From positions 236,357 through 300,356 of the forward strand of contig NW_019217962.1 of the NCBI RefSeq assembly GCF_002571385.2: DNA of 64,000 nt, given 5' to 3'. This stretch comes from Stylophora pistillata (taxonomy: Eukaryota). The notes beneath the pieces were generated by a model. The model saw only the letters and a list, made by a program, of their open reading frames with translations. It ran no database searches and was not told the origin of the DNA. The position numbers and the translations under genes are program-made. Shown piece by piece: positions 1 through 64,000 of this stretch (position 1 is its first letter; each line of letters opens with the position of its first letter).

Positions 1-4
1 AATG

Positions 5-54
<50 letters not shown>

Positions 55-470
55 TTAATATTTATATTGCGCAAATTAACATGTGGATATGATCAAATGC
101 GCATCACAACACTTTTCGGGGGACTTTGGCCGGACTGCATCAGCAGTTTACAAACAATCGAAGGAAACTTATTTGAAGATGCCCCCTCCCCCCAATTCCC
201 AGTAAACAGGCCAGACCACATCACAGTAATCTCGTGAGTGGGTTCTTTAACGTCCCCTGCCTAACCAAATTAACTAATTAATAGATGCAGGAGACGGGAC
301 CTACGGTTTATTCGTCCTTATCCGAGAAGACTAGAATGTCTATCCATTTCTTGATATTATAGAAAGGTAGCGCATTCTCCTCAGTTATTTTAAGACCTTG
401 AGTGTTGGTCCGGCCGGGGCTCGAACCATCGACCTCGACCTCCCGCACAACAGTCCAGCGCTCTAACCAA
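1..470 (-). mobile_element. tRNA-derived SINE, copy 1, with (ATT)n tail
   Basis: Minus strand reads TTGGTTAGAGCG (A-box end) ... GGTTCGAGCCCC (B box), then a core shared with the copies at 2810-3252 and 61218-61530; it ends in the (AAT)n run at 1-53. Confidence 0.85.
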
Positions 471-663
471 GAAATAAGAAAGTCCAAAGCAAAATAGATC
501 GTTCTCGTCCATAAACGACACAAACTTCCCACTGAATGCTATCCACTGTGGCTTGGGTTAAAAAAAATGAGGTAGTGATTTTGATTTAATTTGAAATCTT
601 CCGATCCTATCAAGCAGATTTTTCTCACTACAGTTTAACTGTCATTTTTCGATCATGCTTCAG

Positions 664-3600
664 CCAATCAGAAGAGATGGAGTCTATGCCACAGATCTCT
701 TCACTCAGGAGGCTATAAAAAAGATCAATGCTCACGATAATTCTAAACCAATGTTTCTGTACCTCGCTCACCAAGCAGCGCATTCAGCCAATAAGAACGA
801 TCCTTTGCAAGCACCACAACACCTTATTAAGGTAATAGAATCAGTTTAATACTCGATAAATACTGTTTTGCATAAGTTAACGTGGACAGCATCTAACTCA
901 TACTGAAACATACCAAAATGAATTTTAAAAATGGATATCAATTACAGACACAACCTTTCAAATTACTGCCGAAAGCCAGGGGTGTAGTAAAGCAAAAAAG
1001 GAAACTAGAGAAATCACTAAAAACCCTTTACAAGTGCGAATTATTTGAGCAATAAAATAATTATAGAGATGCTACCTTATTATATTTAAGAGGAACTATA
1101 TCTTTGGCAATGGGACAGTCTTCTTTTAAGTATGCTGCTGCAAAAGACTGGAATGATCTGCCAACTCTAGGTTCGACTGATTGGTTTAAATCAGGATAAA
1201 AAAAGATTATTATAAGATGATTATAAGTTTCATCCGCAATCAAACATGTAAAGTCCATCTACGTCCATCAAAAAAAAAACAAAAACAAAAACAAAAAAAC
1301 ACCATACTGATGCTGAAATAGCTTATGTTATCATTGATTTACTTTGTCATATCATACTGTCAGTTCATACTTTAATTTTCATTTTTAATAGTAACGTACA
1401 CTTGTCACAAAATCTTTTCAGTGATCAGTCACTTTACGGTCTTTCTTAAGAAATTCAGTTTTATCAAAGACGAAAGAAGACAAAAGTACGCTGCCATGGT
1501 GACATCATTAGACGAATCGGTCGGAGCCGTGAGGCAAGCACTCGCTGATAAAGGGATGCTTCAGGATTCCGTTATCATATTCACCACTGACAACGGAGGA
1601 GCTCCTTATGGATTTAACTGGTAATTATTTTTACTTGTTATTACTCCTAGTGTAGTTCGTAAAAAATGGCAAAAATTTGATGTTCATTCAACCCGACAAT
1701 GGACAGTTAAAAAGAAAATTTACAACAATTAACAAATCGATTATAATAATAATAGTTAGTGTCGTCGAGTTTTCATTCAGAACTGTTAGCTTTGTAACAA
1801 AAAGCCCCGATTATAACTTCGTTTTCAACGAGGACATAACAGTGCTTTAGTCTAACAAATTGTGTAACAAAAATTAGTGTTGGCAAATTGACGTCGGTAC
1901 TGAGTCTGGACCACTAGTGTTGGTGAATTAACCTGAGGTGTCGTCAAGTTGACTAATGATGTCGGCGAGTTGACATATCGGGAAAGTGACTGGTTAACCG
2001 TAAAGACAGCGTATGGAGTTCGTACATAAAGTTCATTGTAGATTTATTTTCATTTAAAAACAAACATTTTTGACCCTCGTGTATAATTTCAAATAGGAAT
2101 GCTGGCTCAAACTTCCCTTTCCGGGCAGGCAAAGACACCCTGTGGGAGGGTGGGGTGAAAGGTGTTGGTTTTGTCTACACTGCTAATGATCTCATCAAGC
2201 AGAAGAAGCGTGTGTGCACAGGACTGATTGATGCAACAGACTGGGCAGCGACTCTATACCACTTAGGAGGAGGTAATGCAGAACTTATATCGGCCAGGAC
2301 TGACGGAAAAAACGTTTGGGAGACGATATCGAACGACGCTCCATCACCTCGGGACGAAGTGTTGCATAATATAGACCCCAGGTAAGCCTTAGAAGTTTCC
2401 TAATTTTTAACTGCAATTACGAGTATTACTAGATTAAAGAAAGTGAGGCAAGTCGGAGACCATTCACTTCGAATGGCTTGATTGAACTTGCGTTGTTGCA
2501 ATAAGGGTAAAAGTTTAATCCACACCTGCTCGGTAGTGGTAGGATCAGTGTGAACTGGAAGGAAGTAGAGCCAAGAAATTTGGTGCCGGAATCATTCTAT
2601 CCTTTGGAAAGACTATAGTTATTTACGACTTTAACCCTTAAATCCCTTGGAGTGATGGGCATATATTTTCTTCCGACACTGTTATCCCTGAATCAAACAC
2701 TTTTAAGGTCACGAGAAGAAAGGAAATTTATCGTGAACTCAAGAAGCTTTTGATTGTTAGATAAATTCTCCCTATAATCACCATAAGAAATTCACAGAAC
2801 TTGTGAATAAAAGTGAATGATTCGATCACTTAATAGCAGCATAGGCTGAATTGCTAAGGTCTACAGTGTTACTAAGGTTGAGATCGGACGTCAGCATTAT
2901 CAGGCGCCTCTGGCAGCCGCTTTAGTCCATGTAACGACCTCACCTTTTCCCCCACACATCCCACCCCAGGGGAGGACATCCATCACACAGTAATCTCGTG
3001 AGTGGGTTCTTTAACGTCCCCTGCCTAACCAAATTAGCCAATTAATAGATGCAGGAGACGGGACCTCCATTTATTCGTCCTTATCCGAGAAGACTAGAAT
3101 ATTCATCCATTTCATTGATGTTATAGAAAGGTAGCAAATTCTCCTCAGTTATTCTAAGACCATGAGTATTGGTCCGGCCGGGGCTCGAACCCTCGAACTC
3201 CCGCACAACACAATCCGGCGCTCTAACCAATTGAGCTAACCAGGAGGCGGTTGCCTACTGATTGAAGCCTACTGATTGTTGCCTACTGATGCTAGGGCAT
3301 AACAGGTTAAGTAGTTGATTACGAGTCGTTGATTAAAAATGAGGAACGGAGAGTTTTAGAGGTCATGTCAAACGGACTGGTTCTAGTGGTGTTGGTTGAG
3401 CGGACTCACTGAGTTGTGTTTGGACCAAAACGACAATTTCTCTACCTTGTCAGTAGAATATACGGTGGAGCGGCAATAGACTGGCATTCTGCAACTCAGT
3501 AAGCCACTACTTAGCGCATCGATCGTTAAAAACAACAAAACAGACAACTTAGCTTTGCAAACGGTGGGGCAGTCCATATGTTGTTTAAAGTACTGCTACG

Positions 3601-6600
3601 CTTTCTTCGATCGCAGAGAAAATCGGACGGTTACGAAGTGTTTAGAAACCTTTTATTTGTACTTAAATCGGTTCTCCTGTCACACAGGGTTTCCATTCGG
3701 GAAAAAAGTAGCGAATGTATATAAAAGCTAATAGCGGAAAGGAACAGGAGAATATTCTCAATAAGCAGGCTTTAAAGGAGGGTTCTGAATAGTAATCTTG
3801 ACTATGAAACCGTACTTAGAATAACTGGGGTCTGTGAATCTTGAACCTTCTCGTATTCAGAACATGCTAGTAAAAAAAAATGACGTATAAGACTCTTTAT
3901 GGAATTGCTCCACCATATCTCGGATCACTACTGGAAGAACGAAAAACGGCGTATAACCTCAGACGCTCAAATCACAACTAAGGTGATGAGCTTCGCCCGA
4001 AGGCTAAGTGCATGGCAACCCCAGTGTAGAGTGCTCAATCGCAAGGTAGCCAAAAGGCAAAGCCAAGCGAGAGCTATCTAATATATATATATATATATAT
4101 ATAACTGCAGACAGTGCACACTGTTTCGACCTATGTGGGTCTCATCAGTGCAGTGCAGACACTGGGCCAAGCTCTGGAATAAACCATTGCCTGGGCGCTA
4201 CACTTGTGGGACCAAGTGCAGGCATGTTGCCATGTGAGAGTGCTCAAATCACAACTAAGGTTATTTCTTAAATGTTAATTATACTCGGAGATACTAGCTC
4301 TCGGCTCGAGCTTTATTCTAAATCCGAGTTTAAATAAAGTTATATGTACGTATGTATGTATTGTCCAAGACTGGATAAAAAGAAACCTAAGCTATTACCT
4401 TGATGAGCATCTTGTCACATTCTACCTCACAAGTCCATTCAGCAATGTCTGACGGAAGTTATGACCATGCCATCGAATAATCGCGTCTTTGCTCGACGGA
4501 TGAATCAGCGATCGACTGAAAGCAGAAATTTATTTTCTAACCATTTTCCCCAATTTTTTTAACGGCTGGGAGAAATGATTAGTGAGTCTTTAAGGCCCAC
4601 GTATTCTCTCAGAGAAGATAAGTTGCTTCCATCTTTGATACTAAGCAACATATCAGGCGAGTCTCCTTATGTGTTGCTATCGAAGAGCAACACGTAAACA
4701 ATTTGTGATATAAAAGGGCACAAAACTGGATCAAACTCGATTGTTAGTGATAGTAAAGAACAGCTTCTCTCTACCGACTGTTGGCTGTTTGTCGGCTGAC
4801 AGGTTTTCTGAGTCTGCCTAATAGTTGCCCGATTCTCTGGGATGTGGACCAATCACATGTGTTCTTAAAATTTCATATGACACCAGGCATAATAATTTTA
4901 ACTATTGATTGATTTTAACGATGTAACCTCTAATATTCTCACCTTACGCTCAGACGGAATTTTGAAGCCATCCGCAAAGGCAAATTCAAGCTTGTGGTCG
5001 GGATGGATGATACGTACCAGCTGGGATGGCACGCAAGATACCCAACAGAACATCCCCCTCCCTGGCAGGCAAATCCAACACTTCCCGGAGCAGAAATCCA
5101 GTGTGGCCAGTGGACGAATGGCGAAGGCATGTGCGACTCAAAGCATCACAAAGCTTGTCTTTTTGATCTTGAAAGCGGTAAGAAAACAGTAGCAATTAAC
5201 CAACTTAATAGCTTGATATAGAAGACTCTTACCGTGCTTGTTGAAATTACAAGAACCTAAATCATGCATACATGTGTAAGCATATTCTCATGCATGACAG
5301 ACATCTTAAAATTAAAAAAAAAGGAATATCGATCCTTTTCCTTAAAAAATGAGAGCGGTTGATGTTGACATCAGCTGATGTAGTCTGTATGAAGCACCAT
5401 TTTCTGGCTTTTTCAACCTCCATAGGTTAAGCGCAAAGTAAGTACTTCACCTTACTGGCTACTCTTTGGTGAACTCTAAAGAAAAATTTTTACTGCATGG
5501 TGATATAAGAGGTAGAGATGGAGAACTTGAAGAAAACTATGAGGTTGTTCTTTTGCAATCAACACAACCAAGTATAATTATCACTACCCACAAACAAAAA
5601 AACAAATAACTTATCTCAGTCTTCCCTTTTTCAATTTTGTTGTATTCAAAGCTGTATACCTATACCTATCATAAAAGAAATTCAGAGATTCCCTTATTGC
5701 CAAAATGGATAAATATTACACCTGCCACAACTTGTGTTTTCACCGATGAAGTTTAATTGAAATGTATAAATATAATCACTGACAATATTCACTTTGAGTT
5801 TTGAACTGAGATAACCTGTCCCCATGATTTTCTAACCAAATATAGCAAACAAGAAGCTCCAATTTTTTGCTGTTTTTACTTTTTTCCTACAATAATGTGA
5901 ACAGGTCAAAGTAAAAGTCAGTTAGAAAGTTCATGCTCTGTCATATAGATGGCCTCAGGAAAGACATCACTGTAGATTCATATAAAAAATACTGGAAGAT
6001 GAAGAGATGTTGACATCAATCTGTCTTGCTATAAAAGAGTCTGACTTTAAAACATTTAAGTCCTTTTAAACAATCATCTACCACACAAACCAAAAGAGAA
6101 TTTATACTCCTTAGGCTGTTTTTTTTTTTTTTTCTTTTTTCCCAGAAACCTCTCTCTCCCACCTCTTACACAAATCATTAAATAGGCTCAAAGCTAGGAT
6201 TTTATTGCAACTAAGATAATTGACTGTTTATAAATATATCTTATTAACCAAGCGCATGGGTCGTAGTGGAAGAATATCGGCCCGAGGTCTTTTTTGTATG
6301 GACCTCCCGGCGCTCGGTCTGTACAAAAGAGACCGAGGGCCGATATTCTTCCAGTATGGTCCTGGGCAAGCTTGGTTAATAAGAGATTTATTGTACAACT
6401 GAAGTTCAAAGGGATATAAGTGCAGTATCATTCGGGACCATTCGGGACAGTGCCGGGTCCAATACTTAGAGAATATTGACTGGCAATAGAGCATTTTGAT
6501 TGATTGATTTTAGTTATTGGCCCTCTGACTGCCTGAGTCGTGTAACAAAGGATTGAATTACACCCTACTAGTGGAGAAAACTGAAAACAGACTGTGAAAA

Positions 6601-9073
6601 TTTCCTTAAAGCCAAGTTTATACAATTAGCTTCAGGGTAGAAAGATAGTGTACATGTAAAATAGTGGTACATTTATATGCCAAATATGGTACATTGAGTG
6701 ATTATCCATCAACTATTTTTGCCTGCATGCAATTGGTCTAAAATCATCACATGACTGAGTATTCCCCAACTCAGACACTTGTCCTTGGACATCTATTTCT
6801 CAAAACTCACAGTTTTCCTCATGCTTCACTCCCAGAAACTGTTCATTTCTCAGAACAGATAATGTCCACAGACAAAGATCAGCTCATATTTTTCACAACA
6901 AATGGAGTTTATTGGCAATACAATTATTATTAGCCTTTCAATATCTTGGAGTTTCTCATAAACATAATGTCATAAGATGTCACTTACAGTGTCATTTGCT
7001 TAGATAACATTTCCATGTGACCTGTCAGTTTACCCGGACTAAAATATTGCCATTTGAAGTAACCAGCTGCAACTATCCCAATTATCAAAATATCATTCTG
7101 CTTAAAAATTGTTTGCACGACCCCTAGTTTTTGGTTGAATTTCATTTCATAATTTTACTTGCTTCCAATGCTTTAATCTGGGGTTTACACTGAAAAACTG
7201 CCAAGCTAAATACCGGGTATCAACAATGACAATTTGCATTCACTTTCCTACCATGAACATCATATTTGACCCTTGAACTCCCAGAAGTGACTTACACGTA
7301 TCAACTTCTTATAAAATCAATATACACTATCAGCAAACAAGTGATGAGAGTATACTCCAACTTATCACATTTTGATCTAACACCAAATTCTTGTAACTAA
7401 TCTACAAGAAAATGTGTAACAGCCAGAGGACCACGATTTTTAGCGGGGCTCCCACACATGCGTGGGGCAGAGCCCCATACCCATGGAATATGGTCAACCT
7501 CTTTTCATTTGGTTGCCACGTGACTGACCGAGCATACGTATGTATGTACATACGTACATACGTGCCTAAGGGAAGGGTGACTCAGGCGAGTCTTGGCATA
7601 TTCACATCTTTTATGTTATCATTAATATTATGAACTTGGGAGCTCTGCTTTTAGGCTTGGCTAAATCTATATATTAAATTGTTAAAAAAATTAGATCTAG
7701 GCAGTTAATTAAAGGGTTAAGCAATACTGGACTTTCTCCAAGTTTACATACTTGATACCTCATCTAAACCCAAAGGTGAATGGGTGAATTTGTGATGGTA
7801 ATGTAAACCCATAACAAAGTCAACGAATTTGAATAGCTTTTGAGAATCCTTCCATTCTCCTGACAATTTAGATGAGGCTGTGTAAACGCAGTAAAAGTCT
7901 TCCGTTATTTTTATGAAATGTTGCAGGTAAATACCTTCGAATTTAAAACGTCTCTGGAAATGATGTTTACCTATTCTAGCTCTTGAGAAAAACAACCAGT
8001 GACCAATGATATTCGTAAAATACAGGTATTGGCACAAGGATCAAACGTTTCACTGTTTCTGGTTGATCATAATACAACTAGAGAAGTTCAAACATTGCCA
8101 AACATTGACTTCATTCGATTGTACTAAAAACGGGAGAAATTATTGGTCAGGTCGAATCATTGAATGAAATGAACAAAATATATATTTGCCTGTGCATACT
8201 TCTGACAGTGAAAATCCTGTTCAGGTCGAATCATTGAGTGAAATGAACAAAATATATATTTGCCTGTGCATACTTCTGACAGTGAAAATCCTGTTTTGAA
8301 AGTCAAAGTGCGATAAATAATGAGTCCTAATTTGATTTCAAAGGTTTGAATACAATTATATACTAATAAGGTATCGCTTTTCGCAATAAAAGCTAGGTTG
8401 TTTGTCATTTTAGACAAATTCTTACCTTTTTCAGCAGCAGTCCTCAATAAATACCAGCAAAGTACCAAAATGTGACTGTGAATAAAAGCAAAGTTCCACT
8501 GACTCGGTAAAAACTTTGAGGCAGAGCTTGTATTGTCCATATGTTCCAAGCCAGAAGTCTCCCTCTCTCAGACTAGGTTTACACTAGAGGAGAGTTTTCC
8601 GGATTCGTAAATGTTTCCGGATCCATCAATTTTGGAGTATTCGGATTCGTAGGCGTTTACACTGAAAGGATATTCGGATTCCTGACCGTTTATACACAAA
8701 GGCAACGCCCTATCAAAAGCTATAGCTCTAAGACAAAACATGTTTCTGCTCCTTATCGGTAAAACTTTGAAATGCTCATTTACTCTCGTTTCCAGATCCC
8801 TGTGAATACAAGGATGTCTCGGACGTCTATCCGCACAAGGTTCAGGAGCTGAAAGAGAGGCTTAACTACTACCGCAGCACGGCGCTGCCAGTTGTTTATC
8901 CAATGATCAGCCCCAAAGCAGATCCAAAACATTTTCATAGTTTCTGGGGTCCCTGGGAAAAACTCAGAGATAAGTCGGAGTACTTTGCTGCAAAGAGAGC
9001 TTGTAACGTCGTGCATCAAAAACAGGTCCAGTTTGGTTTACATCGAATGGTATACTCCAATCAAACTCAGTGA
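664..9073 (+). CDS. Arylsulfatase (ARSB/ARSI/ARSJ-type), 5'-partial; exons 664-831, 1451-1620, 2097-2381, 4954-5177, 8796-9073
   Basis: All exons have AG/GT boundaries and join in phase. Spliced peptide contains YATDLFT, KPMFLYLAHQAAHSAN..PLQAP, YAAMVTSLDESVG, IIFTTDNGG, GSNFPFRAGKDTLWEGGVKG, SPRDEVLHNID, AIRKGKFKLVVG, CLFDLESDPCE and FWGPW, typical of ARSB-type sulfatases. The CxPxR active-site exon would lie upstream of the window. Confidence 0.92.
1110..1165 (+). mobile_element. L2/CR1-group LINE ORF2 C-terminal remnant
   Basis: Translates as MGQSSFKYAAAKDWNDLP, matching the SF.Y.A.K.WN.LP terminal motif of these LINEs. Confidence 0.6.
2810..3252 (-). mobile_element. tRNA-derived SINE, copy 2, with complete head
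   Basis: Minus strand TAGCTCAATTGGTTAGAGCG (A box) and GGTTCGAGCCCC (B box); about 250 bp closely similar to copy 1. Confidence 0.85.
3740..3964 (+). mobile_element. Degenerate L2/CR1-group LINE ORF2 3' fragment; probable 3' UTR resumes at about 4262-4340
   Basis: 3882-3964 translates as TYKTLYGIAPPYLGSLLEERKTAYNLR (YK.L.G.AP.YL...YNLR motif). 4262-4340 ends in AATAAA plus a (TATG)n-like tail. The 5' boundary is approximate. Confidence 0.65.
3965..4261 (-). mobile_element. Retrozyme-like 277-nt monomer with 20-bp terminal redundancy
   Basis: GCTCAAATCACAACTAAGGT occurs at 3965-3984 and 4242-4261. The unit encloses a hammerhead ribozyme and a (TA)n tract and has no credible ORF. Confidence 0.8.
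4104..4154 (-). ncRNA. Type I hammerhead ribozyme
   Basis: Minus strand: ACUGCA-CUGAUGA-GACC(CACAUA)GGUC-GAA-ACAGU(GUGC)ACUGU-C/UGCAGU. The core is complete, the three stems pair perfectly, and the cleavage triplet is GUC (cut between 4110 and 4109). Confidence 0.93.
6239..6384. mobile_element. Short MITE-like element
   Basis: Perfect 15-bp terminal inverted repeat TCTTATTAACCAAGC / GCTTGGTTAATAAGA, with internal partial symmetry (GAATATCGGCCC / GGGCCGATATTC). Confidence 0.7.
8147..8294. repeat. Tandem duplication, 2 x 74 bp
   Basis: TCAGGTCGAATCATTGA...GAAAATCCTGT starts at 8147 and again at 8221, with very few differences. Confidence 0.9.
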
Positions 9074-11043
9074 GTCAGAGAGATGAAGAGATATATTTGC
9101 ATAGTCAATGCAGTCTGGTTGCAGACGGAGACGTATAACATTTGATTCCTTAGTATCCACATGTTGGGGTTCCAAACGGCTGTCATGGCCGTTGTTCCTT
9201 ACCATGTCTCATTAGAAATACTCAAGGGAACAATTCCAACAAAGTATTGCAAAAGAAATGATAGTATTAAGTTCTAAGAAGGGACTTGATGGACGCCAGT
9301 CATAAATTCAAGGGCTTAAGGGTATCTAACCTCTGATGCTTATGTGGACTTGGGCATCTCTGTAAGTTACTCTTTTGACTAGGAACCAAGCAATATACTG
9401 AGATTTCATAGTCAACTCTTTAACTACTAGTATCTGATGAGAGATCTTCTCTAATAGCTGATATAGTTTCATGAATGAAGAAATGTTTCAGACAACACCC
9501 TTTGGGTGATAACTTTTACGCTCTCATCACCTGTTTTCTGTTAGACACTCAAGAATAAAAGGAGAGCTACATATTAAAGTTGCTTCTGGTCGTTAAACGA
9601 TAAATACCAGGTTACGAGTTTCGCAAATTCATGTAAGCTCAAATATTAATCTCGTCAAACTTGGAGTTTCTTCGTTTTTTGTAAACGAGGCTCCGCTCAG
9701 TAATCTTTAGCCTTTACCCTAGAAATAAATTCGATGATTGGCTATGAAATTAGTAACGTGAATGTGCATATAATTATCCACTGTTAAGAGCGACTGTTTG
9801 TTATCCAGTTTTCGATTGTAAGGGCCGTAATCATCTAGAATGTAGGATACCAATCCCTCAAATAAAACCCAGGTTAAGCAAGAATTTAATAAAAAAAGCG
9901 GGAACTGAGATTAGAAGTTACGCCTGTGAACATGCTGTTTATAAGAAGTGATTGAATAGGAGTAAGCTAAACATGCCATTTTTGCATTTCATTTATTTAA
10001 AGGTAGACCTGTTATTTGCATCTTCCGCTCGGTTCTCATTGTACCCTGCTGCGACAGAAAGTACGTGCCAAAGGAATCTAGCTTCGAGACTGAAAGACCT
10101 TTCAAACAATCGCAGTTCCTTAATAGAGCAATGAGGAATCCATGCACAGATGTGTGAATTGGTTATTCAGTCAAATGGCAACACTGAAGAAGATAGGTTA
10201 AAAATAGCTCTTGATAATCTGTTTATTCATGTAAAACAATAAGGTGACAAGTATTTGATAAGCCTTAGGGAAAAATTAATTAATGATCAGACCGATTAAT
10301 TTGTTGTTAAACAACTTCCCATCGAATTGCCCAACAGTACACCATTCATTTGATGTCAAATGAAAACTGTTCTTATTTTCGGTTTCTATAAATGATCGGC
10401 CGACCAAAGTTTTACACGAAACCTAAAACCTGTGATGGTGGAAGGAAGAATTAGAAAATTAATACTATGCTGGGAGAAATGGCAACCTGACATTTCAACA
10501 AAATGACTTTAAGAACGTTTTGCGACTGTGGTCAACAACTTTGTTCTTATTTACACACGTTAAATCAGCCCACAAGACTTATCTCTTAGCTTATTACTGT
10601 CACATTAAACTAGATTCCATATTAAATTTCGGATGCTCCAGTTGTCACATTCCTTATGGTAGCCAGAGCACTAACTCTTTTCTCTTCGTATTCCTAAACA
10701 AATTACAATTGTTGACGCATTTAGCATTGTTCGTGGTTTTTAGCCTACAACTTCAACCTTATAGAATCTTTGTCGAAAAAAATTTGTGGAGTTGGTAATT
10801 TCCGGCACAAAAATATGTGAAGTTGGCAATTTCCCACTGGATTTTTTTCATTTGCGTCGACAAAGGCGAATTTCTCTCACATGATGCGATTCAATTTGGT
10901 AGTTGATGTTTGAGGAGGTTTGTTTACAGAAGAAGTTAACTATGGCTAACAGTTATTACAGGAAATTTTTTTCATTTCAAGCGTTACTGCTAAATATTTT
11001 TCGGAAATGTTTATACAAAATTCGTCATCCACCGTTTTTGCCA

Positions 11044-12075
11044 TTAACTTTCACTTTCGATTGCCTCCATGTTGGGTACAGCAGTATGGCCGTTAGATCC
11101 TCGATGTTTACGTTGGTTCATGTAGCCACTGATCGCGGATCCTCGTCTAGTGAGGTACATACTGACAGAGGAGCCCCGTCGGCTGTTCCCTACAGTCTGC
11201 TCTAAATAAACCCGATTAAAAAGTCGCTTGAATGCTCGCCTGTATGTGCGATTCATACAAGTGTATATCACAGGGTTCAAACACGAATTTAAGTATTCCA
11301 TCCACTTGAACATGTTGTAAACTTCCATTGGGTAAGTGAAATTTTTGTTCGTTGCATGACCCACCACAATAATGAAGAATGGAAGCCAACAAATAACGAA
11401 AGCGCCAATGACAACTAAGATGGTCTTTGCTGCCTTCATCTCGTTTGCATGTTCTTTCCCTCCAGCTGATCCAATTCTGTGCACTTGGATTTTGACAACG
11501 ACAAAGATTACAGTGTACATCACGATTACAAGTGACAAGGGAATAAAGAAACTTGCAAAAGCCGCAAAAAGGCCATAGCTGCTCCAATTGGCCAGTCGTA
11601 GAGAGGCGATGGTAGTGGAGTACAACCAAACCAGTGCGAGGATAATTAAGACTCTCTTGGTGGTCAGTATCTTTGGATACTTGAAAGGTGTCACGATTGC
11701 CAACATTCGATCAATACTGACTGCTGTAAGATTCATAATAGAGGCTGTACCACAGAAAATGTCGACGAAATTCCAGAAGGGATACAATCCCTCTTTCAAC
11801 CAAGGCCACGGCCAACTTGTATTATTGAGCTGAACTATGAGCCAGAACGGCATAGCTAACAGAGCAACCAAAATATCTGCCACACTTAAACTAACAATAA
11901 AATAATTACAGATCGTTCTGAGGTTAGGAAAAGTGTAGAAACTGATACACACAAGAACATTTCCAAATAGAGTCACCAAGATCAATATGCCGACGAAGAC
12001 GGCCGCAACGATGCTACTCGGAGTAGGATTTATGCCAGTAGGGGGAGAACCCGTGATATTTCCTGCCTCAGACAT
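11044..12075 (-). CDS. Class A (rhodopsin-like) GPCR, biogenic-amine-receptor-like, 343 aa, single coding exon
   Basis: Seven hydrophobic segments with GN (TM1), SLSVAD (TM2), DIFCGTASIMNL..SIDRM (TM3), W (TM4), FFIP (TM5), CWLPFF (TM6) and NSCLNPVIY (TM7). N-terminal NIT sequon. A splice acceptor at 12109-12110 implies upstream 5' UTR exon(s). Confidence 0.95.
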   Translation of the reverse strand: MSEAGNITGSPPTGINPTPSSIVAAVFVGILILVTLFGNVLVCISFYTFPNLRTICNYFIVSLSVADILVALLAMPFWLIVQLNNTSWPWPWLKEGLYPFWNFVDIFCGTASIMNLTAVSIDRMLAIVTPFKYPKILTTKRVLIILALVWLYSTTIASLRLANWSSYGLFAAFASFFIPLSLVIVMYTVIFVVVKIQVHRIGSAGGKEHANEMKAAKTILVVIGAFVICWLPFFIIVVGHATNKNFTYPMEVYNMFKWMEYLNSCLNPVIYTCMNRTYRRAFKRLFNRVYLEQTVGNSRRGSSVSMYLTRRGSAISGYMNQRKHRGSNGHTAVPNMEAIESES

Positions 12076-15000
12076 GTTGAGTACCTTCCACCGATGCCTT
12101 TAATACGCCTGTGTGAACAAGAAACGAAACAAAAGCTAAACGTCAACCTCATCTGCATAACTGAATAAATACAATCACTGCCATCGAAAGGAACAAAGAA
12201 ATAAAGACCAATTTCCTCAACGCACATGTGGACAAGAGAGTCATACAACTATTCTATGACATGCCCAAAGGCATTTTTTTTCACTTTCTATCTTATAACA
12301 GGCTCAGCATATAATGAAATAATCTCTGTATTGATCAGCTATGGGAATAATTTCGAGGTCAACAAGCGCTTTCGTAGCTTAGGTAATAATCGGTTGCCGG
12401 AAAACCCCAAACGCTCAAAATACCTTAAAAGCTCATTTACACCTTTTCTTTGATTACCGATATTAAACTGCTAAATCAATTAAGGTCACCACTCCATGAC
12501 TATCAATAAAGGAACGGAAAACATTCGCATCAAGCTTTTGGTGGAATAAAGTTAATCGACGAGGTTAAAAAGGCTTCTTAATTATATAAACGCTTTAAGC
12601 AATAAAGGGTAAAGATCAATCTAATATGATAATTCTATCAAAAACTGCATGCATAGAGATGAAATCTCATTGTCGAGATGAATAGGCTTAGAAATCAATT
12701 TACTTTCTTATCACACTTGTTTGTGAATTCAACCTTATTACAGTGGTTCAATTGAGACGTACTATAATAAAAAAATCTGCTCGAATCTCTCTTTATTCTG
12801 AATATGGTTGAAAAATTTCATCACTGTAAAAACAATTTTGAGCATTCAAATCTGCATGGCGAAGACATCGTTGTTCTTCAGACGACGTCCCTCAGTGCAG
12901 AATGATTAAACATGAAAACATAGTCTCTGTCAGACAGATATTTACTCCAGCAAAGACAAGTCTGTTATGATGAACCGGCTTTGTAAATATCTGAAATGTA
13001 AAGGCACTGTTTGTTTTCTTTTCAGTCCGACCTTACTATCCGCTGTTTTCTCTCACTTGAATGCTTTCACCGTGCGTTGACACTTAAGGTGTGGGGAGAA
13101 TTTGGCAAACCCTTCCTGCATAATCTATTCTCCACCTATCGTCAGATTGCTTTTCAGGCCTATGCGGTGAAAAGTAAACTTTGAATGTTGACATTCCGGC
13201 CCCTCGCGTTTTCTATTTTGATGGGCATATCACAGAGCTTATGTAAACTGAACAGACGATATGTCTTTGAAGCTAGACTTGAAACAGTAGGAATTTGATT
13301 TGCTAGGAATTGTCGAATGAACAAAAGGACATCTCAATAACGGAATAGCGACACAATGAAATGCGTTTTAAACTCAAGTTTGACTACCTCCTTGTTGAAA
13401 GTTTTTCTTCTTCCTTAAACCGATCTGCATCTGTTCGCTTTTCTCTAGATTTCACATTCTCTGTAGGGGTCAACAGGTTAGTTGCGCTGCGAGGCTTTAA
13501 TTCAAATAGTTAAAAGATAAGACTTTAACCAAAAATGTACTTCAAAGAAATTGATTTTATCAATCGGTGATTACCGATAGTTGAATAATACTTGATGATC
13601 GCGAGAAGATGATAAATTGTTCGATACACGCAAAGCAAAATCAGAAAACTCTCGTTAAATGAAAGCTCAAGTAGCTTACAGAATTTGTAAGTGGCAAAAG
13701 TTGTATGTGGCATTTGCATTTGCAGCTCTTGCAATATATCCATTTCATTTGAAAACGATGGTTTCGAACGTGCTTACGTGTTTTAGTCATCCGCTCCCTG
13801 CATGATAGGCGCCTACAACTGGCGGAGGCGTATAGTCCGTGACGTCGAATCGGTCTACAAATTCATCCTGACCGGAACACCTAAGATAAGGTCTTTGACA
13901 AATATATATGGCATGATCGACATTTATGCAGGAGCCAAAGAAAACGTTTTTACCTTATAACGATTATTGTGATTCTTCCCTGTCCTGGCTGTGTACGAAA
14001 ATCTGTAATATGGACATCACTAACCTGGGTGGCTCAATTCATTTTTGGCTTTTGAGTCTAAATACGATCAGTGTTGAACTTTGGGTCGAGAAAATAAAAA
14101 TCAGCTCACGAAAACGCAGACGAAATTAGTGCACGTAATTCATGAAAGGAATCACAAAAGCAAATACTTTGACAGGAATAAAGTAAATCTAGTAGCTTTT
14201 ATGCAAACTTTATTAATAGCATCGCCAACAATAGCTCAGAAACCATGATAAATGATCTAAAGACGGAAATTATCCTGTAAGATATCTCTTTTGCGAAATA
14301 TATTTCTGTGACACCTTTTTCGTATTAATCTGAATCTCTTTACCGTTCCACAGTTGACGATTACAATCATACTGTTATTTCTTTGTGCAGCAAAAGAAAG
14401 CTAGCTTTACGATATACTTTGACTTGATGAGCACAAACAAACGGAAAGATCGATGTATGGAGCCCAGAAATAGAAGCAATTTGTACTTCTGAATATCCTC
14501 AATCAGTGGAAGCTATGGAATATTTTTAATGAAAGGTTTATCTTGAGATTCGCGATGTACTGTGATTTGATAAGCATGGTTAACTGAACAGAAGGATCCA
14601 AAGAACTAAATATTATCTTTCGTAACCATGCGTTAATCAATTCACGCCGAAACTTCACGGAACGAAACTTTTGGCGTCTTTTTGGACAGACTCAGATATG
14701 ATCTGTCTCTCTTTCACGCGTTAAGAGATTGATCTCGGCTTCGATGGAAAGCTGTTGATAAGCTTTGGTAATAAACAGATGAAACTAAAGAATTGTAACC
14801 CATATTTCAAAACACCGGTATTCAATTCAGACTGATATTTATTGTTTTGTCTCAACCTAAAATCAAACAAAAAATAAAAAAAAGATGACCAGTTTCGGTC
14901 CATGCTTTCAGACGTTCTAATGCTGCCCCAGAAAAGTCCACATTTTTTTTTTTTTCTTTTGCACTTACACCAAAGATACATTAGTTTTGCGGTGTTTCCT

Positions 15001-18000
15001 CGTTAAGAGATAAAGTTGTTTCTTTCGTGATAGACGATGCACGGGATTAATTATAAATTATTTTAAAAAATGAAAACAACGAAACGTTTCTACTTACGCC
15101 TCCGTTGGCCTGTTCTCACTTACTCCGCAATCGTTTAACAAATTCCTTAAAACCATTAACGAAGAGCTTCGATTGCAATTGTTAGAATCGAACCCGATTT
15201 GATAAGAAGATTCCCGTAAAAAAAACTTAATTTAAATTGAATCTGGATCTTCTTAGCTCATTGTTCGGGCGATACCCCACAGTCTATCCTGTAATCTATG
15301 GAACTTGGCTTCAATGCCATTGGTTCTATGTGAACGACAAACGGAGACCTTCAGTTCAAACCCTTAATAAATAAGTGATTATTTGCTTTGACGTATAAAT
15401 TTATGAAAAACCTAGACAAAACCAATACATTTACTCGCATTACTTAGCTCAGCACACAATGATTGTTTACGCGCTGAAATAGTGAATTAATCTGCTCTTC
15501 CCAGGCTTTTCCTTGCGGCGACAAAAGAAAAATTGCATAAAGGGGAAACATTTCTTGAATTATAGTAAACATAATAAGATTTTAGAGGCGAGACACCCGT
15601 GCTTAATTGCTAGGCAAACCAACTACAGTGAATTGTTTAAACGCATCGCATCATGGAACAGGATGCGCGAAAGGTCACGCCGGCAAAAATGTTGTAGGTG
15701 ACAAAAGCGAAATCATCGACCAAAGATTAAAAGTAACAGGCTTAAATTACGAGGCAAGTATTTCCATGCGATTCTGAAGTAATTTCTGTAACAGTAATTT
15801 TGTAACAGTAATTTTGCAAAAGTGTGAAATAAACGAACAGAAATTACTTTTTACGTTTGTTGATCTGTGCACTCTTGTTGTTCTTTACAATTTATCTACC
15901 ATACCTTACAGCGATTCGGGTCACAGTGTACAAGACTTTTTCAACTGCCACTCTCCGTGACAGAAATCTCCGTACCAATAGATAAGTAACAGCTTTGAAG
16001 ATTTCAAAGGCCGGCCACACCTTTTCGTATGTAATAATCAATTTGGTCTTTTGTGGTTCGGTTCCTTTCACATATACTGTCAACGAACGCAGGTAAAGAT
16101 ATCGCTAGATTCTATTAAAATAATCTTGTCTTTTTTAATTACAAATTAAGAACTACATTTCAACTTTAATTTACGGTTCAGAGAAGCCCATAATGTGACT
16201 GATTAAGGAGTGTCAACATTGTGGTTTAATTTGCGGGTCGCGTCAGAAGATTTTCAACCAGTTTCCAAATATGGTAATTAATCGGAGCTGAGGATGGTTT
16301 TTTTATTTTCGAAACTAGTCTTACTCGTTCAGCATATGTTCACAATTTTATACAAACTTAGGTCGACTTAAGCCGAGCAAGCTTAAGCAAGAAAACTCCT
16401 CTTTTGACAAAAAAAAAAAGTTAAAATTTAGCCAACGCAAACTATGTTTTGCCACTTTCTGGCAGAGATGATTATAAATAATTAAAATATGTACACAGTT
16501 TCATCCGCTTCATAATTAATCTTCACCAGAAAGTAACCTCTTTGCGCGTTAAGATTGTCATAAATACGTCGAGCAGCGAGCAAATCGTAAACATAATCTA
16601 CGAGCTACGAGAAGTTAAAAAATTGCCACTCCATTTTGCTGACACGAACTTGAGTTTGGGAGATAAATTTGAAACTGATGTTAAGTAAGACCTTATGCCA
16701 AGAAAAAAGAAAACAAACTTAAAGATAACTTAAAAAAATCTTCAAATGCTCGCCTTGTAATTTATAAAATCCAATTCAGATAAACAGCGAGAAGATTGTT
16801 CCAAAACATGACCTCATAGGTCAGTTGCATGCTAGCTAATCAGTGCTCTTTTCATCAGTGTATGGAACTATGTTATCGTGCAGTTATTTTCAAAGAGTAG
16901 CGCGTCCTTTTTCACTTTTAATTAAGTAAACAACAGAAAAAGCCATGTTTAGGTACAAATCAAGAGATTCTGGTGTGACCTGATTCGCTGAAATGCAACG
17001 AAAGGTACATATTTGTTGCAACCTGTCTTGGGTGCGTGGTAAATCGGGCTTGGAGCGGAAGAATCAATTTTAGAAGCAAATTTTAGCTTGTAAAGGATAA
17101 GCAAACTCCATTTACTCTCAGACTGAACAATAAACAATAGAAGATTCGTTCGTTTCCGGGGAAAAGAAAACGAAGCAAAAAGGTGATTTTTTTTCAGACC
17201 CGAAACATCTAAAACTAAAGATTTCATTAGTGCACGACAAAACATCAAACTTACGGTTAGTATTGGAAACGAATAAACGCCCGCTTTCCCTCGCTACATC
17301 AACTTCCTTTTCAAAAGAATAGTCATTCTGGAAACATGCCAAGGGGGTCGATAATCAAGAAGCTTTCCCTTTATAGCAGCCACTAGAAAGAGGTTAATGG
17401 CTCATCAGTTAGAGGCAGATGGTTTCATTCATAAACATTCAACAAAGATATTTGTTAAAGACTCTCTTGCGACTGCATGGTGCATGAAGAAAAACATGAT
17501 GATAACTGGACAACACATCAGCGTTACGTTACGAAACTGCAATTACAAGAGTACGAAGCTTAATTACTGAAATGGTTACATATTAACAGCTATAGAAAAC
17601 AACCTTTCCAAGGAATTTTTAAAAAAAATGTTTCATCGCGTATATCTAAGGGAGTGAAATTACATCTCTTTTTAATTATCCTTTGCATGCTAGAGTGCTC
17701 TCCATCAGACGTTTTTTGTTTGACGAAAAGCGACACTATCCTTCGTCAACACAACAAGGAGATTTCAAGATGGCGAAAACACAAAGCTTTTTTTTGCGTC
17801 GCTTTGCTAAAGCAAAAAAAAAAAGAAAACAGAAATTCGCGTTATAATGATGGTGGATTTTTCATGATAAAAAAAAACATCTGTTATTGTTTCATTCGCC
17901 GAAATATAGCATTCATTAGGCAACAGTTCATACAGCTAAGACTCTGAATTCAATGATTAAGTTAATGGAGTTTTAAATGTAAATGAAAATTGATGAGAAT

Positions 18001-21000
18001 TGAATATTTCACTCAAAATATGGTATTACGGTAGTAAGTTGAGGAAAACAATCAGCGAACGAATTTCTAGGGTGTGAATTAGAGCCGCCACGCTATGTGA
18101 CAAAGTAGACATTTTAGTTAAATTTTCAAACCTTTTAATGAATAGATGAATCCAAAGCTAAGCCGACGACAACTCACCATGATTCAAGAGCATTCACTAA
18201 TAGTCCTTGGGAAAAAAAATCGATATCTTTTCCCAGCAAACCAGTTAATTAATTACTGTACTAAGAAATATTAATTTCTAAAGATACCTCTGTCGCTTCT
18301 CTGTCCATTGGCAAAACAGTCTGTTTCTGTTCCTTTCTTTTTTCTGTAAGCGATCCAAAAGTGCCGAACTTAAACTCAAATGGCGTATTCGTATCAATTT
18401 GTGTAAACGCCGTTGTCGGCCTGACGTGCGTAACAAAGAAATGCATTAACCTGATCGCTTGGATAGTCATTTTAAATTCGTACAATAAACCTCATTAGCA
18501 GCCGGTACCTTTCAAATTCAAATCAACAGCTATTTAATCATCTGAGCCTCGTTTACTTACGCGACTCAACTATCATAATGTTTTTTATAACGACTAAAAA
18601 TAAACATGAGCAATTTACCATAGTCAGTTGGTGTGACGCTCGGATTCATGCCGCCTCACAGACGGTTTCTACTTCCTTGACTCGGAGACAAACATTAAGG
18701 CAAACGTAGGTTATCATTGTGTCCCAAAAAAATTCCCTGCTGCGAGCTGTAGACTGATTGTGTGGTTCACAGCCATTAAGAAAAATAAAAGTATAGGATT
18801 ACGAACAGTTATACAGCCTGTCGAGAAAAGTTTATTCACAAGCGCATGAAAACTTCACTTCTCAAAATTTTACAACCTGGCATTACTAAAAGTCTTCGCT
18901 CCCCTCCCTGGTCAATTTGTTGCATCTTCATTTCGCAAATATGTTTTCCGAAGGAAAAAACGCACTGAGAAAAATGATTGAAAAAGGGAATGGGGCCGTA
19001 AGTACGATACAAGAGCTTCAATTGAGAATAAGTGGGCTGTTCGTGAAGTCGTCTCTACAATCATAGGCGGATGGGGAAGCACTCCTTTGAGGTAACAGCT
19101 CCCAAGTTGAGTTCCCCCCCTCCCTCCCAAAGTACATTTGTTTCCTCTTCTGAAGTTTATGAGGTCTGCGAAAACAAACCTATTCAGATAAGCTTCTGAA
19201 TAGAATTTATCTTATTCTTTGAGGCACATATCTGCAATAATCATGATACATTAGATTACAATTATAGACTACAAAACTCAACTAATTTTTTTGTTTGTTT
19301 GTTTGTTTTTGTTTTTGTTTTTACTTTTCCTTAGGAAATACTCCATCGCTTTCAGAATATGGAGACGTAAACTCGTTATGAAGCACTCGTGATCTGATAA
19401 CATAAACAGCACTATATAAGTGTGAACTTATAACCATTTTACAAAAATTGCGGTATGCAATTTTCACGGCCTTCTTAGCCGAAAGAAACTAAACGAAAAT
19501 AATATGATTTCAATTGCTGCTCGCTCCCTGGTAACACCAGAGTAAAATTTTACGATATTACCCAGCGTGATGTCCTCTTAGACTTTAGTTCGGTGTCGTT
19601 TTAGTTGTTTTTCCCCTCATTTAACACAACAATTTCAATTATCCAAGGACAGACAGGATGTTTTTCATAGCATGTTACTAACAGCAGGTTTTCGAGACTG
19701 TCTAAATTGAATCAGTTTTTTTCCTGCTCTTTATCTAAAAGATCACTGTTTAGGCGTTTTTTTTTCCAGAATTTCTTTATTTTAAAGATCTGAATTTGGT
19801 CATTTTCCAGAAGAATCCTCCGACAACGACAAATTTAAGTTTGAGGAACTCTCCATTCGTTTTGTCATTCAAAAGGTAAAGTGTTTTCAACTCGAATATT
19901 CATTACTGTTCAGTGAACACAAAAGACAGCTAACGAAATATTTTCGGTCTGTCGGATTGCCTGCGTTCTGTCACTAATGCGCATTAGGTATGTTTTCATT
20001 TCTTTCAGAATTCATGGAAAAGAATGAAACATAAATTTGATGTTCCCTTGATGTTCCCTCTCTTGTTAGTATGTAAAACGAGCGGGAATATTTTGCCATT
20101 GATTTGATCTTGTGAAAATATTGTCAATTTGAACTAACCGCACACCAGTCTTTGCCAAAAATTAAAATCTGCTCGAAGACAAAAAAAAATAATATAACTT
20201 TTAGAGTTGGATATCAATGTAGTTTTTGTTTTGTTTTGTCTTTTTCTTTTTCCATTCTATTTACAATAATATGTTTTCCCACATCCTCTTGTTTGTTTTT
20301 GTGCCTAAATGGCTGACGTGAAAAACAATTTGAAAAGGCAACAGTCGATTGAAAAGGCGGTTTGTGGTGAAAATGGGAAGCCGAATTCGAGACTTTGAGC
20401 TGCTCCGAACCCCTGCGAAACTTCCTAAAAACCGCCGTTTCTACAAAGTACAGAAAATAATTTGAGCCACGCAAAACACCTTCGATATGTTATTCTGGCA
20501 CTAAATGTAAATTTACAGGTTTTTGTTTCTTAAAAAAAATAATAAAAAAAGTAGATCATTACTTACAATGTTTGTAATCGTGTTCAAGTTGCAGAGCTCT
20601 GACAAAAACTTCCGTCGATATCTCAAGCGCTCGATTCTTGTAGCAAAAGATTAGTGCGGTTTTGAATAATGTTCTTCCGGCGAAATGATTTCAGCTGTTT
20701 AAAGATAATTACGCAATTTCATGCGCAAATAATGACCGAATACATACATTCTGCTGGGTTTAATTTTGATGTGACTACAATTTTTATTTCGATACCGAAA
20801 TGGTGATATATATATATGATAAAACCTTCAGGTGTATATCATTCTTGCAAAACATGTGAATTATAAGGCGGTGCACCGTATGAAAGTGCCGGGAAAAATA
20901 TTCCTGATAGCTGTTAGTGCCCGGATGGGGAACTGAAAATAGAATCCCCCGAGCAAAGCTATCGTCTGAATATTTATTCACATCAAAAAAGATATCACCT

Positions 21001-22276
21001 CTATGTAAATATTTTGGCTAAAATATAACTGGTTAAGTTCTCTTTCAAACTATCGTAAATACGATCATAGTTTCAAGATAATAAACAAGTTTTTTTGAGC
21101 AACCTTTGAAGGTTATGACACGGTTTGCTTGTTTACTTTGAAACAACTATATGCTCAATGTAAGTTCTTTGTATTTTTTTTTTCTTCGTCTTCTTTGTGA
21201 GCCGTTAATTTTTAGTCGAGTAACCAAATCAGAGCTTGGAAAGCTCGGGAAAGAAACCTTTCTGTATCCAGTCAAAGAGTCATATTTCTTACAGGCTTCC
21301 AGGTGATCTCATAAACCCAAAAGAGTAAATAATTTACAATTTATTACTTGAAGTCTTCCAAGCATAATCCCCTCGATTCTAAGGGATTAACATAGGCAGG
21401 GAGTAATTTTTTAAGATTTTTTTATCATTATTATGTTTTTTTTCACATTCCCGAAAGCGTGGATGTTTGTTGCTATTTAAAACCGCCATCGAGACTAGAG
21501 GTGCCGCGTGTTCAACAAGGACGCGGTGAAACAATAGCTATGATGAGCTGAACAAAAGCCCAGCAAGTGCATTTATGAAAACGTGGTACATTTCCTACAT
21601 TTTCTTTTGTGTAGTCTGATGAACTCGACAGGAAACAATTTACCTTTTTACTTAAAGATCGACACCTCCTTAACAGGCACGGTTATAAACGCATAGTAAA
21701 CACACCGCATCGCTCGTGAAATTCTCAACATAATAACAAGCGTGTTTAGACTTAAAGTTAAATTTTCTAGCGAGGTTTCGCCATTATGGCTGCGTAAGAT
21801 TCGTCGTAAGTCTATTAAGAAAAGCTTCTTGCGTCTTTTAGTTTTCTAGAAGATAACAGTTTGGAATCGCATTGCACGAACGGACTACTGATGGCAGTGT
21901 GAATCCATGTTTGAAAGATTAATTTTTCTAAATTACACTTCTTTGTCTCGGAAATGTTCCTCAGTACTAAACGCGTTACGTAGCAGTCTGTTTGGTAAGG
22001 AAGCGTCAAATTTCACGCCCATGCCGAAGCTCGAATAATTTATTCCTTCACGCTTGAAATTTACCTCAACCTTCAAAGTTTTCCTTTATACTTTCTTTCT
22101 ACTGATGCATCGTGAAGCTGTCGCAGCGGGAACCGCAGTAATTAATCACCAATAAAACTGCAGAATTTGTTCTTCTTCACAACATGATTGGTTCAGAAAA
22201 CTAGCTGCATCCTCTTAACCAATCAGATTTAAAACCGAAATAAATCACGACCTGGTCACCGCGTTTTCCCGCGCTT

Positions 22277-22770
22277 TACATACATACATACATACTTTAT
22301 TTAAGGAAGTTTAAGAGGTTAACCCTATGTAAATAAACTTCCAAAGAAATAAAATTTAAAAATGTATGCTTATAATAAAATCTAAGATGGATAAAAACCT
22401 AAGAAATACGCATGTATAATTTAAGAGCTGTTTTGAAACGTCTTAAGTTACCTATCTCAACGACACTCGCGGGTAGATCATTCCATTCACGAATGTTTGT
22501 AATTGTGGTTGGACCTGGTACGTTTTAAAGCAAATTTAAAAAAATCACAAAAATGAAGGCCTCTCAGCCCGAATACAAGTTTATAACATTCTACGAAGGA
22601 AAAATACAGCCTTCTATCAATCAACTTCGACCAATTTAACATCTCAAAACGATCTTCATATGACATCTCACCCCTTCGCTGACCTAAAGCCAATCGAGAG
22701 GCTCTTCTCTGAACTTTCTCCAAGAGAACAATATTTTCAACTATACTAAGGGCACCATACTGGGGAAGCG
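22277..22770 (-). mobile_element. 5'-truncated CR1/L2-group LINE 3' end
   Basis: YASPVW-like start, EKVQRRASRLALGQRRGEMSYEDR...CYKLVFG...RTRSNH and WNDLP, followed by AATAAA and a (TATG)n tail at 22277-22295. Confidence 0.85.
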
Positions 22771-25700
22771 TAAACTGTTTGCTTGTTTTAATTTGAGTCC
22801 TGATTGACTCCTATTCATGTTTCCCTTTATTGTGATTGGCTCCTTTTTCTTGTTTTGGTTTTACGAAACTCAGTTGAATATTGCTCTGCCTCATCAACCA
22901 AGTGATGAAAAAGCATCTCGAAAAAATTGGGGAAGGAGGGTCGCTGTTCAATGGCTACAACAGACTTCATACAAAACATGATAAGAAAAACCTCACGGAA
23001 TGAATTTAACAAAGCGATGATTAGCCTTTCAAAAGAGCTATGTCACGGTACGGTACACCGTGAACGATTTTTTGGCCCGATCTGCAAGTTCCAGTCCGCG
23101 TTTATTCTCTCTTTCCTTGTTCACCTCGTTCAATTTTTGGATGAATTTCAACTCTCCTTGTGTTTGTCTATATTAACAATCGATTCTATGCACATTCCTT
23201 TCTACAAATCCTTCGTGTAAGGGTCGTGCCACCCGTTGATTATATATACCGTCGCTTTTCCAAACAAAATTAATGTCTTTCCATCAAAAGGTAAGGAGGT
23301 TCTTTGCAATTCTTGTTGATTAATGGCGGTCTCGCGCACGTGCAGCATCTAAAGACTTCAGCGGCTACGTAAGGGAAAAGGAAGCGCGACAGATATGTTG
23401 TTTTAAGGGTATTTTAACAATAAGGCTGTCGCCGGAACATTCAAACTCTTTGATGCTGCATTCCCCTCTCATAAAAATTCAAAAACTGTTGATAACCCCT
23501 CGATTAGAAGTCGTTAATTGCTCATCATGAAAAAAAATCCAGCCTAAGTCTGTAATAATATCTTACACTTTCACCGTGCCATTCTTTTTTTGTTGTTTTG
23601 TTGTCTTTTTGTCTCTTGTTATCTCTTTTCTAAGTGTCTTCATTATATCCCACTATTTATTCAAGATTTCAGTCTATTCGAAGGTAATTTTCTAAGGCGC
23701 CAGCCTAAAAGCAAACGACAGGTAAGTACAAGGCATTCATTTCCACCAATAATTATGATGAAGCGTGATGAGTTTTCAACTGAAATTCATGAGCGTGACC
23801 GTTCAAATAAAATTCTGATTTTCATTAATTCTCCATTGAAACTCGACCATTTCGTGGTTGTCTCACTTAAACACAGCTATTTCTTCATGGAATCACATTA
23901 ATCGCAATAAAAATGAATCTTCATGGCAGGCCGAGCAAAAATGTGTTTTAGATGATCCAGCCATTTTTGAGCTTAAGCATTTTGTTCATATTTTCTTCGA
24001 TTAAGAGCGATAGCGACAGGTTGTTCGTGACTTTCCGTTGACAACTTCCGGTAACAGGAGTAATTTAAAGAGAAAAGAAAATAAACAACAATTACGAGTT
24101 GGTCCGGTGCCCAACACGGACAAATCATTAGGAACAATTTAAATCTTGGACTGGACTTTCCAATAACATTAGGCGAGGAAACTTTAACGGACAGCTTCGA
24201 GCTAATTATATCACAGCTGTTTTTCTTCTTGCTCCCATGTTACGAAAATAACACTGCGTCTTCTTCAAGAGCCACTAATAGCTTTTCTCACCTTCCGAGG
24301 ACAAAGATGGAACATCGAAACCTGCGCCTTTCAGCTCTATCTGGACATCGTCTGTCATCCACGCATTTATCGATAAAGAAACGAAGGACTGTGGAAGGGC
24401 TGAGGAAGCCCAATAATTTTATCAGGATCTATAAGACCAAGCCTGAGGGCAATAGAATTTGCTCGTGGTCTGATAACAAAATGTGGGTATGCGCAACACA
24501 TTTTTTCCGGTCAGACTTGGCAATGATACTGTACAAACAACACGTAAATGCAACAGAAGTCCAAGATGGAATGATTAATTAACTACTATTTCTTTCATGA
24601 ACAATGTACTGTGTCTAACAGAATCATTTTTACAACACCATTTGGCGGGACAACAAGTGTTGTATGTGGAGCGGGTTTTTTCCATAGTTGAGAGATCTAA
24701 ACTTGAATTCCTAACCAACACTATTCTGCGATTGCTGTAATTGCAGTCAACCTCCTATAATTATTTCTTTGCTTGACTGTGCGGCACAGGAGTTTCATGT
24801 TTCTGTAACTTTTTTTAGAGACTGTACAGTATTCTCCAGTTAATTACACCTTCCAGACTTCTGTCTTAAATCCGAGGGTGACAACACACGATCAGTTAAT
24901 TGCTTTCTAGTCAGGGAGAGATAAGAAGCAATCTTGCAAAAGACACGCAAGCAATTGAATTCACTCGGGTGTGTTAGCATATGCGAATCAGATTAAAACG
25001 TTGTATAATACTCATGACCACCTCTGGCGTTAAACTCAAACGTCTTCCAAATCTAAGACACAAGAGCTGGGAAAGAACCTGCTCATCTCAACCGCACTGG
25101 TCAAGTTCAATGCGGCGTTTCTAAAAGCCTAATGCCGGTTCTTCTTTTGTGCGCTATTTCCTTTAATTTGCTCTCAAGAGAGATCATTTTCAAGTAAGGT
25201 TCACATTACCTTAAAATGCCAGAAAATATCAAGAAATTATTTAATCGACTATATTCACATGTCAAAGTTACTGTTCTCCTTTCAATTTCTTATTTCAAGT
25301 TACCGAGTAAACCCAGTCTTTTTTGTCGAAACCTTTGCCTGGACAGTTTCTCGTTTCAAAACGAAATATGTTTATTTCCTCTTGTTTACAGCACTAACAT
25401 TGCTTATTTTCTTGTCATATTGAAGTGATCTTGTGCAATAATAATGTATTTTCGGATAGTGTCATATGACTCATTCTAAAGCGTTTCGTTTTCAAAATAA
25501 AAAAAGAACTTAAAACATTTTAACAGCGTTATAGTCGTGTTCCTCACTCCTTAAGTCCGTACGTGGACCCTTAAGATCCAAATATTTACAAGAATCTCGA
25601 TTATCGTTAAGAACGCTTAACCTGTCTTCGCCGGTCAATTTGTTGGCGCTGGTACGACTCTTGTTTACTTATTGTCCGCACTAACTAAACCACAAGGTGT

Positions 25701-28700
25701 GCAGGCAAGAAGGATTTTGCTAACACTTGTTCTTCTGTTTTGAAAGTCCCTTGATCGAGAGTTATACGAAACTCTTTGGTTCTCTACACTGATATCAACT
25801 CATCAATTCTCCTTAGTTGCTATAGTGTATTTAATAAATTACTTTCTCCTTAGGAGTCATTCTCAGGCAAAATAATGTTGTTCCCCATTCGCAGTTTCCT
25901 GGGCTGTTCAATCCGATCATTATAATTTGTTGTTGCCGAGAGGAAATGGAAAAAACATTACTTCATAATTTCAACAAGGTTGAAAGGCGTTAAGCCAGTT
26001 GACATGAACGCATCTGCTGAGTAATCACCAAAGTATTTTCTACTTACAGAAATTAACCAACTCGTCTTGCTTCGATGTCATTTTTCAAGAGTCTTATTGA
26101 CTTCCCGATATTTTTCGTCTCATGAACTCCGCCAACTTTTAACTGACCCTACTTTGCGAACTAAACCCTCTTGAGTTAATTTCCTTTCCCTGATCGTTTG
26201 AATTAAAACCCATTCTGGGGCAAGAAATGAGCTTTAAAAAGGGCAACGGAAACAGAATGACTGTGAACTTTAGCAGTTAATGTTCTCTAACATTCAACGA
26301 ACGGTCTAAATCACTATAATGAGAGTGAAAGTGTAGTTGTATCAACTATAGCGCGACGACGTGCTTCTCGTGTTCACTGGTGCAGCTTACCTTGTTCTCT
26401 GGTGTGGGAGTCTTTGACACGTCTTCCCTCTGTGCTAACAGAATACACAACGCATCTTCCGCTTCAAAAGTCCCACAAGAGCACAGTAATCTGACAATGA
26501 TGCGAGCGGAATTTAATCGGCATCACTTACTTATCAACGTACGATGACAACGGAGTGACCTCGTCAGAAATTTGAAACAATCAAGACATTAAAAGTGTAC
26601 TTATCAAAAAATAAACGAGCCAGATGCCTGATGATAAAGTCAGTATGTCAATGTTAACAATAAAGAGCTAGAAAAAACAACAAGTATAGAAAGTGGCAAT
26701 CACACAAGAATCACCTGCGTGACCGACCCCCCAGCGGAGCCACTTCGAAGTAGATCGAAAATTTTGAATAGCTGAAATAACCAAATGGCATGGGGTTGTT
26801 TTGTTGTAAACAACGTGTTTTGATCCGACGAATGTGCAACCCTTGCCTTTTTAAGAACATAGAGAGGTGATGAGGCGTCCTGGCGTTTCCGTCTATTAAT
26901 CCTCTATGTGTACATAGCCTGACTAAGTTTTTAATCCTATACGACGTTTTAAAAGTTCTTTGAAGAACGGCAGATGACTCCGGAAATGTTTAAGGGCTAG
27001 TCGTGTGCATTTCTGCCAAACACTAGGGGCAGAAGTCCAAAATCTCTCGTTTGAAATTGCTTAAAAAGTTAATGGCCATACTGAATTTCAGTTACTCAGT
27101 AGAGATTGATCAGATAGCTCCAAAGAGCTCAGATGGTGTTCTCGTACAAATTTTTGCTGCAAAATTATCGTGATCACAGTGCCTCCGGCTGCATTGGCCC
27201 AACGCAAGTTTGGGAAGACAAAGACAAAGTATAAAGCTGTATAAACTCGCTTTGAAGACTTGCGTCGTAAAAGTTGAATCGTAATAAATTTTCAGCTGCG
27301 ATTGAACATAAGCTATCACAGTAATGTTATATGTTTCGCAATGTTATATGTTTTCAGTACACAATCAGGCTAAAGCAGTTTATACGAGAACTTCTGACGG
27401 CGCCAAATGGCCAAGTTCACGAAAAGGAGTAAAATACTTTCTCCTCCTACTTTAATTTTGATCGTACCTTCTTAATCAGACTTTCGGGTTCCTCCCGAAA
27501 AGTGTTTTGCCAATTAGGGACCCATGTTTGATTAACCAATTCAAAAAGATTATTTGAGACGTAAACATGACCTTTGATCGTCGCAAAAATTAAAAAGGTT
27601 TTAAATTAAAAAAACAAAGGCTTTGTGGATAGCGGCTGGCTTTACAGACGACAGACAACTTATCTTCTGTTCTTTCTGTGAACTCTCTTAATATATTGAT
27701 TACTCTGCATTAAACTTTAAAATTAAACAGTAGCACGGCAGATTTACTCACTCGATTTATGAAAACCGACAAATTTTAAAACACAGATCGCGCAACGATG
27801 GAAAGACAGGTGGGACTCCAAGGTGGATCGCGCGTGGATCACGCGATTTCAACCTGTGCTATCTCGTGTGACTCATGGGTTTTCTCACTTTGGAAAACAT
27901 GACATATTTTGTTCTTGTTCAAGATACTTTGACTATGATTTATAACTTGATCTTGGATTTCACTGGGGATACATAAAGATTATGCATTATTTTCCTTGCA
28001 TGTTGAAGAAAAAAATTGGGAAAATGTTTCAATGTTTGTGTCCACCTTTATGATAACTCCACAGTCAAGTCAAGTAAACGGAAAGCACCGAATTTCCTTC
28101 AAAGCTCGATCAAAATAAACCACTGCAGGTTTTAAAAGGAAGGATCCAGAAGTCGTGCAGAATGTTTTGATGACTAAACCTATCGATTACATTACTGACA
28201 AGGTGATCGAGCGCCCTCGCTGAAAAAAAGGTCCTTGCGCGTGTTATGATGACGGTCAACAAGGCGGAACAGAGTGCGCTAGTAGACTGGTACCTATTTG
28301 TTCCCGGCGGAAAAAGAAAAAGAAATTGAGAACCTGAAAAATAAGACTGTACCCGCCCTTCACATTGTTCACGTGATCATGCAGCGACCCGCGCGGTCAC
28401 ATGCGAATTAGTTGAAGAAGTCCTATGAATCACGAGCGGACCATATTTAGAACACTTAGCCGTATTCTGCTCTATTTTTTAATAGATTTTAGGAGCTAAT
28501 TCACTGTATTTTTTGAGCGATATAGAGATGATTTTCTTTAAAGAATAGAAAACTCATAATAGTCGTTTTTCTGAGACAGGAGAACACCTTGAAAACAACA
28601 ATGAAGCAAAAGCAAAACAAGAAAGGTTGAAGACGGAAGAGATTGACAAGTATTCCAAGAAAAAGAACTTAGAAAATTTTCCATATAGCAACGTTAACTT

Positions 28701-30143
28701 TTTTTGTCTCTAATATTTTACCAGGGATGTGACGCTGTAAAGTTGAGAAAATTTCAGCCTCTGGTCTGTTGTTTTCAATCTTACATTCGAAATAGTTTTT
28801 TATATTGTTATCATTTCCTTCATTTTTTTTTGAAAGTGAAAATATGTCAGAAACTATCCCTTGGCGAAGGAGAGAATGGTTGCGGAGTTGAACCCTTTTT
28901 TAAAACTCACAAAGTGACAAAGTCAAAATTTTTCCTTGAAATATCAATACAAAATCAAGCAGACAAGTGAATAGAAAAAAAATATCAATTAGGGAATTAC
29001 TAGTTGATACGTTACTAAGTTCTCCAAACTAACATCATCTGTTGTGTGGTAGGCAGTACAGAGAATTACTAATAAGATAGTGAAAGAAAGGCTTAAATAG
29101 CTTTACTGGGACTATACACTTCATTTACTTACTCTTTTGCGGTAGTGATGAAGACTCGCAAAATTGTCTTTAAAAGCAGAGTTATGAGGGTATGCTATTC
29201 CAATCAGAATCACGGTGTTTTACGATAAGACAGGACGAATAGGATTTCGCCAACTTATCATGTCTGCCATTTTATATGACTTTAGTCGGGCGGGCAATCA
29301 TTTTTCAAAGTTAGAAGCGCTTTTAATGAGTCGAAGATTACAGCGGGTTAGCTTATTATAGTACACAAAAATATTTACCGGTATGTTTCGGATACCTTAC
29401 GTTCTAAGTCATGCGCACTGTTTCTACAAAAAACGGTTTGACTTTTTTTTACCTCTAATATTCTTGACGCCTGCGCCGTTAAACTTGAAATGCTAAGGCC
29501 AATGTCCATGCAGTGAGAGAAAATTGCTAATCATGAAATGTTCTGTTTCGTACTCAGAGTATGTAGAGAGAGGAATGCAAACATCAAGCTTACGTATTTT
29601 TAGGATGATTCGCCTCCATCTCCAGCGAAAACTTCCTCCATATCCCTTACTACGTTCCCGTTGACAACGTCGAAAAGGCAACCGTGACAGAAAATCTCAA
29701 AGCTGTTTGGCCTGTTGTTGCGGAATAATGCATGGAAAGCAAGAGATTATAATCTCTTAAGAGTAAGGGAACGACAACCTTTGAGACTGAAACCCTCATA
29801 AAGGTCTTAACACTAATGCAATTCCTCTATTGTTATTTCAAGATTACTCCCCTTCTCTTCCTGTGTGGCTAATTTTGTACTCGTCTAGATCACATGCAGT
29901 GGAATTCGCGAGGTATATCATATACCTTACGTTACTGCCGCTTACCGCCTCGCTTGTCTCCTGTAAAACCCAGAGTCTATTGACAATTTAAGAAGGGCCA
30001 TAAGCAGCCTAGTTGTCTCGGTTTTCTAGTCTTTTGCGACGCAAATGATATAAGTGGTGGTCTGAAGCACCACGCATCCGTCCCTAGTCAGGAGCTCTGA
30101 GCATTCATTTCTCTCGCTCTTGCTAATCAACACAACATGTAGT

Positions 30144-33100
30144 TTATCGTCGTGGAAGATAATAGGACCAGTAGACAATGTTGAACAGTCCGTAAAGAAG
30201 CGGAAATATTTTGCGCGCGTATTGGTCAATGTAATGAGGAGGTAACTGTTTCGTAGGTAGACCATCCAAAAAGGCATTGCTCGCGCAAGGAGTCTTTCTT
30301 CTCGATGCAGAAAGATTTTCGTGAAGGAAAACCCCTTTTCTCAGAGACAATCCTCCTGCCACTCCGTTCACAGGACGTTCTTTGTTATAGTTGAATGATT
30401 GCTGGTCCATCATCTCGGCAATGGAATTTGTTGGATTTGGTGTCGGAGGCTAAAGAGAAATTATTAATTGAACATTAGAGTGGAGCGAGTTTCGTGGAAC
30501 CAAAATCAAAGCCAATCACGACGGCCAACCACAGCACGGAAATTATCACCAGGAGTCAAAGAGAAGACGAAGTAAAAACAAGTAACCACCTGAAGCGGGG
30601 GAAAACGCGTGTGAGCCCGTCGCGATTGGTTTTAGTTTCGAATCTGATTGGTTGAGAAAGTGTCGCGAGTTTTCTAGACCAATCACATTACGACATAAAC
30701 TTAAGCCAAAGCAATCTTGGATTACCTTCGACACTGTTGAAAAATTGCTCTGCGTTATGATCAGTTTCGTTAATCAAAACAAACTCTACGACCAATAGGC
30801 ATAGCAACGATCAATAACACCGAAGCAATCTGGGAGTACTTTCGACTCCATTGAAAACTTCTCTGAGTTATGATCAGTTTCGTTAGTCAAAACAAACTTT
30901 ACGACCAACATAAATAAAGGGGAAAACTGTGGTGCTGCGTCGTAATTAACGACCTAAAGGCATGGCAACAATCAATAACAGCAATACATCACTTCATTGT
31001 TCTAAAGCTATGCATTACTTACAATTACACAGACAGAAAGGTATGTAATTAGCTTCTGGACGGAGATTTGAAGAAAACGTAAGGTGATGGGTAAAGCTAT
31101 GTCTCCGCGTGAACGAATTCAACGACTGTTCTGTCTACACTAGCCTGATAATCGTGAAGGAACGCTCACTTAGCAATAATTTATCAGACATTACATGCAA
31201 GGAATTCCGACTTCTATCATTTGAACACCTGAATTCCAGACATTAATCTGATAATATTAATTTTTAAAAGTCAGACACGATAGGATTTGCCTCTAAGTTA
31301 AGTTCATTACGGACAGAAATTAGAACGTAAGCTGACATTTCAAACAAACATTGATCAATTGATGACACTCACCGGCGCCAGACTTTGACTCCTTGCCAAG
31401 ACAGATGCTGCTCTATCCGTGAAGTTTAAGACACACACGTACTCGACCATGCAGGATACGATAAAAGTAAGCGAAGATATCAAATAGTAATCTACAGCTT
31501 TCAGGTAGGAGATCCGTGGGAGACTGTTGTTAACTGATCCGAATAAGAACATGGTGCTGAGTATGCACGTGATCACAAGTGAAACTCGCGCGGGAACCGC
31601 GTGTCTGTCTATCCAGAAACTAAGCCACGAGAGGAAAACGAGGAACGCGGAAGGAATGAAATGTTGAAAAATGAAGTAAGTTGTTCGACGTTTGAGTGTG
31701 AAGGTTGCCTTCAAACTATCGAAGGACCCTTCGGAGGATAAAAAAATTAGAAAATTAAGCATAAAGGTATTTTACTTAATTAATAAAGATTTGGAAATGC
31801 AAATACAAGCAAAAACCAACGATAAAAACCGACGTTTCGGTGTCATCATGACATTTTTACTTCTCCTTGACAATGGCGTCATGATGACACCGAAACGTCG
31901 GTTTTTATCGTTGGTTTTTGCTTGTCTTTTCTTAATTCAACCGGATTTTTTAAGTGGCTTACAGTTGTAATTATAACAGCAGAATATAAATTACGCTTAT
32001 CAAGTTGTCTAATGCATATTTTTTCGTGCTCTTTCGTTAAACCGGTTTCATTTTCCTATAATCCAGTTAACTGAATTAAGACGAAATTCTTCCTTCATAA
32101 TGGATATTTCTTACTAAGCAAGGTATTGTTGAAAAGAAAGATGGGAAATGTTAAAATGGAAAAATTAAGACCGGCTCGTCTTGTAGAATAATTGGTAAGG
32201 CAGAAAGGGATCTATTGACAGACAAACTCGNNNNNNNNNNNNNNNNNNNNNNNNNNNNNNNNNNNNNNNNNNNNNNNNNNNNNNNNNNNNNNNNNNNNNN
32301 NNNNNNNNNNNNNNNNNNNNNNNNNNNNNNNNNNNNNNNNNNNNNNNNNNNNNNNNNNNNNNNNNNNNNNNNNNNNNNNNNNNNNNNNNNNNNNNNNNNN
32401 NNNNNNNNNNNNNNNNNNNNNNNNNNNNNNNNNNNNNNNNNNNNNNNNNNNNNNNNNNNNNNNNNNNNNNNNNNNNNNNNNNNNNNNNNNNNNNNNNNNN
32501 NNNNNNNNNNNNNNNNNNNNNNNNNNNNNNNNNNNNNNNNNNNNNNNNNNNNNNNNNNNNNNNNNNNNNNNNNNNNNNNNNNNNNNNNNNNNNNNNNNNN
32601 NNNNNNNNNNNNNNNNNNNNNNNNNNNNNNNNNNNNNNNNNNNNNNNNNNNNNNNNNNNNNNNNNNNNNNNNNNNNNNNNNNNNNNNNNNNNNNNNNNNN
32701 NNNNNNNNNNNNNNNNNNNNNNNNNNNNNNNNNNNNNNNNNNNNNNNNNNNNNNNNNNNNNNNNNNNNNNNNNNNNNNNNNNNNNNNNNNNNNNNNNNNN
32801 NNNNNNNNNNNNNNNNNNNNNNNNNNNNNNNNNNNNNNNNNNNNNNNNNNNNNNNNNNNNNNNNNNNNNNNNNNNNNNNNNNNNNNNNNNNNNNNNNNNN
32901 NNNNNNNNNNNNNNNNNNNNNNNNNNNNNNNNNNNNNNNNNNNNNNNNNNNNNNNNNNNNNNNTATATTGCGCATACCCTGTCTCCCAGTGCCCCTCTCT
33001 CCGGCCTCTACCTCTCCCCCAGTCCCCCTGTGCTCCTCTATCCTCCTCCCACTGCACTTCCTTCCTCAAGTCCTCTCCCTCTCCCCTTCCAAAGTAATGC

Positions 33101-36100
33101 ACTGAGCATCTCAAAGCCTCACCTTTGCTATTGGTATTAGCTTTCTTGGAAGTAACAATCTTTAGCATATCAAACTGCGCAAGTTCAGCTGCGAACACTT
33201 CAATAGCTTTGGAGCCTCGATTTTTCCAATTGTAGATGACGTCATCAACAGTCTAGGCATCTACAATAATACAAACCTAGACCTATCACTAAAATTCTTA
33301 TCATTCAGGAATAAAAAATATCCAAAACATGAGCAGACCGGCTGCAAAGTGTGAAAACTATCATCGACATAAGGAGAAAGGGGAATGGCGATCAATCATA
33401 AAGGCATAAAGAGGGTAGATTTCTAAAGAGGCTGTAGTGCTACGTCAGTTAATGGGTGGGTCTATTGAAAATAATATTGTTTATCAACTGACGTGCACGT
33501 GATTACGGTAAATTGGCCAGCGCCCAATTTAAAAGTGCATCAGAATAAATTAACAAGTGTCCAAACGCGATGTAGATGTATACTTTAAAGTAGATATACT
33601 TACAGCTTTCTATTACTAGATCACAGTTCTGAGTGTCCAGAGGGAACAGCCTTAGATCCATATCGCACAGAGCAGTCAGTGTTATTCTAATAGGAGAAGA
33701 GAGTAGCCAATGAGTTTTCTATCTTTGCCTTGGACCAACTATTATGAGCTGTTGGTTGTCTTATGTTCAAGTGGATTATACATTGTTGTATTAAAAAATG
33801 CCCAAATTATCTAAAAAGGAATAAATGAGAACACTCGACAGGTGTCCGGAGCGAACATTTGAATAACACACAGCCCTCAAAATTAGTAACGACTGTCAAC
33901 TCAGCCCCATTCATAGGTGCAGTAAATATGATTGTTTTCACTCTCCTTCGGAGTCGGAGTCGGAGTCGATTTAAAAACGTAGAGCGACACGATCTGACGA
34001 GAACCAAACCTGCGGAATCGGATTGTTGCAGTCGTAAGCCATCTGATGGACTGGGAACTCGCTTTGTAATTGGTTGGTTGTTCTCCTTCGTTTTTCCTGC
34101 GAGTCCAAAAATCTAGCTTTTCAATTGATCGTATGCGTTGGCGTCGTTAGCGGAAGTAGAAGAAGATGAAACTGCTTTGATTCTTCCGAAGCCAAACCTT
34201 CGAGCCTATGACTCCGCTAAGACTCCGATTATCGATTTTCACTAGGTCGTCTAGTTACGACTCCGACTACAACTATTACTCCTTTGCTGGCGAAAACCTA
34301 GCCTCAAAGAATGAGTCTGTGGGTACCTCTGACTACCCTTTCCCCTGCCTACTTCCCCCACCCCCTTCCACCTACTCCTTCTTCTATCTACTCCCGCCCC
34401 CTACACCCAACCCAAATGCTGCGGAGAAAAATGATGTGCTATGGTAACTTAATAACTAGTATGCCTGGCCTCTAATTGCCAAATGGGTGTTGGTGTAAGA
34501 CACCAATACAAGAAAATTCGGTCTACGCCCTTGTTACGTCACGTTGTAGCACTGTTTTACCTGGCGCTGTAGTAAATACTTCCATCTTTAGATATCCTCA
34601 GTCGCATGTTATCTCTACTGACTGAGTGATAATTGGAATTCTTCACGTTTTGGAAATACGTGTCAGGCGTCCATATTCCTTTTCCCAGTTTTCTGGGATC
34701 TAAAGCAGCGTTAAAAACTTTGTCTTGTCCATGCGCCAATCGCGGATCTTTCCACCACTGTCTAAAGAATATGTCTATTGTATAGTCCTTATGAAAGAGA
34801 AAGATAAGATCATTGTTGCATAAACGTTACATAAATTATGCCAATGATTACTACCTTACATAACCATAAACAGGAAAAATAGACATATTTTTAACTTTCA
34901 TCTTTCCAAGATTCTTCCACTGAATAGTTTTTAAGTGGAGCACGAGGATCGTGGATGCCAATCTAGCTTTCCTTTCTGTATACAAGCGAGCACATAATAA
35001 GTTACCAAAATACCATTTCGTCCTGTCTCCAACAGACTTACCCGTTAAAAGCTCCGACGCCTACATGGCACTGAAGCACTTTCTACTTTCGTCTTCTTTC
35101 GCTCTGACGTGGTACAGATAGTTAGAGAAATTGAATCGCAGTGACTTTTTCTATGTAACTTACCATATCTTCTTCTCTGATTTTTCCAAAAGCCATTAGT
35201 TTAAACTCGATGAGAACTTCAACGGGAGGTCCTGCGAAATAGGTAATACGGCCAGGACTGTTTCAGTTCATGGTATCATTATTATCCCTATGAATAACTA
35301 TCATCTAATTTCTCCTTCGAATATCCCCCCCCTCCCCCGAATCACATATGAAGGTCACGAGAAGAAAGGAATTGATCGCCAACTGAAAAAGGCCCTTGCC
35401 GGATTTTTAAAAAAATTCTCTTTGTTAGCACCTTCAAAAAAAAGTAAAGAAAAAAGCATGGAGAATATGCATACTGACATTAGGGTTAAGGGATTTTGTA
35501 GCTATCTTTCATTTTTCTACGACCTTTGAAACTTGTGAGGCAAGCTTTGATGTCTCTTAAAATAAGGCAAGGAAAGCACTGAAAAATCTGACAATTCGTG
35601 GTCCTTAAACGACTGACAAATGCGAAGGCACGAAATACTAGTGTTCAGGAGAACGTGACGTTGCGTTACATTTATGGCATTTTTCAAATGAGTGACAGGG
35701 ATCAAATGTCAAGTACTTTTACTTCGTTCGAGATTTTGCCTGGTGTAGATCGAGTATTTGCCGTGGAGGTCTGGTTCTTAGTCAAAATAAAGTAAAACGT
35801 TGTGTTTAACCACGGATTTATTGAGTCGTTCTTAACAACTAGAACCGTGCGTGGTATGAGAACTGGTAATTTGCATGTAACGCTAAGGAAAGAAGTCAAA
35901 TACATCAACATCAACAACAACAACGAAAAAAAGGTATTTTGCGAGAAGACTTACCCGTGTCGTTTGGACGAACATTTTTATCGTAATGTTTGAGTCGTTT
36001 GCCGATTAAATGAGATACTTTAGCGTAAGAGTCGTCGGGAAACCGGGTTGCTATTCAAAGGAATGAAAAGATGTCATTATTATCATTTCCCAAGCTGTAA

Positions 36101-39100
36101 TGATGACAACTGATGAAAAAGGATGCGGTCCTACTAAAATATCCTCCAAGAAGGCAATTTGAATAAGGGAGCGGTCTTTATCTATCACTAATAATTTAAT
36201 AATTTAATATTTATATTGCGCAAATTAACATGTGGATATGATCAAATGCGCATCACAACGCTTTTCCNCGACCTCGATCTCCCGCACAACAGTCCAGCGC
36301 TCTAACCAATTAAGCTAACCGGGAGGTTCAATTGGTTAGCACCTAAGATGGGGGGACGGAGGAGGGAGGGGATTTCGAAAGATTTTGGTGGAGTCACGAT
36401 TAAAATTTCTGATACCTCATTAGGCTCTGATGATCACTCCTCGCTGGCCGTTAATTGGCAATCAAGAACAAGACAAGAACATCTAACTTTCTCTGTTTGA
36501 AGCTATCTAGCTATCTTTTTAGCTGGGTACACGATATACCTCTTTTTTTGTTGCTTCCTGCCAAAGTACTATTTAAACTCCTAGGCAGTCGTTTGAAACC
36601 AGCTCCTGGGACACTCCTGATGATAAAGTCATAAATGGTTATGTGGGATGGGTGGGTAGGGATGGCATTTGTCTGCACAAGCATTCAGTGAATAGTTCGC
36701 AAGCTAAAGGTATATCTGTTCAGTGATAGACCCCAGCTAATACCCTGTAAAATATGTGTCAAATGCTGCTTGATATTGGGTAACACATCTTCCATCCAAG
36801 GCCCTGATTCAACTTTCAGGTGAAAACCATTCACAAGGCTAACCCCTAATAATAACCACCAACGTATAATTCCGGATTATAGCTAATTGCCTTACTAGCT
36901 CCTCCCTCGACCTCAAGAACTATTGTATTGTTTTCCCGACGAAACGCCACACAAAAGATGAAGTGGTAATCATGTAGACTTGTCGGATGCGTTAAGATCT
37001 ATCCTAAGTCCCGTCTACATGCAAAAGCAATGTTAAGTAAAGTATTATTGGGGTATATTTTTACATGTAATTAAAAAAGGCTATTTAAGGCGATTTCTGA
37101 ATTGTAGACTGCATTTCGAAGGCCATTCACGTCGCAACATGTTCCAAATACAGATAGTATGCAAGCATCATTAATAATCATGTCACCTACGTATATCTCT
37201 TCATTCAAAAATGAAAAATGGAATCAAGGTAAAATCACAATGGTTCAGTTTATGTTGAACACATTCTAAGGTAAGGTTTGTATTAAACATATTGACGGCT
37301 CTCTGACTTTGTTATCCCATCATTCGTAATTAAAAATTTGCAGTCACTGGCAAGATTTTTTAAAGTAACATGTTGGATGCGTGGAAAAGTTTGTTTCGAT
37401 TGATTTTTCAGTCGAGTTATTACTGTTGTTGTTGTTTCTTTAAAACACCCAAGTCCTGCAGGATTTTACCGAAACACAAGCTGCACCATGGGGGTGTCAA
37501 TACTTTTTAATTCATGCACATTCCGTGATAAAGTGGTCACTGCGGTTAGTTGAATTTACAATGCGGGTCCCCATAAATATCGCTTTAAGACACAACAAAT
37601 AATACTTGAACAGTTTATCTTAAGGATTACTTTCAAGTCCGTCACGGATACGCTGTCACCGTTCTACAAAAGATCAGTGCAAAAGTATTCGAGACTTCGA
37701 ATAATATATCGAGCTAATATAAGAATTTCCGATGTCTTTTGACTTCGGAAATTCTTATTTTAAAGGCCTCCATTTCCAAATGCAATGTTGAAATCCAGAG
37801 AAAAAAGTGCTATGGATAACATTCAACAATGTACTAAGGTGGAATAGGGCGGCGCACATCAGTAGTGCTCCCATACATATCCAATACACACATTAGATTC
37901 TGAACGTACCCCAAGATCTACAGAGTCATCAATTCCGTTGTTTCTGCTCCATGAAAAATCTAAAATTATGGAATTTCGTGCGACATGCGCGCTTCTCAGA
38001 ACTAATCAGTAAAAACTATATGAAAANNNNNNNNNNNNNNNNNNNNNNNNNNNNNNNNNNNNNNNNNNNNNNNNNNNNNNNNNNNNNNNNNNNNNNNNNN
38101 NNNNNNNNNNNNNNNNNNNNNNNNNNNNNNNNNNNNNNNNNNNNNNNNNNNNNNNNNNNNNNNNNNNNNNNNNNNNNNNNNNNNNNNNNNNNNNCATTTC
38201 AACTTTGTTGATATATTCAAATTATTAAAGTTATCATGTTGGTATCAAGCAGCGAAAGAGCTATTTTTTTTTGGAGCAAATCATTTACATCTTACGTCAT
38301 TTAGTTTTGAAAATAACGAACTTTGAATTCAGCTCTTGTTTAAGAAGTTTCTGTTGTGTTGCCATGTTTTAAATTCTAAGGTTAGTTTGAACACAGCTCC
38401 AGCTTGGGGCCTACATATATACATTATAAGATATAGAATATAGAATGCGAACAAACCTGGCTTGGAAATTAGGTTATCATGTGACTTCCTTGGGTAGGTC
38501 CGTAAAAACGACCGTCCTTTCGTCTGTCCGTTCGTACTCAAAATTGTAAAGCCTTTTACAGGAAAACTGCTTAATTGTATTCTCGTTCAAAAACTACGAA
38601 AAGAACGCTCTGTTTTCAGACTCAGTAAAATACATAAAACCGTATGTTTAATGTAGAGGTGGCGCCATTACAAAAGTACATCGTAATACCTTGAAATACC
38701 TTATATTTTCAGCATCGGTATCTCATATTTTGAATTGAAGCTCGTTATGTACTTCTTCGTTATAATATTAGGAAAGTATAATTGTGAAAAAAGGGAATGC
38801 GGTCACTTATTGAGTTCGTGGTTGTGATCTGTTGGACTCGTTAGAGCTTTGTCCTGCAGAATCATCCACAGTTTTATGGAAAGTGACTCTACAAATTACA
38901 AAAAGCTGAAAAATGAGTATTTCTGAAGATGTTTTCAGAGTATTCATTCAGGTGGGGAAAAATGTCAAAAAGCTATTCAAAAGAAACAGATTGTCTTTCA
39001 ACTTGTAACTAAAGAAATTGCAAATATTTTGATGTACATGAAATAACGTGTAAATTGAAAGGAAAAATGACCGCTTTTGTAGCAGGTCAGTTCATTTACC

Positions 39101-40216
39101 TTGATATGCTTAACTGGGAGCGGAAAACAAGGAAAGTGCTGCATTAAAAAATACCCAACACTTCATTTCATTTGCAATGATAAACAATTCATAAATTCTT
39201 AAAGAAGCGAATTTTTAATAATACTCTCCGGTTCTATATTTAGGCACACGTCAAGAATTATCGAAATGTTTGTGCTTTAAAAATTCACTTTCACCTAGAT
39301 TTTTCAGTCCCTTATCTATTGACGTTCACGATCAGACAGATAATGGTTAGAGTGGGCAGAAAATTCGCTTTACATTTACATCCAGAAATGAACCCTCTTA
39401 CATTGGGTTAAAAACGGGGAAAAAACGTGTTTCCAAACAAGTTTTGTCGTTTAAATTGAAATCCATTGATCTCAAATTCTTGATTTACACGCCCCTATTC
39501 ATATTTGAACAATGTAAAATAAAAACACCAAAAAAAAACTTTTATAAAACGTTATTAATGTCCTCATCTTAAACGTGCGAGCTTTCTGTGTAGCAATTTT
39601 TTCTATGAAAAATCTTCCATTTGAATACTTAGCGTTAGAGTTGAATATCGTTGGAGAAAATTCGACATGGTTTCTAGCGAGGAAGGGAAGTCGCTCTGAA
39701 GTACTTAAATTTCTTAATATACTACGCATTGTTCGTGCCATTATTAAGATATTAGAGTCTTGCTATAACTAAATTACTTCCATTATTGGTCTTAAAAAGG
39801 TTTGACAAAACACACGGGCGACTGTTGAGTTCTTTCACTTTGACATTTTTGTACGTTCACTTCTGAGCGGTAAGTTTGAATTCAAACTTCAGATAAATAG
39901 GGTGATTGTTTTGTAAACTTCGGCCATTTTTCTGGTCAGCTTGGCGTCTCACGCTGTTTCTAGTAAAACTAAAAAACAAGGGCGAGAATCGCTGCCGGTA
40001 TTTACGTGTAACACGCGTTGAAAATATCGAAACAGCAAGGAAAAGGGTAAAGGAAATCCCACTAGTTTCTTCAGTCCAAATCTGGATAGTCTTAAGGACC
40101 TTCTCTAGATAATTAAACGGATACTCAGTCTGAGTTTTTCTCATTACTTACCTCGTTAGTAGTCCGTGTAAGACTGTCGCAATTAGGAACCACATTACGA
40201 CAGTTCCCTTTCTCAT
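30144..40216 (-). CDS. Anion-selective Cys-loop ligand-gated channel subunit (GABA-A/glycine-receptor-like) with an in-frame stop, possibly a null allele or pseudogene; exons 40216-40152, [unresolved], 36050-35955, 35231-35164, 34787-34561, 33686-33604, 33260-33123, 31728-31373, 30449-30144
   Basis: Signal-peptide-like exon MRKGTVVMWFLIATVLHGLLT; YDKNVRP; DYTIDIFFRQWWKDPRL; IWTPDTYFQN; Cys loop CDMDLRLFPLDTQNC; M1-M3 with SWLSFWID..AVPARVSL and LPRISYLKAVD; M4 IDQYARKIFP..NIVYW. Exons from 36050 downward join in phase. TAG at 33255-33253. Confidence 0.9.
30487..30750. repeat. Dispersed CCAATCA/TGATTGG-rich repeat family; other copies at about 22186-22870 (interrupted), 46725-46900, 47263-47420, 52145-52340
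   Basis: Copies share the blocks GCGTTTTCCCGCGCT, AACCAATCAGAT and TTTGGTTTTACGAC. Element class not determined. Confidence 0.7.
31805..31925. repeat. Perfect 48-bp inverted repeat with 25-nt spacer
   Basis: 31805-31852 is the exact reverse complement of 31878-31925. Confidence 0.95.
32231..32963. other. Assembly gap
   Basis: Run of N. Confidence 1.
33930..34305. mobile_element. Degenerate MITE-like repeat with GGAGTC/GACTCC subterminal repeats
   Basis: GTTTTCACT...GGAGTCGGAGTCGGAGTCG at the left end; inverted GACTCCG repeats and GAAAAC at the right end. Confidence 0.5.
36190..36329 (-). mobile_element. tRNA-derived SINE, copy 3; head and tail joined across a single N
   Basis: Tail is nearly identical to copy 1 (TATATTGCGCAAATTAACATGTGGATATGATCAAATGCGCATCACAAC), and the A-box head is present. 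The body is missing at N36268. Confidence 0.75.
38027..38194. other. Assembly gap
   Basis: Run of N. Confidence 1.
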
Positions 40217-43200
40217 TGTAAACGAAACTCCCATACCCCTTTGAGCGGCTTCTCTAAGGAGAGATAACAAGTGTTAGTGTAAATACTTAGCTGTTAGTGT
40301 AATAGAGCGACTGTATGTTCAATGAAAGGCTCTTTTTTTGAGAGAAGCTTCAACTCACTGTGTTCTTAACTAGAATCTCTCAACAGCTATTAATATCAAT
40401 AAGATTCATTTTTCTACATCGTTTCCTATTGGCCAGAGAACCTAAACATCCTTTTTCACGCTTATTGGCTGACAGGTGTAAATTGCCTAAAACACATTTA
40501 ATTAAAAATAAGTAACGCTACAAGGTATAAGTCTATTGAAAATGCATTACTAAGTCGGCTCTTCGGGAATGGGAGATTGAAACAAAAAGCACCTATCAAC
40601 TGAATACCACTAATAGTTAAGAAAACCATAAAATTTAATTGCGTTGTTTACTGCATAGGAAATGTCTCGAATTCGTTTCAGTCAAAACGTTTCTTTGAGT
40701 CATTACCAATGTTAATAATTTAGTAGTTATGTAGCGTTCGGTTCGAAGCATAGCCAAAGCTTATTTTCCAACGATCGTATTAAAACAAACCTTTAAAATC
40801 TAGAGAGGTTTGTTTTCGCTACGAAAGGGATACATTTCAGTTAATATTATTGAAGTGACAGATGCTGTAATTTGTAACAAGACAAACTTTGTAAATAAGA
40901 TATTTGCCACGATTAGTGTCGAATAAATAGAAAATTCTAGAATATATCGATTTTCGTTTGTGATTAGCGTCTTGTGTGATACACTTACCGATAGCCGAGA
41001 GCAGGACAAATTAAACACACTATTAAACCATTAATGGTCAGGTAAAAATAATAAAGACTTCATCGGAAGTGAGTCAGATAAGTACAAAATGAATAGAGAA
41101 TTCGCATCTTACTAGCAATCTTGAGAATTAGATTTGCGCGTTTTGAATGATGTACTGGAACTTTCCATGAATTAATGAAATTTTCTTCCATAACTGTTCG
41201 TAAATCATACAACAACCGACGGAATTTGACGATTCGACATACATTGGGGATAATTTTTGTATGCTTACGTATATAGTGACGTCATAAGAGTATTTACCAA
41301 CAATTACAAAGACATTTTATTTATTTCAATATTCAAGCACAGCTGACGTTTCCAACATTTGAGGTTCAGTCTGGGTCAAGGGACGGGGTCAGAATCGTGT
41401 CAGAGGTTACAACCCAAAGTGGTCAGTTATAAAGGGTAAACTTGTTCGGAAAACTGACCTCTGAAAAGCTCTTTCAATGATTTTCTTAGAAAAAATAAAC
41501 ACTGTTTGATACAAACGACCTTCAGTTCGTGTACAAAACCTATACATTTGAAGCTTTACACATACGTTTCTAAAGACCTCTCCTCGTCTCATTTACTCCG
41601 CTTAACTGAAAAAAAAAAACAGTTTCAATGAAAGAAATTGAACTTGACCCTAACTTTAGAAAAAGGCACAAAGGAAGATATAGAGGTTTTCAAATTTTCG
41701 AGGTTAGTGATAAATAAATACTCATTTATTAGCGAAGCTCAATTGCATCTTGTTATCATTCTAAACTCAACCCAAAACATTTGTTGCGTACTGATAATTG
41801 TGCTTGATTTGTCCAGTACATGTACATCATTATAAAAAAAATCCATCGATTTATTAAATCGACCAGTTTTAAAGTGGTATTCGTGATACAATCAAAAAAA
41901 CATTTAACAACCGTAATTGCTCTTAACGCTAAAATCAATTAAGGGGAACGTTTTGGCTCTGTTATGTTTTGCATTGTGCAATAAGTAGTCAAACGACAAT
42001 TTTTTTTTTATCTTTTCCTATCTTTCATTAGCGAGCCAATTTACATCGATAATTGAGAAAGGAAAGAAAATTCCATTGGTTTTAATAGCAACGAAGTTTT
42101 TCCTTTTTCGAATTATTCCCAAAAATAGTAGAACTACCGATGACAGAGATAGTACGAGCGCGCTGAGTGGTCAAAAAGCTGTCGTTTACACACTCGAATA
42201 TTTTATAAATCATTCCCCACTAGCCCGTAATTTACGAGCTTTTCTCTTAATCTTCCAACTTCCTGCGTGGGTTATTACGCCAGTAAACCGAAATAAAGTG
42301 CGTTCTTTTGCTTAACTTAGTTTCCTTTCGCCTTGAATTAAAAGAGGAAAAGTCATTAACCGAAAAAAATGTTTGCGTAATGCACCGTCTTAAAGTCTCT
42401 TGCAAAGGAATAAATATGTCTTCAAGACAAATGATTAAACTTCGGTTATCAATCAAAAATATCAATTCAGAACATGCTCTCAAAGGAAAATATGCTAAGA
42501 ACTCCAGCTTTGTTTCTCGAAACTCGAAAAGATTCCTATTGATGTTGTCTTTTGCATTTCTAATATCCTTTTATATCGGAATCTAATTTAGCCCGAGGTC
42601 GATGGGAAAGAAACGCAACGAAGACGTATTTTCCCTTTCCTCAACCATGAACATCGCTTGCCATAATAATCAAATTTCATATATGAAAAAAAGAAAAGAA
42701 TTCACCACAATAGGGCTTTTCGAGGTTCACTTGAGTTTAAATTTTAAACAATGCAAATGATTAAAAATGAAGGCTGGCCGAAAAAGTTGGCCATTTTAAA
42801 CAGATTATGCTCCATTTCCTCTTTCTCTTAAAAGGGTAAAACCTTCCTACGGCAGTGACGAGAAGCACATGGTTGCGAATAAGTTTACAAAACCGGACAT
42901 TGGTTTGTCTTGGAGGCGTGAAATCAAACAAAACGAAGATTTTTTTTATGCCTGAAGTTAAAAACGATTAATTGATATAGCCATTGGTAATAAAAAAATC
43001 ACCATTTACTTTTCTTCGAAACGAAGAAGATTGATATAATAAAAATATACGCCAGCGAACTTATCATGCATGATAATACAAATTGAAATCTTTTTTTTAA
43101 AATTGCCGAATAACATAAGGCGCACTGCAGTGAAATTCAATAGAGAACTGTCTTTCCTTAGCCTGTAATAGTGAAATTACTTTAAAACCTTGACTCGCTC

Positions 43201-45551
43201 AACAAAAAGAGACGATGTGATGTCGTTAGCAAACTGTCAAACTACTAAAAGTTCTTACCTCAAGCAAGGAAAATATTGTGAGTAGTTTTGTAGTTTGGAC
43301 TTCAGGCGTCCTCTCGTCACCTTTCAGTGGCGAGACAAGCTCAAATGAACTTCAAAATAGCGGGAGATATCAGCTAAATGGATTTTCCTTACAAAACGAT
43401 TGGCTTTTAAACTTCAAAACAACATCGCGCAGATGTCTTAGAAATAATTGCACATGGTAAATCAGCCACAAGCAAATGAGAAATACACGTTTTAGCAGTA
43501 ATGTTTTTGTTAATTCACGTTCATGAAGTCACCGTGGCTGTGGTGAAGTAACCCATTTTGGGCAGAATCAGTAATTGCAAAACTGAATCGAATTCAAGTT
43601 TAGAGATATTAAAGTTATCTTCTTTTCTGAGACTTAGACCGCATTCGCTGAGTCGATATTTTCCTACGAGAGGTATCTAACAAGACATCACGATAAGCTT
43701 AGAATAACTCATAAGAACTCTTAAAATTACAAGGTATTTACTTAAGTAGATAACATATCAACGGGAAATCAAAGAGAAAAAAACCGCAATAACTGTTAAT
43801 AATAACATCAACACTAGCTTATGTAATTCAAAGAAAACCGACCGAAAAAATATATAGCATACTTAAAATTTCATTCCACGCAAATCCAGATCCAAAAACA
43901 TACTTAGAGAACGCATATTTTTAAAAGAGCAAGCAATCTATTCACCATAAGTCAAACTGAAGATTTGTACTCGTATTGTTGTTGGAAGACGGACTTAACA
44001 CGCGGTTAAAGGGGAGTCGGTATTCCTTTGTTGGAACTTGGCTAATAATACTACGAGACCTACCTTAAACTCAAGATGGTTAGCAGTCTTGCTTTTGAGA
44101 CCACAAACAGAGAACAAAGGTTTCCTTTGTTTGGTTTTTTCTTTTTTTTGTCTTTTCAACGCTAGGCTTTTGGAGGAACCACTAACTGGAAGCGTTATAA
44201 TTGTAGGCGACTACAACGGTGTGTGCGTGATTTCCTATTGCGGATTTAAGATAACCCGCAGTGATTTATTGACGATATAAACCCATTACGGTGATTTTTA
44301 AATGTCAGTTTTTTTCCCCGTTTAAACATTTAATATTTAGGTGTAATTTAAGATTATTTCGGGGAAACACGTCCATTAAATGGATGTTGTTGGTGGATCA
44401 CGCATTAAGCACACAGAAGGTTTTTTCATTATTCAAATGAAGCGCAAACACGTAAAAAAAAAAAAGTTTATTGTAATCATATAAATAACCAATGTACGTG
44501 ACTGTCGTAAATCAAACTCAGGCTATATTTCTCCAATATAAAATTCTTCGATCCGAGTTCACTGAGCTCTGCAATATTTGTTCCTTTTTAATTTTGCTGG
44601 GTTTCGCTGAGTCAGAGGTGTTGCGCCCACTCAGACCAAGACTTCATATTCTGCAACGACCAGCCAAAACTTAGCAATCGACTTCTCTTCAGTGCGAACA
44701 CGACTAAATATTTAATTAGTTTATGTGTGAAATCAACATGTTTCTACGTTTGCCAAGAAGATTTCCTGTGAGCATCTGGCAAACTGAACACCAACTGGTT
44801 CGATGGCGGTCCGATACATTATAGGCCTTTCTCAAAATCCATCAGAGTTTCAGGCTGTACCAGCCACTGGTATCACTACACTGGTGTAGTACAATGACAA
44901 AAGTACTCCTGCTTTTAAAAATATAATTCTGTCTGCATGCACCTGAATATCTGGCTCTATATATACAGTATATTGACGATAATTTCGAGTGGCGCCTATG
45001 GTATCACTAAAATCAGTAATCTATATAGAGGATGTGCGCCCGGTTCTCAAATTGTGACCCTATTTTATTCTGAGTTCCCAACCTCTGCGTTTATTTCACA
45101 TCTGGCATAAGTAAGCTCTACTTCACAATTTCAGGGGAACTCGTTGACACGATTTGATTACCTCGAAGGGAGTGCCTTTCGGCTCCTATATTTGTTCTGA
45201 AGGATGAAAAGATACGTTCATCTGCGCTGTTAATCTCCTTTAAAACCATATCGAGAGTAAAACATTCAAAATCATGAAGGCCAAGTCCGTTTTCAAATCA
45301 ACACAGCAAATAAAATTATTGCATTAAGTGTTTGTGGCTCAAATTTCGTAGTGTTCCTTTTCTCCTAGATCTATTTAGCTCGCTTGCTCGCAAAACATTC
45401 TGGCCTTCGATTCAATCAGTCATTAAAAAAGGGAACTTTAACTAGAATAATGAACAAGTAAAATTGGTAATAATCAACATTGCATGAAAACCAATTATAA
45501 ACTATCTGCTGTCACACTCCTGTTGCAATGACTAGTTTTTTGTTAGCGACC

Positions 45552-48500
45552 TCACGGTGGATGACAATGAACGTCAGCTACCTCGTGGTACTGTCGCCAC
45601 TCCCCCTCTTTCCGATTGTGGTAGAAGACCTGGGTACAATTAGGATCTACGGCAAGCACATTGACCTTTGGTTCTACTGGTGACGGATCAAGCCACGAAG
45701 CAACAGCGCGAATTCCACCGGTCTCACAGCGAATCTTGTTCAGAAAGTAACGGTTCTTCACTGCAAAGTAACACAGCTTGCTGTTTGTTACCAGAACCCG
45801 TGAAAAACATCTAAGAGGTTATAGTGCTTATATGTGGTTACATAGTGCTTGGGGTCACTTAGAAAAATGTTGAACCAGTCATATAACCCGAAACAAAAAG
45901 GAGTTGCAACCAAATATGATAGCGTCAGTCAATGCTTGGAGCTAACAGAACTTAAAAGAACCTCGTTGGAATTCATCTTTTGTTCCTTGTTAACAAATCG
46001 GTCATTTTACAAATTGTGTATAAATGACAGTGGAGGTAGCAGTTGCACTGTTCACGCCCACGCCCTCCCCCTTCCTCTTTAAAAATAACAACAACTAAAA
46101 AGTGTTAGGATCCACTACGGCTCAGTAGAGAACTCCCTTTTCATTTATCTATTCCTCTTCAGCCATTTTTTGCATCGAATAAGCGTGATTTATCTAGGTT
46201 GCCACACAAGCTCAGCATTTAAAAGAGGACATTTTAACAGACATTTTCTTGCTTGATTACCTCACATCTTTCGAGTGTTGGCTTATGCACAGGATTTGGT
46301 GTAGGTCAAAGGAGAGATATCTGAATGATCGTTTCATTCTCATTACCTGCCCCGCTTACAGCGTTTTAAAAGTGACAGGAGAAATTACATTCTGTTCATT
46401 CCTAGGAATCAGAGAGTAAAAGAAAAGGACAGATCAAATTTTCTTAATACCTACCTGTTTCATTCATTTTGTTGAACCTCAGGCTCAATTTCTTTTTCAG
46501 ATTCTTCCAAGTAAACTCCAACCCTTTTACAATAATTTCTTCCTTAGAAACAAAACAGAGAAGAAGAGTCAGGCTTAAGGAAACAACTCCAATTTTTGGT
46601 GCTAATTAGCTTTTTGATTTGAGATCCCTCCAAAAATTGAAAACCAACGAGGTCGTTAGTCCGTACAGCTTTGTGATTTTTGGAAGGTTTTCACATAAGT
46701 CAGTCGTCATAAAACACATTTCAGAGCGAATTTTGATTGAGAGTTGAAAAACCGAAAAAAAGGTCTCAAACTAAGGTCTCAAAGTAAGAAAGCGCAAATT
46801 CCTTGCGGCGAGGGAAAGCGCAAGTGATCAGTTTATTTGTTACGAGGGTGATGCGAGTTTTCCGAACCAATCGCAGGGCGAAGTAAAGGAAAAACAAATG
46901 CTATATCTCATAGCCGCTGTTAGCTCCCTTTTACCAATTCGCATATTCGAGAACTTGCTTATGATTAGAAAGAAAGGCACGATTTATCGTTTGAAATGAT
47001 CTTAAATAGTCACTGTTGGTACAATGTTCAAAACTACTTCAAGAGCAAATCCACACGTGGCTCGAATTATTCCACTTTCCCATAGCCCACCAACGTTTTT
47101 ATGTAAGACTGAGTTTCTTAAAGGAAAGAAAGCTCTTGGTTTTTATTACAAAGCCAATTAACTCTCGAGTGTCGAAAGTAAGTTTGGATTGGTTCAGTTT
47201 TTGTCCGCATTGCTCAAGCTCTGATTCGCCGAAAACACTCTCATCACTCTCTCCCAAACAATCAAATTCAGAACTAACACCAATGACAATTGGTCAACTC
47301 ACGTTTTCCCGCGCTTTAGGCAGTAAGCTTGTTTTAACTTTAATTCTTATTGGCTACCTTCGCTCTGATACACCGTTGTCATCACTTTGATTTTGGCTCA
47401 ACAACGCTCGAAAAGCGCTTTAATAGAAAGAGAACCCTTACGTCTGAATCCTTAGGATAGAATTTAAAGGTGAGCGTGTGGTCTTTCATACTGTTCGCTC
47501 TGCACTTGGCTTTGACGTAGGGAGAACTCGGAGCTAACATCAGGGCACAAACGAGAGATGCTACTGCCAGGAATACAGTTACTGCTAGCAGTTTCTTCCA
47601 CAGCCCTAAAAATGACAAAATAGAGCATTATGCATTGGTGTCACTATCTGAATTTTACTGATTATCCTGGCCCGCCTCGATTAGCACTGCTATCTGCGGA
47701 GCCAGGGGAATAAGGATTTATCATTGTCACACGACTAATCATTTCTGGCATTCTTTTCCGTTCAGATATCAATATGGATATGTGGGATAATTTTGGTTTT
47801 ATCAACTGAGTTGATAAAGTAAACTGGCCACCGGAAAGAGTTTCAAAGCTGACGTTTCTACCGTTAGCCCTTCGTCAGAGCGAAAGATAGTTCCGTGTCA
47901 TGTGGAAGAAACGTCATTTGTAGAGGCAATAGACAAGAGAGGAGAGTCTTTCCGGAGACTAGGAGTGGCCTTATCATTGGACACTACCATGGGAAAACCG
48001 AATCCAATCATTGTTAAGTGCTATAAATTTTGTGGTTTTGACGTTGGATGAGGTGTCCTGTCATCAAAACTTCCGGGTATCTCAGAGTTCACTTTAGCTG
48101 ATTTCCTGTCCAGTGGAGTTGCGTCACTGTATGACTATGAAGTAACCTTGGATACTTATCCATCGCTCCCGAACATTATTGCGTGTCCCCAGAAAGAGGT
48201 AATAGGATTCTGTTATACTTTGGCTAATAGTACCCCCCTTAGTTGACCCTTTTATAAATTAACTACATGAGAGTTTGTGCACCCTTAAAGGCAAGTATGT
48301 CATCTGAAATTTGTGTCAATCAAAGAGAAAACCTAAGTGAAAAAGAATCCCCACCTAAGCGCTCCTAGCTCTTAAATAATACAAGTGCAGGCGTTAGCGA
48401 CCTTCTAGAATTGCTCCCAAACTTATCAAAGTGGTTGTCTCAGAAAAATAATTTTCATGGTGACATGAGAATCCCATGGTCGTAAATCGCACTCTATAGG

Positions 48501-51500
48501 GACTCTAAGCAGTCGGGACGACAACGACGAAGAAAACGTCAATTAAAAAATAAATATAAATTTATAGTAAGAATTTCGTGAATGGCTGGATGTGTTTACT
48601 GGCTCTCATGGCGCCACACCTCAACTTCAGCACTACATTTAAACTGAAATAATTTGCAGTTGGTGTTTCCATTCTCGGAAAACGTAAATTTTGGTGATTT
48701 CACGTTGTTGTTTGGCAGAGGACAGCTAAGAAATGTAAAAAGTTTAAAAATGCACGTGCAGAGATATCATTCTGCCAGTTACATCTCCTGTTTTGCCACG
48801 TCCTCGTTGCCGTTGCCGTCGTGGTTTGCTTAAGGTCCCTTATCTCCACTATTTCTTACCTCTCCAGCCTATTTGCATTCTTGCAATTCTAACACCAACT
48901 GTATCTATGCTTGTGTAGAGATTTTCCCTCACTTCTTCGATACTTAGTCTCATTTGGTCCAGCGCTCGTCGCTGCTCCTTAGCACCGATGCTCAAAACTA
49001 AAGACACAATGCAGTCTACCTTGGAAACACCAGGACCAGACGATTCACCCATAGCATAGCCAATCAAGGTCCGTCGCTCATCTCCTAAACGACCAATGAA
49101 ATTAAAGAAATATAATTACATCCTTAGTTTGGTTAGTGTCATGTTGACTCTGTATCCAAAGAAGAAGATAAAAAAATAATAACAAAATAAAAAGCTTCTT
49201 ACAGAGTTATAAAGTGACCAAGACAGAATTTCTCCTTACAATATCAATATATTATCAAGCAGACAAGTGATGAGAATAAAAAAAAAATATATATCAGTCA
49301 GGGATTATTTGTGATTCAATACCAAATTCTCCAAACTAACATCATCACGAATTATATGGTAGATAGCCTGAAGGAGAGTTACTGGTGAGATCCTGGGAGT
49401 GAAAGGATTACAAGTGTTTTTAATGGAAAAAAAAAGAAATATGGGGTAGAATGAGAACCAGGCATACCTCTTAAATTTGGGGGAAGACATCATGTAACCC
49501 TGGTGCTCAAGCACGAACTCGAATCTCATGCGTCGCTTAGTAGGAGTTAATCTAAGTTAAAGGCAAGAGGATACGGACGCTCTAGTGACTTTGGAAGAAA
49601 GGAGTTACTTCAGAAATATACAGTTAAGTGGATTGAATTCTACTCAAACAGATTTTTTTTTGGATTGAAATTCCTTTTCAAATAGCTCTCCAAAGGATGG
49701 CGGGCTTGTCTCAAGGATAATTATCTCTATTGTCTACACCCTTACACAAAGATGAAATGAGATGTTCTAGGTTTATCGCTTATTGCTGAGCTGATAGAAC
49801 CTTTGATCGTACCGATAATGGACGTGTTAATTATGTCAATTTTGTACCTTGTCCGGGTATAGCAGTTGCCACACCTGGGAGCTTATTACTGGGGCAAGCG
49901 TATATGAGTTCCCCAGGTTTCACTTCACCTATGACTTTCACTTTTATCTCTCCGATGATGCAGACAAGATCAGCGTCTAAGTGTTAAGAAGAAACACAGG
50001 TTCGTTGAAATAACTAGGGCTCGACACTAACGGTAGACCAACAAACCACAGACTAATCGAAATTCAGTTTTGGCTGGTGGTTTTCGATTTCCACTAGCCA
50101 GTTTGGCTAATAAATAAACTTAAATTGTTGTAACATCTAATTTGTTTCTAGCTACTAGGCTAGTAAGTTGAAAAGTTGGTGTCGAGCCCTGATAACGTAC
50201 ATCTAGACAGAAATTCGTAAGAACAAAACCAAAATGATCACAACGGAGAAAAATATCACAAAGATCTGGATTAAAATAGAAAGACAAGATATCTCTACGA
50301 CTTTGTAATTTCGACCCCCCACCTTCCAAAAAAAAAGAAAAACAACAACAACAACAAAAGGAAAACTCATTTAAAAAATACCATCGGAACGGTTCCTAGA
50401 TTCCTAGAAAACAAAATACTTAAGCGGCTACAGTTTGAGTTTGACCATGCACCAACGGGCAACTAGAAAAGGCCACGGAATTTAAGCCTTTACAGTCTTG
50501 TACATCCCAAAAAGCGACGTTCGCCGCTAAAATGTGGGGTTTCGTAGTTATTCTAAGTTTATAGACCAAAAACTGCTGTTGGTTACGCGATCTTTTAAAA
50601 AATTCGATTTACCGAGTCGTTTTTGCACCACGTACCACAACCATTACTTACCATCTTTTTCCTCGTCATATCGCTCAGTGTTCCCCACTAAGTACGCTGA
50701 CCTCGTTATCACACCAGCCAACCGGGCTTCACAAGCATTATCACTGGTCAAGTAATCGATAACAGTGCTTCCTGTTTCACTTTCAAAGAATCCCACCACG
50801 TCACCTTCCTCAAATGGGCTTTCATTCTGCCGTTTGATATAGTAAGCGATGTCGTGGTTCGCTGTTTTTATCTGCTCAACTTCGAGGTTTGATATCCTAG
50901 CCACTTCCGCTTCGATTCGTTGGCATATAAAGCTTGAATACCGCCTATCTGTAGGCAGCAATGAAATAAATCATTCAGAAATTTTGATTCGATGAAGGGG
51001 GGAAAGGTAGGTGCATCAGCTTAAGCTTTGGAAAAAAAAAAGCTCGTCTCAAAGGAGCGTCAGAAATAGCTCTTAAGAAATCGCATGTTACGCTCTCGAC
51101 CAATCAGATGCAAAGCTAACTCCGGTGCTCCATGTTTTGATCTCTCGCTTTCTCGAAATACGTTACAAGGCAAAAGTTCATCTAGAATCCAACAGTAAGA
51201 TCAGTAAGATACTTCAAGATCCTCCAGTCCTTAAAAAATTGTTTTTGTTTTGGAGCTTTTAACATCACTGTTGCTCAAATTATCGCACTCCTGACCAAAA
51301 AACTGTGATAAGTGACTTACGTTAAGATTCACAGTTGAGATTTGTACAAGTTTTTCATTCTCGGTTCCATAATCTCCATTTTTTTTCACGAGAAAATGGG
51401 CAAGAAATTCCAGTTCAATTCCCAGATTCCACCATCGATATTTCCCCGTTGAAATAATCAACTTTTTTTATCCTATGTCGTTAATAAATAAGTATTTCTT

Positions 51501-63735: not shown

Positions 63736-64000
63736 TGTACCCACCAAACTGATGTTTACAAGAAGACAAAAACACTTATTCAGTACAAAGTAAGTCTAGC
63801 TATGTACTGAGTGAAGGGTTTTGTTATTTTGATGCTCTTTACCAGAAAACAAACATAACCACTGAATACACAGTTAAATTTACTTTGGGCTGAATTGTTT
63901 GATCAACTAACATAAACGCAATCCTTTCTAAATCTTTTACCTATAACAGAACACCAATTTATGTTGATCACTTAAAATACAACCTGAAAATAGAGCATGT

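What the first reader, a model, noticed from the sequence alone, without database searches (positions are those of the whole stretch)
3965..4261. Intact hammerhead ribozyme in a 277-nt terminally redundant unit (retrozyme-like) inside a sulfatase intron
Seen: a complete type I hammerhead on the minus strand (4154-4104) inside a unit bounded by a 20-bp direct repeat with a period of 277 nt. Established: non-LTR retrozymes in cnidarians and other animals are short hammerhead-containing repeats that produce small circular RNAs. Inference: this is a slightly-more-than-one-unit cDNA copy of such a circle. The ribozyme is antisense to the host gene, so it would not cut the sulfatase pre-mRNA. With a single ribozyme, this locus alone could not excise a monomer.
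Basis: partly seen in the sequence, partly recalled or inferred. Interest (0 to 1): 0.8.

Follow-up and report, generated by a model that had tools for sequence, protein, structure and literature searches.

The report
Coral hammerhead retrozyme copy, oddly integrated
This is a real, intact self-cutting hammerhead RNA motif inside a copy of a small mobile repeat (a "retrozyme") already known from corals; the copy is ordinary in kind but was pasted in an unusual way, replacing part of an older jumping-gene fragment inside a sulfatase gene intron.

Summary
Rfam calls a complete type I hammerhead at 4154-4104 on the minus strand (38.6 bits, cut-off 34). A 20-nt direct repeat (3965-3984 and 4242-4261) gives a 277-nt period.

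The segment belongs to a young, dispersed family in this coral genome, with at least 93 scored matches out of 455 candidates. Its canonical unit is 254 nt and forms tandem arrays of up to about 4.5 units. Typical copies end at hammerhead-TGCAGT-(TA)n. They have variable 5' ends and lie in (TA)n microsatellites. This fits metazoan non-LTR retrozymes (Cervera & de la Peña 2020) and Penelope-like insertion.

The window copy is atypical in three ways:
- It replaces about 232 bp of a 5'-truncated LINE fragment.
- Its joints are blunt or carry one filler nucleotide, with no (TA)n target.
- It carries a 23-nt (TA) run exactly at the family's integration boundary, which accounts for 277 rather than 254 nt.

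It lies in intron 2383-4952 of an arylsulfatase-like gene and is antisense to it. With one ribozyme it cannot release a monomer.

I read it as a longer-than-unit cDNA captured at a DNA break. A circular template is compatible but unproven. This is a new member of a known kind, and the scan has already found such elements elsewhere in this genome.

The parts
3965..4261 (-). Retrozyme-derived segment of 297 nt, which is one 277-nt unit plus 20 nt of redundancy. The ribozyme sense is the minus strand.
   Evidence: Matches to genomic arrays cover the query 1-297. Junction searches show that family homology starts exactly at 3965 and ends at 4261. It differs from the 254-nt array unit by one substitution plus a 23-nt insertion.
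4104..4154 (-). Type I hammerhead ribozyme with an intact core.
   Evidence: RF00163, 38.6 bits against GA 34, full model. It is identical to the commonest variant in the family. Helices stay paired across subfamilies, with one compensatory A:U to G:C change in helix II.
4109..4110 (-). Predicted self-cleavage site, after GUC and between 4110 and 4109.
   Evidence: Position of the GUC triplet before the 3' strand of helix I in the Rfam alignment. Inferred, not assayed.
3965..3984 (.). Left copy of the 20-nt terminal redundancy.
4242..4261 (.). Right copy of the 20-nt terminal redundancy.
4081..4103 (.). A 23-nt (AT)11A run inserted exactly between TGCAGT (the end of the hammerhead) and TAGATAGC (the start of the unit). 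This is the family's normal 3' integration boundary.
   Evidence: Internal array units read TGCAGT|TAGATAGC with no TA run. A pattern search finds this ribozyme-(TA)n-unit-start junction only in the window.
3757..3963 (+). Left part of a 5'-truncated LINE (non-LTR retrotransposon) fragment, encoding the end of ORF2.
   Evidence: 84-89% identical to other copies. Longer copies continue upstream into an RT ORF (RVT_1, E 5.6e-14).
3964..3964 (.). A single filler nucleotide (C) at the left joint. It fits neither the LINE nor the retrozyme.
   Evidence: Comparison of the window with LINE copies and array units.
4262..4361 (+). Right part of the same LINE fragment: the 3' UTR tail ending in a (TATG)n-like microsatellite.
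   Evidence: At least 35 genomic matches, 85-96% identical. In intact copies about 190-330 nt of LINE sequence (232 nt in L032) lie between the two parts.
2104..2382 (+). Upstream arylsulfatase-like exon with a donor site AG|GTAAGC at 2382/2383.
   Evidence: tblastn with a paralogous sulfatase from this genome: 52% identity, E 7.6e-25. Sequence read.
4953..5167 (+). Predicted next sulfatase exon. It is in frame, has an AG acceptor at 4952 and a GT donor at 5168.
   Evidence: Motif scan and splice signals. There is no Pfam or tblastn support, so this exon is inferred.
8795..8956 (+). C-terminal sulfatase exon.
   Evidence: tblastn, E 1.8e-8 to residues 451-504 of the paralog.
4399..5057 (-). 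Two exons (5057-4943 and 4515-4399) of a minus-strand spliced transcript. It continues below 4399, so its next intron may contain the ribozyme in sense.
   Evidence: One 1273-nt contig in run X2 with the joint 4515/4943. The splice sites are canonical GT..AG only on the minus strand.

Best explanation
Window 3965-4261 is a dead-end copy of a young hammerhead retrozyme family of this coral genome.

The family: it is a non-coding 254-nt unit with a canonical type I hammerhead, and it occurs as tandem arrays and dispersed copies. Normal copies have a fixed 3' end, hammerhead-UGCAGU-(UA)n. Their 5' ends vary, they are often longer than one unit, and they sit in (TA)n microsatellites. cDNA synthesis therefore starts 6-8 nt downstream of the ribozyme cut site, on an uncut multimeric or religated circular RNA, primed from a nicked (TA)n target. 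Such a target is what Penelope-like GIY-YIG endonucleases prefer.

The window copy did not arrive that way. A cDNA 297 nt long (more than one unit) replaced about 232 bp of an older 5'-truncated LINE fragment. Its template carried a (TA) spacer between the ribozyme and the unit start. The joints are blunt or have one filler nucleotide, which suggests end-joining capture at a DNA break.

The locus has one ribozyme, antisense to the arylsulfatase-like host gene whose intron it occupies. It can cut a minus-strand transcript once but cannot release a monomer or circle.

Shown: the motif, the family, its insertion signature, the LINE replacement and the intron position. Inferred: self-cleavage, a circular or multimeric template, the break-repair route and the Penelope-like helper.
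For: - Motif: Rfam hit above gathering score. The helices covary and stay paired across subfamilies: 95% of cells paired against 16-39% with slid partners.
- Family size: at least 93 scored matches of 455 candidates. There are 62 Hammerhead_1 hits genome-wide, most of them in this family.
- Arrays: 254-nt spacing on contigs C28, C589, C199, C547 and C137.
- Insertion signature: fixed 3' boundary, variable 5' ends and TA-rich flanks.
- The circular fold of the unit is -103.6 kcal/mol, z = -8.7 against shuffles.
- Window copy: one substitution plus a 23-nt TA insertion relative to the array unit. Both junctions are unique in the genome.
- LINE context: intact LINE copies have about 232 nt where the retrozyme now sits. 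The LINE parts are 6-9% from the consensus of other copies. The LINE carries an RT.
- Possible helpers in the same genome: abundant RT + GIY-YIG elements. A Neptune-like family has its own hammerhead and 3' ends that abut (TA)n.
- RNA: contigs from RNA runs cover 3965-4070 and 4112-4261 at depth 30-155, against about 0-4 in the flanks. They run on into sequence unlike the window's flanks.
- Literature: PMC7229834, PMC8557442, bioRxiv 10.64898/2026.07.22.740005.
Against: - No biochemical proof of cleavage or circularity.
- The RNA evidence is contigs only, from poly(A) or unlabelled libraries. It shows no strand, ends or back-joins, and carry-over of a multicopy DNA repeat is not excluded.
- No source locus with a ribozyme-(TA)n-unit junction exists in the assembly. 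Many TA runs end in assembly gaps, however.
- No Penelope-like element shares the retrozyme's 3' sequence. One apparent adjacency (L056) spans a gap, and intact copies of that element have an unrelated 3' UTR.
- The age gap between LINE and retrozyme is weak when measured against the closest LINE relative (96% over 97 nt).
- The unit's GC content is 52.8%, above the <50% described for metazoan retrozymes.
Confidence: 0.8

Rival explanations
1. The chimera formed during retrotransposition of the LINE itself. The LINE reverse transcriptase copied about 100 nt of the LINE 3' tail and switched to a retrozyme RNA. It copied one unit plus 20 nt, which would require a circular or multimeric template, and then switched back to the LINE RNA 232 nt further upstream.
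For: The retrozyme segment sits exactly between two collinear LINE parts in the same orientation. RT template jumps can give blunt joints with a non-templated nucleotide, such as the filler at 3964. The closest LINE relative is 96% identical in the tail, so the LINE copy need not be very old.
Against: It needs two switches. It also needs a retrozyme RNA of the polarity antisense to the ribozyme, because the LINE is on the plus strand and the ribozyme on the minus. The LINE parts are 6-9% from the consensus of other copies, while the retrozyme part has one difference in 254 nt. No second copy of the chimera exists.
Confidence: 0.15
2. A DNA-level event. A break in the LINE fragment was repaired by copying from a genomic tandem array (ectopic gene conversion or templated repair), or by reinsertion of an extrachromosomal circular DNA of the repeat. 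No RNA intermediate was involved.
For: Tandem arrays that could serve as donors exist. The segment spans the ribozyme cut site uncut. Nothing in the sequence demands an RNA step.
Against: There is no homology or microhomology at either joint. No array in the assembly has the internal TA spacer. A linearised monomer circle would give exactly one unit, not one unit plus 20 nt.
Confidence: 0.12
3. The segment is merely satellite DNA, or a piece of a Penelope-like element's pseudo-LTR, and not a separate non-autonomous element.
For: Hammerheads also occur in the 3' regions of Penelope-like elements in this genome. Arrays resemble satellites.
Against: Copies are dispersed on at least 60 contigs, with a defined 3' boundary, 5' truncations and TA targets. 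The two Penelope-like families examined have unrelated 3' sequences. No ORF accompanies the arrays.
Confidence: 0.05

Closest known systems
Metazoan non-LTR retrozymes (Cervera & de la Peña 2020, NAR; PMC7229834), including those of the coral Acropora millepora
   Same: Canonical type I hammerhead. A short non-coding unit of a few hundred nt in tandem arrays from dimers upward. Dispersed copies, a strongly self-paired predicted monomer, and co-existence with Penelope-like elements in the same genome.
   Different: The unit is 254 nt, against 220-240 nt reported for A. millepora. GC is 52.8%, not below 50%. Sequence relatedness to the published coral units could not be checked, and the ribozyme string is found in no held paper. 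The window copy itself is a single 1.07-unit piece integrated non-canonically.
Penelope-like elements with 3' hammerheads and a (TA)n target preference (Arkhipova 2006; Craig et al. 2021, PMC8557442)
   Same: The same insertion signature: (TA)n targets, 5' truncation, tandem products, and a hammerhead close to the 3' end. A Neptune-like family with these traits is present in this genome.
   Different: The retrozyme has no RT or GIY-YIG ORF. It shares no 3'-terminal sequence with the two PLE families examined. The helper relationship is inferred.
Endonuclease-independent or break-repair capture of retroelement cDNA (e.g. L1 ENi insertions, Morrish et al. 2002; from my own knowledge)
   Same: No target-site duplication, loss of target DNA (about 232 bp), a non-canonical 3' end, and blunt or filler joints.
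   Different: The captured molecule here is a ribozyme-bearing repeat longer than one unit, not a LINE. The mechanism is inferred from the joints alone.
Plant LTR retrozymes (Cervera et al. 2016; PMC4918200)
   Same: Non-autonomous retroelements whose hammerheads process transcripts into circular RNAs.
   Different: The plant elements have type III hammerheads in LTRs, plus a PBS and PPT, 4-bp TSDs and 600-1000-nt circles. None of these features is present here.

Membership tests
Rfam RF00163 Hammerhead_1 (type I hammerhead) | Covariance-model score at or above the gathering threshold over the full model | tested here: met
   38.6 bits against 34, model positions 1-45/45, E 3.2e-6.
Rfam RF00163 Hammerhead_1 (type I hammerhead) | Conserved catalytic core (CUGANGA, GAAA), a cleavable triplet, and three helices with an open helix I | tested here: met
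   CUGAUGA / GAAA / GUC read directly from the sequence. 95% of helix cells are paired across 10 variants, with one compensatory pair.
Rfam RF00163 Hammerhead_1 (type I hammerhead) | Self-cleavage activity | not testable with these tools
   Needs in vitro transcription. Expected products of the 4261-3965 transcript are 152 + 145 nt.
Metazoan non-LTR retrozyme | Type I hammerhead inside short tandem repeats (about 150-450 bp unit, dimers to multimers) | tested here: met
   The family has arrays with 254-nt spacing, up to about 4.5 units with 5 ribozymes on C28. The window copy alone is 1.07 units.
Metazoan non-LTR retrozyme | No LTRs, PBS, PPT or coding capacity | tested here: met
   The unit is 254 nt of tandem sequence without terminal repeats. 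The longest stop-free stretch in a trimer is 101 aa, with no family match sought. No ORFs accompany the arrays.
Metazoan non-LTR retrozyme | Low GC content (<50%) | tested here: not met
   The array unit is 52.8% GC and the window unit 48.0% with its TA run. The window average is 37.6%. This is a descriptive feature, not a mechanistic one.
Metazoan non-LTR retrozyme | Expressed as monomeric linear and circular RNA | tested here: inconclusive
   Family sequence is present in contigs of RNA-seq runs at depth 30-155, with flanks near 0. Contigs show no ends, strand or circular joints.
Metazoan non-LTR retrozyme | Highly self-paired predicted monomer | tested here: met
   Circular MFE is -103.6 kcal/mol against -71.2 +/- 3.7 for 40 shuffles.
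Metazoan non-LTR retrozyme | Dispersed retrotransposon-like copies, with co-existing Penelope-like elements | tested here: met
   Fixed 3' end, 5' truncation and (TA)n sites. RT + GIY-YIG families are abundant.
Penelope-like element pseudo-LTR | Hammerhead-bearing terminal region contiguous with an RT-GIY-YIG ORF | tested here: not met
   There is no such ORF near the window copy. The 3' regions of the two PLE families examined are unrelated in sequence to the unit.

The most novel reading that the evidence does not exclude
The window copy may be a genomic fossil of a free retrozyme cDNA longer than one unit. Such a cDNA would come from rolling reverse transcription of a 277-nt circular RNA variant that carried a (TA) spacer. 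That variant would itself arise when one copy inserted into the (TA)n tail of another. The cDNA would then have been captured by end-joining at a chromosome break rather than by target-primed insertion. If so, retrozyme cDNAs exist unattached to a target, and they can patch breaks and delete host or transposon DNA.
Probability: 0.35. Interest if true: 0.45.

Novelty: new member of a known kind. Interest (0 to 1): 0.3.

Why it matters
It adds a well-characterised family to the known class of animal hammerhead retrozymes, with clean anatomy:
- cDNA synthesis starts 6-8 nt past the ribozyme cut site, at a (TA)n target.
- The template therefore cannot have been the cleaved linear monomer.
- The same (TA)n target type is used by a Neptune-like Penelope element in the same genome.

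These points bear on the open question of which machinery mobilises animal retrozymes and from which RNA form.

The window copy itself has no evident function. Its unusual integration is a small piece of evidence that retrozyme cDNA can enter the genome by a second route.

Tried and rejected
- Shared 3' end with a Penelope-like element. In L056 an RT + GIY-YIG ORF is followed by a 100%-identical unit end, but a 349-N assembly gap lies between them. Intact copies of that element have an unrelated 3' UTR with no unit match. Rejected as evidence of a shared tail.
- Source locus with a ribozyme-(TA)n-unit junction. Only the window matches.
- The 20-nt repeat as a TSD or LINE sequence. I first suspected the LINE ORF ran into it. 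Intact LINE copies read differently after CTCAGA and the repeat is internal to array units. Rejected.
- The idea that the LINE-like flank is a short non-autonomous element because all matches begin at 3757. Other copies continue upstream into RT sequence, so the window copy is simply 5'-truncated.
- Full-text search for the ribozyme string: no paper holds it.
- ARAGORN on window 1-6000 for a tRNA in the abundant repeat at 2850-3276: none found.
- MFE fold of the ribozyme in its 71-nt context: not significant on its own (z = -1.07).
- timed out and was rerun. One search failed on wrong coordinates and was rerun.

Full report
**Observation.** The sequence at 3965-4261 was read directly. A scan of the whole 64-kb window against Rfam 15 gives one hit above gathering score. 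It is Hammerhead_1 (RF00163) at 4154-4104 on the minus strand, 38.6 bits against a cut-off of 34, E 3.2e-6, covering the full model.

The RNA reads ACUGCA-CUGAUGA-GACC(CACAUA)GGUC-GAA-ACAGU(GUGC)ACUGU-C|UGCAGU. This gives a 6-bp open helix I, a 4-bp helix II, a 5-bp helix III and a GUC triplet. The cut is therefore predicted between 4110 and 4109.

The direct repeat is real: 3965-3987 and 4242-4264, 23 nt with one mismatch, spacing 277. A plain MFE fold of the 71-nt context is not significant by itself (z = -1.07). The support comes from the covariance model and from conservation.

**Family.** The window's own assembly is a coral genome of 398 Mb in 5,513 contigs; the runs holding the sequence are labelled coral. 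It holds at least 93 scored matches from 455 candidates of the 297-nt segment. It also holds 62 Hammerhead_1 hits, most of them in this family.

On contigs C28, C589, C199, C547 and C137 the unit is tandemly repeated with a 254-nt period. There are up to about 4.5 units and five ribozymes on C28.

Internal array units read ...CUGUC|UGCAGU-UAGAUAGCUC... with no TA run. The window unit differs from an array unit by one substitution plus a 23-nt (AT)11A run at 4081-4103, placed exactly between TGCAGT and TAGATAGC. This explains why the window period is 277 rather than 254.

The 20-nt repeat is internal unit sequence in every array. It is terminal redundancy of a copy longer than one unit, not a target-site duplication.

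**Ribozyme conservation.**
- The window's 55-nt ribozyme string is the commonest variant among the loci held.
- In an alignment of ten variants from subfamilies of this genome, 95% of helix cells pair, against 16-39% when partners are slid.
- Helix II shows a compensatory A:U to G:C change between subfamilies.
- A sister subfamily with units of about 245 nt has a shortened, palindromic helix III of the minimal kind.
- The 254-nt unit folded as a circle gives -103.6 kcal/mol, against -71.2 +/- 3.7 for 40 shuffles (z = -8.7). This is the strongly self-paired shape described for retrozyme RNAs.
- GC is 52.8%, higher than the <50% stated for metazoan retrozymes (PMC7229834).

**How the family normally inserts.**
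- In ribozyme sense, 18 examined insertions share a fixed 3' end, ...hammerhead-TGCAGT followed by (TA)n.
- Their 5' ends vary, with unit positions scattered and a cluster near the unit start.
- Several are longer than one unit.
- Their 5' flanks are often TA-rich.

cDNA synthesis thus begins 6-8 nt downstream of the ribozyme cut site. The template must therefore have had an intact cut site. It was an uncleaved multimer or a religated circle, not the cleaved linear monomer. That last step is an inference.

This matches the published model of target-primed reverse transcription of circular retrozyme RNA giving tandem cDNA (PMC7229834, Discussion). It also matches the (TA)n preference and near-3' hammerheads of Penelope-like elements (PMC8557442). 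A 2026 preprint argues for a Penelope origin of animal retrozymes (10.64898/2026.07.22.740005).

**Penelope-like elements in this genome.** One very abundant, 97-100% identical RT + GIY-YIG family is present. Its 3' UTR is unrelated to the unit. An apparent adjacency in L056 spans an assembly gap, which I did not fill.

A second, Neptune-like family has a C-terminal endonuclease preceded by a Cys-rich linker. It carries its own minimal hammerhead about 55 nt before a 3' end that abuts (TA)n in most copies.

This second family shares the retrozyme's target type but not its terminal sequence. The helper relationship therefore remains inferred.

**The window copy is not a canonical insertion.** Its flanks are the two halves of a 5'-truncated LINE fragment.
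- Segment 3757-3963 encodes the end of ORF2.
- Segment 4262-4361 is the 3' UTR tail ending in a (TATG)n-like microsatellite.
- Longer copies of this LINE continue upstream into an RT (RVT_1, E 5.6e-14).
- In intact copies about 190-330 nt of LINE sequence (232 nt in L032: the rest of the ORF plus UTR) lie between these halves. In the window that stretch is replaced by the 297-nt retrozyme segment.
- The left joint has one filler nucleotide at 3964 and the right joint is blunt. There is no TA target and no duplication.
- Both chimeric junctions, and the ribozyme-(TA)n-unit-start junction, occur nowhere else in the assembly.
- The LINE halves are 6-9% from the consensus of other copies, while the retrozyme part has one difference in 254 nt. 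The closest LINE tail is 96% identical, so this age contrast is suggestive, not decisive.

My reading is as follows. A cDNA longer than one unit was copied from a template with a TA spacer. Such a template would arise if one copy inserted into the (TA)n tail of another. That cDNA was then captured by end-joining at a break in an old LINE fragment, with loss of about 232 bp.

I considered two rivals and ranked them lower. One is a double template switch by the LINE's own RT. The other is DNA-level repair from an array.

**Host gene.** I searched the gene model exon by exon and did not join the exons.
- Pfam Sulfatase matches 1421-1624 and further exons on this contig.
- tblastn with a paralogous 506-aa sulfatase from this genome gives plus-strand exons at 679-846, 1382-1600, 2104-2379 (E 7.6e-25) and 8795-8956 (E 1.8e-8).
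- The donor site is at 2382/2383.
- An in-frame predicted exon at 4953-5167, with AG and GT signals, places the element in intron 2383-4952.

The ribozyme is antisense to the sulfatase.

**RNA evidence.** Only Logan contigs were available.

Contigs from two poly(A) RNA-seq runs and two probable RNA runs cover 3965-4070 and 4112-4261 at depth 30-155. Most of the neighbouring intron is at 0-4.

The contigs carry 10-41 further letters that do not fit the window's flanks. They therefore stem from other family members, not from this locus.

This shows the family's sequence in RNA libraries. It does not show strand, ends or circularity, and DNA carry-over of a multicopy repeat is not excluded.

One 1273-nt contig in run X2 joins 4515 to 4943. 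Its splice sites are canonical only on the minus strand, and it ends its second exon at a minus-strand GT at 4398. If its next exon lies below 3965, the ribozyme sits in sense within that transcript's intron.

**Comparison and verdict.** The element meets the tested defining features of metazoan non-LTR retrozymes except the descriptive low-GC trait. Expression as circles and self-cleavage could not be tested.

It is a new member of a known kind. Earlier notes of this scan report hammerhead retrozymes and Penelope-like elements between (TA)n tracts elsewhere in this genome. These agree with what I found independently.

Interest is modest. The family anatomy, and the non-canonical break-repair-like integration of this copy, are the only points beyond the published picture.

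Noticed in passing
window 2850-3276 (a related copy at about 308-532): A repeat with very high depth in RNA-run contigs, up to about 30,000 summed word depth. Many contigs run on into tRNA-like sequence. ARAGORN finds no tRNA in window 1-6000. It may belong to the abundant tRNA-bearing repeat family that earlier scan notes describe in this genome.
   Followed up: partly
window 4399-4515 and 4943-5057, minus strand: A spliced minus-strand transcript, seen as one 1273-nt contig at depth 7 in run X2. It has canonical GT..AG sites and overlaps a predicted sulfatase exon in antisense. Its downstream intron may include the hammerhead in sense.
   Followed up: partly
L017/L026 3' flanks, L002 5' flank, L022, L029, L053: A second hammerhead-bearing repeat (core CCTGACGATTGCTTCGCAAGAGGCATGAAACTCAGAG) lies next to several copies of the 254-nt family, across a (TA)n run. 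This suggests that several TA-targeting ribozyme elements nest in each other's tails.
   Followed up: no
L021 168-1030; L053 8679-9964; L058 3864-4671: Sister retrozyme families with periods of about 393 nt and about 245 nt. They share only the hammerhead region (80-87% identity) with the 254-nt family. The 245-nt family has a minimal, palindromic helix III.
   Followed up: partly
G000 C52:990120-991256 and more than 100 other places: A very young (97-100% identical), very abundant Penelope-like family with RT + GIY-YIG, 5,470 first-look candidates. Its 3' UTR holds a hammerhead-like core (…CGACGAAGGGCTAACGCTCGAAACGTC…) and ends at …TTGATATATCCAAAT, without a long TA run.
   Followed up: partly
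window 11044-12075, minus strand: An intronless 343-aa ORF with the look of a rhodopsin-type G-protein-coupled receptor, downstream of the sulfatase gene on the opposite strand.
   Followed up: no
L071 (G000 C254:58830-59630), about 330-640: A small fold-back element between two (TA)n runs. It has two inverted arms, each carrying a minimal hammerhead (CCCCTGATGAGTGGGCGACCACGAAACAGGCTTGTAG).
   Followed up: no
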